Source: Verrucomicrobiota bacterium
GTDB taxonomy: Bacteria > Verrucomicrobiota > Verrucomicrobiia > Limisphaerales > AAA164-E04
Reading direction: 5' to 3'
Length of the DNA: 64,000 bases
Assembly (NCBI GenBank): GCA_047947115.1
Contig: CP170459.1
Location: 1,152,001 to 1,216,000, forward strand
Shown: in pieces, positions 1-64,000 of the stretch
Layout: every line of letters begins with the position of its first letter
How positions within the stretch are numbered: position 1 is the stretch's first letter
The notes under the pieces: model-generated
What the model was told of the DNA's origin: nothing
Databases searched by the model: none
What the model saw: the letters and a program-made list of their open reading frames with translations, nothing else
Translations under genes and position numbers: made by a program

Positions 1-723
1 GGGGGCTTCGCCTGTCGATGAGATAAAGACGCCTGTTGCTCCGTTGGGATACTCCAGGTATGCGGTGACATTATCTTCGACTTCGATGTTATGGAAGCGT
101 CCCAATTGAGCGAAGCTTCGGACTTTGCTTGGCATGCCGACCAGCCATTGGAGCGCGTCGAGTTGATGGAGGCATTGGTTCAGCAGAACGCCACCGCCTT
201 CTCCTTTCCAGGTGGCGCGCCATCCCCCGGAAGCATAGTAAGCTTCGGTGCGGTACCAATCGGTAATGATCCAATTTAAGCGAACAATTTCTCCCAGATC
301 TCCATCCTGAATCAGTTTTTTAAGTTTCAGATAGCGAGGTTCTGTGCGGAGTTGGAACATGGCTCCGAAGACAATCGCTGGATGTTTTTCGGCCACAGCG
401 ATCAGTTTCTCTGCGTCTGCCTTATGCGCGGAAATCGGCTTTTCCACCATCAGGTGAACTTGATGCTCGATGGCACAGATGCCCAGCGAAGTATGTTGAT
501 AATGGGGTGTGGCGACCAGGACGGCATCAATCTCTCCGCTCTTGATCATGGCCTCACCATCGCTGAAAACCTTCACCTTGTCCTTGTAGGCTTCCAGTTT
601 ATGAGGAGAGGTGCTGCACACTGCCGCCAATTCGGCGTGAGCCACTTCACCTCTTAGCAGGTAATCCGCGTGGTACTTCCCCATATTCCCCATGCCGACG
701 ATGCCAATTCTTACTTTATCCAT
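1..723 (-). CDS. Gfo/Idh/MocA family oxidoreductase (3' end runs off window)
   Basis: Not in the ORF track; translated by hand from ATG at 723: MDKVRIGIVGMGNMGKYH...DAVLVATPHYQH...VEKP...GGGVLLNQCLHQLD. Has a Rossmann GxGxxG and the EKP motif. Confidence 0.93.
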   Translation of the reverse strand, partial: MDKVRIGIVGMGNMGKYHADYLLRGEVAHAELAAVCSTSPHKLEAYKDKVKVFSDGEAMIKSGEIDAVLVATPHYQHTSLGICAIEHQVHLMVEKPISAHKADAEKLIAVAEKHPAIVFGAMFQLRTEPRYLKLKKLIQDGDLGEIVRLNWIITDWYRTEAYYASGGWRATWKGEGGGVLLNQCLHQLDALQWLVGMPSKVRSFAQLGRFHNIEVEDNVTAYLEYPNGATGVFISSTGEAP

Positions 724-812
724 AGTCTCTTTTCAGCGTTTCAACGTTTCGTACGGAGAATATTTGGTGACATTGAATGTTCTCGCAAGATATTATTGGC
801 CGGCTTTCGCAT

Positions 813-1524
813 TGCTGGATGGGACGATGGACGGCATTTTCATGTTCCATCCGGAAACTTTAATCTTTTCCTACGTCAACAAAGGCGCTGTTCTTCAGAC
901 GGTCTATTCTGAGGAGGAACTATTGAAAATGTCTCCTCTTGATATCAATCCGGTTTTTGATGAAAAACGGTTTCGGGAATTGCTCTCTCCTCTATTGATG
1001 AATGATTGTCCCGCCTTGAAATTCACAACTGTTCACCAACGCAAGAATGGCGAAGATATGCCAGTTGAGGCTGTGCTTCAACATCTGAAAGTTTCAGCAA
1101 ATCGATCCTAGCTCATTTGCATTGTCAGAGATAAAACGAAACGCGTTCGTGCGGAACATTCGATTAGACAACTCAATTCCAATTTTGAACAAGTCGTTCA
1201 ATTAAGTGATCATGCGACCTTGTACACGGCTGTGACCAGTGAAGCATGCATGAAATTGGAGATCGATTGCCAACCCGACCTGGTTTTTCTTGATTTCCAT
1301 TTGCCTGACTGCGAGGGAGATGTCGTTTTGACTAAACTCAAGGAGCATGAGCGGACAAAGTACACTCCTGTTTATATTCTGAGTGCAGATGCCAGGAATG
1401 AACAGATCCAGCGATTGAAAAACTCGGTGCCGTGGATTACCTGGTTAAGCCTTTTGATGCAGAACGACTCCTTGGGATCATTGAATCTCACGAACCCTTG
1501 ATTGTCACAGAAAAATTAGGCTGA
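813..1524 (+). pseudogene. Degraded PAS/PAC-receiver signalling gene
   Basis: PAS ORF 692..1111 ends at an in-frame TAG. The frame continues (LICIVRDKTKRVRAE) into receiver ORF 1220..1501 (PDLVFLDFHLPD). A frameshift in the A-run near 1417-1422 restores LGAVDYLVKPFD...TGA at 1524. Start position is approximate. Confidence 0.75.
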
Positions 1525-1525
1525 T

Positions 1526-4168
1526 TCAGAATCTTTTTTTCAGTCTCAATACCATTGTCACGGCCCCCAAAAGCCACAGTCCCAATATGCCGGGTTCCGG
1601 TATGCTGGGCACGGTCTCTAAGGGAACCGGCGTGAGGCCCATCTCTTCAAACTGTTCCATGGTTTCCAGCACAACCGCTCCGGTCAATGGAGTGACCAGT
1701 TGATGTTTGGTGGCCAGTTTTACAGCCGCTTCGGTTTGTCGATTCCGCTTGAGTCTTGCCGCTTCATCCCGGGCCCACAGTCGTTCGATATGACGTGAAA
1801 CCCGTGGGAGTTTCGTGATGTTGGTTTCCATGGTGTTTAATTTCATGGACCGTTGAAATGCTGTCTCAGGATTCAGCTTTTGAGGTGCGTTAACCCATGA
1901 GCCCAGATGTTGGGAAACGGCTTCATAGCGGGGAACACGACAAATATGCCATCCATCAAGTGCCTCCAGTACGCGGTTTGGACCCGGTTCCATCTCGGCT
2001 GCATACAGAACGATGTTCCCTCTCGTACGTTCCATACGCTGGAGTAGTGACTCCAAATGCCCCATCAACACCGGTTGTGGCCCGTGCAACCACCACACAT
2101 TGTCCGCTCCCATCTCAAGAGCCTCGTCCCAGGCTTGGGTCAAATAACCGATGTTGTCCTGACCACCACGAAACTCGAAATCCTCAAGGTGAATGAGCGC
2201 CTCTGCCAACGGTAAAAACCGGGGGGTATTTTCGTCGTAAAAGGGACTTTTTTGGTCGGTCGCAATGGAGACCAACACCTTTTCCATGGAGGACAAGCCG
2301 CCCAATGCTTTACCTATCTGTTCTTTGTAATCGCTCATCGAAACTGATCCATCCACGACAATGACAGTCGTTTTGGTCGAATCAGTGGTTGGTTGTTCCA
2401 ACTTCTGAATAATAACATGTCCGGGCTCCAACGCTTCCGTCCACACTTGCTGAATTGATTCCGGTCGTTCAACCAGTATAGTGGCGTCGGTGCCGATCAA
2501 ATCGCCATCCACCAACTCACCGTATAACGCATGATCACCTTCCTCAAGGTCGTTGCGTTTGAACAGATGTTCAGCGCTCGTCAACTGAGAGCGGGATTCA
2601 ATCCACACCCCATGTTTGAGCTTGTCCTGCAAATTAAAATTACGCTCGAGCATGACCGGCAAACGAAACCGGCCGTGCGTCAGATCGGTCATGTTCAACG
2701 GAGCCGTGATGCCTAACCGTATTTTCATGGTGCCGCCATTCGCAGGTACGGGGAAACATTGAACCAGGATTTGATCAGGGCCTGATGTCGTGATCAATAC
2801 CGGATCCCTGCGACGTTCGACCGCCACCTTTTGATATGCTGTACGCGTCTTTGAGCGACTTCCAAAAGCAGCTTCTCGCTCTTCACCATTCACCCATAAT
2901 GTCAGCCGTGAGACCACACCGCCTGGAGGAAGTAATATCTGTGTCCGCGCTTCTCTTGCCCTGTTGGAATCATTTTTGAATCCCATAGTCCATTCCGTAT
3001 AGGCGCATGCTGAGGAGGTTTCAATGCGGGTGTCCAAACGGGATGCAGACATTTCAAGACCACTCACGCGCCCCGCGACGGCTGTCCCTCCCAGCGCCCT
3101 GTCAAATTCCCAGGTGAACTCCTGATCCAATACATCCCACCTGCCATCGCGCGTATAGAGCTTGGGAGGTCGCACGGAGTTGAATGGTCTTCCTGTAACT
3201 TGATAATAAACTCGACGGGCATCTTCCTGTGTGACCTGGCCCTTCGATTGAACCAACCATCCCGACAAATCAAAAATGCGGCGCGGACGTTCGTAACATG
3301 CGCGGAGTAATGTTTCTTCCTGCCCTAAGAATCGCAACCAACGGATGCCCTTGTCCCGGGTTGATGTCACCGTCGAATCCGCCCACCGCAACCCGACGCG
3401 AGTCATCAACTCGGGGGATTCCAATACAAAAAGCAACCCCAAAGCCATGAAAAAACCCGGCCAAACAGATAAGCGTTTCACCGATCTTTGTTGCATTTCC
3501 AATCGGTATCGCTTCCAAAGAATCATGCCCGAAATCCACGCCGCCAAGGGAGTCAAACCAAGCAGCCCAAATCCGAAATAAATGATGGCCACTATCCCTA
3601 TGGGTGTGATGGGAAGAAACATCATGCTGTAAACAAAACTGACACCCAAATTGAAGGAAATGACAAAGGGCACCCATAGAGGGATGCTTTCTTCTTTTTG
3701 ATACATCCACACCAATGCCAGCAGATTGCCTATCGGAACAAATATCAACATGGCGACGTGCCACATGGAAGGCATGGGATCAAACAGGACGCCCGTGCAG
3801 AAGCGTGACATGAGTTCGATGACAACACTGACCGATGGCCAGACAACTGCTGTCAGCAATAGAGCAAACGGTAAGCTGCCTTTGTTGTCGGAGGGTTTGG
3901 TGGTTTTTGCAACGGGTTTTTGTACCGGCGGCGTAGTGGATTGAGGTGTGGTTTGAGAAATGTCCAAATGTCCAATGCGCCCCAATGTCTGACGCAACCA
4001 TTCGCCATCAATAATCGTCAAACCCGATGCATGGGCTTCTTCGTCCACATGACGTTTGAGATCTTCTTCAACTTCCGCAACGTCTGCTTCCGATCCATTC
4101 AGAGCTTCGCGAAGTCTAATGCCGTAGGTTTTCCATTCGGACTTGGCTGAGTTTGTCCATTTCGCCAT
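1526..4168 (-). CDS. Integral membrane VIT-domain/vWA-like protein with C-terminal PEP-CTERM sorting signal
   Basis: About 5 N-terminal TM helices; VIT-type segment (AYTEWTMGFKN...REAR...LPPGGVVSRLTLWVNGEEREAAF); VVDGSVSM MIDAS-like motif; C-terminus SIPEPGILGLWLLGAVTMVLRLKKRF. Confidence 0.85.
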   Translation of the reverse strand: MAKWTNSAKSEWKTYGIRLREALNGSEADVAEVEEDLKRHVDEEAHASGLTIIDGEWLRQTLGRIGHLDISQTTPQSTTPPVQKPVAKTTKPSDNKGSLPFALLLTAVVWPSVSVVIELMSRFCTGVLFDPMPSMWHVAMLIFVPIGNLLALVWMYQKEESIPLWVPFVISFNLGVSFVYSMMFLPITPIGIVAIIYFGFGLLGLTPLAAWISGMILWKRYRLEMQQRSVKRLSVWPGFFMALGLLFVLESPELMTRVGLRWADSTVTSTRDKGIRWLRFLGQEETLLRACYERPRRIFDLSGWLVQSKGQVTQEDARRVYYQVTGRPFNSVRPPKLYTRDGRWDVLDQEFTWEFDRALGGTAVAGRVSGLEMSASRLDTRIETSSACAYTEWTMGFKNDSNRAREARTQILLPPGGVVSRLTLWVNGEEREAAFGSRSKTRTAYQKVAVERRRDPVLITTSGPDQILVQCFPVPANGGTMKIRLGITAPLNMTDLTHGRFRLPVMLERNFNLQDKLKHGVWIESRSQLTSAEHLFKRNDLEEGDHALYGELVDGDLIGTDATILVERPESIQQVWTEALEPGHVIIQKLEQPTTDSTKTTVIVVDGSVSMSDYKEQIGKALGGLSSMEKVLVSIATDQKSPFYDENTPRFLPLAEALIHLEDFEFRGGQDNIGYLTQAWDEALEMGADNVWWLHGPQPVLMGHLESLLQRMERTRGNIVLYAAEMEPGPNRVLEALDGWHICRVPRYEAVSQHLGSWVNAPQKLNPETAFQRSMKLNTMETNITKLPRVSRHIERLWARDEAARLKRNRQTEAAVKLATKHQLVTPLTGAVVLETMEQFEEMGLTPVPLETVPSIPEPGILGLWLLGAVTMVLRLKKRF

Positions 4169-4169
4169 A

Positions 4170-4511
4170 TCAGGTTCCTTTGCGTTTAAGAGTGTTCATG
4201 CCTTTGATCAGCGTCTGAAGGTGTGCATCCATGGAGGTGATGGCATCTCGGCCTTCATCGGTCAGGGAATAATATTTTCTAGCGGGACCTTCGCTGGATT
4301 CTTCAAGTCGGGATGTGATCATACCATTCTTTCGAAGCCGGGAGAGCAGGGGATAAACGGTCCCTTCAGTAACACCCAGACCCGGTACACCCACCAGGCT
4401 TTTCACCAGATCATAACCATACCGCTCGCGATCCTTCAACGCCGTCAGGATGCACATCTCTAAAATCCCTTTGCGCACTTGTATCGTCCAATTGTCAAAG
4501 AAATCGGTCAT
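4170..4511 (-). CDS. PadR family transcriptional regulator
   Basis: QVRKGILEMCIL...YGYDL...EGTVYPLLSRL...GPARKYYSLTDEG. The start at 4511 overlaps the upstream stop (ATGA). Confidence 0.93.
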   Translation of the reverse strand: MTDFFDNWTIQVRKGILEMCILTALKDRERYGYDLVKSLVGVPGLGVTEGTVYPLLSRLRKNGMITSRLEESSEGPARKYYSLTDEGRDAITSMDAHLQTLIKGMNTLKRKGT

Positions 4512-4945
4512 GGCAGCGGTTCCCATCCATCGGGCTTCAAATTCTGTGGGCCAACAAAGAGGCGCGGAGGCTTGAAACGCCAGAGAATACACGTTTCTGT
4601 TTCCCAATTGAAAGTGACGGTTGCTTTGTCATTTCGAAACACAGTGAGTTGTTTGTTTTCCTTATTAACGAGGGTGGGGGCATGATTCCAATATCCATCT
4701 TGGTGATGGTAATAATACCAACCCCATGGGCTTCCCGGCTTTTGATAATAACAAGCAGTGGTAAATGGCTCACCACTCCAATTGCATTTCTGTGTGACGA
4801 TAAAGTGTGTTCCATCAGGCAATCTTTCATCCGCAATGACGCGGGTCCCATTGATGTGCCACGCAAAGAAAGAGAGCCAGAGGCAGGCCGCCATGCAAAG
4901 GCTGCCCAGGATTGCCACTTTTTTACGATGAACGATGGGATTCAT
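4508..4945 (-). CDS. Hypothetical membrane-anchored/exported protein
   Basis: N-terminal hydrophobic helix; ATGA overlaps with both neighbouring genes. Confidence 0.65.
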   Translation of the reverse strand: MNPIVHRKKVAILGSLCMAACLWLSFFAWHINGTRVIADERLPDGTHFIVTQKCNWSGEPFTTACYYQKPGSPWGWYYYHHQDGYWNHAPTLVNKENKQLTVFRNDKATVTFNWETETCILWRFKPPRLFVGPQNLKPDGWEPLP

Positions 4946-5487
4946 GTCGATGTCTTCTTCCGCTTTATATATTGAACCAACCAACAGGCTGCACAGAACA
5001 ACAACCAGGACCCCACCTGCAGAAGCCAGCCTGGTCCATCCACAAAAAATTCTCCGTCTATGGTTTCAAAGAAAAGTTCCGTAAGAATCATCGGGCACAT
5101 GACCACCGCGATCACAAGATACCAAGGCATGATAACCAGCAAAAAATACTCACTGGTGATAAATAAACCGCCGGCGATTACCGGAATGAATGGAATCACT
5201 ATGCATAGCAGCCAACTGGGTCGTTTCCACCTCCCAAAAAGATAAAGCCCGAGAGTGACGACGCCCATGATTCGAACAATATTTGCCATTGAAAAAAATG
5301 AATTGAACCATTGATCGGCTGAAAATGTTTTCAGATGTCCGTATAAATTGTCCGATTTGGAAAAGGGTATGGATTGGATGCCGAGGTCGACTATCAAAGA
5401 GAGCAGCAGTAAGCATGCTGATACCAGAACAAAAATCATAAGTCCGGTCGTTCTGAATTGCTGGTTGAGTGTATGCTGGTCAATCAT
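4942..5487 (-). CDS. Hypothetical integral membrane protein
   Basis: About 5 hydrophobic segments; first gene of the PadR operon. Start is 5487 or 5502. Confidence 0.65.
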   Translation of the reverse strand: MIDQHTLNQQFRTTGLMIFVLVSACLLLLSLIVDLGIQSIPFSKSDNLYGHLKTFSADQWFNSFFSMANIVRIMGVVTLGLYLFGRWKRPSWLLCIVIPFIPVIAGGLFITSEYFLLVIMPWYLVIAVVMCPMILTELFFETIDGEFFVDGPGWLLQVGSWLLFCAACWLVQYIKRKKTST

Positions 5488-5506
5488 TACTATGCAATAC
5501 ATAGTA
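5488..5506. promoter_or_regulatory. Putative PadR operator palindrome
   Basis: TACTATG-caata-CATAGTA abuts the operon start; TTGACA on the minus strand at 5521-5526. Confidence 0.6.
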
Positions 5507-6067
5507 GCGTGTCATGCATATGTCAAGCTTGTGTCTGTGGCGACTTAAATTCGACTTGTCAAATGGGTCTTACAGTATTTGCGGGGGATGTGGTTAGGAG
5601 GGGAGTCTGCAAGCAGTATGACGATGCGTTTAGCCTGTATGATACGAAAAAAGCCCCGCTAGTACCGTGGGCAACAGTTCCTTGGAACGTGTTACATATA
5701 GGTGGGACTGGCCCGCCGACTTTCGACTTCCAGTCAAGGCCTGACGTGGATCGACTCCAAAGGCGTGGTGCCCCATGTTTTTTATTACGGTTCAAGGATA
5801 GTATCTCAACACGAGTATAAGCAGGGCTTTAAATTTTTTCCCGCATCCATGACAAAGAGCTGTTTCGGAACATCTGCTCCGAACGCCCTTTATCCTAATC
5901 GGTGCCAATACGGATAACAATCCTTATATGCCGGAATTTAAGGCTCCCCATCGGAGGTCAGGTTCCAGGTTTCACTCAAACCGGGTGGAAAACCGAAACC
6001 GCCCTGCTGCCCGGTGCCCGAACGCGGTGGGGGTGTAGGAGAAGCTGCTGCGTTGAGCGGACACGCT

Positions 6068-6146
6068 GGCGGACGTGCGGCAGCACATCCCTACCAGCCA
6101 GGCCAGAAGCCTCCGGCTCCGGTAGGGCTCCGCTGCTGCGGGGCCG
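6068..6146. repeat. GTAG-type REP-like pair
   Basis: Minus strand GGTAGGGATGTGCTGCCGCACGTCCGCC (6068-6095) and plus strand GGTAGGGCTCCGCTGCTGCGGGGCCG (6121-6146). The first is nearly identical to 48240-48267. Confidence 0.7.
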
Positions 6147-6272
6147 TATGCGCGTTGAGGTGTCGAAAAACCTGCAGGGTTGAGCGGACTCCACGCCACC
6201 GTGAATTGCACCGGCAAGTTCCTCATTCCAACAAAACTTCATATCGGCTGGAGATCGCAGTAAGCGCCTAGC

Positions 6273-7037
6273 CTATTCGCGATCCCATAAAGCGTTCTGA
6301 TGCCCGCGTTCATACTGCCAACCTGCTTCGGCCGAACGCTTGCTGTCAGCATGTCCATCCACAAATGACATGGTGGACCGTCCGCCGTGCCGGTTGATGA
6401 CGCGTGACGGCAGACTGTCGTAGGAACCGTTGTTGGGAGTTCGAAAAAATACGGTTCTGAAGATGGTGTGTTGTTTGGAAGGATCCGTGGTGATCGTCCA
6501 TTTGTCTGCATCCTGCTCCGATGGGTTTTCAATCACGGCCGAATCCGCCAGATGAATCGTTTCCACCGGCCTTTTGACGGTGGTGACTTTGATGGTGCTT
6601 CCGTTATCAGGCAACCAAAGGCTCAGTTCATGATAGTTCAGACCGATCCCAAAACCGTCCTGAATTTTGACAGAAGGACATTGATTGACAGCCCTGTCCT
6701 GACTGTAATTGATCAACAAGTCCGGCCACCATCGAATACCGCCTTGACGATCATCCTCGACGACCTTGTTTGACGCGTCCGTATCCAGCACTGCCAGATT
6801 GATCAGTTCATCCTCGTTGTCATCTGAGTAAAGCAGCATGGCGATGCCGAGCTGACGTTTATTGTTCACACATTTGATGCCTTTCGCCTTTTCCTTTGCC
6901 TTGCCCAGGGCGGGCAAGAGCATGCCAGCAAGGATTGCAATGATGGCGATGACAACGAGCAGTTCAATGAGGGTGAATCCGAATTTCAAACGCTTGTTAA
7001 GTGCAATGGAGGACATGGATGTGTGAATACCTTTCAT
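6273..7037 (-). CDS. Prepilin-type N-terminal cleavage/methylation protein with H-X9-DG motif (DUF1559-like)
   Basis: [30 protein letters not shown]-terminal [14 protein letters not shown]. Confidence 0.93.
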
Positions 7038-7193
7038 GATGGAATACTGCTAGGATGAGCAGATAGTATAAGAGGGTCAAGCAAAGACTCGGGACACAAA
7101 GCGTCAAAAAATGTTCATGGGAGGGACTGGTTCTGAGAGGAACTGGGGAAATCTCGCGCTTGATTTTTGGCGGGATTGATTGAGGATAGCCGT

Positions 7194-7829
7194 ATGAAAG
7201 TTTCGATTTGGTCTTGTGCCTTGCTGGCTGGTGTATTGGGATGGATGACATTGCAATCGCAATCAACTTCCAGTGACAACTCAAAACCCAAGGTATCCGA
7301 AGAAATTCTCAAGCGAAGCAAGAAAGCGACCTTTGGTGGAGGGTGCTTCTGGTGCACCGAAGCCATGTTGGAAGGCATCGATGGTGTAATTGATGTGGTG
7401 TCCGGTTACTCGGGCGGCCACGTGAAGAACCCAAGCTACAAGCATGTTTGTGAAGGAACGACCGGTCATGCTGAAGTGGTCCAGGTGACATTTGACCCTG
7501 AAACAATTTCCTACGAACGTTTGCTGGAAATGTTCTGGAGATCGCATGATCCAACGACACTCAACCGCCAGGGAGCCGATGTGGGCACCCAGTACCGTTC
7601 AACCATCCTGTGGCATGATGAGGATCAGCAAAAAGTGGCTCAAGCATCCATGAAAGAGGCTGCCGGTTTGTTTAAAGCCCCGATTGTCACCAAAATTGAA
7701 AAGTTTGAGATCTTTTATCCGGCCGAGGATTATCATCAGGACTACTTCGCCAAAAACCCCCGGGCCGGTTACTGCGTTTATGTTATCCAGCCCAAACTCA
7801 AGAAGTTTAAAGATTATTTAAAAGAATAG
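7194..7829 (+). CDS. msrA: Peptide-methionine (S)-S-oxide reductase with signal peptide/anchor
   Basis: FGGGCFWCTE, GTTGHAEVVQV, DVGTQYRS, AEDYHQDY; hydrophobic N-terminus. Confidence 0.95.
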   Translation: MKVSIWSCALLAGVLGWMTLQSQSTSSDNSKPKVSEEILKRSKKATFGGGCFWCTEAMLEGIDGVIDVVSGYSGGHVKNPSYKHVCEGTTGHAEVVQVTFDPETISYERLLEMFWRSHDPTTLNRQGADVGTQYRSTILWHDEDQQKVAQASMKEAAGLFKAPIVTKIEKFEIFYPAEDYHQDYFAKNPRAGYCVYVIQPKLKKFKDYLKE

Positions 7830-7851
7830 GGAGTGTGGGGGATGTTGTCGT

Positions 7852-9804
7852 TCAAGACAGGTTTTGTTGGATCTTCTCCCGAAGTGCTTTTCCTGTGAAG
7901 GGCTTGTAGAGGGTGTCGGCCACATGAAGGTCGGCTACTTTCTCGATGGATGTCTTCATTTCGATTCCCGCGCAAAAGATAATTTTCGTTGACGGAGACA
8001 TGGCTCGAATGGATTCAACCAGCGTCTTACCGTCCATCACCGGCATCACAACATCCGTTATCACCAACCCAATTTCGGCTTGATACTGTTTGAAAACTGC
8101 AAGTCCCTCCGCGCCATTACTGGCGAAGATCACCTTATAACCGCGGTTACCCAGCAGGATTTCGACAGAACGCTTGATATTTTCCTCATCATCAACAAAA
8201 AGGATGGTTTTCTTGCAGGACGGTGAGATTTTTGTGGTTTCTTCCATCACTTCAGCTTTCCCTTGTAACTTCAAAGGCAGGTAAACCTCAAACTCAGTCC
8301 CGCCTCCTGAACGAGGGCCGTGTTTGATGGCACCGTCATAGTTTCTTACAATGGTCAGTGTTTCAGTCAAACCCAATCCACGGTGAGTATCATTCTTTTC
8401 TGTGTAAAAAGGTTCAAATATCCGTTCTCTATTTTCATTTTCAATTCCATGTCCTTCGTCGGCAATCGTAATATGCAAATAGGTCCCCGGTTTTAGTTGC
8501 AATGAATCATATGCCTCGGTGTCTGACTCAACGATCGTAGACCGGGCCCGAATCAGCAGAACTCCCCCTTCCGCCATGGCTTCTATGGCATTTTGCACCA
8601 TATGATCGAGCATGGTGTGAATCAGGGCCGAGTCAGCTTCCAGAACTCCATGCAAATGATCTGCGATTTGAAATTCATATCGTATTCCTTTTGGATGCTG
8701 CTTCTTGATTTCCTCCGCATACCCAAGTATTAACTTATGTGGATCCAATTGTTCTGTTCGTGGACTCAGATGATCAACAGAAAGCAAGAATGGACGAAGG
8801 ATACTGCGTGCAATCCGGACGGAACTTCCAATGCGTTCAGTGATTTTTTGATGTTCTTTTAACTCCGGCAGCGATTCCAGAATTTCTGCATCCAACAAAA
8901 TCGGAGTAAGAGCATTGTTCAATTCATTGGATATACTGGATAGGCTTGATTGAAGTGTCGCAAGCATCTTGGAAGATTCGCGAGTCTTTTGAATTTTCCG
9001 ATTTTCAGTGATGTCCCATAGGATGCATTGCACCGAATCAATATCTCCTTTGACATCCTTTACTGGCGCAGTGAGCCCAAGATATGTCCGGAGATATCCC
9101 GGATCATCTCCAGAGACTGAAAACTCCCGCTCGATTCCCCGGCCATTACGGAAAGTTTGTTCAATCACTTTTTGAAATTCCTTTACCATAGCTGAAGTAT
9201 TCAGTTCCCGAATGTTTTTCCCCACCATTTGCCCGGTTTGTAAACCAAACAGCTTTGTTATTGGCTTGTTGACATATTCCAATACACCATCCCGGTTACA
9301 TAGAAACAAGCCGGTTGGCAGGATTTCGATCAAAGATTGATACGAATGCTGGGATCGTTGAAATCTTAATTCAACTTTCTTTCGCTCTATGGCGTAAAAG
9401 ATGGACCTCATCAGGATGTCCTCGTTCAAAGACTGCTTGAGCAGAAAATCGCTTGCTCCAACATGAGCTGACTGGAACATCATCGACCAATTACGGATGT
9501 TGCTCAAAACAATGATGGGCGCTTGGTGTCCAAATTCCAACAACTCCTCCAATACCAAAAAACCATTGGCATCCTGTAGATTCACGTCGGTCAAGATTAC
9601 GTCATAGGAGTTTGATACCAACTGATCCACGGCCTCACGTAAGCTCATTGCGTGATCAATCTTGAAGGTAGCCACATGGTCAGGAAGTGCTGCGCCGTGA
9701 AATAACGCGTCTACCTTTTTGGAAAAGGTCAGATCTGATTCCACCAGCATCACTTGAATATGATCACTGTCCGCCTTGCACACTTCATTGTTTGGCCTTG
9801 TCAT
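7852..9804 (-). CDS. Hybrid sensor kinase-like protein REC-PAS-HisKA-HATPase-REC (H-box His replaced by Asn)
   Basis: Receiver domains at both ends; PAS (YVNKP...WDITE); SISNELNNALTP; NAIEAM, DEGHGI, FEPFYT, GLGL. Confidence 0.88.
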   Translation of the reverse strand: MTRPNNEVCKADSDHIQVMLVESDLTFSKKVDALFHGAALPDHVATFKIDHAMSLREAVDQLVSNSYDVILTDVNLQDANGFLVLEELLEFGHQAPIIVLSNIRNWSMMFQSAHVGASDFLLKQSLNEDILMRSIFYAIERKKVELRFQRSQHSYQSLIEILPTGLFLCNRDGVLEYVNKPITKLFGLQTGQMVGKNIRELNTSAMVKEFQKVIEQTFRNGRGIEREFSVSGDDPGYLRTYLGLTAPVKDVKGDIDSVQCILWDITENRKIQKTRESSKMLATLQSSLSSISNELNNALTPILLDAEILESLPELKEHQKITERIGSSVRIARSILRPFLLSVDHLSPRTEQLDPHKLILGYAEEIKKQHPKGIRYEFQIADHLHGVLEADSALIHTMLDHMVQNAIEAMAEGGVLLIRARSTIVESDTEAYDSLQLKPGTYLHITIADEGHGIENENRERIFEPFYTEKNDTHRGLGLTETLTIVRNYDGAIKHGPRSGGGTEFEVYLPLKLQGKAEVMEETTKISPSCKKTILFVDDEENIKRSVEILLGNRGYKVIFASNGAEGLAVFKQYQAEIGLVITDVVMPVMDGKTLVESIRAMSPSTKIIFCAGIEMKTSIEKVADLHVADTLYKPFTGKALREKIQQNLS

Positions 9805-10095
9805 TGTTAGTTGGTTTTAAATTGACCCCACCACCAACCTATCAAACCCCTCATTATTCAAGTCAACGTTTCATGATTTTTTTTACAAAGAGACGACAAA
9901 AACCTTCCATGGGGTGAGTTGCTTGGGCAGCCGGGTATTTATTGCCAATGAAAGTTGATTAAATTCCAATTTCTCATTAGGAAATTCTGCTTTTAGAGAT
10001 CAGTTTTCTGTAGCGAAATACAATCAGGTCCTGCAGAGCGTACTGGCGGTGGGAAACTTAATCGATCCAGTCAATTTCATTAGATTTGTAAACAT

Positions 10096-13000
10096 ATGAA
10101 CCCAGACCATGGCCATCAAAAACATAACATTTCACTTGCTTCACGCATTATCCGCATCATCTCCAGTGTGCAGCATTTGATGTTTTCCGCAAATTCCACA
10201 AAGGAATTGTTCAGCAGTTTTTGCAGGGTACTCGCATCACAATCGGGAGTGCTGTCCGTAGGAGTGGGGCCTGCACACGAGGATTGTAAATTCGCACCCA
10301 TCTTTGAAGCCTGGGGGACAGCAGAAGACCTGCAACAAAGGAGTTACAGCAAAAATGCATGGGACTCTGATCAATTGATGGTCTGTAAAGCGTTGGTAAC
10401 CAAGACAAAATAGTTACGTGAGTGTGGTTGTGCTGTCGGGGAATTGAAAAAATGGGAAGAAAGTCAGGGGACTCAGATGATACTTCAGGTTCTTTGTGTT
10501 CCCTTGGTGCGCAACGGCGTGCTTACCCATGTGGTCCGCATATGTTTTGACAAGCCTGCTTTCAAGGACATTGACATGTTGGAATTAGCCAATGAGTTGG
10601 TGCAAAGCCTGGCTTTTGCGTTAAGCGCCATTCAAGATCGTTCCCTCTTATGTGAGAGGATGAAGGAGTTGGAATGTATCATAGATATCAGCCAGCATTT
10701 TTATACGGCCCGAACCATTTCTGACTCACATTTGAAGTATCTGGTGGAGCGATTACCTGCTGCCTTTCACAGGCCGGAAAATACGGGTGCGCGCCTAATT
10801 TTCAATGGTAGTGAATTTACAACGGATCACTTCGATTCGAACGCTCATGTCTTATCCTTTCCCATTGAAGTCGGCTCAGATCGTGTCTGCGGTGGATTTA
10901 TCGAAGTATCCGTTTCAGGAGACATGGAATATCCGTTTTTAAATGAAGAAACACCTCTTCTTAAGACGATTGCGAGAATGATCGGGGAGGTGGCTTCTCA
11001 TCAGGACTCCGAAAAAATGCTAAATCAGCATCAGAAACTCCTGGACATCGTATTCAATGCCTTTCCGGTTGCCATTACGATGTTCACGCCGGTTTTTGAC
11101 CTACAGGATAACTTGGTGGATTTTAAGCTGAAGTTATATAACCCAGATGCTGTTAACCTTTTACGATGTAAGCGTTCCGTAGTGGTCGGTGCCAGTTTGA
11201 GAAACGACATTTCATGCATGTCGAATATCGGGTTTTATGACCGGTTTGCCAGCGTCATGAGTTCCCGGAAGGATATAGAATTCGAACAGCGGGTTGACCA
11301 CAATGGCGAGGTGCGCTGGTTGCGTGTTGTCGCCAAGAGATGTCAGGATGGAATCGTGGCTACCATGGAGGACATTTCTTCTCAAAAGCACACCGAGTCC
11401 GAATTGACCCAAGAAGCCAAGAATTTCCAAGCGTTGATGGAATCTGCACCGGACGGCCTTTCGATTGTGGAAGTTGAAACAGGTAATTTCATGGAAAACA
11501 ACGCCGAGACTTGTCGGAAGCTCGGGTATGACCGTAATACCATGAGTTATCTCTCTGTGTATGACATCGATCCACATGCTGCATCGCACCGGGAAGAAAC
11601 CAAGGCCATGTGGAGACAAATTGTCAGGGATAATGTGCGCACCGTTATTTTTACCAAACAACAGCGCAAAGATGGCAGCCTTTATGATGCCGAGGTAAGT
11701 GTCGCCCCCATTACATATCGCGGTCGGAGCTGCATAATCGGAGCCGTGCGTGATGTGACTGAGCGGTTGCGCTCGGAATCTCAAATGAGGATGATGAGTA
11801 AAGCCTTGGATGGAGCTGCAAATCTCATAGTCATCACAGATCCGAATGCCAACATCCTTTATGTGAATCCAGCTTTTTGGGCAACAATCCCCGTATCTTG
11901 AAATCGGGGAAACATGATCAGGCTTTCTATGACAAGATGTGGACCGTGCTCCGGACGGGAGAAAAGTGGCAGGGGACCCTTGTCAATCAGTGTAAAAATG
12001 GCCGGGAGATAAATGTCGAAACAGTTATTACTCCTGTATTTGATAACACAGATACATTGACTCATTACATTGCGGTGCAGGAAGACGTTACCGAAAAATT
12101 ACAGTTGGAGCAGCAATTCCAGCGGGCACAGCGCATGGAAGTCATGGGGTTGATGGCTGGAGGTGTGGCTCATGATCTGAATAATATTTTGACGCCTCTT
12201 TTGCTCGCGGTGGATGTATTGAAATCCGGTCCCACCCCCAAACAACAAGAGGATATTTTGAACACAGTTGAAGATTCGGTGCAACGTGGTGCCGGCATCA
12301 TTCGCCAAATCCTTACTTTTGCCCGCGGAACGGAGGGTGAAAAGCAACATTTGAAAATGCAACCTTTGCTGAAGGAGGTGGTCAAACTCATCAGTGAAAC
12401 ATTCCCGCGTTCGATCCGGATCCGGCAAAAAATTGCGAATGACATGAGCACCTTGTTTTTTGATCCCAACCAGCTGCATCAAATCGCAATGAACCTGGCT
12501 GTCAACGCCAGAGATGCCATGCCAAACGGCGGCGTAATCACGATTGGGGCTGAAAATGTTGTGATTGAAAAGCCCATGCAGTTCCTCAATTTGGTCGCTT
12601 CCGCGGGAGCTTACATCCGTATGTTTGTCGAAGATACGGGTATGGGCATTGATAAGAAACAGATTGAACATATATTTGATCCATTTTACACGACCAAAAG
12701 CGAAGGCAAGGGAACGGGTTTAGCCCTCTCGACCGTTCTTGGTATCGTTAAAAGCAATCGGGGAATGATTCATGTGAATTCTGAAAAAGGAAAAGGAACG
12801 CGTGTCGATATCTACATTCCCGTAGCGCAGGAAGACGCAGAACCGCAAGATGCGGTTTCGAAAGAAAAAACAATTCTCCAGGGGAATGGTGAACATATTC
12901 TGCTTGTGGATGATGAAATTGAAATCCTCAAGGTGATAGCGGCGATCCTGCAGGCAAACGGATATGTGACATCTCAGGCAAAAGACGGAACGGAAGCCAT

Positions 13001-13274
13001 TGCCCTCATCGCATCCGCAAAAGAACCATTTGCTGCCGTGGTTTCAGATTTAATGATGCCATTCATGGATGGAATGTCCTTGAAGCGCGCCACCATCAAA
13101 CTAGACCCCACTCTGCCTTTCATTATGAGCAGCGGTATATTGGATGCCGATTTTATGGACGATAAGGTCAAAGAACTGAAAGACATGGGAGTGAATGAAT
13201 TTCTGGTGAAACCATACAAAAGAGAAGTGTTGTTGATGGCACTCAACAAAGTCGTGCGAAAACCAAGTTGTTGA
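10096..13274 (+). pseudogene. Multi-PAS hybrid histidine kinase broken by a nonsense codon and a frameshifting deletion
   Basis: ORFs 10096..10413 and 10444..11901 share a frame and are separated by a TAG. At about 11878 YVNPAF jumps frame to GNNPRILKSG. The distal part has AHDLNN, N/G1/F/G2 boxes and a receiver domain. Confidence 0.85.
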
Positions 13275-13450
13275 AACAACATGGCGGGACAAAGTCTCTC
13301 CTTAGCCGGAGTTTTGAGAAATGGGTTCCTTGTTGTTTCAAGGACGTTGCATTCAATCAGATTCTAAAGCTTTGTTTTGAATCAACATTCCGTCAGTCGA
13401 AGTATCCCATTGAATTCTCAAAACGATGCCCGCAGAATATGCCCGTCCCT

Positions 13451-14878
13451 ATGAAAAAACTGTTTAAGGTTTATTTTGATCACCTGCTGTTGGGCTTTAT
13501 TGGAGTGCTTCTGATTTGTTCCCTCACTCAAATCCGGGCAACCAGGTCTCCCAACATCATTTACATTCTAGCAGATGACATGGGCTTTGGCGACCTGAGT
13601 TGTTACGGTCAGAGCACTCTTAAAACCCCTCACATTGATCGAATGGCCAAAGAGGGCATACGCTTTACCCAGCACTATGCGGGTTCCACGGTCTGCGCGC
13701 CTTCACGGTGTGTCTTGCTCACAGGGATGCACACAGGGCATACTCGCATCCGCGGCAATGACAAAGCCTTGTTGCGTCCGCGGGATGTGACGATTGCTGA
13801 GACCCTCAAAGATGCCGGTTATGCGACAGGTTGTGTTGGTAAATGGGGAGTGGGACATCCGCCGCCTCTGGATGATCCTCAACGGAACGGATTCGATTAT
13901 TTCTATGGCTACATCAACATGTACCATGCTCATAATTTCTATCCCGAATGGATGATTGAGAACGGCAGGAAAGTAAAGCTGCGCAACATCGTTTATCCTG
14001 AATACGACGAACCCAAGGAACGAGAAGGGCGGGGAGTCGCATCACAGAAGGTCGACTACGCGCCCGAACTCATCGCCCAGGCCGGTCTTCGTTTCATCGA
14101 AGATCACCGCGACGAACCTTTTTTTCTCTACTTCGCCATGAACATGCCCCATGCGAACAATGAAGGTGGCAACGATGAACGGTCCAAGTGTAATGGCATG
14201 GAAGTGCCTGATCACGGTCAATTCAAAGACCGTGATTGGCCAGAGCAGGAAAAAGGGTTTGCCCGTATGATGGAAATCATCGACCACCAGGTCGGCCGCG
14301 TGCTGGACAAACTGGACGAACTGGGGCTCGCGGAAAACACGCTGGTTTTGTTTTCCAGTGACAATGGACCTCATCAGGAAGGCGGACACAAGATGCCGTT
14401 CTTCGATTCCAATGGTCCGCTGAAAGGAAAGAAGCGCGACCTTTACGAAGGTGGCATTCGTGTGCCGATGATTGCCCGTTGGCCGGGTCGCATCCAGTCC
14501 GGAACTGAAACGGACTTGTTGTCCGGTTTTCAGGATGTCTTGCCAACGCTTGCCGAAGTGGCAGGCAAGTCGGTCACATTGACGGATGGCATCAGTTTTC
14601 TGCCCACCCTCCTCGGTGGTTCGGATCATCAGGAAAAGCACGATTTCCTTTACTGGGAATTTTATGAACAAGGCGGCAAGCGAGCCATCCGCAAAGGACT
14701 GTGGAAGGGGGTTCAACGCAATATCATTCTCAATCCGAATGCACCGGTCGAACTCTACGATCTGTCGCTGGACATCGGCGAAGACACGGATGTCAGTGCT
14801 CAACACCCAACCATTGTTGCTGAACTAAAACGACTCATGGACCAATCCCATGTTGAACGATATGACTCCGAAATTTGA
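13451..14878 (+). CDS. Arylsulfatase (formylglycine-dependent, S1)
   Basis: PNIIYILADDMG, CAPSRCVLLTG, GKWG, SDNG, YEGGIRVP; signal peptide. Confidence 0.95.
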   Translation: MKKLFKVYFDHLLLGFIGVLLICSLTQIRATRSPNIIYILADDMGFGDLSCYGQSTLKTPHIDRMAKEGIRFTQHYAGSTVCAPSRCVLLTGMHTGHTRIRGNDKALLRPRDVTIAETLKDAGYATGCVGKWGVGHPPPLDDPQRNGFDYFYGYINMYHAHNFYPEWMIENGRKVKLRNIVYPEYDEPKEREGRGVASQKVDYAPELIAQAGLRFIEDHRDEPFFLYFAMNMPHANNEGGNDERSKCNGMEVPDHGQFKDRDWPEQEKGFARMMEIIDHQVGRVLDKLDELGLAENTLVLFSSDNGPHQEGGHKMPFFDSNGPLKGKKRDLYEGGIRVPMIARWPGRIQSGTETDLLSGFQDVLPTLAEVAGKSVTLTDGISFLPTLLGGSDHQEKHDFLYWEFYEQGGKRAIRKGLWKGVQRNIILNPNAPVELYDLSLDIGEDTDVSAQHPTIVAELKRLMDQSHVERYDSEI

Positions 14879-14921
14879 AAGAGTCATGAACATTTCACCC
14901 AAACGAAGAATGATTCACTTT

Positions 14922-15956
14922 ATGAAAATCAAAAAGCTTTCGAATAAAATATTCCCCGCCTTTTCCGGTCTAATATGCGCGGTCACTTGCTCTTTGTTTT
15001 GTTTGCTCGAAACAAGCTCGGTGTTGTCCGATGATCTTTCATTGAAATCACTCGTGACCAGCCGGGTGTTGGTTCTGGGGGACAGCATCACCTATGGCGG
15101 ACAATACGTCGCCGACCTTGAAACCTATCTTCGATTGACCTTTCCCGATCAACCGGTGAACATTTTGAATCAGGGATTACCCAGCGAAACGGTCTCCGGA
15201 TTATCCGAACCGGGTCATGCGGGCGGCAAATTTCCCAGACCCGATCTCCACGAACGTCTTGATCGCGCCCTGGCCAAACTTAAACCTGAAATCGTTCTTG
15301 CCTGCTATGGCATGAACTGCGGCATTTATCACCCCTACAGTGTGGATCGTTTCGAGGCCTACAAAGTCGGCATGCGCCGATTGCACGATCGCGTGGTGGC
15401 CGCCGGAGCTGAAATCATCCACGTCACGCCTCCTGTGTTTGACCCAAAACCCATTGCTCAACGTACACTCCCGGCTGGTTTGGATGTCTATGGGCAACCC
15501 TACGAAGGTTATGACGAGGTATTGGGACTGTATGCTGCCTGGTTGCTTGCCATGCGTGGAGAGGGGTGGAAAGTGGTGGATATCCACAGCCCCATGAAAC
15601 AGCTCTTGTTGGACAGGCGAGCCAAAGATCCGGACTTTCGATTTGCAGGTGACGGCGTCCATATGAATGCTGAGGCGCATTGGTTGACAGCTCAATGGAT
15701 CCTTGGTTTTTTCGGTGCCAGCGATCATTTCGGCAAATGGCCAACACCGGATGCAATGGCCGCTTCCCAGCTTGGTAAACTATCCGATTTGCCCAATCTG
15801 ATCAAACAACGCCAACGCCTTCTTTGCGATTCCTGGCTGACCGACATCGGCCACCTGCGTCCCGGCATGTCCAAAGGACTTCCTATCAATGAGGCCATCG
15901 AGAAAGCAAATGAGTTGGATGCTCAGGTGCGGGATTTAATCACAGATAGGGAGTGA
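14922..15956 (+). CDS. SGNH/GDSL hydrolase
   Basis: VLVLGDSITYGG, YGMN, DGVH. Start uncertain (14850-14922). Confidence 0.9.
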   Translation: MKIKKLSNKIFPAFSGLICAVTCSLFCLLETSSVLSDDLSLKSLVTSRVLVLGDSITYGGQYVADLETYLRLTFPDQPVNILNQGLPSETVSGLSEPGHAGGKFPRPDLHERLDRALAKLKPEIVLACYGMNCGIYHPYSVDRFEAYKVGMRRLHDRVVAAGAEIIHVTPPVFDPKPIAQRTLPAGLDVYGQPYEGYDEVLGLYAAWLLAMRGEGWKVVDIHSPMKQLLLDRRAKDPDFRFAGDGVHMNAEAHWLTAQWILGFFGASDHFGKWPTPDAMAASQLGKLSDLPNLIKQRQRLLCDSWLTDIGHLRPGMSKGLPINEAIEKANELDAQVRDLITDRE

Positions 15957-16384
15957 TGGGCGTAGTTCATTTTTTAGACCATGGAGGGGAAAGTTTCTGA
16001 GCAAAGGGAATGGAACGCAGGGAGACGATCTTTCATCGAATGATTGTGGCATTTCCATTGCAGCTTGAAAGGGTTCCAAAGCACTGAGGTCTGAAGTGGG
16101 TGTAAGTCGGAGCTTACCCCTCCGGTGATGGATTTCTAAATTTTGAACTGAGCCTCGGGGTGATGGCTCCCCAGATTTCGGTTTGCTTATGATCGCGTTA
16201 GAGTTTTGATTGAGTTGATGCACTCCAAGGCCAGACTGTCACTTCGTAAAGCTCATGGATGACGCTGTTTACCCATCGGAGTAACACCATTTTCTAGAAT
16301 TGAGAGAAAGAGTCATAAATTCCTAGTTGAAACCTTGATCTTTTTTGGCATGTTGGTAGCAATTGTTGTAACATATCTGAGCTT

Positions 16385-16741
16385 ATGAGCGAATCGAATC
16401 AATCCTTGAAAATCGTGGCCTACCTGAAACCTACCTGTGGATGGAGCCAAGGTGTGCGTGCTATCATGCGCAAATACAACCTTTCTTTCGAAGACCGGGA
16501 CATCATCAATAATCCCGCTCAACGTCAGGAAATGATCATGAAAAGTGGGCAAATGCTGAGCCCCTGCGTGGAAATCAACGGCCAAATGTTGGCCGACGTC
16601 AGTGGTGAAGAAGTGGAAGCTTTCATGCTGGCCAACGGCATGGTGCAACCTTCCAACGTCCTACCCGATGCACCGATCAATGCTCCTTGCCCTGATGAAA
16701 TGCATGAGCCACAGGCTCAATCCATGAATTTCCGGTCATAA
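16385..16741 (+). CDS. Glutaredoxin-like protein (monothiol-type CGWS)
   Basis: YLKPTCGWSQGVR, SGQMLSPCVEING. Confidence 0.85.
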   Translation: MSESNQSLKIVAYLKPTCGWSQGVRAIMRKYNLSFEDRDIINNPAQRQEMIMKSGQMLSPCVEINGQMLADVSGEEVEAFMLANGMVQPSNVLPDAPINAPCPDEMHEPQAQSMNFRS

Positions 16742-16769
16742 GCAGTATCGACCATCGAAAATTTAGTGT

Positions 16770-16805
16770 GAAAACGGAAGCCTTCCCGGGCTTCCGTTTT
16801 TCTTT
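16770..16805 (+). terminator. Rho-independent terminator
   Basis: AAAACGGAAGCC-ttcccg-GGCTTCCGTTTT followed by TCTTT. Confidence 0.85.
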
Positions 16806-16854
16806 GGGTCTTTCCAAGCAAAGCGTTTAACGGCAGTATACCGGCGCAAATCGG

Positions 16855-18468
16855 ATGAAAAAGGCGGCAACCAAATCAACTTCCAAACCATGGACCCTCA
16901 CGGACGTGGTCGATTTTGAGTATTTCGTGCTGCAACACTCCGGAGAGAAGGCTGCGGAAACGGGCCAGCACTTGCGACATTGGTTTCAAGCACACCGCGC
17001 GGAGGCAGATGTGCTTGATCAGTCGGATCTGTCAGATCGATCGGATCAGGCCGATCCCTCCACCCTGCGGGCCTGGTTGGAGGAGCAACGTTCAAACCTG
17101 CCCGAAACCTTTCCTCAACCCGGTGAATCCTGGGCAGGATTCATGCGCTTGCTGAGTGCCGTGTTTGTGTTGGCCGGGCTCTTGACCGGAACCGGCGTTG
17201 CTTCGGGACTTTTACGCTACGACGGGGTGCAGCCGGTGAATGTGGCCTTGTTCCTGGGGATCCTGGTGGTGTTCCAAGCGGGTTGGAATGTGGTTTCGCT
17301 CCTGCTCCTGGCAGGAAAGGGGAGCGCGTTGTTGCCGGCCAACTCAGGGCTGGGTCGTCAAGTGTGTGGCATGTCGTTCCGTTGGGTGGCCACGCGCCTG
17401 CACCGTCATGTGTGGTCGCATCTGCCTGCTGAACAACGCTTGCAATGGGAATCATTCTGGAAACAACTCAGTCGTGATCACGGTTGTTCCGGAAAATACC
17501 TCACATGGCCGATCCTCTGTCGGGTTCAGTTGCTTGGTGTCGCTTTCAACGTCGGTGCGGTTCTGACTTTTTCCCTGAGCGTGATGTTCCGGGACCTGGC
17601 TTTCGGATGGCAGACATCCATGGAACAACTTTCCAACACGGTCGTGGCTTCCTGGGTCAAATGGATGGCCTTGCCCTGGAGCCCATGGCTGGGGGAAGGG
17701 CAGGGGTACCCGTCTCCTGACCAAATTGAAGGAAGCCGCATCATTTTGAGAGAGGGCATTGCCGGTCTGCAAAATGAGAACCTGACCGCCTGGTGGCTGT
17801 TTCTTCTGATGTGCCTCTGCGTTTACGGTTTGTTGCCCCGCTTGATGTTGTGGGGTTGGAGCGGTTGGTTGGGTCGTCGCCACATCAGAATGTATCCTCT
17901 GAAAAGCCCATCTGCGAAGAAACTTTGGGAACAATTCCAGACTCCCTACCTGAATGTCACCCGGCAACCTTTTCAGAGCGCCGACAATGGTGGTGAGACC
18001 ATCACCTCGGATACCTTACCTGACTCAAATACTCAGCCCGACCAGCCATATCCAAACTATTCCAATGAAATTCCCTGCTTGGTTATGGTGGATAACGACC
18101 TGTCCGATATCATCGAGTCCGGCGATCTTGATCAACAGTTACTCCCGTATGGATGGAATGTGGTTGGACATGATTCTATTTCAGGTCCAATCATGAATAA
18201 CCGATTTCAAACACTTCCAGGCGATATCCAATGCGTTCTCTGGATTCAGGAAGCCTGGCAACCGCCCATCATGGAGAAAATGGACCAGATGAAGCAGTGC
18301 CGAAAAACTCTCCCCCGACATGTGTTGTTGTTGGTGGGACTCATTGGAAAACCAACCCGGGAAACTTGGTTGACCGCCGTGCGTGAAAGGGACTTCGAAA
18401 TTTGGACTCAATTCGTGACGAAACATCTGCCTGACGGAACACAGGTCAAATGCCTGGTGGAACCATGA
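16855..18468 (+). CDS. DUF2868-like membrane protein
   Basis: DLAFGWQTS, YPSPDQIEGSR, WWLFLLMCLCVYGLLPR, EAWQPP; translationally coupled to the downstream GTPase. Confidence 0.75.
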   Translation: MKKAATKSTSKPWTLTDVVDFEYFVLQHSGEKAAETGQHLRHWFQAHRAEADVLDQSDLSDRSDQADPSTLRAWLEEQRSNLPETFPQPGESWAGFMRLLSAVFVLAGLLTGTGVASGLLRYDGVQPVNVALFLGILVVFQAGWNVVSLLLLAGKGSALLPANSGLGRQVCGMSFRWVATRLHRHVWSHLPAEQRLQWESFWKQLSRDHGCSGKYLTWPILCRVQLLGVAFNVGAVLTFSLSVMFRDLAFGWQTSMEQLSNTVVASWVKWMALPWSPWLGEGQGYPSPDQIEGSRIILREGIAGLQNENLTAWWLFLLMCLCVYGLLPRLMLWGWSGWLGRRHIRMYPLKSPSAKKLWEQFQTPYLNVTRQPFQSADNGGETITSDTLPDSNTQPDQPYPNYSNEIPCLVMVDNDLSDIIESGDLDQQLLPYGWNVVGHDSISGPIMNNRFQTLPGDIQCVLWIQEAWQPPIMEKMDQMKQCRKTLPRHVLLLVGLIGKPTRETWLTAVRERDFEIWTQFVTKHLPDGTQVKCLVEP

Positions 18469-19889
18469 GCTCTGAAGCACACATTCCAACCTTTGCCGTG
18501 GTGGGCCATCCCAACGAAGGCAAATCTTCGGTGGTAGCCACCCTTACCGAAGATGATTCGGTCCGCATCAGTGATTTTCCGGGCGAGACGACCATCTGCT
18601 CCGACTACTCTGTGCGTGTGGATGACCGGGTGTTGATTCGTTTTTTGGACACGCCCGGGTTCCAGCACCCCAAGAAAACGCTGGATTGGATGCAACAGTA
18701 TATTGATCAGGGCCAACATCCGGCCAAAGCCTTTGTGGAAGCTTTTCGCCAAGACACCTCAAAGCGTCACGACGTCGAATTGATGACCCCTCTGGCGGCC
18801 GGAGCGGGGATCATTTATGTGGTGGATGGATCACGTCCACTTCGGAAAAGTGATTTGTGTGAAATGGAAATCCTGCGCATGACAGGCAACCCGCGCCTGG
18901 CTTTGATCAATCCGAAAGATGGTGAGGACACTTTTTTACAGGATTGGAAAGATGCCTGTGCCAGGACCTTCAATTTGACACGCACCTTCAACGCACATCA
19001 TGCCTCCTTTGGCGAACGTATGGCTTTGCTGGAAAGTCTTAAGCGCATGCACCAGGACTGGGAACCGGCGATGGTACAGGCGGTCGGGGCATTTGAAGCG
19101 GACTGGAAAGGTCGCAACCGAGAAGCGGCTCGCGTCATGACCGAATGCCTTACCAAAGCGTTGGAACTGCAAACCGAGGGCAAGGCTTCGGAACAGAAAC
19201 AGGAGGACGCCATTCGTAAACGCCTGGTGGAAGATTACCAGCAATCCATCATCAAATTAGAGGAGAATGCCCAATCTAAGATCCGGGTGCTTTACCGCCA
19301 TCGACAATTTCGTCCCAGACTTCCCGAACAATCCATCCTGCGAGAAGATCTCTTTACCGAACGGAGTTGGCAGTTGCTTGGTTTAAGTCGGCGCCAGATC
19401 ATCATGGCGGCGGCCATTCTCGGTGGTGGTGCAGGCGTGAAATTGGACCTGTTGTTTGCGAACTTATCCTTTGGATTGTTCACCTTGAGTGGCGCAACCT
19501 TGGCGGCGGTAGGGGCGTGGTTGAAGGGCGAGAACATGGCGCGCGTTTCAGTAAAGCGGATGAAGATTGGCGGAGTGCATCTGACAGTCGGCCCCAATAG
19601 AAATCCGCAATTCCCATTCGTTCTCATGGATCGGTTGCTCCTTTACTACCAGATCATCATCAACTGGGCACACGCCCGCCAGGATCACATTCAGAACGTG
19701 GCCCGGGTGGAAGATGAGACCAAAATGGGTTTCACCTCTCAATGGGACCGGAAACAACGCGATACCTACGCGCAGTTTTTCAAAAAGCTCAGATCAAACA
19801 AGGAGACGGACCGCGAAAGTGCGCTTGCCGAAATGCAGGATGCCATTGAAAAAGTTCTCTGGAGTATTTCTCATGATAAAATAGCGTGA
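18465..19889 (+). CDS. GTPase with DUF3482-like C-terminal domain
   Basis: G1 GHPNEGKS, G2 PGET, G3 DTPG; central hydrophobic Gly-rich hairpin; WAHAR. Confidence 0.85.
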   Translation: MSSEAHIPTFAVVGHPNEGKSSVVATLTEDDSVRISDFPGETTICSDYSVRVDDRVLIRFLDTPGFQHPKKTLDWMQQYIDQGQHPAKAFVEAFRQDTSKRHDVELMTPLAAGAGIIYVVDGSRPLRKSDLCEMEILRMTGNPRLALINPKDGEDTFLQDWKDACARTFNLTRTFNAHHASFGERMALLESLKRMHQDWEPAMVQAVGAFEADWKGRNREAARVMTECLTKALELQTEGKASEQKQEDAIRKRLVEDYQQSIIKLEENAQSKIRVLYRHRQFRPRLPEQSILREDLFTERSWQLLGLSRRQIIMAAAILGGGAGVKLDLLFANLSFGLFTLSGATLAAVGAWLKGENMARVSVKRMKIGGVHLTVGPNRNPQFPFVLMDRLLLYYQIIINWAHARQDHIQNVARVEDETKMGFTSQWDRKQRDTYAQFFKKLRSNKETDRESALAEMQDAIEKVLWSISHDKIA

Positions 19890-19973
19890 GCTGAGACCTG
19901 TCACTTTTCGGTTTTTGGGTGCATGTTGGCTTCCCTTTGGAAGCTGAAAATCGAAATCCTGAGCTACAAGGTT

Positions 19974-20041
19974 GCGGGCCGGGGACGACCCGATCTACCT
20001 GCAATGTGCCCCAAGGTAGAGCGTGTCGTCCCCGACGCGCC
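19974..20041. repeat. GTAG-type REP-like pair
   Basis: GCGGGCCGGGGACGACCCGATCTACC followed by GGTAGAGCGTGTCGTCCCCGACGCGCC; related copies at 26765-26790 and 59833-59860. Confidence 0.7.
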
Positions 20042-20104
20042 ACCCTCAGGGTGTCCGATTTTCCGACTCACATTCAAAGGAAAATCCCGAGAACCTCCCC
20101 CTAC

Positions 20105-20139
20105 AAAAAACCCCCAAGGTCATCAGATCTTGGGGGTTT
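20105..20139 (-). terminator. Rho-independent terminator
   Basis: AAAAAACCCCCAAG...CTTGGGGGTTT just past the stop of the 1341-aa gene. Confidence 0.8.
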
Positions 20140-20162
20140 GCCTGAATAATTTTCAACTTCGA

Positions 20163-23100
20163 TTATTGCCCGCCACTCACCACACGGAAGAAGGCATTAC
20201 CCGATTCGATCGGAATCGCAACCGACGTGGCATCCGTGGTCTGATTATCCTTCCATGACGCGTCCGACAAACTGCTCTTGCTTTGCACAGCGTAGGGTGC
20301 ATTGCCGCCTTCCCAGGAGATGGTCAGCTGTGCGCCATCACTTGAAACGGACAATTGTAGATCGGAAGCGTCGCCTCTTCCACTTTGCAGCGTTTCGTCA
20401 AGCGCCCAGGCCAGGGCGGCATTGAACAGTTTCATGCCGTCCTCATTGAGTGCCAGGAATGCTCCGTCCGATAGAAACGCGCTGACCCGGCGAGCCGGCG
20501 CGGTGAAACCTCCCAGCATCTCATCTCCTTTTTCATAGGCATACAAGACCGCTTGATCAAGGTCTCCAGGGACGGTCGCAAGGATGGTGGCTTCTCCTTC
20601 CGGATACCCCCAGGCCATCGAATCGGCCGTGCTGAAAATGGTGATCGGACCGTTCTGGAATCCGCTGGTGATCGGATGGGTCGCGTTGACAATTTCCAGT
20701 TCTGTCAGGGGCTCGGTGTTGCCTCGCGAGAATCCAGCTTCGTCGGTTGTCATGCGGAAGTCGTCCTGGTTTGCTTCTTCCCATGAAAGAACCGGGACAT
20801 CAACTCCGGCATACTTTCCACCGATGTTCCCGGAGTTGACGGTCGAGGAAACAACAATGAGTTTCTTGCCAAACGCATCCAACGTCTGACTGCCGTTGTC
20901 ATCGGTGACATCGACAATGAACCCGAGTGATTCCAAATGATCGGCCACTGCGGCATCCCCCGGATTCGCTGTCAAGGTCGGATCGGCAACGAGGAACAGG
21001 ATTTCGTTCGGCTGACCGACCACAATCGGAATGGCGCTGGTGCCGACTTGGGCGCCGACATCATCTGTCAGGGTTGCTTGAACAAGGTAAACACCGGCCG
21101 GAGCATTCTCCCAGTTGAAGTTGTACGGGCTTGAAGTAACTTCAGCGATGACTTCACCGTTGGCGGTATAGGTGACTTTTTCAATCACACGAGCAGTGGT
21201 GGAAATATCAACCACAAATTCGACATTGGCTCCCTCATCATAGCGGGCTTCTGGCGCCGGATCTTGTAACGTGATGGTTGGCAAAGCCGGTGCACCGCGA
21301 CGTGTTTCAGGTGGACCCATGGGACCAAAGTCCGCCGGATTGAAATCCGGATCGGTCGTGATCACAAACTTGTCGAAAAACGCTCCGTCTTCACGTCGAG
21401 CCAGTCCGATGGTGTGGACTCCGGTATTGTCGATTTCGATGGTCATGGGACCGGGGCCATCCTGAGGGTTGCTGAGCCAGATGAAATCTGCTTGAGCGGA
21501 GAATCCACTCATACTTGCCTGGTTCCCATCCGTGCGATTGGCGGGACGTTCCCCATCCAGATAGAGCCACGCCGAATCATCCGTTCCCCCCTCCGAACTG
21601 GCGCGATACCATACAATGTGGGTGCCGGTTTGGGTGAACTCCAGATCATAGAGCAATTGCGTGGCCCCTTCAGATCCGCCGGCAACGTTTGGATTGACCA
21701 TGGACACACCACCGGAGGGTGTCCCGCGTTCGCTGTCTTCGATCCATAAGTCGTCCAGATTGTCGGTGAAACTCTCGGCTTCGAATACCAACAGACCGTC
21801 GTCACCCTGAGGCAACAGGTCGCCAAGACTATAGAATTTGGCCTGCGCGTTTTCGGTTCGGTTGGGCGTTGTTGCAGTATCTGCGATGCCATCGGCTGTC
21901 ACTGTGTATTTGGTGCCGACGGTCATATTTCCAGTGTCCAGAAGCACCATGCGATTGTTGGGCAATAGGGTGGCGGAATTTACCGCAACGTTACCGGGTG
22001 TGATGGAATAGTTGCCCGCATCTTCCGCGGTGGCTGATGTGATGGGTTCAGAGAAGAGAACCGCCACTTTGCGTGTCGGAGCAATACCGCCCACGGTCAC
22101 AATGCTCGGTGCTTCCGTTTCTGCGATGACTGTGATGGTGGCTTCAGAACTGGTCACAGCGTCACCAACGGTTGTAACCGAATACCGCACGACTTGACCG
22201 TTCCAGTCCATCGTTAACGGATCGATGGTAAGGTCTGGCAATGTCTGATCTTCAATATCTATCCAGCCACCACGAATTCTTTGTTGCCATTGATACGTGG
22301 TCAACACTCCTTCGGTGACCTCCGCTGCGGCGCTCAAGGTGATGGAGGTGTTTTCAACTCCTTCGGTATTGACCGGGTTGAGAGTGATCGTTGCCGTGGC
22401 TCCTCCTTCGGCCTTTTCACCTTCGCGGAGGGTGGCGTCGGGTCCGAATGGTCCGAAATCATCAGGATTAAAATTCGGGTCCACCGTGATGATAAACTTG
22501 TCAACAAACGCACCATCTTCACGACGCGCAACTGAAATAGTGTGCATACCGACTTCGTCGATTTCAAAGGTCATGGGAGGAGCGCCATCTTGAGGGTTGC
22601 TGTTCCATTCGTATGGATTGCCGTTGAATCCGCTCATGCTGGCCAGATTTCCATCCACTCGTGTGGAAGGACGGTCGCCATCCAGGTGGAACCACATGGA
22701 ATCATCATTGCCGCTGTCGGCGCTGGCGCGGTACCAAAGGATGTGTGTTCCAGTGCGGGTGAACACGATGTCGTATTCGAGTTTGGTGTTGGATTCATTG
22801 CCCCCGGCTCCATTGGGAATCAGCATGCCCACACCGCCGGAGGGTTCGCCCCGGTCGGCGTTGCTTTCAAAATCTTCCACCCACAGACCATCGAGATTTC
22901 GGTCATACGCTTCAGCTTCCCAGACGACGAACCCCTGAGCGTTTTGTAGGAAATGTCCCACCGCATTGAAGGTAGCCGTTGTATCCGCTGCCAACCGGTT
23001 CGGATTGGTGGCGCGATCAACCAGTCCGTTGAGCGTCAGTGTGTATTCAGTGCCGATGGTTTGTTCATCAGTGGTGACCGTGACGACATCGCCGGATCCA

Positions 23101-24149
23101 GATACGGAAATCTCGAGGACATTCAATGTGCCACCCGCATGGGTGATCTGATAGTTGGATCGATTGGTGGCGGACGCGATGGACAGGCGTTCAGAGAAAG
23201 TTAGTTTCACTTGAGGCTCGTTTGGAATACCTCTGGCGCTCACCAGGGTGGGGGCGGTGGTGTCGGGTGTGACGGTCAAGGTGACTTCTTCGGATTCGAC
23301 GAACAAGCCGGGGACGGCGATCACGGCGCTGATCCTAGCGTTGTTGTCCGAACCGGAAAGCAAATCCATCGTGTAACTGGCCCCCGTGCCGCCGGGAATG
23401 TTTATACCGTTTTTCTGCCATTGCACACATACCGGATCATCCGGTGTGGCGGTGAAGTCAACCGAGAATGTAACCGAACCGTTTTCCTCGCCCGATGCGT
23501 TTTGTGTTTGGCCTGTAATGGTGATTTCCGGGTTGTGATTGTTGTCCGCATTGGTGGAAAGAAAACTTCCGGAAATCGGCGTCAACATGCCGGCGGGTGT
23601 GGTGTCACCCACTTTACGCCATGCGGCCTGTGCGAAATCACCTCCGCTACCCTCTTTGTAAAGGAGCATGATGTAGTGAGATTCGCCGGCCTCCATTTTG
23701 ATGGGAAGCGATGTAGCCAGATCGCCCGTTTCAGGATCCATGAACGGATCGCAGCAATCCAGCTCCTCGCAGATCAAGCGCAGGTTGCTTTCCGACTCAT
23801 CCGGGCTGAGCCAGAGTTCGCCACCATCGTCACTGCGCAGAAAGAATTCATAATCACCCGATTCCTGCGGGGTGATCCAACCTTCGATGCGGGCTCCATA
23901 GTTGTCCAATGTATTTGTCGGAAACACCTCGGTGGTGTCCATCGACGTGATGTAATGCACTTGGGATGGATTGTTCGGATAGGAAGGATCGGCCTCCACA
24001 TCTGTTGCCAAAATGCCCGGAATGTCTTCATAAACCGACATTTTGAGGAAGCATGGCGTTCTGACCTCGGCAGCTTGTGCTGAGACAAGGCCTACCGTGA
24101 GCGCAAGCGAACCCAGCGCCTGCGTGAAGGTAGTTTGTTTCGATTTCAT
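20163..24149 (-). CDS. Large secreted multidomain protein (PA14, Ig-like domains, two CBM-like jelly-roll repeats)
   Basis: Signal peptide; PA14-type NYGARIEGWITPQESGDYEFFLRSDDG; Ig WQKNG; duplicated EAE...WYRAS..DDS...RREDGAFxDKF module. Confidence 0.85.
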   Translation of the reverse strand: MKSKQTTFTQALGSLALTVGLVSAQAAEVRTPCFLKMSVYEDIPGILATDVEADPSYPNNPSQVHYITSMDTTEVFPTNTLDNYGARIEGWITPQESGDYEFFLRSDDGGELWLSPDESESNLRLICEELDCCDPFMDPETGDLATSLPIKMEAGESHYIMLLYKEGSGGDFAQAAWRKVGDTTPAGMLTPISGSFLSTNADNNHNPEITITGQTQNASGEENGSVTFSVDFTATPDDPVCVQWQKNGINIPGGTGASYTMDLLSGSDNNARISAVIAVPGLFVESEEVTLTVTPDTTAPTLVSARGIPNEPQVKLTFSERLSIASATNRSNYQITHAGGTLNVLEISVSGSGDVVTVTTDEQTIGTEYTLTLNGLVDRATNPNRLAADTTATFNAVGHFLQNAQGFVVWEAEAYDRNLDGLWVEDFESNADRGEPSGGVGMLIPNGAGGNESNTKLEYDIVFTRTGTHILWYRASADSGNDDSMWFHLDGDRPSTRVDGNLASMSGFNGNPYEWNSNPQDGAPPMTFEIDEVGMHTISVARREDGAFVDKFIITVDPNFNPDDFGPFGPDATLREGEKAEGGATATITLNPVNTEGVENTSITLSAAAEVTEGVLTTYQWQQRIRGGWIDIEDQTLPDLTIDPLTMDWNGQVVRYSVTTVGDAVTSSEATITVIAETEAPSIVTVGGIAPTRKVAVLFSEPITSATAEDAGNYSITPGNVAVNSATLLPNNRMVLLDTGNMTVGTKYTVTADGIADTATTPNRTENAQAKFYSLGDLLPQGDDGLLVFEAESFTDNLDDLWIEDSERGTPSGGVSMVNPNVAGGSEGATQLLYDLEFTQTGTHIVWYRASSEGGTDDSAWLYLDGERPANRTDGNQASMSGFSAQADFIWLSNPQDGPGPMTIEIDNTGVHTIGLARREDGAFFDKFVITTDPDFNPADFGPMGPPETRRGAPALPTITLQDPAPEARYDEGANVEFVVDISTTARVIEKVTYTANGEVIAEVTSSPYNFNWENAPAGVYLVQATLTDDVGAQVGTSAIPIVVGQPNEILFLVADPTLTANPGDAAVADHLESLGFIVDVTDDNGSQTLDAFGKKLIVVSSTVNSGNIGGKYAGVDVPVLSWEEANQDDFRMTTDEAGFSRGNTEPLTELEIVNATHPITSGFQNGPITIFSTADSMAWGYPEGEATILATVPGDLDQAVLYAYEKGDEMLGGFTAPARRVSAFLSDGAFLALNEDGMKLFNAALAWALDETLQSGRGDASDLQLSVSSDGAQLTISWEGGNAPYAVQSKSSLSDASWKDNQTTDATSVAIPIESGNAFFRVVSGGQ

Positions 24150-24332
24150 ATGTTTTACTTGTTCGAAATGACAATAATGGAACGGCATCCACTCAAGCAG
24201 CGAGAGGATATGGGGTCAAGTGATTGGTGGTATTGGTTTCTTGAGCATGCGCAATCAAAAGTCAGGCTTTCCTTTCGATCTTGGGACCTTTAGCATCCGG
24301 TGCATTCCATACACATGTGTCGGTATTCCATT

Positions 24333-25703
24333 ATGAAAACAAATTCCAATTCATTGCGCCTTCTTTTTACCCTCGGACTTTTCGTCGTTTGTTCTGTTTT
24401 TGCCAAGTCTCCCAACATTGTTTTGATCTTCACGGACGATCAGGGCTATCAGGACATCGGCTGTTTCGGTTCACCGAAAATTCGCACACCGCACCTGGAC
24501 AAGATGGCGCTGGAAGGTATGCGGTTCACCAGCTTCTATTCCGCCAACTCGGTGTGTTCACCGTCCCGGGCGGCATTGTTGACCGGGTGTTATCCGACGC
24601 GTGTGAATATACCCGGTGTTTTGTTTCCACGTCATGACATCGGCCTGAATCCTGATGAGATCACTATTGCGGACGTGCTCAAGGAGCATGGTTATGCAAC
24701 CGCATGCATCGGGAAATGGCACCTGGGACATCATCAACCGTTTCTGCCGACCCGTCAGGGCTTTGATTCCTATTTTGGCATTCCTTACAGCAACGACATG
24801 ACCATAGATCCGGAAATGGAACTCGCAGACGATGTGGTCTTGCGTGAAGGCATGACACCCGAAAAAATCAAAAGCGAAAAGCCAAGGAAAAACTGGGTGC
24901 CCCTGATGCGGAATGAACAGGTTGCCGAATACCCCTGTGATCAGTCCACACTGACCCAACGTTACACTCGGGAAGCCATTCGGTTTATGGAGGCGAACAA
25001 GGATCAACCCTTCTTCCTCTACCTGCCTCACACCATGCCGCACATTCCCCTGGCAGCGTCCGAGAAATTCCTGGGCAAGAGTCCTCGGGGATTTTATGGA
25101 GACACGATTGAGGAAATTGATTGGAGTGTCGGTGAAATCCTTGCCGCATTAAAGCGACTCAAGCTCGATCAAAACACACTGGTCGTTTACACCTCCGACA
25201 ACGGCCCTTGGGATCTCAAGAATGGGCATGGAGGATCGGCTTTGCCTTTGCGTGGATTCAAATTTCAAACCTACGAAGGTGGTATGCGCGTTCCTTGCAT
25301 CATGCGTTGGCCGGGACAAATCCCCGCCGGATCGGAATGTTCGGAAATTGCCGCCAGCATCGACCTGATGCCAACCTTTGCCCGGATCGCCGGCACCTCC
25401 GCGCCCTCTGATCGCGTGATCGATGGCATGGACATCCTCCCCTTGATGCAGGGACGTCAGGACGCGCGGTCACCGCACAAATCCTACTATTACTACAAAG
25501 GCCGCAAACTCGAATCCATGCGCCAGGGATTCTGGAAACTCAGACATGCCAACGAAATTGAACTCTATCACCTCGGCCAGGACATCTCCGAAACCGAAAA
25601 TCTCGCCACCCAACACCCCGATCGCGTTCGAGCCATGCTTCGCGAAATGGAAGCTTTTGATCACTCACTGCGTGCCAATGACCGGCCCGAGGGCAAGCTG
25701 TAA
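24333..25703 (+). CDS. Arylsulfatase (S1)
   Basis: PNIVLIFTDDQG, CSPSRAALLTG, GKWHLG, SDNG, YEGGMRVP. Confidence 0.95.
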   Translation: MKTNSNSLRLLFTLGLFVVCSVFAKSPNIVLIFTDDQGYQDIGCFGSPKIRTPHLDKMALEGMRFTSFYSANSVCSPSRAALLTGCYPTRVNIPGVLFPRHDIGLNPDEITIADVLKEHGYATACIGKWHLGHHQPFLPTRQGFDSYFGIPYSNDMTIDPEMELADDVVLREGMTPEKIKSEKPRKNWVPLMRNEQVAEYPCDQSTLTQRYTREAIRFMEANKDQPFFLYLPHTMPHIPLAASEKFLGKSPRGFYGDTIEEIDWSVGEILAALKRLKLDQNTLVVYTSDNGPWDLKNGHGGSALPLRGFKFQTYEGGMRVPCIMRWPGQIPAGSECSEIAASIDLMPTFARIAGTSAPSDRVIDGMDILPLMQGRQDARSPHKSYYYYKGRKLESMRQGFWKLRHANEIELYHLGQDISETENLATQHPDRVRAMLREMEAFDHSLRANDRPEGKL

Positions 25704-26085
25704 GATAGTGTCGAGCACATTTTTTCACACAAAGTTACTAAGGCACAAAGAATGGAGTCTTTTTCGTAATGGGTGTTGGATCATGTCAGAAAAAGCTTGG
25801 TGTCTTTGTGCCTTAAATCCCGCATGCGGCGCAGTCCAAAGAATAGAAATCCAAATTTGGAGGGGCAAGTGCCACCTTGCGCCCACTTCAATCCTCAAAA
25901 CAACCAAATATCCAGACGGTGGCGATGGGAACCCCACAATCAATCGAATACCAATGACTTCCCGCGTTCCACGTCATTTGGTCAGGAATGGCCCGAGGAG
26001 AAAATTTGGGAACCGGGTGGAACCGATCCCTCCATGTTCTAAAAACTGAACTGCGCCCTCCCGCATGCGGGATGGGTGTGCAGAC

Positions 26086-26121
26086 TTGACAGGTTTGGGT
26101 TTATGTACATTATCCTGTCCA
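26086..26121 (+). promoter_or_regulatory. yefM-yoeB promoter/operator
   Basis: TTGACA at 26086. TGTACA (26104) and TGTCCA (26116) lie 12 bp apart, matching the known TGTACA-core YefM operator arrangement. Confidence 0.65.
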
Positions 26122-26122
26122 T

Positions 26123-26386
26123 ATGAAGGCAATCAGCTATACAGCAGCCCGAGAGAACCTTGCTGCCACGATGGATATGGTCTGTAACGATCGGGATGCG
26201 GTTGTCATTACCCGGAAAAGGGATCAGGCGGTGGTGATGCTTTCTCTTGAAGATTACGAATCTTTGGAGGAAACGGCTTATCTGTTGAAGGTGCCAGCCA
26301 ATGCCAAACGCCTTCAGGCTGCCATGGAATCGCTGGAAAATGGAGGTGGACAGGTTCACGAATTGGTAGGTCCGGGGAGTGAATGA
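26123..26386 (+). CDS. yefM: YefM/Phd antitoxin
   Basis: ISYTAARENLAATMD...VMLSLEDYESLEETAYLL...NAKRL. Confidence 0.95.
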   Translation: MKAISYTAARENLAATMDMVCNDRDAVVITRKRDQAVVMLSLEDYESLEETAYLLKVPANAKRLQAAMESLENGGGQVHELVGPGSE

Positions 26387-26640
26387 AGGTTCTTTTCGCA
26401 GAGCAGGCCTGGCAGGATTATCAATACTGGCTCGCCACGGATAAGCAAATGCTCAAGCGCATCAACCTCCTGATCCGGGATTCCTGTAGAAACCCGTTTG
26501 AAGGCATCGGAAAACCTGAACCGCTTCGTCATTTGTTAAAAGGATATTGGTCCCGTAGGATCAACTCGGAACACCGGATGGTCTATCGGATCGAGGGTCA
26601 TATCTTGCAGATCGCCCAGTTGCGATTTCATTACCAATGA
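26383..26640 (+). CDS. yoeB: Txe/YoeB toxin
   Basis: AWQDYQYW...PFEGIGKPEPL...WSRRINSEHRMVY...RFHY. Confidence 0.95.
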   Translation: MKVLFAEQAWQDYQYWLATDKQMLKRINLLIRDSCRNPFEGIGKPEPLRHLLKGYWSRRINSEHRMVYRIEGHILQIAQLRFHYQ

Positions 26641-26830
26641 AGCCAATTGGGAAAACATCAGGACGATTTAGAGTGTCAATCCGCTTTTTTTAGGTGATGG
26701 CTGTTCGGATGTTTTTGGGATTGCCATTGGGAGTGGAGGTTTGGGTTTGGATGCCGTGAGGGTTGCCGGTCGGGGACGACCAGCGCTACCTTCGGGCCGG
26801 GGAGGTCTTGGTTCTACGTTGTGCAATGGG

Positions 26831-28591
26831 TTAGTCGAATGTTTCTTCATATGGGTTGCCTAAAAGTACACTGCGTCTCTCCTTGAGTATCCAGTTGTTT
26901 GGATCGAGCAGAACTTGTTCCGGGTGGACAGGTATTGTCAGGCGTCCTTCATTCATGGGATACTTTCTGATTCCACCGTCTTTTTCAATTTCAAGTGGCA
27001 TGGGGAAGGGATGGCCTTCGGGGACGTCCCATAGGATGGTCCATTCATCTCCTTCACGTTTCTCAACAAGTTTTGGTAATGCCGCTTGCCTGAGGTAAAC
27101 ATCAAAGAACCATGCCAGGTCTTGTCCGCTGACATCTTCCACCAGGTCGATGAAGTCCTTTGTGTTTGAGAAATGAATGGCCGAGCCATCCGTGTTGGAT
27201 TCCAGACCTGGGTCGGGATAGTTGAAGCGGCGCAGGCAGGTTTGGAGGTGTTCCTTGCCGATCAGATAGCGCAGGGTGTGCAGGATCCAGCTTCCTTTGA
27301 AATACATGTCGACACCCAGTTGTTCGTCGATGGTGTCGATGGAGGTGGGTTGGTCCGGGACCATGGGGAATTCGCTCTTGATGCGCTTGCGGTCCGTATA
27401 CATGCCGTGATGATAGGCCATAGCGCCCTGTCGTTCCTCCGCATAAAGCATCTGCATATAGGTGCAGGTGCCTTCGTGCAACCAGAAGTGGGCCCAGTCA
27501 TCGGCAGTGACCAGATTGCCCCACCATTCGTGGCCGAGTTCGTGGTGATGCAGCCAGTCGTATCCATGGGGACCTCCCCGGAACTGGTTGCCGTATGCAA
27601 TGATGGTCTGATGTTCCATCCCCAGGTGGGGTGTTTCCACTATACCGTACTTTTCATCGCGAAACGGGTAGGGGCCCAGCCATCGTTCGTAGAAATTCAG
27701 GTGACGTTTGAATTCGGGCACCGCTTGTTCCGCCTTTTCGCGGGAGGATGGCAGTACCCAGAAAAGGAACGGCACTTCGGTTCCGTCCACGCTGGTGTAG
27801 GTGGAATCGATCACTTCATAGGGACCTATGTTAAGTGCCAGGTTGTAGTTGCTGATGGGGTGGTGCGTTTGCCAGTGATAGGTCGACCATTTGTTGGAAT
27901 GGTGTTCCGTTGAGATGAGTTTTCCATTTGCCGCGACCACCAATGGATCGGGCACGGTGATGTGCAGATCGACCGATTCCGGTTTGTCCGATGGATGGTC
28001 TTTGCATGGGAACCAAAGATCGCCGCCTTCACCTTGAACCGTTGTGGCGATCCAGGGATGTCCGTCTTCGGTTTCCGACCAGGTGAATCCACCGTCCCAG
28101 GGGGCGCGTTCGGCTTCTTGTGGTTTGCCTTGATAGGCGACTTCGACATGGATGCGTTGTGAAGGATTCAGGGTAATGGATGATCGGATGTAAAGTGCGC
28201 CTTCTGAATGTGCGAATCTGGAAGGAATTTCGGCTTGTTCCGTTGATCTGACCTTCAGTGCCTTGATTTTGAATCGTGAATCCAGATCCAGCAGCACGGA
28301 GTCGGTTTTTTCCAACATGAGAAGGCTCAGTCGGGCTGTTCCGTTGATGGATTTTCGTTTGGGATCGATGTTCAGATCCAGATCGATGTGCTGAACGTCA
28401 AACCGTGCCTGCATGGGGTCCAAGGTGCCCCCGGAATCTTCAGTAGGCCGTGGAGATATGACCGTACTTGGGCTGAAATCTTTTGGATGCCTGTTATCAG
28501 TGTGTCGACAAGCGGTTCCTGAGATCAGCCACACGACCAGTGCACACATTAAAATTACGTGGAAAGGGATGCGCTGTGTGAGAGTGTTCAT
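26831..28591 (-). CDS. M1 family metallo-aminopeptidase, probable lipoprotein
   Basis: GMEH exopeptidase motif; HELGH(x18)E zinc motif; YFKG; lipobox-like GTAC. Confidence 0.92.
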   Translation of the reverse strand: MNTLTQRIPFHVILMCALVVWLISGTACRHTDNRHPKDFSPSTVISPRPTEDSGGTLDPMQARFDVQHIDLDLNIDPKRKSINGTARLSLLMLEKTDSVLLDLDSRFKIKALKVRSTEQAEIPSRFAHSEGALYIRSSITLNPSQRIHVEVAYQGKPQEAERAPWDGGFTWSETEDGHPWIATTVQGEGGDLWFPCKDHPSDKPESVDLHITVPDPLVVAANGKLISTEHHSNKWSTYHWQTHHPISNYNLALNIGPYEVIDSTYTSVDGTEVPFLFWVLPSSREKAEQAVPEFKRHLNFYERWLGPYPFRDEKYGIVETPHLGMEHQTIIAYGNQFRGGPHGYDWLHHHELGHEWWGNLVTADDWAHFWLHEGTCTYMQMLYAEERQGAMAYHHGMYTDRKRIKSEFPMVPDQPTSIDTIDEQLGVDMYFKGSWILHTLRYLIGKEHLQTCLRRFNYPDPGLESNTDGSAIHFSNTKDFIDLVEDVSGQDLAWFFDVYLRQAALPKLVEKREGDEWTILWDVPEGHPFPMPLEIEKDGGIRKYPMNEGRLTIPVHPEQVLLDPNNWILKERRSVLLGNPYEETFD

Positions 28592-28697
28592 GGTTCTTCG
28601 AATGTCAAAAAGGTGTTTAGATAATGGAATGGAGGCATGGTTTATGGATTAGAATGCTTCTCATTCGCTTCCAGACCGTGGCAAACGGTGAATGCGG

Positions 28698-28884
28698 CTC
28701 TGGACTGCGGTAAGTCATTACCGCTTTGGATGCCATCGGTCAACGGTGTAGCTAACTGCTTCATACATGCCATCCATTTTTTAAACTGTAACCCTATGTG
28801 CCCAAGAATCTTCAAAGTGAATCGCGAGTGTTCCTTTGGTATAGAATCGTATCCAGAGCGGTAATGACTTACCGCAGTCCAGAG
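28698..28884. repeat. Inverted doublet of TGGA-type REP-like palindromes (REPIN/MITE-like)
   Basis: 28698-28731 and 28851-28884 are inverted copies matching at 33 of 34 nt. Confidence 0.85.
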
Positions 28885-28967
28885 ATGTGCATAGGGTTCA
28901 GTCAGATCTTTCGAATGTAAAGCACCTCGCCAAACCTTCATTCACCTACCTGCCAGTCTGTGCCGTC

Positions 28968-29000
28968 AAACGCCCATTTGCAATTTCGGGCGTTTTTTTT
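28968..29000 (+). terminator. Terminator-like hairpin upstream of the SPFH operon
   Basis: AAACGCCC...GGGCGTTTTTTTT. Confidence 0.55.
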
Positions 29001-29111
29001 ACTTTGATTTCCAACAAGCCCTTTTTCAAATGGAATTTTTGTTCCAAATTTGTGCTTTGACTGGGACCGGGAGTTCATTATTCTCCTCGGTCCCTATAAT
29101 CTATAGCGTCG

Positions 29112-30254
29112 ATGAGACAGTTCAGAACCATAGCATGGAATGCGTTTATGGAGTTGTTGCGTCAGCCGATTTTTCTTCTGCTGATGACAAGCTCTGCTGT
29201 GTTTGCCGTGTTCCTGGCCAGCACGCCCTACTTCGGTTTTGGTGATGATCCAAAACTGGTCAAGGACAGTGTGCTCGCGACCCTGTTGTTGGTCGGATTG
29301 TTCGGTGCCGTCATCAGTGCATCCGCCTCGGTAGCCCATGAAATCCGAACCGGAACCGCCCTGGTTGTTTTGTCCAAACCTGTGGGGCGCATCGTGTTCA
29401 TTCTGGGGAAGTATGTGGGACTCTCCGCCACCTTGGTGGTGTTGACCTATGTCAATCTGATGAGTGCATTGGTCGCCAGTAAGATTTCATTCACCGCTTA
29501 TGGTGAGGCTGATAAGACTGCTTTCTTTGTGTTCACCGGCGCCATCGCGCTGGCTTATTTGCTGGCTGGTTTTACCAATTACTTTCTGAATCGCACCTTT
29601 ACTTCAGATGCTGTGACTTTTGTAGTCATCCTGACGACCATTGCCTTTATCATTATCGCCAACATGGAACGCGCGGGTTCGATGTTTGAGGATCATATTG
29701 ATGTGGATTACCGATTGATTCCTGCAGCACTCCTCATTCTGTGTGCTTTTCTGCTGCTGGCGGGGTTGGCTTTGGTGTGTTCGACCCGACTTGAAATTGT
29801 CCCTACCTTGACCATTTGTACTCTGTTGTTTCTTGTTGGGCTCATGTCGGATTACCTTTTTGGGCGCTGGGCCGAGCCGGCATGGGTGGCTTTTCCGTCG
29901 CATCAATATGTCCAATCCGGACCCTTTACGGATGATCAGAAACAGTTATTGTCCACGGTCATCACCAAAGTCGATGCCAACGACAACAAGAAAATAGATT
30001 TGAATGAGATGGAATCTTTGGCCGCTGAAGACATCGAACAAATGAAAGCCGCTGGATTGGACAGCAAAGCCTGGGCCTCGGTGGTCTATGCCCTGGTGCC
30101 CAACTGGCAGTTATTCTGGCTGGCGGATGCATTGGAAAACGATAAGACGATTCCCTGGTCCTATGTGGGACGTTCGTTTACGTATGTCCTTTGCTATCTG
30201 GGAGCTTTGATGGCTCTGGCAGTGATGAGTTTTGAGAGTCGTGAATTGAATTAA
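29112..30254 (+). CDS. ABC-2-type transporter permease
   Basis: IAWNAFMELLRQP; EIRTGTALVVLSKPVGRIVFILGKYVG; multiple TM helices; C-terminal FESRELN. Confidence 0.85.
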   Translation: MRQFRTIAWNAFMELLRQPIFLLLMTSSAVFAVFLASTPYFGFGDDPKLVKDSVLATLLLVGLFGAVISASASVAHEIRTGTALVVLSKPVGRIVFILGKYVGLSATLVVLTYVNLMSALVASKISFTAYGEADKTAFFVFTGAIALAYLLAGFTNYFLNRTFTSDAVTFVVILTTIAFIIIANMERAGSMFEDHIDVDYRLIPAALLILCAFLLLAGLALVCSTRLEIVPTLTICTLLFLVGLMSDYLFGRWAEPAWVAFPSHQYVQSGPFTDDQKQLLSTVITKVDANDNKKIDLNEMESLAAEDIEQMKAAGLDSKAWASVVYALVPNWQLFWLADALENDKTIPWSYVGRSFTYVLCYLGALMALAVMSFESRELN

Positions 30255-30292
30255 CACTACCATCGACCTGGATCGATGGAACGAAGCGAAGT

Positions 30293-32212
30293 ATGGAACG
30301 CAATACACAGAAAAACGGAATGGTCAACATGCTCGGGCTCATGGTGGCCTGTGTCGTGGCGGCTGTTATCGGCAAGATCGCACAATCTGCGACGTCGGCT
30401 GTAGGCGCTGTTTTCCTGGGCACGGGATTCCTGGTGGCAGCCATCAGTTATTTCCAAATGCGCTTGGAAAACCGCGAACACCTGGAGAAGTTGGAATTCG
30501 AAGAGATTGCCAAGGACCGCAACAGGTCGGCGCTCTTTGAGGAATCCGGCGATGATACCTTCCTTGCCCGAAAGGCCAGGGAGCAATTTGAACGCTTCTT
30601 TGTGCCGACCTTTACCGCTCTGCTCGGTGTCGGTCAGGCGGTGGCCGCGTACATGCTTTGGAATTGGTTGCCGAACGCTTTGCAGCCTGATCTGGGGAAA
30701 GCTCCGATCGTCATGGTGTCCTTCGCCGCGCTCGCCCTCATCCTTTTCATGGTGGGTAAATACAGCGCAGGAGTCGCACGCATGGAAAAACTGCGTTTGT
30801 TGCGTCCGGGTGGTGCTTATCTACTGCTCGGATCGGTGATCTGTGTGGTGGTTGTGATTTCATTTGCTGGAGGGTGGTTCGAGTTCACGAAGTTGGACAA
30901 GTTGCTGGCCCAGATCATGGTTGTTTTGCTTGGACTATCCACACTGGAAACCTTCATCAACCTGATCCTCGAAATCTACCGTCCCCGTACTAAGGCCAAA
31001 GCCGAGCGCACACTTTACGAAAGCCGTTTGGTTGGTTTGTTGGGACAACCTGCCGGACTGGTGACCACTGCAGCACAAGCGCTTGACTATCAGTTTGGTT
31101 TTAAAGTTTCCGATACCTGGTTCTACAAGTTCCTCGAAAAAGCGTTGGCCTGGTTGGTGCTCTTTCAGTTGGGAATGTTGATGTTGTCGACCACGTTTGT
31201 GATCATTGACCCCAACGAACTGGGCCTCCTCGAACGCTTCGGCAAACCACGCACCAGTGGCGCCGTGTTGGAGCCCGGCTTACACTTCAAGCTCCCCTGG
31301 CCGATGGACAAGGTCTACCGCCATCCTGCCAAGGAACTTCGCAGTTTTAATGTTGGCTATGAAGAGTATGCGACTCCTGAAGGGGAAGATGATCATGGCG
31401 ATGGAGGACATTCCAACGATCAACAGCGAACCTTGCTCTGGACTGCCAGTCATTATGATGAAGAATTGAACTTCCTGGTCGCCAGCAGCGAGCAGCTCAG
31501 TTCTGATGACCAAAGCGGAGACAGCCAGGCGGTTCCGGTTAATTTCCTGTCCGCAGCTGTTCCGGTTCAGTATGTGGTGAAAGATTTTGAGGCTTGGTAT
31601 TACAACCATACCAATCCCGCTGAATTGCTCAAATCCATCGGCTATCGCGAAGTGGTGCGTTATTTCGTGAACGTGGACCTGATTGAAATCATGTCGACGG
31701 GACGTCTCTCGGCGGCGGATGCACTGAAGAAGAATATCCAGGATCGGGCCGACAACCTTGGTTTGGGGGTCGAAATCATCTTTGTTGGTTTGCAGGACAT
31801 TCATCCTCCGGTGGGTGACAAGATGACCCCGGTGGCGGCTTCTTTTGAAGATGTCATTGGTGCCGAACAGGAGATGGAAGCCAAGATCCTGGCTGCTGAA
31901 GGTTATGCGGCGGAAATCGTTCCGAAAAGCCGGGGTGAAGCCGCTGAATTGGTTGCCGCAGCTCAGGGCGCCAACTACGAGCGCATTCTGACCAGTGAAG
32001 CCCGTGCGAAGCAATTCAAGGATATGATGATTGCTTATGACTCCGCGCCGGATGTCTTCAAGCAGCGCAAGTATTACGATACCATCGCGAATTCGCTCAC
32101 CAATGTACGTAAATACATCATAGGCCCTGAGCAGGTGGACGAAACTTTCATGCTCAATTTAGAAGACAACATTCGTTATGACCTGCTCGATGCACGTCCC
32201 GAAGAACGCTAA
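30293..32212 (+). CDS. HflK-like SPFH protein with large N-terminal polytopic membrane domain
   Basis: About 7 TM helices, then ERFGKP..LEPGLHFKLPWPMD, LQDIHPP, ASFEDVIGAEQE, AEGYA. Confidence 0.85.
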   Translation: MERNTQKNGMVNMLGLMVACVVAAVIGKIAQSATSAVGAVFLGTGFLVAAISYFQMRLENREHLEKLEFEEIAKDRNRSALFEESGDDTFLARKAREQFERFFVPTFTALLGVGQAVAAYMLWNWLPNALQPDLGKAPIVMVSFAALALILFMVGKYSAGVARMEKLRLLRPGGAYLLLGSVICVVVVISFAGGWFEFTKLDKLLAQIMVVLLGLSTLETFINLILEIYRPRTKAKAERTLYESRLVGLLGQPAGLVTTAAQALDYQFGFKVSDTWFYKFLEKALAWLVLFQLGMLMLSTTFVIIDPNELGLLERFGKPRTSGAVLEPGLHFKLPWPMDKVYRHPAKELRSFNVGYEEYATPEGEDDHGDGGHSNDQQRTLLWTASHYDEELNFLVASSEQLSSDDQSGDSQAVPVNFLSAAVPVQYVVKDFEAWYYNHTNPAELLKSIGYREVVRYFVNVDLIEIMSTGRLSAADALKKNIQDRADNLGLGVEIIFVGLQDIHPPVGDKMTPVAASFEDVIGAEQEMEAKILAAEGYAAEIVPKSRGEAAELVAAAQGANYERILTSEARAKQFKDMMIAYDSAPDVFKQRKYYDTIANSLTNVRKYIIGPEQVDETFMLNLEDNIRYDLLDARPEER

Positions 32213-32263
32213 AACCATTTGATTTAAACCCGAAAGACCCAATTTTTAATTCGTATCCGACTT

Positions 32264-33187
32264 ATGAACAAACATCCGATATCGTTAGTCACCGGCGGCA
32301 TTCTACTGCTGATCTTCGCCTCGATCCTTTTCTGTTTCCAGGTGCGTCAGTCCGAAGTAGCCGTGGTCACCACGTTTGGAAAATACTCGCGCACCATCAC
32401 CGAACCCGGACTCCGGTTCAAGATGCCGTGGCCTATTCAGAAGGTGTATCGTTTCGACAACCGCCTTCAGAACTTCGAACGCAAGTTCGAGCAGACCACC
32501 ACGGGTGATGCCAAGCCATTGATCATTGAAGTCTACATCGGCTGGAAGATCAGTGATCCCGCCATCTTCCTGGAACGCTTTAATGGAGACGTTTCCAAGG
32601 CCGAACAAAACCTGGAAAGCCTGGTGCGCGACGCCAAGAACAGCGTCATCGGTCAGCATCCATTCCGCGACCTCATTTCTCCCCGCGAAGAGGATTTGAA
32701 ATTTGACGACATCGAACAGGAAATCGCCGAAGCCATCCGCGCCGAAGCCAAGGACGGTTACGGTATTGAAGTGGCTTTCGCAGGCATCAAGCAGATCGGA
32801 TTGCCGGAAAGCAACACCAAGAAGGTGTTCGAGCGTATGCGCGCCGATCGTCAGCGTCTGGTCAGCCAGTATCAGGGCGAGGGCGACAGCAAAGCCCGCA
32901 TGATCCGCTCCCAGGCCGAAGCCGAACGCGAGCGTATCCTCAACGAAGCACGCGCCAAGGCCATCGAAATCGAAGGTCAGGCCGAAGCGAATGCCAGCGA
33001 ATACTACAAGGTCTTCCAACAAAATCCCGAACTCGCCAAGCTGATTCTTGGCCTGGATGCTCTCGAGGCTGCCACCAAGGAAAAGACCACCATGGTGATC
33101 GATCCAACCACCCCTCCGTTCAACTTGTTGTCCGAAGGTTCTAAGGGCAATGGAGACAAGAAAACGGCTGAAGACCTCAAGTTCTGA
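32264..33187 (+). CDS. hflC: HflC-like SPFH protein
   Basis: Single TM; TTFGK..EPGLRFKMPWPIQKV.RFDNRL; KVFERMRADR; AIEIEGQAEA. Confidence 0.85.
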   Translation: MNKHPISLVTGGILLLIFASILFCFQVRQSEVAVVTTFGKYSRTITEPGLRFKMPWPIQKVYRFDNRLQNFERKFEQTTTGDAKPLIIEVYIGWKISDPAIFLERFNGDVSKAEQNLESLVRDAKNSVIGQHPFRDLISPREEDLKFDDIEQEIAEAIRAEAKDGYGIEVAFAGIKQIGLPESNTKKVFERMRADRQRLVSQYQGEGDSKARMIRSQAEAERERILNEARAKAIEIEGQAEANASEYYKVFQQNPELAKLILGLDALEAATKEKTTMVIDPTTPPFNLLSEGSKGNGDKKTAEDLKF

Positions 33188-33250
33188 GGAACCAACGGTG
33201 GTTCATAACACTCCGATTGGAAGAATTGATTTAATGAAGGTGAATGCGTC

Positions 33251-34393
33251 ATGAGTGACCCTAAAAAACCTGATCTGCCGGATTTGCCGGAGAAGATAGA
33301 TGTCAACGTTGGCAAAGAACCTGAGGAGGCGCCCATTGTGCGTCCCATGGAAGATTCCGGTACACGCGCCCTGGCCGATGCTTTGTCCAGCAGTTTCAAG
33401 ATCATCAAGGTACTGATGATCGGACTGGTGGTGATCTTCCTTGGCTCCGGAATCTTTACCGTGGAACCCAACGAAGTTGCAGTTGTGCTAAGATTTGGCA
33501 AGCCACTTGGTACCGGACCGGATCAAGTGCTCCAGCAGGGACTGCACTGGTCGTTTCCATCTCCGATTGATGAGATCGTCAAGATTCCCATCGGTGAAAC
33601 GCGTTCGATCATTGCGACCAATTCATGGTACGCTGTGACACCGGAACAGGAGATTTCAGGTCAATTGCCCTACGCCATGCCTTCATTGCGACCGGGTGTG
33701 GATGGCTATGCATTGACGGCGGATGGAAACATTGTTCACGTCCGGGCCACTGCTCAATACCTGATCAATGATCCGGTTGCCTATGAGTTTAATTTCCGTC
33801 AGACAACCGATTTGTTGAAGAATGCATTAAACAACGCCATTCTTTATGCCTCGGCTCAGTTTGATGCTGACGATGTGCTCTACAAAAATCGACTCGGTCA
33901 CAAGGAGAAGGTCAGGTCAAGGTTCCTGCAAATCATTCAAAACGCCAAGTTGGGCATTGAACTGCAATCCTTGGATGTGGTGACTTACCCGCCGCTGTTC
34001 GTCAAAGAAGCATTTGATACCGTGACCCAGACCGAACAGGACGTCAGCAAGATGCGCAACGAAGCTGAAGGGGAAGCCGCCGAAATCCTGCGCCGAGCCG
34101 AAGGCGAAGCCCAGGCGATCATCAACGATGGTCTGACCCGAAGCAACCGCATCACCAGCATGGTCACGGCCGATGCCAAAACATTTACGGACCTGCTGCC
34201 TCATTACGAAGCCGATCCTGAGTTTTTCCGCCAGCGCGCCATTATTGAGCGTATGGGTAAAATCCTGGAAAATTCGAATGACACCTGGATGTTGCCAAGA
34301 GCCAAGGACGGCCAAAACCAGGAACTGCGTTTGCAGTTGAATCGCGAACCCACCCTGACGGGAGGCAAGGACGAGGGAAGTGAAGAGAATTAA
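33251..34393 (+). CDS. hflK: HflK-like SPFH protein
   Basis: SGIFTVEPNEVAVVLRFGK, GLHWSFPSPIDE, LTADGNIV, PPLFVKEAFDTV, EAEGEA. Confidence 0.85.
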   Translation: MSDPKKPDLPDLPEKIDVNVGKEPEEAPIVRPMEDSGTRALADALSSSFKIIKVLMIGLVVIFLGSGIFTVEPNEVAVVLRFGKPLGTGPDQVLQQGLHWSFPSPIDEIVKIPIGETRSIIATNSWYAVTPEQEISGQLPYAMPSLRPGVDGYALTADGNIVHVRATAQYLINDPVAYEFNFRQTTDLLKNALNNAILYASAQFDADDVLYKNRLGHKEKVRSRFLQIIQNAKLGIELQSLDVVTYPPLFVKEAFDTVTQTEQDVSKMRNEAEGEAAEILRRAEGEAQAIINDGLTRSNRITSMVTADAKTFTDLLPHYEADPEFFRQRAIIERMGKILENSNDTWMLPRAKDGQNQELRLQLNREPTLTGGKDEGSEEN

Positions 34394-34460
34394 TTATAAG
34401 AAGTGAGTTCTGTTACTGAGAACAAGCGCCTAAACAAAACGTCTTAATCCATCTGAAGTC

Positions 34461-36485
34461 ATGCAAATCACCTCACTTTTAAGCCAGAAATCCGATGACC
34501 ACCATCATCATCACCACCATGATGATCACGATCATTGCGATGGTTGCGGCCACGACCACGAACATACCGAGATCCGGCTCAATCAAATCCTGATCGGTCT
34601 TCTGTTCATCATCAACTCCTTCATTATCCACTATTTCTTCGAGAACGGAAAAGTGGTGGGAGATGTCAACGCCATGATCGGTGCCGTCCTCCTGGGATAT
34701 CCGATTGTCTGGACCGCCATCAAAGACCTGCGCAAAGGACGCCTGAGCACCAATGAACTGGTTGCTTTAGCTGTGCTGGCCTCATTTGCTTCCGGAGAGT
34801 ATCAGGAATCGGGTCTGGTTGCCTTCTTCATGTTGCTGGGTGAAATCATCGAAACCCGCACCGCCGAAGGCGCACGCGCTTCCATCGAATCACTCGTCAA
34901 ACTGACACCCACCAAGGCGCGTCGTATCAAAGGCAACAAAGAAGAAGAAGTCGAAGTCAAAGATTTGAAAGTGGGGGATGTCATCCGTATTCGTCCCGGT
35001 GACAACATCGCTGCCGACGGTGTGATCACCAGCGGTCAGGGTTCCATCAACCAGGCCAACATCACCGGTGAATCCTTGCCCGTTGACAAAAAAGACGGGG
35101 ACGAAGTCTTTGCCGGTACACAGAACCTGACCGGTGTGCTTGAGGTCAAAGTCAGTCGTGCCGACGCTGACACCACACTCGGTCGCGTGCACGATCTGAT
35201 CCTTGCTGCGGAAAAGACCAAGTTGCCGATCATGCGCATTGTGGATCAATACATGGGATTTTACACTCCGCTGGTTCTTTTGGTAGGCGCTTTGGTCTGG
35301 GCATTCACCCAGGATTTGAGCCGTGTGATTACCGTATTCATCATTGCCTGTCCCTGTGCGTTCATTCTGGCCACACCGACCGCGATGGTGGCTGCGCTTT
35401 CTTCGGCGGCTCGCTTGGGGATCTTGATCAAGAACGTCGCGGACATTGAACTATCCGCCAAAATCAACGCTTTCATCTTCGATAAAACCGGAACCTTGAC
35501 GACCGGTAAACTGGCCGTCAGTCGACTTGCGCCACAGGACGGAGTCAAACCCGCCGAATTGTTGCACCTGGCTGCATCCGCTGAAAAATACAGCAACCAT
35601 CCGACTGCCAAAGCCTTGGCAAATCTTGCCAAAGAAGCAGGTTTGGAATTGTCCGAACCGGGTGATTTCAAGGAAACAGCCGGTAAGGGGATCACCGCCA
35701 ACGTGGATGGGGAAGCAATCATTGTAGGACGCGCCAATTGGTTGAAAGACAACGGGCTCACTGATGATTTTGCCAGCAGCGTGGATTTGAGCGAAGCGGA
35801 AGGTTACAGTCTTCTTTATGTGGCTCGCGGTGGGAAGTTCATCGGATGGGTGGGGCTTCAGGATCAAACCCGTACCGAAGCCAAAGAATCCCTCGCCGAA
35901 CTGGTCGACTCCGATATCCGTCGCATTGCGATGGTGTCCGGTGACCGTCAACCCGTTGCCGCTCGTGTAGCGCGTGAGATTGGTTGTGAAGAGGTTGTGG
36001 CCGAATGCCTGCCACAGGACAAAGTGAAATACGTCCACAAGATGAAGGCCAAAGGTTACCGCGTGGCCGTGGTGGGTGACGGTGTGAACGATGCCCCTGC
36101 GCTGGCTGCCGGTGATCTGGGCATTGCGATGGGCGCTGCCGGAAGTGAAGTGGCGATACATAGCGCGACCATTGCACTGATGAACAATGACCTTCGTCGT
36201 CTGCCGTTTCTGGTCAAACTTTCCCGCCAGACCCGGTCGGTCATCAATCAGAACTTTTTATTCGGCGTGGTTTTTGTGATCGGTGGTTTTGTCCTGGCAT
36301 CCATGGCCTACATCAACCCGATCCTAGCGGCCGTGTTGCACGTGGTCGGGTCGTTGTTGGTTGTGTTCAACAGTTTCAGACTAGTGCGGTCCGGAGAAGA
36401 ATTGGAACCATTCCAGCATTCCGAAGAGGAATCTTCCGAAAGCACGGAAACTACCGCGCCCAAACCGGCTACGCAGCCCGCTTAA
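34461..36485 (+). CDS. P1B-type (heavy-metal) P-type ATPase with His-rich N-terminus
   Basis: TGES, CPC, DKTGT, HP, GDGVNDAP; N-terminal HHHHHHHDDHDHCDGCGHDHEH. Confidence 0.95.
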   Translation: MQITSLLSQKSDDHHHHHHHDDHDHCDGCGHDHEHTEIRLNQILIGLLFIINSFIIHYFFENGKVVGDVNAMIGAVLLGYPIVWTAIKDLRKGRLSTNELVALAVLASFASGEYQESGLVAFFMLLGEIIETRTAEGARASIESLVKLTPTKARRIKGNKEEEVEVKDLKVGDVIRIRPGDNIAADGVITSGQGSINQANITGESLPVDKKDGDEVFAGTQNLTGVLEVKVSRADADTTLGRVHDLILAAEKTKLPIMRIVDQYMGFYTPLVLLVGALVWAFTQDLSRVITVFIIACPCAFILATPTAMVAALSSAARLGILIKNVADIELSAKINAFIFDKTGTLTTGKLAVSRLAPQDGVKPAELLHLAASAEKYSNHPTAKALANLAKEAGLELSEPGDFKETAGKGITANVDGEAIIVGRANWLKDNGLTDDFASSVDLSEAEGYSLLYVARGGKFIGWVGLQDQTRTEAKESLAELVDSDIRRIAMVSGDRQPVAARVAREIGCEEVVAECLPQDKVKYVHKMKAKGYRVAVVGDGVNDAPALAAGDLGIAMGAAGSEVAIHSATIALMNNDLRRLPFLVKLSRQTRSVINQNFLFGVVFVIGGFVLASMAYINPILAAVLHVVGSLLVVFNSFRLVRSGEELEPFQHSEEESSESTETTAPKPATQPA

Positions 36486-36513
36486 CAGCCAAGACGTCCA
36501 TCAAAGGAACCTT

Positions 36514-37761
36514 ATGGTAACCGAAAACACAGAAGCATTGATTGGTTCAAAAGGAACATCTGATAAAGCAGGAGATGTTGTCGTCTCAGTGCGAGGCCTG
36601 ACAAAGGTGTTCAAGGATTTCTGGGGACGCCCCAAGGCCAAAGCGGTCAACAACGTTGATTTTGAAGTGCGCCGGGGCGAAGTGTTCGGTCTGCTCGGAC
36701 CCAATGGTTCCGGCAAATCCACCACCATCAAAATGCTCCTGGGTCTTCTCTATCCCACCAAAGGGCATATCGAGGTGTTCGGACATTCTCCGCGTCACGT
36801 TGCTACAAAGTCACGTATCGGTTACCTCCCTGAAGAATCCTATCTGTATCGTTATCTTGATTCCAAGGAGACGCTCGATTTCTTCGGAAATCTGTTCAAC
36901 CTGAATTCGGTCGAACGTCGCAAACGCGCCGAGCAGTTGATCGAAATGGTTGGTCTGAACAACGCCCGCAGCCGACAGGTGGGAGAGTTTTCCAAGGGGA
37001 TGCAACGCCGTATCGGTCTTGCACAGGCTTTGATCAATGATCCCGATCTGGTGATTCTCGATGAACCCACTGCGGGACTTGATCCGATCGGTTGTCGCGA
37101 GATCAAGGACCTGATTGTAGCCCTGGCCAAGCGCGGAAAAACAGTTATTCTCAGTAGTCACTTGTTGTCTGATGTTGAAGATGTCTGTGACAGGGTGGTG
37201 ATTTACTATGGCGGAAAAATCCAGGCCAAAGGAACCTTGCAGGAACTGCTCACCGAACCGGATGTCACACGGATCACATCACCTGTTTTGAAACGGGAAA
37301 CGATGGACAAGATTTTGGACATCATCCGTTCAGAGATCAAATCCGACGATGTATCGATTGATAACCCGACGCAGAATCTGGAGAGTTACTTCCTGGGTGT
37401 GGTGAAAAATGCCATTGCACAGGAAACCACCACCTCTGGTGCAGTGGCTGGCAAGGTGGCCGAATATCTTCAAGGTTCGGCGGAGGAACAATCTGTTTCC
37501 CGCAACAAGATGTTGGATCGCCTGACCGTCGCCGAAGCCAAACAAGCGGCCCCTGCTCCGGCAGAAACGCCCGCTGAAAATGTGGATCACGCCAAGCTCG
37601 ATCAACTCGCTTCAAGCCAACCTGTTTCCAGTGCGGAACCGAAGGTTGAAAAGGCAGCGGCCAGGAAGGCTGATCTGGATGCGGCGAACGACAAGCTTTC
37701 CTCTCTGCTGGACGCAAGCTCCGACAAAGGGGCCAACGAATCTTCGGATAAAAAGGATTAA
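36514..37761 (+). CDS. ABC transporter ATP-binding protein with C-terminal extension
   Basis: GPNGSGKST, FSKGMQRR, ILDEPTAGLD, SSH. Confidence 0.95.
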   Translation: MVTENTEALIGSKGTSDKAGDVVVSVRGLTKVFKDFWGRPKAKAVNNVDFEVRRGEVFGLLGPNGSGKSTTIKMLLGLLYPTKGHIEVFGHSPRHVATKSRIGYLPEESYLYRYLDSKETLDFFGNLFNLNSVERRKRAEQLIEMVGLNNARSRQVGEFSKGMQRRIGLAQALINDPDLVILDEPTAGLDPIGCREIKDLIVALAKRGKTVILSSHLLSDVEDVCDRVVIYYGGKIQAKGTLQELLTEPDVTRITSPVLKRETMDKILDIIRSEIKSDDVSIDNPTQNLESYFLGVVKNAIAQETTTSGAVAGKVAEYLQGSAEEQSVSRNKMLDRLTVAEAKQAAPAPAETPAENVDHAKLDQLASSQPVSSAEPKVEKAAARKADLDAANDKLSSLLDASSDKGANESSDKKD

Positions 37762-37770
37762 AGAACGAAT

Positions 37771-39150
37771 ATGCAGGGATTGCTTGCCATCATAGGGTTG
37801 ACCATCAAGGCCGCCATCCGTTACCGGGTGGTGATCGTCCTGACAGGTTTGCTGCTGGCCTCGGTCGTGGTGTTGCCTCTGATGATCAAGCACGATGGTT
37901 CGGCCCAGGGTTTCACTCAGATTCTGCTGACCTATACCTTGAGCTCCATCACTTTCCTGCTTGGATTCGCCACTCTCTGGATTGCTTGTGGAAGCCTGGC
38001 ACGTGAGGTGCAGGAATGCCAGATGCAGATGCTGGCAGTGAAACCCATTCCCCGTTGGAAAATCTGGTTGGGAAAATGGTTGGGTATTGTGTTGATCAAT
38101 GCCGTTTTATTGGCCGTTTCATCGGGTGCCGTATATGGCATCACCATGTGGCGAGCCAGCCAGTTGACTGAAGATCAGCGCGCGGTCCTGGATGGAGAAA
38201 TTTTTGTGGCAAGAGGTTCGGCCAAACCGAACTACCCCGACATCGATCCTTACGTCGATGAATACATGGCCAAGCGCCTGGAGGAAAATCCCAACTTGGC
38301 CGACATGGATCCAACCTATGTGCGACAGCAAATGGTGGAACAGGTTAAAGTAGCCCATCAGATGGTCCGTCCCGGATATGTGCGTCGTTGGGTGATTCCC
38401 GTGGGATCACCTGAGTCGGTCAAAGATCAGGCCATGTATCTTCGTATCAAATTTTTCACCAGCCAACCTTACGACACCTCCACATACGATGTCCTTTGGG
38501 AAATCGGTCCACCTGAAACACCGCAGCGAGTGCTGCGTCAAATGGACATCTCTCCTGAAGCGCCTATAGAATTCGAAATCCCGCCCAATCTCGTGGATGC
38601 CAACGGGGTGCTGGTCGTTGATGTGACGAATGGCAGTCAGATTCCTTTGTTCTTCCCCATGGAGGACGGTATGGAGGCGCTTTACATGAAGGGTGGTTTT
38701 GGATGGAACTACATCCGGGGCATGGCAGTGGTTCTGTGCTGGATGAGTTTCCTGGCGGCAGTCGGATTGGCAGCGTCCAGTTTCCTGTCTTTCCCGGTGG
38801 CTTCATTTGTGTCAATTGCCTTGTTGATCGTTGGATTTTCCAGCGGCACCTTGAGCCAGGTGATCGAACAGGGTGGCATTGGTGGTATCAATCATGAAAC
38901 CGGAATGAAGGATGCACCATCCGCTTGGGATCATGTGGCCTTGCCCATCGCCAAGAGTGCGCTCAGCGTCATCAATCTGGTGAAGAATTTCTCACCGGTC
39001 AGCTTTCTCAGCACAGGACGGGATATTTCCATCGGCATATTGGCGACAGCCTTTGCCCAGATTGTTCTGGTGATGGGCGGCATATTTGCGGCCTTTGGCA
39101 TGTGGGCCTTTACCAGGAGTGAACTCGCAACCGCACAAGGAAACCAATGA
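37771..39150 (+). CDS. ABC-2-type permease with large extracytoplasmic loop
   Basis: REVQECQMQMLAVKPIPRWKIWLGKWLG; soluble insert of about 180 aa; C-terminal FTRSELA. Confidence 0.85.
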   Translation: MQGLLAIIGLTIKAAIRYRVVIVLTGLLLASVVVLPLMIKHDGSAQGFTQILLTYTLSSITFLLGFATLWIACGSLAREVQECQMQMLAVKPIPRWKIWLGKWLGIVLINAVLLAVSSGAVYGITMWRASQLTEDQRAVLDGEIFVARGSAKPNYPDIDPYVDEYMAKRLEENPNLADMDPTYVRQQMVEQVKVAHQMVRPGYVRRWVIPVGSPESVKDQAMYLRIKFFTSQPYDTSTYDVLWEIGPPETPQRVLRQMDISPEAPIEFEIPPNLVDANGVLVVDVTNGSQIPLFFPMEDGMEALYMKGGFGWNYIRGMAVVLCWMSFLAAVGLAASSFLSFPVASFVSIALLIVGFSSGTLSQVIEQGGIGGINHETGMKDAPSAWDHVALPIAKSALSVINLVKNFSPVSFLSTGRDISIGILATAFAQIVLVMGGIFAAFGMWAFTRSELATAQGNQ

Positions 39151-40664
39151 ACTTCATCACCGGAAAATATTCCAGATACGTTTTGAGCCTGTTCATGGTG
39201 ATCATGTTCGCGTGTGCCGGTTTTGTTCAGAAGGGGATGAACCATTCTCGTGCCGAGATGGGGTTGACCCGTCTGCAGCCGCTTGAAAACGCTCCTCCGG
39301 TTTTGGCGTTCACCACAGTGGCCCTCGGAGGATTTCGCGGTTTGATCTCCAACATGCTCTGGATCCGCGCCACGCAGCTTCAGGAAGACGGCAAATATTT
39401 CGAAATGGTTCAGCTCGCCGACTGGATCACCAAACTTCAACCGCACTTTGTCACCGTTTGGGTGCATCAGGCCTGGAATCTGGCCTACAATATTTCAGTC
39501 AAGTTTCCCGACCACCAGGATCGCTGGTTGTGGGTACAGCGGGGCATCGAGTTGTTGCGCGATTACGGACTGAAATACAATCCTCAGGAAACCCTCATCT
39601 ACCGCGAACTGGCCTGGTTTTTCCAACACAAAATGGGCGCCAACCTCGACGACGCCAACATGCTTTACAAAGCACAATGGGCCTCTGCCTGGGATGAACT
39701 TCTCAAGGATGGCAAACCTGATTACGATGTCCTGCTTAATCCACAGGAGCCCGAGGACAAGGAACGGTTGCGTATCATGTTTGAAGTTTACAAGACTGAT
39801 CCGGCTGTCATGCAGGAGGTCGATCAGGAATATGGCCCCTTCGAATGGCGTCTTCCCGAAGCGCACGCCATTTACTGGGCTTACCTTGGTCTGAAAGTTT
39901 CCGAACGTGAGAAGGATTACATTCAGTTGCGACGCGTCATTTTTCAAGGCATGCAACTGGCCTTTCTGCGAGGACGCATGATCGAATTTCCTGTCGCCGT
40001 ACCAGATGAACCGGGCGAATTCACCAAAGCCTACGAATACGGACCCAACCTCGAGATCATTGACAACACCAATCGCGCCTACGAAGAAATGATGGCTGCC
40101 GAAGAACAGTATTTCGACAACATCGGGACCGCCCACAAGAACTTCATCCGAACCGCCATCTATTTTCTCTACACCCACAATCGCATGGTGGAAGCCGAGA
40201 AATGGTATGACTACGTCCGCGAGAAATATCCGGATTCCATCGAAACAAGCCTGGAAGAATATGTGTTCGCACGAGTCGAGGAAGAATTTGGCAGCACTTC
40301 CCAGGATCGATTGAAAGCCATGCTGATGGGCTTTCTCGAGCGGGCCTTCCTGGATCTCGCAGTTGGGCAGGATGAGAAGGCCGTTGCCGGTGAATTGCTC
40401 GCCCGCAAGATGCGCAATCGCTACTACGATCAGATCACCGAAAGCCAGATCGCTCGCATCAAACTGCCGACCATCCAGGAAATGAAAGCCGAGCTTCTGG
40501 TTCGATTGCTTGATCCTGAAGAAGGACTCAACGAAATGCTGGTGCAACAACTTCGCACCCGACTGGGTTTGGCGGATGACTACGATCCCAAAGCAGCCCT
40601 TGGCGCTCTCAAGGCAAATCAACCGGTTGAGGAGCTGGAAGGACCACCGCCACCCGAGCTTTGA
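39147..40664 (+). CDS. Membrane-anchored hypothetical protein (helical/TPR-like)
   Basis: Single N-terminal TM; LGGFRGLISNMLWIRA...WITKLQPHF..VW..QAWNLAYNISV; ATGA-coupled to the permease. Confidence 0.8.
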   Translation: MNFITGKYSRYVLSLFMVIMFACAGFVQKGMNHSRAEMGLTRLQPLENAPPVLAFTTVALGGFRGLISNMLWIRATQLQEDGKYFEMVQLADWITKLQPHFVTVWVHQAWNLAYNISVKFPDHQDRWLWVQRGIELLRDYGLKYNPQETLIYRELAWFFQHKMGANLDDANMLYKAQWASAWDELLKDGKPDYDVLLNPQEPEDKERLRIMFEVYKTDPAVMQEVDQEYGPFEWRLPEAHAIYWAYLGLKVSEREKDYIQLRRVIFQGMQLAFLRGRMIEFPVAVPDEPGEFTKAYEYGPNLEIIDNTNRAYEEMMAAEEQYFDNIGTAHKNFIRTAIYFLYTHNRMVEAEKWYDYVREKYPDSIETSLEEYVFARVEEEFGSTSQDRLKAMLMGFLERAFLDLAVGQDEKAVAGELLARKMRNRYYDQITESQIARIKLPTIQEMKAELLVRLLDPEEGLNEMLVQQLRTRLGLADDYDPKAALGALKANQPVEELEGPPPPEL

Positions 40665-40817
40665 GAAAGTTGCGTCGTCTGCAACTTTCATCCAGCCTCA
40701 CTCTCGTCCTGGAAGCAGGACTCATGCATCAAAGAAGCAACACTTCTCGTTGAAGTCAGCAATCGATCCTTTTTAGAGTTTCTCCCAGCCCAAAGGTGCG
40801 ATATATTCACCCACATC

Positions 40818-41099
40818 ATGAACACAATGACACGTCAACAGGTGTTGGATATGTATTTTATGGACGCCCGGCATAAGCTGATCGATCTGGCGGCTTTTCT
40901 GGATCGGGTGGATCGGTCGGAGGGCGAGGATGACTTTCGGATTCAGGCCTTTCGGGAAGCCATGCAGCATTTGGGATCGGGTGATACGGATCGCGCGGCC
41001 AAGGTTCTCATGACCTTCAGCGACCCGACTACGGAACCCATTCCGGCCGCCACCACCAAAGCAGCGTGCGGTGCCTGGCCCGGAGCAGACAACGGATAA
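40818..41099 (+). CDS. Small hypothetical protein
   Basis: YFMDARHKLIDLAAFLDRVDR; co-oriented with and directly upstream of the TatD-like gene. Confidence 0.7.
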   Translation: MNTMTRQQVLDMYFMDARHKLIDLAAFLDRVDRSEGEDDFRIQAFREAMQHLGSGDTDRAAKVLMTFSDPTTEPIPAATTKAACGAWPGADNG

Positions 41100-41138
41100 G
41101 AACAAATCGGGAACCCATTCAAACCAAGGATATTTGAC

Positions 41139-41945
41139 ATGCGATACATTGAACCCCACGGACACATGGTCAGCCGCACCACGGACGATTACCTGGCCAT
41201 GGTCACTGCCGGATGCCAGGCCGTCTGCGAACCCGCTTTCTGGGCGGGCTTCGACCGAAGCTCTGCCAATGGATTTTACGATTACTTTTGTCAGCTCACC
41301 GAACACGAACCCAAGCGCGCCGCCAAGTTCGGTCTTCCACATTATTCCTGGCTCTGCATCAATCCCAAGGAATCCGAAGACATCAAACTCGCCGACGATG
41401 TGCTGGCTTTGATTCCCGAATTCATCGACAAACCCAATGTTTTGGGTATCGGCGAAATCGGTCTGAACAAAAACAGTCGCAACGAATTGATCGTTCTTGA
41501 AAAACACATCCAGATTGCCGCCGAAAGCGATCAACTCATCCTGGTTCACACCCCGCACCTGGAAGACAAATACAAGGGTACCCGTTTGATCATGGATGCC
41601 CTGAAAAATGATTCCCGCATCAAACCCGAACGCTGCATCATTGATCACGTCGAAGAACACACCATCGGCATGGTGCTGGAAGAAGGTTTCTGGGCGGGCA
41701 TGACTCTTTACCCCGAATCCAAATGCAGTCCCAGCCGCGCCATCGACATGTTGGAGCGATTCGGCACCGAACGCATCTGGATGAACAGCGCTTGCGACTG
41801 GGGCATCAGCCGACCCCTGGCAGTCCCGCATACCGCTTTCGAAATGAAACAACGCGGCCACACCGCCGACTGGATCGACAAGGTGACCTTTCAAAATCCC
41901 ATCACCTTCATGAGCCAGTGCCCCAAATTCAAAATCAAACCTTGA
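41139..41945 (+). CDS. eboB: TatD-family hydrolase, EboB-like
   Basis: EPHGHMVSRTTDDY, EPAFWAG, GIGEIG, VHTPH, IDH, NSACDWG; next to eboE. Confidence 0.8.
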   Translation: MRYIEPHGHMVSRTTDDYLAMVTAGCQAVCEPAFWAGFDRSSANGFYDYFCQLTEHEPKRAAKFGLPHYSWLCINPKESEDIKLADDVLALIPEFIDKPNVLGIGEIGLNKNSRNELIVLEKHIQIAAESDQLILVHTPHLEDKYKGTRLIMDALKNDSRIKPERCIIDHVEEHTIGMVLEEGFWAGMTLYPESKCSPSRAIDMLERFGTERIWMNSACDWGISRPLAVPHTAFEMKQRGHTADWIDKVTFQNPITFMSQCPKFKIKP

Positions 41946-42191
41946 TTCGATATATTACGTTCATCAGGTAGGGCATGCCCTGCTGGCGTGTCCGTGGCTC
42001 TTGTTCATCTGGAGCATTGGATTTCCCTTTTTCACAGAAGTTCTCTCTTATGTTGCCTTAAAATCTGGTACATTCTGTTCATCCTGTCTGAAAACAAAAT
42101 CCACTGCAGCTCCACGCCTACCATTTGGCTTGCGAAAATGGTCTGTCTTCCTACATCATCATCCCGGACCAATTAACAATTCGAATCTGTT

Positions 42192-43364
42192 ATGAAATTG
42201 CAACACGGGCTGCATCTTGCATACTGCACGAATATCCACAGGGGGGAATCCTGGGAAAAAACCTTTCAAAACCTAAAGACTCACACCATGGCAGTCCGTC
42301 GCAAGGTGGCTCCCGATCAACCTTATGCCATCGGATTGCGACTCGGCGAAGAGGCTGCTCGTGATCTGAGCCAACCTGCCAACCTGAACGGTTTCAAGGC
42401 CTGGTTGGAACAAAACGACTGTTACGTATTTACCATCAATGGATTTCCTTACGGCAAATTCCATGGTACACGCGTCAAGGAAGACGTGTATCGTCCTGAC
42501 TGGACCACTCCCGAACGCCTGGCATACACCAATCTGCTATTCGACATTTTGGTCGAACTGCTACCCGAAGGCGTGGAAGGCAGCGTCAGTACGGTGCCGG
42601 TTTCCTACAAAGAATTCATCACCAGTGATCGCCAAGTCAAGGAAGCCCGTAAGAACATCTGGAAGTGCATCGAACACCTCGAACACCTCACTGCCCGTAC
42701 CGGCAAAAAACTGCACCTGGGACTCGAGCCCGAACCCATGTGCTATTTGGAAACATCCACCGAAGCTACGAAGTTCTTCGAACAAATGCGCCATGACCGC
42801 AAAGGAGATCTGCGCATCGATGAACACTTGGGCATCAATTACGACTGTTGTCATCTGGCGATCCAGTATGAAAATCCCAATGAAGCGCTTGGACGATTGG
42901 TCAGCCACAAAATCAAAATCAGCAAAATCCACCTCAGCTCGGCGCTCAAGGTCAATCCGACCATGGAAGTGCGGAAAGCCTTGCAAAGCTTTACCGACGA
43001 AGTCTATTTCCATCAAGTCATCGAGCGCCGTGTCGGAGGTGAGTTGGTTCGATACCGCGACCTGCCTGATGCTCTGGCAACGGAACCGATCCACGCGCCA
43101 CACCTGCCTGAAGAATGGCGCATCCATTTCCACATACCATTGCATCACCTGCCTGTCGGACTCTACGACAGCACCGTGGATCACCTGATCGGCACCCTCG
43201 ATTTCCTAAAATCCCATCCGGGGATCTGTTCCCACCTGGAGATGGAAACCTACACCTGGGAAGTCATGCCTGACTCCATGAAACAACGCAATGTGGTGGA
43301 CCAATTGGTAGACGAGTACCATTGGACACTGGAACAACTGTCAAGGCACGGCTTGATGGATTAA
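42192..43364 (+). CDS. eboE: Metabolite traffic protein EboE (xylose-isomerase-like TIM barrel)
   Basis: LAYCTNIHRGE, TINGFPYGKFH..VKEDVY.PDW, LEPEP, WRIHFHIP, HLEMETYTW. Confidence 0.9.
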   Translation: MKLQHGLHLAYCTNIHRGESWEKTFQNLKTHTMAVRRKVAPDQPYAIGLRLGEEAARDLSQPANLNGFKAWLEQNDCYVFTINGFPYGKFHGTRVKEDVYRPDWTTPERLAYTNLLFDILVELLPEGVEGSVSTVPVSYKEFITSDRQVKEARKNIWKCIEHLEHLTARTGKKLHLGLEPEPMCYLETSTEATKFFEQMRHDRKGDLRIDEHLGINYDCCHLAIQYENPNEALGRLVSHKIKISKIHLSSALKVNPTMEVRKALQSFTDEVYFHQVIERRVGGELVRYRDLPDALATEPIHAPHLPEEWRIHFHIPLHHLPVGLYDSTVDHLIGTLDFLKSHPGICSHLEMETYTWEVMPDSMKQRNVVDQLVDEYHWTLEQLSRHGLMD

Positions 43365-43379
43365 GGAGCGTCCAATCAA

Positions 43380-43600
43380 AAAGGTCATAGAACCAATCTG
43401 CCTTCAGTCGCAGCCACAATCGTTCTATAGGATTGAAATCCGGAGAAAAGGCAGGCAGATACAGGTTCGAAATGATGCCAACTCAGAGATTCGGACTCGT
43501 ACCAAGAAGCGTTGTCCATAATCAGCAGTTGGCTCTGGCCAATCTTTTTTGGTATGGCCTTGGCCATTTGATCCAAATAAAATTGGAATACGCAAATTGC
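43380..43600 (-). mobile_element. IS630-family transposase relic (frameshifted fragment)
   Basis: LIMDNASW in one frame, then YLPAFSPDFNPIERLWLRLK in another (DDE_3 motifs). Confidence 0.8.
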
Positions 43601-43804
43601 AATTTCTTTTGGCAATCACTTTAACCTGGTTAGAATTGACTGCCGGTTTACTCATGAGCCCACACCTTTCAAAACTGCTGACTCCATCTGGACTGCGGTG
43701 GCGCGACTCCGCTCTGGATACCATCCGGAAAGGTCACAGCTTTCTCCTGACAGTTCACATTCGCCACCCCCAAAAAGCTCACCGCAATCAAGTCCTTCAC
43801 CAAA

Positions 43805-46171
43805 TTACCTCACCACCCTAAAGAACACCTGCTCAGCATTGGAATCGATCGCCTGCTCATAAGTTGATTCCGCATTGTCAACCGGAATCCAGGGACCGGT
43901 GATGGAAGTGGCACGCTCCAGTTTACCAATGAAATGGATGCTGATGTTTTGATCCACACGCTCGAGTTCAATGAAAGGATCAAAGAAATCCACAACCGGC
44001 AGTTGGTAAACTTTGACGTTATCAAACAATCCGAAGCTCATGAACTCATTATCCGAGACGGAAGAAAACCAGTCACTGTAACCTAGAAAAATATTTCCGC
44101 TGTCATTGAATGGAGCGGTGTCCTGGGTGGCAACGGCGATGTCGGTTCCATTCATGCTCCAGGTGACTTTATCGCCAATCTTGAGCAGTTGCACCCGCAC
44201 CCATTCAAAGGCGACTTGTCCTGCCGAGGTTTCACCTGCCTGGTTGGCAAACTCCGTTACCTGAGATTCAGGAGCTGTTTTTCCCGCCGGGAAGATGGAC
44301 CCATAATAGTCATTGGTGCTGTCTTGTGTGCCTGCCGGATACACGCCCGAGTCTTCCGTCAAAAACACATTGTTCAGAAAGAAACGGAAATCACGGGAGG
44401 AACCGCCTTCTCCAGTGACAATGAACCATGCACCGTCAGATTGATCGTCACCTACCTGCACATGATCACCCGATGTCCCGATACCCGCAGCGGCAAATTC
44501 GGTCGAACCGCCACCTCCACCTGGAAGTGGGCCGTTGACATTCATCCAGAGATCAAACACCAGTGCATAATCCCCCGCAAAACTTTGGCCGTTTGGGCTC
44601 GCCATGATGTGCGCCGCAGCAACTTCGATTTCGTTCGCTGTGAATTTCAGACCTTTGGTTGAACCGTCCCCGGAGCCGGGAGCTGACGGGATACCATCCA
44701 CCGAGTAGTCATAGGCAAAACTGACGGTGGTGTCGCTTGAACTTTGGTTAACGGTCCAGTTCGATGAAGTATCGGTATTGAAATCGTCACTGAAAGTAAC
44801 AATCGCATCGGCGAGCACATCCGGTTCCGGGATACCTTTGTCTCCGTTGTCGAGCAATGGAACAAAAGCGTACTTGCCTGAGCTGGTATTATAAAGATGA
44901 CTGGGGTTCAGAACCAGTTCGATCACTTCATCAAGTTCTTCCTCTGCATCGTCTATGATGGTCAGAACGATTTCTGCTTCGCTGGAACCGGCGGGGAACG
45001 TCACTTCCAAAGAGGACGGTGCTTCAAAATCACTTCCGGTTGTGGCGGAACCTTCCAAACGGTAGGACACCGTCAATGGCGAAGAAGTTGAACCTGATCG
45101 CGTCAACTTGAATGCGATGGAAGCATCTCCTTCGCTAACCGGAGCAGGTTTGAAAACGTCGAGTTCAAGTGTCTCGTCCCGGACTATTTCTCCAGGAACC
45201 GATATATTGACAACTGGCGGTGTGTTGTTGGCGTTCAGTTGCACGACCCGCAAATTGTCGAAGATGACAAAATTTTCTTCTCCCGGATTGGCGATGGACG
45301 AGAATGGATCGGTATAACCAATCATGACATTTTTGCCGGCGAAAAGGGACTTGTCGTCGTTGATGATTGCAATGATCTGACCGTTCATGATCCATGTTAC
45401 TGTGTCCCCTTGGCGGCGTACCTCCACCGGCACCCAGCCTTTACCCGGTGCGCCTTTGGTTTCATGAGGCGGGAAGGGAAACACACGTTCCATGGGACCA
45501 CCGGTAAAAGCATTATACTCACCGATGCCGTCCCCGTCCATGTCGGTGAATCCGTGGCGATCTGTTTGTTCATCGAGGAATTCAGGCTCTCCAAATCCAT
45601 CACCCGCATAGGCTCTGAAATCTCGTGAAGCCCCGCCTTCACCGGAAACCGCGAAGAACGTTCCGTCACCATCCAGAGCTTCATTTCCACTTAAATACGC
45701 CACCCAATTTCCCGATTGCCCAACTCCCATGGTGGCCAGTTCTGTGGTGCCCGAGCCGCCCGTACCATAAGATGAGCCGTTATAGCTCATGAACATTTCA
45801 AATCGCAGAGCGTGATCTCCATCAATGGAAAGGTTTGCCGGGAACAAGCTCACTGCAGCAGCACCGGCATCATCGTCCGAATTGACTGATAACCTGAGCC
45901 CAAGGGTGGTGTCGCCATCATCAAACGGATTCTTTGGCACCGGCAACCGGTCGACCACTGCGCCCCTTGTGACTGTGAACTCATCCGTCGTGTAATCATG
46001 TGCGAAAATAACGGTGGCATCCGGAATTTCATTGATGCTCTCATCGATGACAATCCAATCGGCGGACGTATCCGTATCGAAGTTGTCAGAGAATATTTCC
46101 TGGCCGCGGGTAGCCGGGCCTATTACCTGACCCATGAGGATTGTCAATAGGAGTGCGAATCGTGTTTTCAT
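43805..46171 (-). CDS. Secreted protein with two homologous beta-sandwich domains flanking a Calx-beta domain
   Basis: Signal peptide; repeats FSDxFxTDTS..W...GEGGxSRDFR...GYxDxFSS...FDN; Calx-beta LTVSY..GSATTGSDF...IIDDAEEELDE. Confidence 0.82.
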   Translation of the reverse strand: MKTRFALLLTILMGQVIGPATRGQEIFSDNFDTDTSADWIVIDESINEIPDATVIFAHDYTTDEFTVTRGAVVDRLPVPKNPFDDGDTTLGLRLSVNSDDDAGAAAVSLFPANLSIDGDHALRFEMFMSYNGSSYGTGGSGTTELATMGVGQSGNWVAYLSGNEALDGDGTFFAVSGEGGASRDFRAYAGDGFGEPEFLDEQTDRHGFTDMDGDGIGEYNAFTGGPMERVFPFPPHETKGAPGKGWVPVEVRRQGDTVTWIMNGQIIAIINDDKSLFAGKNVMIGYTDPFSSIANPGEENFVIFDNLRVVQLNANNTPPVVNISVPGEIVRDETLELDVFKPAPVSEGDASIAFKLTRSGSTSSPLTVSYRLEGSATTGSDFEAPSSLEVTFPAGSSEAEIVLTIIDDAEEELDEVIELVLNPSHLYNTSSGKYAFVPLLDNGDKGIPEPDVLADAIVTFSDDFNTDTSSNWTVNQSSSDTTVSFAYDYSVDGIPSAPGSGDGSTKGLKFTANEIEVAAAHIMASPNGQSFAGDYALVFDLWMNVNGPLPGGGGGSTEFAAAGIGTSGDHVQVGDDQSDGAWFIVTGEGGSSRDFRFFLNNVFLTEDSGVYPAGTQDSTNDYYGSIFPAGKTAPESQVTEFANQAGETSAGQVAFEWVRVQLLKIGDKVTWSMNGTDIAVATQDTAPFNDSGNIFLGYSDWFSSVSDNEFMSFGLFDNVKVYQLPVVDFFDPFIELERVDQNISIHFIGKLERATSITGPWIPVDNAESTYEQAIDSNAEQVFFRVVR

Positions 46172-46736
46172 GAGTTTTACAATAATCAATATTTAATGTG
46201 GTCAAAGATTAATTCTGAAGTTCGAATGTGACGAGTCCTTTTATCCCTTAAGGTTATCGGAACTTGTGACGGAGGCTGTCAATCCGATCTTGCTCAAACG
46301 GAATGATCCCGACGATTTGCCGGTGCGAACAGCTCTTGTTTCACTCATGATTCTCGGGATCGCACATGACGTAACCAGGGACTCTATTTCTGAGCTCGTG
46401 AGGGACGCTGCCAAACTTGTCATGGTTTATTATCCAACTCGATCAATCCTTGACGTGGAAAACAAACATCGTCCTTAACCAAGAGACGTGGAACAAGAAA
46501 AACCCCGGTGAAAAAATATGACCGCACTGCCAATGCGTTCTCTGCATGCCGTTAAACATGCCTGAATCACGGCACTGAAAGTTTGTTCAACTTAATCATC
46601 GGTTCTCAATATTTGGAAATAAACTGTTCCAGCGCTGGTGATGTCTTCGTATTGGATCAAGCAGCAAGGAAGGACCCGTTTGGCTTGGGATCGGGTGAGA
46701 GGCGTAGATGGTTGTTTTCAAAGTTCAAAATCAACC

Positions 46737-48182
46737 TCATGCCAAAATATCCCGGACAACCGTTCCGTGGATGTCGGTGAGTCGGAAGCGGCGACCCTGG
46801 AATTTGAAGGTGAAGCGTTCGTGGTCGATGCCCATGACATGCATCAGTGTGGCTTGAAAGTCATGGATGTGGACCGGGTTATGGATGATGTTGTAACTGA
46901 AATCATCCGTCTGTCCATAGTTGATGCCCGGTTTGATGCCGCCTCCTGCCATCCAGATGGAAAAGCATTTGGGGTGATGATCGCGTCCGTAATTGGTTTG
47001 GGTCAGCTCGCCTTGTGAATAGTTGGTACGCCCGAATTCGCCTCCCCAGACCACCAGTGTTTCGTCCAGCAATCCACGTTGCTTGAGATCCGTTATCAGG
47101 GCGGCGGAGGCTTGGTCGGTGTCTTTGCATTGACGTTCAATGCCAGCCGGCAGGTCGTCGTGCTGATCCCACCCTCGGTGGTAGAGCTGAATAAACTTCA
47201 CCCCTTTCTCTGCCATGCGCCGCGCTAACAGACAGTTGGCTGCAAAGCTGCCGGAATCGCGGGATGCCGGGCCGTAAAGATCAAAGATGTGATCCGGTTC
47301 GTCCGAGGTGTCGGTGATGTCCGGAACCGATGTCTGCATGCGAAAGGCCATTTCGTATTGAGCGATGCGGGTTTGGATTTCCGGATCGTTGAACTGTTGT
47401 GCCTGACCTTCCTGCAGGCGACGGAGGATGTCCAGTTGTGCCTTGCGATCTTGGAAACCCACTCCTGGAGGGTTGTTGAGATAAAGAACAGGGTCTTTAC
47501 CAGATCGGAACTGCACCCCTTGATGTTGTGAGGGAAGAAATCCGTTGCCCCACAGACGTGCGTAGAGCGGCTGACCATAACGTTCCTTGGTGATCAGGAC
47601 GATGAAGGCGGGCAGGTTTTCATTGTCACTGCCCAATCCGTAATCGATCCACGAACCAATCGCCGGACGCCCCGGGAATTGGGATCCGGTCTGGATTAAA
47701 GTGGCGGCGGGATCGTGATTGATTGCGTCAGTGTGCATTGAGTTGATGACGCAGATGTCATCTGCAATCTTGGCCGTGTGCGGGAGCAGACTGCTAAACC
47801 AAGTGCCGGACTGTCCATGTCGTGAGAAAGGGAATTTGGAACCGGCCATGGGAAAGGAACTTTGACCGGCGGTCATCCCGGTCAGGCGTTGACCTTGTCG
47901 CACGGAATCGGGAAGTTCCTGGCCGTGCCGTTGGTGTAGAACGGGTTTGTGGTCGAAGGTTTCGATTTGGGAAGGTGCACCACTTTGAAACAGGTAAATC
48001 ACGCGCTTGGCCTTGGGCGCAAAGTGCGGCAGATCGGGCAAACCTGAAGGGGATGTTTGTGCTGCCCAGCTACTTTGCCTGAGCAGGGAAACCAGGCCCA
48101 GTGAACCCAGCCCACTGGCTGATTCGGTCAGGAAAGCCCGACGACTCTGTTGAATCCATTCGTTGTTATTTCCGGTTGTCAT
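46737..48182 (-). CDS. DUF1501 domain protein (Tat signal)
   Basis: [42 protein letters not shown]. Confidence 0.92.
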
Positions 48183-48239
48183 AGGGGGTGGCTCAAATTT
48201 AAAGGAAACCCGTCAAGCATTCATGAACGCTTTAGCGCC

Positions 48240-48393
48240 GGTAGGGATGCGCTGCTGCGCGTCCGCCAACGTGTTCGAATCTTTCAACACTTTCATATTG
48301 TTCCTGCGTTTTGGTTATAACACGCATCCATCTGATATTGAAAAATGGTAAAGTTCTTTCACGCTCATGGACCTGCGGCAGCAGGTCCCTACC
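48240..48393. repeat. Inverted doublet of GTAG-type REP-like palindromes
   Basis: GGTAGGGATGCGCTGCTGCGCGTCC ... GGACCTGCGGCAGCAGGTCCCTACC. Confidence 0.8.
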
Positions 48394-48435
48394 AGGTCCT
48401 CTGTGTAATGCGTTTCTCATTTTATGTCTCAAATC

Positions 48436-51400
48436 TTACCGTTTCATATAAGCTTCATCGAAGTTCATGATGGTGCTCATCACCTGAGTCAGGGCGGCGG
48501 TTTGTGCTTTGTTCAACGTCGGGTCCAGTGGATATTCTCCGACGCTCAAAAAGGATTCTGTGGATTCAGGATCCTTGGTGTATTTCTTCAAAGCCAATTC
48601 ATACAGAGAAGTCAGGAGTTCTGTTTCGCTTCCGTCCGGATGCCTTCCACAAAGTAATCGGAATCCCTGACGCAGCCAATCTACGAGACCGTTGCTTGTT
48701 TCCTTCTGCAAACGCTGAGCCAACACACGAGCTGATTCCAGAAACTCGGGATCATTGAGCAGGACCAGGGACTGCAGGGGTGTGTTTGTTTTCTCCCGCT
48801 TTACGGTGCAGACTGATCGGTTGGGTGCGTCGAATGCGATCATGGCAGGGTGGGGCGTTGTTCTGCGCACATAGGTATACATGCTCCTTCGATATAGATT
48901 GGCACCTTTATCAGGCTTATAAGCGCTGCCCGGGCCTGTTTTTTCCACCCATAATCCCGCGGGTTGGTATGGTTTGACGCTGGGGCCACCGACCTTGTGC
49001 GTTAAAAGTCCGCTGGCGGCGAGCGCGTTGTCACGGATCATTTCTGCGGGAAGTCGATGGTAGGGGCCGCGCGCCAGATAGATGTTCGCGGTGTCGGTTT
49101 CCACATGCTCAGGTGTGCTGACAGTGGATTGCCGATAGGTCGCCGAAGTGACCATGGTTCGGATCAACCAACGGACATCCCATCCTGATTCAATGAAAGA
49201 TACCGCCAACCAATCCAACAATTCGGGATGCGTCGGTGGTGCGCCTTGTGTACCGAAGTCTTGAGGTGTGTCCACGATGCCTCGCCCAAAGAGCATCTGC
49301 CAATAACGATTCACCGTGACCCGTGCGGTGAGCGGGTGTTGCGGATCGGTCAACCACTGGGCCAGGTCCAAACGATTTGGCAATGCGTCAGTGTTCAATG
49401 AAAGAATTTGACTGGGTACGCCTGGTTGAACTTCCTCGGTTGGAGAGTCGTATTGACCGCGATTGAGCACATAGGTCTTTCGGATCCTTTCCATTTCACC
49501 CAGGACCATGATCTCGGGCACGTCCTTGAGCAGTTCCAATTTGCGTCCCACCATGGATTGGATTGAGTCACTTGCTTCGCGCATCGCGACGCTTTCGCGT
49601 TGCAGAAAATGATCAATGAAATAGGTCGGCGGTTTGTTTGATTCATCGGGGGTGCTTCCGGTGAGCGATGCATACAAAGCAGCGATCTCGCGTTCAGTTA
49701 CATATTGCTTGAACAAGGTGACGTGGTCGATGCTGCCCAGGAACACACCATTGTCTCCCGTGTAAAAACGACCACTGCGACCCACGATGACCGGCTTCTG
49801 TGGCCAGCCTTCTTGTTTCCCCCAGCCATGCACGATGCTGTGGTAGAGGTTGTCGTAGCCGATGGAACACGCAACATTTTCACCATTGATAAACAAGCGA
49901 ACCCCGTTTGCGTTACCTAACCCGTCGTAGGCAAACATCACATGATGCCATTCATTTTTTGGAAGAGTTGCCAGCGTGGTGACCTGTAAATAATTTTGCG
50001 GCCAATAACCGGTTAATCTCAAGGACAGTCGACTTTCCCCGTCCAGGAAGAAATCCCATCCTTTCCACGCACTGCCGAGTTCGCCGGAGATGCCCATGAT
50101 GGATTGGTTTTCTCCATCCTTCTCGGAACGTATCCAGGCACCTGCCGAGAAGGGTTCGTTCACTTCGAATGTTCCGTCTTCGCGGAGAAACACCAGATCA
50201 TATTCCTTGTCAAAACGTAGAGCATTTCCCATCGGACCGTCCACCAGCTCCGGCTCTCCTGAGGCAACGGATTTCGGATTGTCGTCCACCATCTTGTCGA
50301 TGGGCGTGTTGCGCACCACACGATGAATGGTGCCTTTGACCGGGATTTTTTCCGGTCGGATGGCATCAAACGGAAACTCGGCATCCGGTATGGGGACGTC
50401 GACCGGGATGGCTTTGGCTTTCTCAAGCATGGTTGCATCCGTCAACGCTTCCTTACGAATGGATTCAAGTTGCCCGCGTGCCTGTTCCAATTCGTTCAAC
50501 AACTTATCCACGTTATTTTTAACTCGAGGTTCCGGAAGCAGCAGCACCGGGCCAGACGATGTTCCACCTTCCGCGACCATGCCAAGTTCCCGCTGGTTAT
50601 TGAAGAAAGCAAACAGCTGATAATATTCCTTCTGTGAGATGGGATCGAACTTGTGTTCGTGGCAACTGGCACATTCCAAAGTCAAACCCAGGAAAGCCGT
50701 TCCAACCGTGTTGACCCGATCCTGAACATACTTGACCCGAAACTCCTCGTCGATGATTCCGCCCTCAGCTGAAACCGGATGATTTCGATTGAAAGCGGTC
50801 GCCAGGATCTGTTCACGCGTGGCGTCGGGCAGGAGATCGCCTGCCAATTGCCAGGTGATGAAATCATCATAAGGCATATTGTTGCGAAACGCATCAATCA
50901 CCCAATCCCGCCATGGCCAGTGGTATCGTTGTGTATCTCCGTGCATTCCCTGAGTATCGGCGTAACGTGCGACATCCAGCCATTCCATGGCCATGCGTTC
51001 GGCGTGTGTTTCGGAGTTCAACAAACGATCCACCTCCCGTTCATATGCCATGGGTGAATCGTCTGCAAGGAAAGCGTCGAGTTCCTCCGGACTGGGTGGT
51101 AAACCGGTCAGATCGAAACTTAATCGACGCAGTAAATATGTCTTTGACGCCTCTGGAGAAGGACGTAAACCATGCTCACTCAGCTGGCTTAAAATAAAAG
51201 CATCGACGGGATGTGCCACGGTTTGTCCGTCACTCAATATGGCATTGGCTTGCTTGAATGGAACCGAAGGTTTGACCGGAGGAATGAATGCCCAGTGCTC
51301 GTTCCACTGCGCCCCACCTTCGAGCCAACGCCGAATTCTCTCCTTTTCCAGTGGCGACAAGGTCAACTTGGAATCCGGAGGAGGCATCAGATCATCCGCA

Positions 51401-51711
51401 TCCTCAGTCACCATCCGCAACCATGCGACGCTACGCTCCAGGTCCCCCGGAACAAAAGCAAATCCGTCTGTCTCTTCCAACGTTCCGAAAGCTCCGTCCT
51501 TCCGATCCAGACGCAACCCCGCCTTGCGAGCTGCTGCGTCCGGTCCATGACACGGAAAGCAACGATCGGAAAGAATGGGAAGAATGTGGGTATTGTAATC
51601 AACGGGTCCCTCCGCCTGCGCGATGGTTAATACGGTCAACCAAACCGCTGCCACTCCAGTCCTAAGGCCCATTGTTCTGCAAAACTTCATGATCGGGATT
51701 TTATGAGTCAA
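48436..51711 (-). CDS. PSD1/planctomycete cytochrome c protein (DUF1549/DUF1553) with LamG-like insert
   Basis: CFPCH, CASCH, WLDVARYADT, HPLTARVTVNRYW, PTHPELLDWLA, TNTPLQSL. Start uncertain (51672-51711). Confidence 0.92.
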   Translation of the reverse strand: MTHKIPIMKFCRTMGLRTGVAAVWLTVLTIAQAEGPVDYNTHILPILSDRCFPCHGPDAAARKAGLRLDRKDGAFGTLEETDGFAFVPGDLERSVAWLRMVTEDADDLMPPPDSKLTLSPLEKERIRRWLEGGAQWNEHWAFIPPVKPSVPFKQANAILSDGQTVAHPVDAFILSQLSEHGLRPSPEASKTYLLRRLSFDLTGLPPSPEELDAFLADDSPMAYEREVDRLLNSETHAERMAMEWLDVARYADTQGMHGDTQRYHWPWRDWVIDAFRNNMPYDDFITWQLAGDLLPDATREQILATAFNRNHPVSAEGGIIDEEFRVKYVQDRVNTVGTAFLGLTLECASCHEHKFDPISQKEYYQLFAFFNNQRELGMVAEGGTSSGPVLLLPEPRVKNNVDKLLNELEQARGQLESIRKEALTDATMLEKAKAIPVDVPIPDAEFPFDAIRPEKIPVKGTIHRVVRNTPIDKMVDDNPKSVASGEPELVDGPMGNALRFDKEYDLVFLREDGTFEVNEPFSAGAWIRSEKDGENQSIMGISGELGSAWKGWDFFLDGESRLSLRLTGYWPQNYLQVTTLATLPKNEWHHVMFAYDGLGNANGVRLFINGENVACSIGYDNLYHSIVHGWGKQEGWPQKPVIVGRSGRFYTGDNGVFLGSIDHVTLFKQYVTEREIAALYASLTGSTPDESNKPPTYFIDHFLQRESVAMREASDSIQSMVGRKLELLKDVPEIMVLGEMERIRKTYVLNRGQYDSPTEEVQPGVPSQILSLNTDALPNRLDLAQWLTDPQHPLTARVTVNRYWQMLFGRGIVDTPQDFGTQGAPPTHPELLDWLAVSFIESGWDVRWLIRTMVTSATYRQSTVSTPEHVETDTANIYLARGPYHRLPAEMIRDNALAASGLLTHKVGGPSVKPYQPAGLWVEKTGPGSAYKPDKGANLYRRSMYTYVRRTTPHPAMIAFDAPNRSVCTVKREKTNTPLQSLVLLNDPEFLESARVLAQRLQKETSNGLVDWLRQGFRLLCGRHPDGSETELLTSLYELALKKYTKDPESTESFLSVGEYPLDPTLNKAQTAALTQVMSTIMNFDEAYMKR

Positions 51712-52023
51712 ATTCTAACGCAAAACCTTGGGTCTGTCCATCAGGCGATTGACTTCGATCAACTCCAGGAAATGTTTGTTTAACCCATAAATTATGGAAT
51801 GCGGTGACTTGGCACCGTTTTGGATCTGATCCGCATCCTCGGGAAATATGCTATATCACGGATGGTTACTTGTACCCTGATGCACTGCTCGGGCACATGG
51901 TGATGGTTTTGGTGTTTAGGGTGAGAGTGAGGTGCGGGAAGGAGGATGCGGCGACGTTCCCCTGACGTATCCAAAGTTCTGTCGATCCGGAGTATTCTAA
52001 AAAATGCTGTATTTTTTCTTGCA

Positions 52024-52052
52024 TAGGTGTATTATGGGTCGTAATACACCTA
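52024..52052. promoter_or_regulatory. YtrA-type GntR operator
   Basis: Perfect 11-bp inverted repeat TAGGTGTATTA-N7-TAATACACCTA ending 12 bp before the regulator's start. Confidence 0.8.
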
Positions 52053-52064
52053 GCACACAAAGCG

Positions 52065-52439
52065 ATGTTGCCTTTTGAGATCCAGTTGAAACATGGGACG
52101 CCTGTTTACGAGCAGGTGCTCTACGCGTCGAAGAAGGCGATAGTGTCCGGTCAGTTGAAGCCGGGGGAAGCTTTTCCTTCGGTGCGAGCGATCTCGAAGG
52201 AACTGAAGGTCAACCCAAACACCGTGCAGAAAGCGGTCACCATTTTGAAACAGGAGGGATTCCTGGAAGTCCAGCCCGGCATCGGAACCATCGTGGCCAA
52301 GTCGGCTCGATTGAATCCCGAGCAACGTGAAAGCCTGCTGGAAGGGGAACTCGAAGGGCTGGCGTTGAAGGCCAAGGAACTGTCTCTCTCGCTCGACGAA
52401 GTGATCAAGGCGCTCCGCAAACATTGGAAGGAATTGTAA
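52065..52439 (+). CDS. GntR family regulator (YtrA subfamily)
   Basis: PVYEQ...GQLKPGEAFPSVRAIS..LKVNPNTVQKA; short C-terminus; precedes an ABC ATPase. Confidence 0.93.
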   Translation: MLPFEIQLKHGTPVYEQVLYASKKAIVSGQLKPGEAFPSVRAISKELKVNPNTVQKAVTILKQEGFLEVQPGIGTIVAKSARLNPEQRESLLEGELEGLALKAKELSLSLDEVIKALRKHWKEL

Positions 52440-52441
52440 TC

Positions 52442-53368
52442 ATGTCCGACAACTCACCTGTAATTGAAACGCACCAATTGACCCGACGTTTCCGGCGATT
52501 GGACGCAGTCCATGAACTGGACCTGACGGTTCGCCAAGGCTCGATCCACGCCTTTCTCGGACCGAACGGTGCGGGTAAAACCACGACGATACGGATGTTG
52601 CTCAACATCCTGCGGCCGAATTCCGGAGAAGCAAGCATCCTGGGAGTTTCGAGTAAAAAACTAGGGCGACGTGACTTCGAAAAGATTGGGTACGTTTCCG
52701 AGAACCAACAGCTTCCCGTATGGATGACCGTGTCCCAACTGATGAATTACCTGCGTCCTCTGTATCCAACATGGGACAGCGATTTTGAGCAAAAACTCTT
52801 ACACGACTTCGAACTGCCAGCTGAGCAAAAACTCAAGCATCTCTCACGCGGCATGCGCATGAAAGCGGCCCTGGTGGGAGCGCTGGCATTTCGTCCGCGA
52901 TTGTTGGTGCTGGACGAACCGTTCGCCGGATTGGATCCGCTGGTGCGTGAGGAGTTTTTGGAAGGTTTGATCGAACTCACTGAGCAGGAGCAGTGGACCA
53001 TATTCATATCCTCCCACGACATCGACGAAGTGGAACGATTGGCCGACGAAGTTTCGTTGATCAATCATGGACGCCTGATGTTGTCCGAATCCGTGGAGAG
53101 TTTGCTGAACCGGTTTCGTCGCATTTCGTTCACCCGATCCATAGAAAACGGTTCCATTGACGATGCATCTCAAGATTGGATGAACCTGCAACAAAGTGGC
53201 AATCGAGTTAGTTTTGTGGAATCCAAATTCGATCCAAACGAAACCGAGGCCAACATCCGTAAACAATGTGGGGCCACCCAGGACATCACCATTGATAAAC
53301 TCACCCTCAAGGAAATCTATCTGACCCTGGCGCGCCACCTCAAAAACCTGCAACCATCAACCCATTGA
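52442..53368 (+). CDS. ABC transporter ATP-binding protein (YtrB-like)
   Basis: GPNGAGKTT, LSRGM, LDEPFAGLD, SSH. Confidence 0.93.
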   Translation: MSDNSPVIETHQLTRRFRRLDAVHELDLTVRQGSIHAFLGPNGAGKTTTIRMLLNILRPNSGEASILGVSSKKLGRRDFEKIGYVSENQQLPVWMTVSQLMNYLRPLYPTWDSDFEQKLLHDFELPAEQKLKHLSRGMRMKAALVGALAFRPRLLVLDEPFAGLDPLVREEFLEGLIELTEQEQWTIFISSHDIDEVERLADEVSLINHGRLMLSESVESLLNRFRRISFTRSIENGSIDDASQDWMNLQQSGNRVSFVESKFDPNETEANIRKQCGATQDITIDKLTLKEIYLTLARHLKNLQPSTH

Positions 53369-53374
53369 TGCATC

Positions 53375-54066
53375 ATGCACGCACTTAATTTCATCTGGCA
53401 TCAATTCCTGGCCGATACACGACGGCATCGATGGTTTATTTTTGGGTATGGAGGTATTGTGGCGGTGTTTGCCTGGATCAATGGGACATCCATGTATGAA
53501 CACTCGTTTGATGTGATGGGCAATTCGTGGATAAAAGATATACAATTGTTTCATCTGCTTATCACTCTTTTTCCCGCCGGATTGATGGTTCCGTTTTTAG
53601 TATTTGCGGACCCGGTGGATGCCCCGGATGCCTTTTGGCTGACGAAACCTAGCAGCGGAATCTGCATGGCAGGTGGCAAATTATTTTGGGTTTTGGTTTG
53701 GTTGATTGGTATGCCCTTCCTGGGAGAATGTCTTGCCATAACCGTGCTAGGAGGATGGGATAACTTACCTTATATCGCATTCGACTTTATTGGTTTGAGG
53801 GCGATGGTTTTTTTGATGGTATTTGCTCTGGCTTCCTTGACGAATCAACCATCCTATTTTGTGATCGGATTGATTGTATCGGTTTTGTTTACAGGTATTT
53901 CAATAGGTTTTGCTCACGGATTTTTTGATGCCAGTCGATTGCCCAACCACGCTCAAGTAGCGCTTACTAACGCGATTGGAGGGTTGATGATCATAGGCTC
54001 ACTTGGGGTGAGTGTGGTGCAGTACCAATGGAAGAAAACGTTGTTCCTGGGTATCCCGCTCTCTAT
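53375..54066 (+). pseudogene. ABC permease-like membrane protein truncated by IS
   Basis: Multiple TM helices, AFWLTKP. The last ~20 codons of ORF 53375..54130 lie inside the IS end. Confidence 0.7.
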
Positions 54067-55549
54067 CAGCCCGTTAAAAAAGTCACAATTCTTCACGAAA
54101 AGAATCGTGATTGATCACATGATCAAGTAAAGTCTTTGCCATGGCACTTGGCAAACGGAAAACGAAACAGCAAGAACTGTTCATTGCCTCCAATCAGATT
54201 CCCAAAACGCCGGCTCATCCGTTTTACTCCAAACTCAATCAGGTTTTCGATGAGTGCGGATTTGATGCTTATGTTGAAGAGTTGTGCGCCCCGTTTTACA
54301 AGAATTTTGGTCGGCCAGGTATTGCGCCCGGAATTTATTTCCGAATGATTTTCATCGGATATTTTGAAGGGCTCAACAGTCAACGAGGTATCGCATGGAG
54401 ATGTCATGACAGCCTTTGCCTGCGTGAATTTCTCGGTATCAGTTTGACGGAGAAAACTCCTGTTCACGCATCGATGACAATTATCCGTCAACGCTTGTCC
54501 GATGATGTGTTTCACAAGGTTTTCCTTTTTGTCCTTGAACAACTCAATGAGAAAAAGCTTTTGAAGGGAAAAACTCTTGGTGTTGATGCCACCACCCTGG
54601 AAGCCAATGCAGCCATGCGTAGCATCGTGCGCAAAGGCACGGGTGAGGATTGGAAAGAATACCTTCGTGAACTGGCCAAAGAAGAAGGTATTGAAAATCC
54701 GAGTGATGAAGATATTCAGCGCATCGACCGAGGGCGTAAGGGGAAGAAAGTTTCCAACAAAGAATGGCAAAGCAAGTCAGATCCGGACAGCCGCATTACC
54801 AAGATGAAAGATGGGCGCACACATCTTGCATATAAGGCTGAACATTCGGTGGACTTGGAAACCGAGGCAATTGTTTCTTGTCATGTCACACATGCAGATC
54901 AAGGCGATACAACCACGGGGCCTGAGAGCCTCATCTTGGCTGAAGCCAATCTACAATTAATCGAATCAGAAAGGACCGTTGAAGAGGCGGTGATGGACAA
55001 GGGATATCACAGCAACGCATTGTTGGAACGGCTCACGCAGTGGGGTATCCGCACATACATTCCAGAGAAGAAGCAAAAGAAGCGTAAGTGGGTGGACAAA
55101 CCGGAATCCTACGAACACGCATTCCGCGGTAATCGACGAAGAGTTCGGAGTGACAAGGGTAAGCGACTAAGTCGAAAACGAAGCGAACTTGTAGAGGGAA
55201 CATTTGCTCATGTGTGCGAAACAGGAGCTGGACGTCGAACCTGGCTCCAGGGAATGGAAAATGTCACCAAGATTCACACACTGAAGTGCGCAGCATTCAA
55301 CCTCGGATTGCTGATGCGTAAAATCTTTGGCCTCGCCAAGCCAAGAAACTGGGAAGCGAGCCTCGCTACCGCTTTGGCGGCTGCTTTTGTCATAATTTTT
55401 GGCAAATGGATGACTCAGGGGGCGATAAATATGGCTCCCGCCGTCCTTTTACTGATTTCCACCATTTTATTATGCAGCTTGATGAAATCGAAGCGGGACG
55501 AGATTCGGATTATTCGGTTTTTCAAAACAGGCACTTATTAAACGGGCTG
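54067..55549 (+). mobile_element. IS1182-family insertion sequence
   Basis: Imperfect terminal IRs CAGCCCGTTAAAAAAGT / ACTTATTAAACGGGCTG enclose one transposase; no clear target duplication. Confidence 0.85.
54141..55541 (+). CDS. IS1182-family DDE transposase
   Basis: GRPGIAP, VDATTLEANA, DPDSR, DKGYH, RSELVEGTFA. Confidence 0.9.
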   Translation: MALGKRKTKQQELFIASNQIPKTPAHPFYSKLNQVFDECGFDAYVEELCAPFYKNFGRPGIAPGIYFRMIFIGYFEGLNSQRGIAWRCHDSLCLREFLGISLTEKTPVHASMTIIRQRLSDDVFHKVFLFVLEQLNEKKLLKGKTLGVDATTLEANAAMRSIVRKGTGEDWKEYLRELAKEEGIENPSDEDIQRIDRGRKGKKVSNKEWQSKSDPDSRITKMKDGRTHLAYKAEHSVDLETEAIVSCHVTHADQGDTTTGPESLILAEANLQLIESERTVEEAVMDKGYHSNALLERLTQWGIRTYIPEKKQKKRKWVDKPESYEHAFRGNRRRVRSDKGKRLSRKRSELVEGTFAHVCETGAGRRTWLQGMENVTKIHTLKCAAFNLGLLMRKIFGLAKPRNWEASLATALAAAFVIIFGKWMTQGAINMAPAVLLLISTILLCSLMKSKRDEIRIIRFFKTGTY

Positions 55550-55565
55550 TTAGAGATTCGCGGAA

Positions 55566-55919
55566 TCAATAACTTGTTTCTTGTTCCAATTTGATTCTGA
55601 GTGAGAGCTTCTTCCTTAGCCTTTGTAGTCGTGATTCTGAGATTTGTCCTAATTTTCCCAAGACAATTGACTTTGGAATGGTAGCTATCATTCCAAGCCT
55701 TATCAACGAGGCAACTTTCAGTCCGCTATGTACATAATCATCATCTTCGGGAGCGATCATTTCATCAAAACCAGGGCATTCATGCCTGAGTTTGGAACTG
55801 ATCGCACAAACCAGTAGGTCAGAAAAAGGTGGCATGGTGTTCAGGACTATTGTCGGCCGTGCTTTAAGCCGTCCATTGGCTTGCTGTATTTTTGCTAAAA
55901 TGACCGATCCTGATTTCAT
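55566..55919 (-). CDS. PemK/MazF-family toxin
   Basis: GRLKARPTIVL...VCAISS...SGLKVASLIRL. Confidence 0.85.
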   Translation of the reverse strand: MKSGSVILAKIQQANGRLKARPTIVLNTMPPFSDLLVCAISSKLRHECPGFDEMIAPEDDDYVHSGLKVASLIRLGMIATIPKSIVLGKLGQISESRLQRLRKKLSLRIKLEQETSY

Positions 55920-56128
55920 GTTTTGATGTCAGATTCGGAATACTCGACTTCATCATCATCGTACGCTGAACCCAACGCATTTTCTGATAGCATAAGGAAA
56001 TCTCGGCGTTCCTCATCGGCGTCACCCAATACCGTTACAATCAAGCGGGCATTCACAGGGAGAGATACATTCTCGTCCAGTTGAACCTGCTTACCGTCAA
56101 AGTGTGCTGGGATGCTTACCAATGGCAT
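55916..56128 (-). CDS. Putative antitoxin of the MazF-like toxin
   Basis: Small protein with acidic tail (AYDDDEVEYSESDIK); ATGA overlap with the toxin. Confidence 0.75.
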   Translation of the reverse strand: MPLVSIPAHFDGKQVQLDENVSLPVNARLIVTVLGDADEERRDFLMLSENALGSAYDDDEVEYSESDIKT

Positions 56129-56238
56129 AACCACACTCTATCTACGATCATCCAGTGGTCAATCTAGGAATTGCAGGAGCTGCAACTGTGACCCCCCTCA
56201 CGAAACTTCACAAAGGTAGACTTCACGTAAGATCAAGT

Positions 56239-56447
56239 TGGAGTGCGGTGAGCATCACTGCTCTGGATACTGTCCAAATGTAAGGGGAGCTTCCTTTGAA
56301 CTGGGTTGATACACCTTCATCCCGACCCTGTTCAAAGGTTTGCAGCCATGGTTTAATCGGGCGTTGAACATGGGGGAAATATGAGGTTTGGAATGCCAGG
56401 ACGTTTCCGTGGCATATCCAAAGCTCCGTCGAGCCCGGAGCACTCCA
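56239..56447. repeat. Inverted doublet of TGGA-type REP-like palindromes
   Basis: TGGAGTGCGGTGAGCATCACTGCTCTGGA ... TCCAAAGCTCCGTCGAGCCCGGAGCACTCCA; a similar degenerate doublet lies at 51795-51999. Confidence 0.7.
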
Positions 56448-56534
56448 AAATGGCGCTATGGAATTAGGTGTGCAGTACCCGCTTGGGATGCACTTCGCAT
56501 TCACGAGATACTTTCTTTACTCTGAGGTTGATCT

Positions 56535-58142
56535 TTACTCAACCTTCACCAATTTCAACGAGTCGCGATCAAACCAGACGATGCCTTGCATGCATCTGAG
56601 TTCGCAGGAGAGTTCGATTTCTTCGACGGGGCGGTGGATACGGAATTCGGTGGATATGTCGGTCCATCCGTGCGATCCGGTAAGCGGTTTGTTTGCTCCA
56701 TATTGCGATACCCGGATGCGGACCCCGCTGGCGCGGTCGGCTGGGATGGGAACGACACGTTCATAACGAACACTTGCCTCAAATCGATAGGTGCCGTGTG
56801 TGAGCAACTGGGTGGAATGCCAGCGACCAAGGTTTCTTTGACCGTCGCTTTTGACCTCCAGCACCTGTCGGTCGTCCTTGTTTGCCTCATCAAACTCCAT
56901 GCCCTGCATGTATTGATGTGACTCCCATTCCTGAATTTGAACCACTCCCGATTCCGGAAATTTTAGCGCCCGATCCGGCGCCGACAGTTCTTCTGAAAGA
57001 TATCCCCCACGTATGCGAATGCTGTCCTGTAGTTGTGAGACGGCTCTTTGATGATAGGAAAAGCCACGTTCACTTCGCTTTTCCAGTTCAGGCGCAATGA
57101 CGGCTTCCAGTTCATTGATGCGCTTGATCAGGCGTTCGGGTTGAAACACCGTCCCATACAATTTGCGCATGCGCTCAAAATATTGGTAGGGGATTTCCGG
57201 AACTTGAAACAAGGACATGGCGACCACTCCCCGGATGCGTGGATAGATGGATGCATAGGGATCCTCGAACATCTGATCCATTCCATGCGGGATGAACTGG
57301 AATTTGCCGGTGTCAAGATTGTGATAGAGTCTGTAATTGTTGTGCTTCATCGCGTAGCCATCCCAGTTCCAGGTGAACACATCCAGTGCGACATGAGTGA
57401 GAAACATCTCCACATCCAGATGCTCCTTAATCTTCTCCAGCCGTTTGACCAAATCCTTTTCGTAAAGAGCGTCTTCCAACGCCTGCTTGGCATCATGATT
57501 GAGCGGATCAGCACCCGCATTGACGCTCAGGTCGGTGAAGATGTCCTTCAGAAACCCTCCGTCGTAAAGGTTGCCATCGATGTTGTCGAAGTGACGGCGC
57601 AGCCATTTTTTGTTGAAACCTTCCACCATCACGTAGAGCCCCAGATCGCGACCATTTAGTTCCACGGTGGCGTGAGTGGCACGTGGGGTTGGGATGCCTG
57701 CGCGATTGAATAATTCGCGACAGATGATTTCATTGCAGAAGGTGTCGTCCTGCCTGGAATTGTTCAGGTAAAATTTGTCGTATCCCCGGAAATCCTGATC
57801 ATTGATGTGTGTATCCAGATTGATTGTAAAAGCCGGTTTGGCATAGATGGGCTGGAAACTCCCCGCTGCTCCCTTGAGTTTGATGGACACCTCTTTAAAG
57901 GTTTCCCCGTTGATCGTTACGGTTGCTTTGGTTTTGGGGCGATGGACGGGGCCCGCGCCACCTCCGCGCCATCTGCCCCGCACGGAAGAAGATTCTCCCA
58001 ATACCTCAATACCTTCCTGAGGTACGTCGATTTTGATTTTAAAGACCTGATCAAAATCAAACGGATCCGGCACCGCTGCACGCAAAACCAAAGAAGTCTG
58101 CAACAGCCAAAAAGCAATGAACAAATAAACCGGAACTCTCAT
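56535..58142 (-). CDS. CotH kinase family secreted protein
   Basis: Signal peptide; KLKGAAGSF, GLYVMVE, NWDGY..NNY, FIPHGMD; RBS-like GAGGTG upstream of ATG 58142. Confidence 0.9.
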   Translation of the reverse strand: MRVPVYLFIAFWLLQTSLVLRAAVPDPFDFDQVFKIKIDVPQEGIEVLGESSSVRGRWRGGGAGPVHRPKTKATVTINGETFKEVSIKLKGAAGSFQPIYAKPAFTINLDTHINDQDFRGYDKFYLNNSRQDDTFCNEIICRELFNRAGIPTPRATHATVELNGRDLGLYVMVEGFNKKWLRRHFDNIDGNLYDGGFLKDIFTDLSVNAGADPLNHDAKQALEDALYEKDLVKRLEKIKEHLDVEMFLTHVALDVFTWNWDGYAMKHNNYRLYHNLDTGKFQFIPHGMDQMFEDPYASIYPRIRGVVAMSLFQVPEIPYQYFERMRKLYGTVFQPERLIKRINELEAVIAPELEKRSERGFSYHQRAVSQLQDSIRIRGGYLSEELSAPDRALKFPESGVVQIQEWESHQYMQGMEFDEANKDDRQVLEVKSDGQRNLGRWHSTQLLTHGTYRFEASVRYERVVPIPADRASGVRIRVSQYGANKPLTGSHGWTDISTEFRIHRPVEEIELSCELRCMQGIVWFDRDSLKLVKVE

Positions 58143-58208
58143 GACAACACCTCTACCCCACCACAACGAAAACCACAACGGGATTTTTAGACAGCCACCG
58201 CAGTTGCG

Positions 58209-59722
58209 CATGCGCGTCAGGATAAAGCCAGGAGGTTTTGTTCATAGTTTTGACGAGATCGTTTGTCATATTTGCATTGGTATCTCATTTGTATAGGGAT
58301 AGCATCGCTGACTTGTACATTCCACGCTTCAAAACACAGAGCCAAAAAGTAATCTCCCAGTAGAGCAGCCACTTTCAACATGCTCAAATGCGCCGCGTTG
58401 CAAGTCTGCCCCGGGGCAAGCCAGTCACGCTCTATCAAGTTTGTAAGAACGGTAATAAAAATGAGTCGTGCACAAACCACTATCCGGAGTTGCTCTGCAG
58501 AACCGTCAGGAACCTCGGTGATACGAAAATGGCTTTTCCATGCCTTAAAAATGGTTTCTATCCGCCAGCGCAAACCGTAGATCTTTGCCACTTCTTTTGC
58601 TGTGCATTCGTTCTGGGGAACATTGGTTGTGAATATCGCCCAACCAAGCAACTCCAACCTTTGGGCATTGGGCTTTCGCCTTTTATCACGATTGCTCTTG
58701 GCTTTGCGTCGCCGTTCTGCCGCGATCTCATCGGGAAGTTTGATGGCCACCAATCGCACGGGTAACTGCTTATCTGAGAGCAAAACATCAAAGTCCAAAT
58801 TTCCTAATCGTTTCAGTTTTTTGAGTAAATCGATTTTTTCTCCTGTGGCTGGGTCCCTCACTTCGATATCCAATCGGATTCGACTCAAATAATAGGCTCC
58901 AGCGTTTGCTATCTGTTGGAATGATTCTATCACGAAATAGCCCAAGTCACGGAGTATTAAGTCCCCCTTACGTATGACTTTCAAAATATCATAAGTTGCG
59001 GTTTGGTCGTTACGTCTAAATCCACTTATCCCGAAGTAGAGGAATTGTTGATTTTGTATATCCTGAATGGCTTGTATTTTCAGCGATGCAATTTTGGAAC
59101 CACTTTGGTTAGCCGAACCGGGAAAAGCAGCCGCCAGTTTCGAATTTACTTTGATGGTCGTGCTATCATGAACAAGGATTCGTGGAAATCGATTGAACTT
59201 GTTTGGGACGTTGCGGCCATTGTCTTTGGATTTGGCGCTTAATACTAGCGCCAGGATGCATTGAATATAATTCACAGCGCCCTGGTTCATTCGTTCCCAC
59301 AATGACTGTTTGGCAATAGTATTATTGCTCAAAATTCCCAACAAAGTCGCCCATCGACTCAAACTTGCGGTGCCTTGGCAAACCAATAGAATAGTCGCTT
59401 GTAGAAAAAATTCGGGCATTATTTTTCGCGGAGTTCGCAGGACAAAGCCGGTGGCGCGAGCAAGTGTCTGGAAATCGAAATCAGCGAACCAACCGGTTAA
59501 TGTTTGGGCACATCGGTGCCATTCATGAGGCAGGGAAACCCCTTGTGAATCTGGGAGTAAAGTCAAACATTTGGGTTGAGGTCTTGTTGTGTGTTGAAGA
59601 TCTGAAGATGATATTGTCTGACAAGGATTTGTTGGAGAGTCATTCGGAAAAGTAGAAAGCAAACTGTACATAAAAGTACAGCTTTATCGTTAAAAATAAT
59701 CATTTTTATCCTGACGCGCATG
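58209..59722 (-). mobile_element. Complete IS4-family insertion sequence with 10-bp target duplication
   Basis: Perfect 18-bp IRs CATGCGCGTCAGGATAAA; direct repeat CGCAGTTGCG at 58199-58208 and 59723-59732. Confidence 0.93.
58217..59671 (-). CDS. IS4-family transposase
   Basis: HDST, RDLGYF, and the YGLRWRIETIFKAWK (YREK) signature. True start may be further downstream. Confidence 0.92.
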   Translation of the reverse strand: MYSLLSTFPNDSPTNPCQTISSSDLQHTTRPQPKCLTLLPDSQGVSLPHEWHRCAQTLTGWFADFDFQTLARATGFVLRTPRKIMPEFFLQATILLVCQGTASLSRWATLLGILSNNTIAKQSLWERMNQGAVNYIQCILALVLSAKSKDNGRNVPNKFNRFPRILVHDSTTIKVNSKLAAAFPGSANQSGSKIASLKIQAIQDIQNQQFLYFGISGFRRNDQTATYDILKVIRKGDLILRDLGYFVIESFQQIANAGAYYLSRIRLDIEVRDPATGEKIDLLKKLKRLGNLDFDVLLSDKQLPVRLVAIKLPDEIAAERRRKAKSNRDKRRKPNAQRLELLGWAIFTTNVPQNECTAKEVAKIYGLRWRIETIFKAWKSHFRITEVPDGSAEQLRIVVCARLIFITVLTNLIERDWLAPGQTCNAAHLSMLKVAALLGDYFLALCFEAWNVQVSDAIPIQMRYQCKYDKRSRQNYEQNLLALS

Positions 59723-60004
59723 CGCAGTTGCGGGATCTACGAGATGAACAGGATTTACAGGATGATTTTTTGTGCAAGGAGACGTTTGGATAAATGAACA
59801 TCATCTGTGAAGAATGTTTCCCAGCTAAAATGGGTAGAACGTGCCGTCCCCGGCGCGTCCTTGTGGCCTACATGTTCACGAAAGCCGTGCAAAGGAAAAC
59901 CCAAGGGCATTGTACACTCCTCAACTGCCATGAGGCTATCAGTAATACCAGTAGTTGACACACTCCTTCACCCTTATTACCAATTAAATGAAGGGAGCGA
60001 TGCA

Positions 60005-60460
60005 ATGAGCAAAAATAAAGAGACTTCACAAGATGCCCCTTGTTTCGAGTGCGAGAGCGGAACTTTGGAAGCAGTGGTTCAAGATTTCGAAACGAATGTG
60101 ACCGGAATTGGGGATGTGGTTGTTCCGAATGTGCCGATGGAACGTTGCGATCAGTGCGGAGATGTCGTGATAGGCGACGCTGGAAACCGAATCATTGATA
60201 CATATTTTTATAAGCTTACTTCAGCGATAACACCCACTGAAATCCAGGCTTTTCTGGATAAGTATTCGATCACCCAAAAAGAGGCGGCGGAGATAACAGG
60301 TTATGGAGAGAAGAACATTTCCCGCTGGTTGCGAGGCCACATTCGTCCCTCCAAATCCGTGAGCAATAACATTCGTACCCTCCTTGCCAGCACGGAGGCA
60401 TTTGAAATTCTCAAAACGCGTAACTGGAAACATCCCGTGACGCATGAACCGGTCATTTAG
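60005..60460 (+). CDS. MqsA-family antitoxin (Zn finger + HTH)
   Basis: CFEC...CDQC, then ITQKEAAEITGYGEKNISRWLRG..PSKS; AAGGGAG upstream. Confidence 0.85.
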   Translation: MSKNKETSQDAPCFECESGTLEAVVQDFETNVTGIGDVVVPNVPMERCDQCGDVVIGDAGNRIIDTYFYKLTSAITPTEIQAFLDKYSITQKEAAEITGYGEKNISRWLRGHIRPSKSVSNNIRTLLASTEAFEILKTRNWKHPVTHEPVI

Positions 60461-60535
60461 GATCCTGTAAGAGGATTGCGCATCGAGATCCACGCAGTCG
60501 CGGGACAAGGTGATCCGCTCTGCCTCAAGCGCAAC

Positions 60536-61978
60536 CTACGCCAGGATGCCATTCACCACGTTGGCTTCGGCGTCGAGGCCGGTGAGGCGTTGGTTGAGGC
60601 CCTGGAATTTGTAGGTCAGTTTGCTGTGCTCGAATCCCATGCAGTGCAGGATGGTGGCGTTCAGGTCGCGGATGTGAACCGGGTTTTCGACGATGTTGTA
60701 ACTGAAGTCGTCGGTGGTTCCGTATGTCACGCCGCCTTTGATGCCGCCGCCGGCCATCCACATGGTGAAACAGCGCGGGTGATGATCGCGTCCGTAATCG
60801 GTGCGTTCGAGTTTGCCCTGACAGTAGATCGTGCGTCCGAATTCACCGCCCCAGACGACCAGCGTGTCATCCAGCAATCCTCTTTGTTTCAAATCCTGAA
60901 CCAATGCCGTGGCTGCCTGATCGATGTCTTTGCATTGGAGGGGCAGGTCGCGGGGGAGTTGTCCGTGGTGATCCCATCCGCGATGGAAGATCTGGATGCA
61001 GCGGACGTCGCGCTCGACCAGTCGGCGTGCCAGGAGGCAGTTGGCGGTGAAGGTGCCGGGTATTTTGGCGTCGGGTCCGTAGAGGTCGTAGATGTGATCC
61101 GGCTCGCCTGAAAGATCGGTGAGTTCCGGGACGGAAGATTGCATGCGGAAGGCCATTTCGTATTGGGCGATGCGGGCGTTGATTTCCGGATCACCGCTCA
61201 GGTTGAACTGTTTTTTGTTCATGGCGTTCAGACCATCGAGCATGGCCTTGCGGGTGTCCTGTGAGACTCCGTCCGGATTGGACAAATACAACACTGGATT
61301 TCCCTTGCTGCGCAAACGTACGCCCTGGTGTTTGGATGGCAGAAAACCCGAACCCCACAAGCGCGAAAACAATGCCTGGGCATCGCGTTTGGCAGTCCAG
61401 GAGGAGTTGAGCACGACGTAGGTGGGGAGGTTGAGGTTTTCACTACCGAGCCCGTAGGACAGCCAGGAACCGAGGCTGGGTTTACCGGGGAGTTGGACAC
61501 CGGTCTGGATCATCGTGATGGCGGGATCGTGGTTGATTGCATCGGTATGTACGGTTCTCACCACGGCGATGTCGTCGGCCATGCTGGCGGTGTGGGGTAA
61601 TAGTTCGGAGAACTCAGTGCCGGACTGACCGTGACGACTGAATTGATACATCGAAGGCGCGATGGGAAAACGTGTCTGACCGGATGTCATGGCGGTCAGT
61701 CGTTGGCCTTGGCGCACGGAGTCGGGCAGGTCGGTGTCGAACAGGTCGTGCATCTTCGGCTTGTGATCAAACAGGTCGATCTGCGAAGGCGCGCCGGACA
61801 TGAACAGGTAGATGATCCGTTTGGCCTTTGGGGTCAGGTTCGCATGTGCAGGTAATGAACCAAGCAGTTGTTGCGGCATCATGGACGCCAGGGCGCTGGC
61901 GCCCACACCCCAGAGGGTTTTGCCGAAGAAGGCGCGTCTTGAGAGATGTTGGTCGGTGGTCATTTCGGAAATGTTCAT
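60536..61978 (-). CDS. DUF1501 domain protein (Tat signal)
   Basis: [31 protein letters not shown]; paralog of 46737..48182. Confidence 0.92.
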
Positions 61979-61990
61979 GGTGCGTGTTCC

Positions 61991-64000
61991 TTAGTTCAGG
62001 GTCATGACTTCATCGAGGTTCAAAATCAGATTGCAGATCATGGTCATGCTGGCCAGTTCCGCGGCGGGTTCCTTCCAGAGAACGGGTGATTCCCCGGTTT
62101 GGATCAGTTGCTTGGCGGCATCTTCGTCCTGTTGATAGGTCGACAGATGTTTTTCGTAGAGATCGGTCAGGAGCTCGAGTTCGTCAAGCTTGAGGGATCG
62201 GCTGGCGGCCAGCTGCATGGCGTAGTTCAGGCGATCGGCGAGATCGGGTTTGGATTGTTCCATGACGCGTTCGGCGAATCGTCGCGCCGCTTCCACGTAT
62301 TGGATGTCGTTCATCAGATTCAAAGCCTGCAACGGTGTATTGGTGCGTTCGCGTCGCACGGTGCACGATTCGCGGTTGGGTGCGTCAAAGGTGGCCATCG
62401 AGGGAGGAGGGGAAGTACGCTTGATAAAAGTGTAAAGGCTCCGTCGATACAGCGCATCGCCACTATCCTGTACGTATTTCGCGGTGGTACTGCTTGGATA
62501 TGCGACGGCTTCCCATAGCCCCTCAGGTTGGTAGGGTTTGACGCCTTTGCCGCCCATTTTATCCACCAAAAGTCCGCTGATGGCCAATTCCGAATCACGC
62601 AACACCTCTGCGTCCAGTCGGTAGCGGGGCCCACGTGAAATCAATCGGTTGTCGGGATCTTTTTTCAACGCTTCGGGGGTCAACACAGAGGCTTGTTTGA
62701 ATGCTGCGGAGGTGACCAGTAAGCGGTGCATGTATTTCATGTCCCATCCACTTTCGATGAATTCGCGGGCCAGCCAATCCAGTAGTCTGGGGTGGGATGG
62801 CAGATCGCCCTGGGTACCGAAGTCTTCGGCGGTCTTCACCAGACCGGTTCCGAAATGTTGTTGCCAGAAGCGGTTGACGGTGACGCGTGCGGTTAAGGGG
62901 TGTGCGGGATCAACCAACCACTTGGCCAGTCCGAGTCGGTTCATGGGCTCACCCTGAGGTATGGAGGGGAGCACTCCGGGAACATTGGCGGTGACTTTCT
63001 CCGAAGGTTTGTCGTATTCACCGCGCACCAGGACAAAGGTGTCGCGCGGCTCTTTAAGCTCTTTGCTGACCAAAGATTGAGGAATGGACTTTTCGTAATC
63101 GTTTTTTGCCTTCCGGATCTTGTCCTGTTGAGCGTGCAGGGCATCGAATACAAACTTAGTTTCGGTGCAGACATGTTCCAGAAAATGATTCTTAAGGATC
63201 TCCAGCTCGGCATCGGTTCGTTCTTTCGAGGCAATGGAAGCCAGTTCTTGAAGATCTTTTGGAAGGCCGGCTCCTTTTGTTGCGCCAATAAACTCGAGCC
63301 AAAGTGCAAAGGAAGCAAATCCTTCTTCACCTTGGGGAATCATCGTGTGCAGTCCGGCATGATCCCAATAAACCGTGCCATCGTATTGACTGAAGGCCCA
63401 TCCATCAATGCGGTCACCGGGATTGATCCCGACTTGTTTGGCAGGGACTTCCAATCGCACCCAGCTGCCGGTTTGGGGGAGTTCACCCATCCATTGATGG
63501 TCGGCTCCATTTCCCTTGCCGTGTTCGATCAGATCCTCACCCCAGTAGGCGCGATGATTCCAGTCTTTGGTGTGGAACTGCAGCATGATGGTTTTGGGCG
63601 GGCGAAGTGCGTCCAGGTAAACATATGTAAAAAGCGTATCCCCTTCACCTGCCAACAACGGGGATGATGCTTCAGTGAAGAAATGTTGTTGCGAACCTTC
63701 GGCATGGCGACGGTGTGATTTGAGTCCGCTGTAGGCGGGGTATCCCGTGCCGGAAACAAATTGCCACCCGCCATCCGCATCGGAAGCTTTCGCCCCTGCG
63801 GGTAATGCATCTTCGATCCAGACGAAATCTTTTCGAGCTAGCGAAGTCTTGCTGTTGCCGGGGTCCTGGTAATCGACGGCGGCCAGCGACACTTTGATGG
63901 CTTTGTCGAGTTGTTCGATTTGACGATCAAATGCGGCGAGTTTTGCCCGGTCTTCGTCGGTTTTCAGTTGGACGGTGGGTGGGTAGATGAAAGCATTTCC
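61991..64000 (-). CDS. PSD1/DUF1553 planctomycete-cytochrome-type protein (5' end off window)
   Basis: Frame is open to the window edge; HPLTARVTVNRFW, PSHPRLLDWLA, YRRSLY, TNTPLQAL. Confidence 0.9.
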   Translation of the reverse strand, partial: GNAFIYPPTVQLKTDEDRAKLAAFDRQIEQLDKAIKVSLAAVDYQDPGNSKTSLARKDFVWIEDALPAGAKASDADGGWQFVSGTGYPAYSGLKSHRRHAEGSQQHFFTEASSPLLAGEGDTLFTYVYLDALRPPKTIMLQFHTKDWNHRAYWGEDLIEHGKGNGADHQWMGELPQTGSWVRLEVPAKQVGINPGDRIDGWAFSQYDGTVYWDHAGLHTMIPQGEEGFASFALWLEFIGATKGAGLPKDLQELASIASKERTDAELEILKNHFLEHVCTETKFVFDALHAQQDKIRKAKNDYEKSIPQSLVSKELKEPRDTFVLVRGEYDKPSEKVTANVPGVLPSIPQGEPMNRLGLAKWLVDPAHPLTARVTVNRFWQQHFGTGLVKTAEDFGTQGDLPSHPRLLDWLAREFIESGWDMKYMHRLLVTSAAFKQASVLTPEALKKDPDNRLISRGPRYRLDAEVLRDSELAISGLLVDKMGGKGVKPYQPEGLWEAVAYPSSTTAKYVQDSGDALYRRSLYTFIKRTSPPPSMATFDAPNRESCTVRRERTNTPLQALNLMNDIQYVEAARRFAERVMEQSKPDLADRLNYAMQLAASRSLKLDELELLTDLYEKHLSTYQQDEDAAKQLIQTGESPVLWKEPAAELASMTMICNLILNLDEVMTLN

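Follow-up and report, generated by a model that had tools for sequence, protein, structure and literature searches.

The eight genes between positions 29112 and 40664 of the window, the 64,000-nucleotide stretch of a Verrucomicrobiota genome analyzed here, form a cluster of two separable modules: a four-gene cassette of three SPFH proteins and a P1B-type ATPase (genes 2-5), and an ABC module (genes 1, 6, 7 and 8) in which it is nested. We give about even chances to the reading that these modules became fused and have long stayed together, and that the SPFH trio would scaffold a trace-metal pump and would be co-expressed with a PilGHI-type exporter. The genes, in order, are:

29112-30254, + strand: gene 1, ABC module; ABC-2-type permease, PilI-like, with about 8 hydrophobic segments (380 aa; PF12679 E-value 1.7e-4, under the cut-off)
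30293-32212, + strand: gene 2, first cassette gene; HflK-type SPFH protein, its N-terminus extended by six membrane helices (639 aa; PF01145)
32264-33187, + strand: gene 3, second cassette gene; HflC-type SPFH protein with a single membrane anchor (307 aa; PF01145)
33251-34393, + strand: gene 4, third cassette gene; HflK-type SPFH protein with a single membrane anchor (380 aa; PF01145)
34461-36485, + strand: gene 5, fourth cassette gene; P1B-type ATPase, likely HmtA-type, with a His-rich N-terminus, CPC (C297, C299) and H627 in TM8 (674 aa; E1-E2 ATPase; TIGR01525 558 bits, over the cut-off)
36514-37761, + strand: gene 6, ABC module; ABC ATPase, PilH-like (415 aa; PF00005, ABC_tran)
37771-39150, + strand: gene 7, ABC module; ABC-2-type permease with a large extracytoplasmic domain (459 aa; PF12679, ABC2_membrane_2, over the cut-off)
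39147-40664, + strand: gene 8, ABC module; N-terminally anchored, TPR-like helical solenoid (505 aa; no Pfam family)

As originally predicted, the ORFs are co-oriented and tightly packed: consecutive genes are separated by 38, 51, 63, 67, 28 and 9 bases, and the last two overlap by 4. The predicted families (permeases, three SPFH proteins, P1B-ATPase, ABC ATPase and an anchored helical protein) were confirmed by Pfam and NCBIfam matches and by structure models, with three Band_7 domains above the Pfam cut-off in genes 2-4. The stretch is contained in 20 RNA runs from 15 studies, with single contigs spanning genes 2-6 or 3-6, but a different region is covered nearly as fully by these runs, so that they prove neither a single transcript nor an expression level. 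A promoter scan placed a site at 29057-29084, but found 3 sites in total where 8.9 were expected by chance.

The SPFH domains of all three trio proteins are K-type or C-type. None reached the NCBIfam cut-offs for HflK or HflC, although two are near misses: gene 3 scored 130.7 bits against TIGR01932 (cut-off 134.4), gene 4 scored 151 bits against TIGR01933 (cut-off 159.4), and gene 2 scored 135.1 bits, with a cut-off of 159.4. In the model of gene 2 (pLDDT 81.8), seven long helices, six extra ones and the usual anchor, precede the SPFH strands, in agreement with the earlier description of an SPFH domain fused to about seven transmembrane helices. The best fold match of gene 2 was E. coli HflK (7vhq_E, E-value 3e-13), and Foldseek searches with the model returned SPFH matches only, none of them covering the extra helices. 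Two of its histidines, H387 and H504, are invariant across 38 orthologues.

In the SPFH tree, window genes 2, 3 and 4 group with the first, second and third genes, respectively, of proteobacterial cassettes, with SH-aLRT values of 97, 92 and 82 in a quick tree computed without bootstrap, so that the grouping is modestly supported for genes 3 and 4. The canonical HflK sequences (n=7, SH-aLRT 99) and HflC sequences (n=7, SH-aLRT 93) form their own sides, and the window genes lie elsewhere, with the cassette sequences. This bears out the claim that the trio differs from canonical HflK/C. Further, the separate hflKC whose existence the original prediction had raised is present in the genome as a canonical-type pair (C1:4779685-4781649), which branches with E. 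coli-type HflK/C. The trio is thus an HflK/C lineage distinct from the canonical one and, as described below, tied to one clade of pumps.

The trio could nevertheless be a second set of FtsH modulators, with the pump as a regulated substrate or as a supplier of zinc to a zinc protease. All three proteins trace back to HflK and HflC, which are noted to bind the zinc protease FtsH (PMC11761036), and the genome encodes one full FtsH (C1:3376487-3378292). There is indeed no ftsH inside the cluster, as had been predicted, but this absence is uninformative, because hflKC does not adjoin ftsH in E. coli either, and we reject it as an argument. What makes an FtsH-modulating role distinctly unlikely is the canonical-type pair already present, the failure of all three proteins to reach the HflK/HflC cut-offs, the almost absolute tie of the trio to one pump clade and the observation that a P. 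aeruginosa trio mutant lacks the pyocyanin and swimming phenotypes of hflKC (PMC13086221).

The catalytic motifs of the pump are intact, with TGES, DKTGT, HP, GDGVNDAP and CPC all present. Its TM7 has neither YN nor K and its TM8 has a histidine, H627, which is kept in 95% of 38 orthologues. P1B-1 Cu+ exporters (CopA) are defined by Tyr-Asn in TM7 and Met and Ser in TM8, and P1B-2 Zn/Cd exporters (ZntA) by Lys in TM7 and Asp in TM8 (PMC4285229). We rejected both assignments for gene 5, the former for lack of the TM7 Tyr-Asn and TM8 Met/Ser signature, the latter because Val and His occupy the columns of the TM7 Lys and TM8 Asp. In a pump tree of the same quick kind, a branch with an SH-aLRT of 100 separates 17 cassette pumps, including that of the window, from 10 other P1B pumps, which extends the gene-by-gene grouping with proteobacterial cassettes to all of genes 2-5. 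The proteobacterial cassette pumps are 35-36% identical to the window pump and have the CPC and the TM8 LH motif in common with it. CPC and a TM8 histidine are also combined in a pump from outside the cassette clade, on a Bacillus plasmid, so that the metal cannot be read from this motif.

Window and proteobacterial cassettes have the same gene order: long SPFH, HflC-like, HflK-like, P1B ATPase. The four genes occur alone, in this order, on plasmids of Rhizobium tumorigenes, Paraburkholderia sprentiae, Klebsiella aerogenes and Burkholderia ubonensis; their neighbors include a zinc ABC transporter and a PCu(A)C chaperone in Paraburkholderia and a metal-related DUF4198 protein in Klebsiella. Within the phylum, the gene-2 membrane domain was found in 58 and the pump clade in 59 of 151 genomes, which are nearly the same genomes; trio and pump co-occur in 57 of 57 genomes and lie at most 7 kb apart in 55. 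Two families have the cassette in every genome (24/24 and 14/14), many of these genomes being 2-3 Mb in size. Together with a gene-5 identity of 65-80% across the order, this makes the cassette look more like a housekeeping system than an accessory starvation locus.

The cassette is likely of the type of the P. aeruginosa PA2439-PA2435 (hmtA) locus, an assignment based on gene order, lengths and the sequences of other proteobacterial cassettes as stand-ins for PA2439-PA2435. In P. aeruginosa, PA2439-PA2434 form one operon of three SPFH genes (PaFlo5-7) followed by the P1B ATPase HmtA (PMC4542158, PMC13086221). The published trio lengths are 666/346/337 aa for P. aeruginosa and 631/347/347 aa for Burkholderia (PMC13086221), the latter being those of the Burkholderia trio placed beside the window genes in the SPFH tree. 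Upon zinc depletion, PA2437-2439 and hmtA are upregulated 5.6- to 14.4-fold (PMC4542158) and protein levels of the locus are also raised (PMC11761036); Zur binds the PA2439 promoter (PMC8531726) and HmtA has been reviewed as a Zn/Cu importer (PMC8456098), although one P. aeruginosa study saw no repression of hmtA mRNA by zinc. The original remark that no characterization of the combination was known therefore applies to the eight genes, for which, as for a PilGHI-type module in the PVC group, we found no published account in the open-access literature, but not to the cassette, which is partly characterized in P. aeruginosa.

Among 20 loci around gene-8 matches in relatives, 15 have the full eight-gene order and one more is interrupted by a contig edge, which shows that the order is not due to chance. 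The other four, without cassette genes, comprise two paralogue loci, a 4-kb contig and one split locus. Over 80 gene-8 loci, the full order was found in 18, and in seven further loci, from Planctomycetes by their titles, the genes are still together with gene 1 inverted. Gene 8 is present in all 57 cassette-bearing genomes of the phylum, within 12 kb of the cassette in 40. The linkage, its survival of the gene 1 inversion and the fact that gene 1 can stay with the cassette when the cluster splits (L133, L137) speak for a single eight-part machine, in which an SPFH ring would surround pump and ABC system alike and metal would be loaded onto a substrate that the latter moves or extracts. We nonetheless consider such a machine unlikely, since the modules occur apart: in proteobacteria the cassette occurs without genes of the ABC module, about 41 of the 151 phylum genomes have the gene-8 family but no cassette, and at least four genomes (G063, G102, G120, G141) have the two modules at separate places, as judged from their flanks. 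The window genome itself contains a second, cassette-free set of genes 1, 7 and 8 (paralogues at 47%, C1:3962081-3963043; 35%, C1:3960676-3962073; and 40%, C1:3959246-3960679). In this respect, the notion of all eight genes as one indivisible system is not supported.

Conversely, the cassette may have been inserted once into an ancestral PilGHI-type operon and kept by inertia, so that the modules share only a promoter. Its position is exactly between genes 1 and 6, the remaining genes making up a complete 1-6-7-8 operon, which is also found free of the cassette (L119, L130). In addition, the cluster is split in several lineages, and kin genomes are not independent of each other. Yet the linkage persists over Verrucomicrobiota classes and Planctomycetota and survives rearrangement, and unrelated genes often sit between cluster members in relatives, which means that the order is not frozen. 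We therefore regard inertia as a rather improbable explanation and return to a long-kept fusion of two modules.

By sequence comparison, the ABC genes were shown to be the apparent closest kin of ABC genes from pilus loci. A Nitrospirota pilus-locus ATPase had gene 6 as its top match in the window genome (52%; 240 bits, with the runner-up at 172), and in five of five Nitrospirota genomes the best match of gene 6 itself adjoins the gene in PilG position. The Nitrospirota pilus-locus permease matched genes 1 and 7 and their paralogues as four of its top five matches in the window genome (E-values 2e-9 to 6e-3; gene 1, 4e-8). The sole match of the gene-8 profile in a Nitrospirota genome is located between pilins and an ABC ATPase, in the order pilB, pilT, pilC, kinase, regulator, pilins, match, ABC ATPase, permease. 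Of 25 PilG-position loci from Nitrospirota, all have an ATPase and 17 a pilin within 1.5 kb. A pilin also stands beside the module in Manganitrophus and Nitrospirota relatives, and in Brocadiae an H+-pyrophosphatase, rather than pilins, comes after the short ABC module. The window cluster contains no pilin gene; its genome has homologues of PilB, PilT and PilC and 82 prepilin-motif matches. We presume that Geobacter XapA-D is similar to the ABC module. An identity with GldAFG was rejected, as the scores were far below the cut-offs.

Gene 8 appears distantly related to the PilG-position proteins. Its family profile matched that of the 25 Nitrospirota proteins with a probability of 98.3% (E-value 1.4e-14) when short family members were included and of 44% (E-value 2.3e-4) with long members alone. 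The PilG-position profile, run on 16,217 ORFs, gave no direct match to gene 8 (E-value 0.68), its top match in the genome being an unrelated 132-aa ORF (E-value 1.8e-5). Sequence searches with gene 8 in Pfam, NCBIfam and PDB yielded no match. The family has 2743 representatives at 50% identity; the search over representatives returned near family members only, none of them named, and a search for shorter relatives produced mostly fragments. The model of gene 8 (pLDDT 91.5) is nearly all helix; TPR domains topped its fold search with Z-scores of 11-12.7, which helical repeats commonly reach. We set aside the automatic Atlas label 'IRE (iron responsive element) family protein'.

Judging from HflK/C structures, the three SPFH proteins of this two-module fusion would form a periplasm-facing ring of the HflK/C type. 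Its client would probably be the neighboring pump rather than FtsH, with the six additional helices of gene 2 as the presumed contact; by analogy to HmtA, the pump may serve trace-metal (zinc or copper) supply. The surrounding PilGHI-type system, likely co-expressed, may handle a membrane-anchored envelope substrate, for instance pilin-like proteins, and any coupling between the modules is our conjecture. Of the original proposal that an SPFH scaffold serves transporters instead of a protease, the transporter client thus stands as plausible, given the constant company of trio and pump and the non-canonical branches of the trio, but a single unit of all eight genes is not supported. A more far-reaching version, in which a three-subunit HflK/C-type cage holds the pump and the PilGHI-type ABC ATPase in the place of FtsH, as a non-proteolytic workshop that loads anchored envelope proteins (e.g. 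pilin-like ones) with metal and pulls them from the membrane, and which would be core machinery in much of the PVC group, seems to us very unlikely.

To our knowledge, few dedicated clients of bacterial SPFH rings are known besides FtsH and NfeD. A clade of pumps nearly always accompanied by three SPFH genes of its own, one of which encodes an additional membrane domain, points to a candidate. Tests are already feasible, as a trio-deletion strain and data on zinc limitation are available for the likely P. aeruginosa counterpart, and the answer may bear on the working of HmtA, an odd P1B pump reported as a metal importer. For the large, unnamed PVC family of gene 8, kinship to PilGHI would be the first functional lead and would tie it to a pilus ABC system.

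Compared with known systems, the trio resembles the E. coli HflK/HflC-FtsH complex (PDB 7vhp, 7vhq, 7wi3, 9cz2) in its SPFH domains and coiled coil and in having K-type and C-type subunits, but it consists of three subunits, two of K type and one of C type, has six additional membrane helices in one of them, falls on separate branches and is linked to a pump. With P. aeruginosa PA2439-PA2434 the window shares an SPFH trio and a P1B ATPase in one operon; that locus, however, is patchy, has been read as horizontally acquired and has no ABC system, whereas the window type is present throughout entire families and lies inside an ABC operon. The ABC module, finally, resembles M. xanthus PilGHI (TCDB 3.A.1.144.5), listed as required for pilus assembly and PilA export (PMC3924187), in its ABC ATPase, ABC-2 permease and membrane-anchored helical partner, as compared through the Nitrospirota stand-ins, and differs from it by a second permease, a partner nearly twice as long, the lack of an adjacent pilin and the four-gene insert.

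The eight genes at window 29112..40664 (forward strand) encode, in order, a permease, an SPFH protein with seven transmembrane helices, an HflC-like and an HflK-like protein, a P1B pump, an ABC ATPase, a second permease and an anchored helical partner. Order, gaps and families had all been claimed from the sequence, and an ORF and family search recovered them; from gene 1 to gene 8 the gaps are 38, 51, 63, 67, 28 and 9 bases, followed by a 4-base overlap. We call genes 2-5 the cassette and genes 1, 6, 7 and 8 the ABC module. Upstream of gene 1 lies a 39-nt inverted repeat (window 28698-28736 and 28846-28884, 92% complementary, spacing 109 nt) with a single other, partial copy genome-wide (C1:894744); downstream of the cluster are a TatD-like gene and EboE (window 41139-43364). 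By eye, the TatD-like protein has a very similar N-terminus to the protein directly upstream of a stand-alone cassette in another genome (G120, L131:12004-12804).

Gene 8 is present in 39 of 41 relatives, from 20 families of the order, and its close relatives carry names as Verrucomicrobia, one as subdivision 3. Among 20 loci taken around these order-level gene-8 matches, all eight genes stand in window order at 15, the other five being one cut by a contig edge, two paralogue loci, one 4-kb contig and one with genes 6-8 only. A gene-8 profile was compared with all species genomes, and among the best 80 of 554 loci the full order was seen in 18, genes 2-8 in 7, a rearrangement with gene 1 inverted in 7 (titled Planctomycetes) and partial sets in 8; at the other 40 the cassette genes were absent, many of these being short contigs or short-form relatives. 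In a phylum sample of 151 genomes, the window genome counted, 58 had the gene-2 membrane domain, 59 a pump of the clade and 99 a member of the gene-8 family. Apart from the window genome, gene 2 was present in 57, every one of which also has the pump (at most 7 kb away in 55) and gene 8 (within 12 kb in 40, some of the other 17 possibly reflecting contig breaks). With these queries, nine further families of the class to which the window belongs, sampled with 47 genomes, gave no match for gene 2 or the pump clade. Since related genomes are not independent, these counts are descriptive and not statistical tests. One 2-Mb genome (G110) holds two cassettes and two gene-8 copies (C1:861019, C1:1639305).

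The two modules also occur apart. Genes 2-5 alone, in unchanged order, are found on plasmids of Rhizobium tumorigenes, Paraburkholderia sprentiae, Klebsiella aerogenes and Burkholderia ubonensis; genes 1, 6, 7 and 8, or subsets of them, occur in many genomes without genes 2-5; and in four sampled genomes (G063, G102, G120, G141) cassette and ABC module are encoded at separate sites whose flanks are unrelated. Genes 1, 7 and 8 are present a second time in the window genome itself (47, 35 and 40% identical), there without ATPase or cassette:

C1:3959246-3963043, window genome: second permease-permease-partner set with no ATPase of its own

The cassette is therefore nested within an older 1-6-7-8 operon. 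That it is a frozen insertion there we hold to be improbable. A GldAFG-looking ABC operon (by eye) lies 8 kb from the second set. The stand-alone cassettes adjoin an apparent TonB receptor with ExbB/ExbD in G063 (L127) and an apparent COG0523-type GTPase and a MerC-like protein in G120 (L131), neighbours judged by eye except for MerC and FtsX matches, which were computed for similar genes at a further locus (L030).

The original prediction had set the SPFH trio apart from FtsH-linked HflK/HflC, and the window genome, with eight Band_7 genes in total, indeed has a separate K/C pair (C1:4779685-4781649), 23-24% identical to the trio. In a quick tree of 71 rows, without bootstrap, the trio separated, as anticipated, from seven canonical HflK (SH-aLRT 99) and seven HflC (93), including those of E. 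coli and the genome's own pair, and genes 2, 3 and 4 each grouped with their positional counterparts from proteobacteria (97, 92 and 82). The genome's own pair groups with Vibrio and Persicobacter plasmid pairs, not with E. coli's. The one full FtsH lies away from the cluster; that the trio is a second FtsH modulator, for which its HflK/C likeness would speak, seems to us quite unlikely. In the structure model, seven helices precede the SPFH domain of gene 2, which would be periplasmic as in HflK/C, given a cytoplasmic N-terminus, and an orthologue alignment shows invariant histidines in the predicted periplasmic part.

In the pump tree, 17 cassette pumps stand opposite 10 other P1B pumps (SH-aLRT 100); eight of these ten scored equally high by BLAST. 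Support for the grouping was 97/95 under a fuller model with three outgroups. Gene 5 retains every catalytic motif and CPC. By the criteria of PMC4285229, it lacks the TM7/TM8 residues of the CopA and ZntA ligand sets. Its TM8 histidine is common to proteobacterial cassette pumps and occurs also in one Bacillus pump outside the clade.

The cassette is likely a locus of the P. aeruginosa PA2434-PA2439 type. That locus is reported to comprise three HflK/C-family genes and the P1B pump gene hmtA, all raised by zinc depletion (PMC4542158; PMC11761036); Zur binds the cluster's promoter, and hmtA mRNA is described as not repressed by zinc (PMC8531726). HmtA has been reviewed as a Zn/Cu importer (PMC8456098). 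PaFlo5-7, as the P. aeruginosa trio is named, has a patchy species distribution, and deleting it had only slight effects on biofilm and virulence; the accessible part of that study mentions no pump or metal test, and its Table S1, with apparently misaligned accession and organism columns, was used for lengths by organism only (PMC13086221).

The reading we favour, at roughly even odds, is that the trio is a K-C-K' ring above a membrane patch, with the pump held there to supply a trace metal. Gene 2, through its extra helices, would provide the obvious tether, and its invariant histidines may bind metal. The ABC module probably acts on an anchored envelope substrate and is probably co-expressed with the cassette. 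A single machine of all eight products is unlikely.

Structure modelling and a fold search give gene 8 as an anchored TPR-like solenoid. In Candidatus Manganitrophus, a short gene-8 relative shares a locus with prepilin, ABC ATPase, permease, PilZ, secretin-type and pilM genes. A profile of gene-8 short forms and two window-genome N-termini matched, over the conserved N-terminal motif, a 293-aa gene in 1 of 61 Nitrospirota genomes (E 3.4e-4), eight other weak matches being confined to generic TPR parts. The locus reads pilB, pilT, pilC, kinase, regulator, three pilins, 293-aa gene, ABC ATPase and permease, the last three occupying the pilG-pilH-pilI place of the myxobacterial cluster. Relatives of the 293-aa gene occur in 37 of the 61 genomes, the Manganitrophaceae short gene 8 being the weakest match. 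Profile-profile comparison of PilG-position proteins with the gene-8 family reached 98.3% using the family's short forms and 44% using its long forms alone; directly against the window genome's gene 8, the PilG-position profile had no significant match. The gene 6 ATPase and the Nitrospirota pilus-locus ATPase are best matches both ways, and the PilGHI link is stronger for gene 6 than for gene 8. Prepilin-motif matches number 82 in the window genome, which also encodes six or more full-length PilB/GspE-type ATPases.

Among the best 80 of 554 gene-8 loci, 13, from Brocadiae and one further genome that is GC-rich, have a short ABC module followed by an H+-pyrophosphatase, so that pilins need not be the sole partners:

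L054:7728-13205: short ABC module with H+-translocating pyrophosphatase directly after (12 other loci alike)

We found no published description of the nesting of both modules or of its spread over PVC lineages, and the available part of a prokaryotic SPFH operon survey does not mention an ATPase (PMC2636767). PilGHI is treated as the ABC-like parts of the myxobacterial pilus cluster (PMC6060248) and listed as a requirement for assembling the pilus and exporting PilA (PMC3924187), whereas Geobacter xapD, a neighbour of the pilin genes, has been described as a sugar transporter (PMC5585712); published substrate classes for such ABC systems therefore differ. Each module has a known, poorly understood counterpart.
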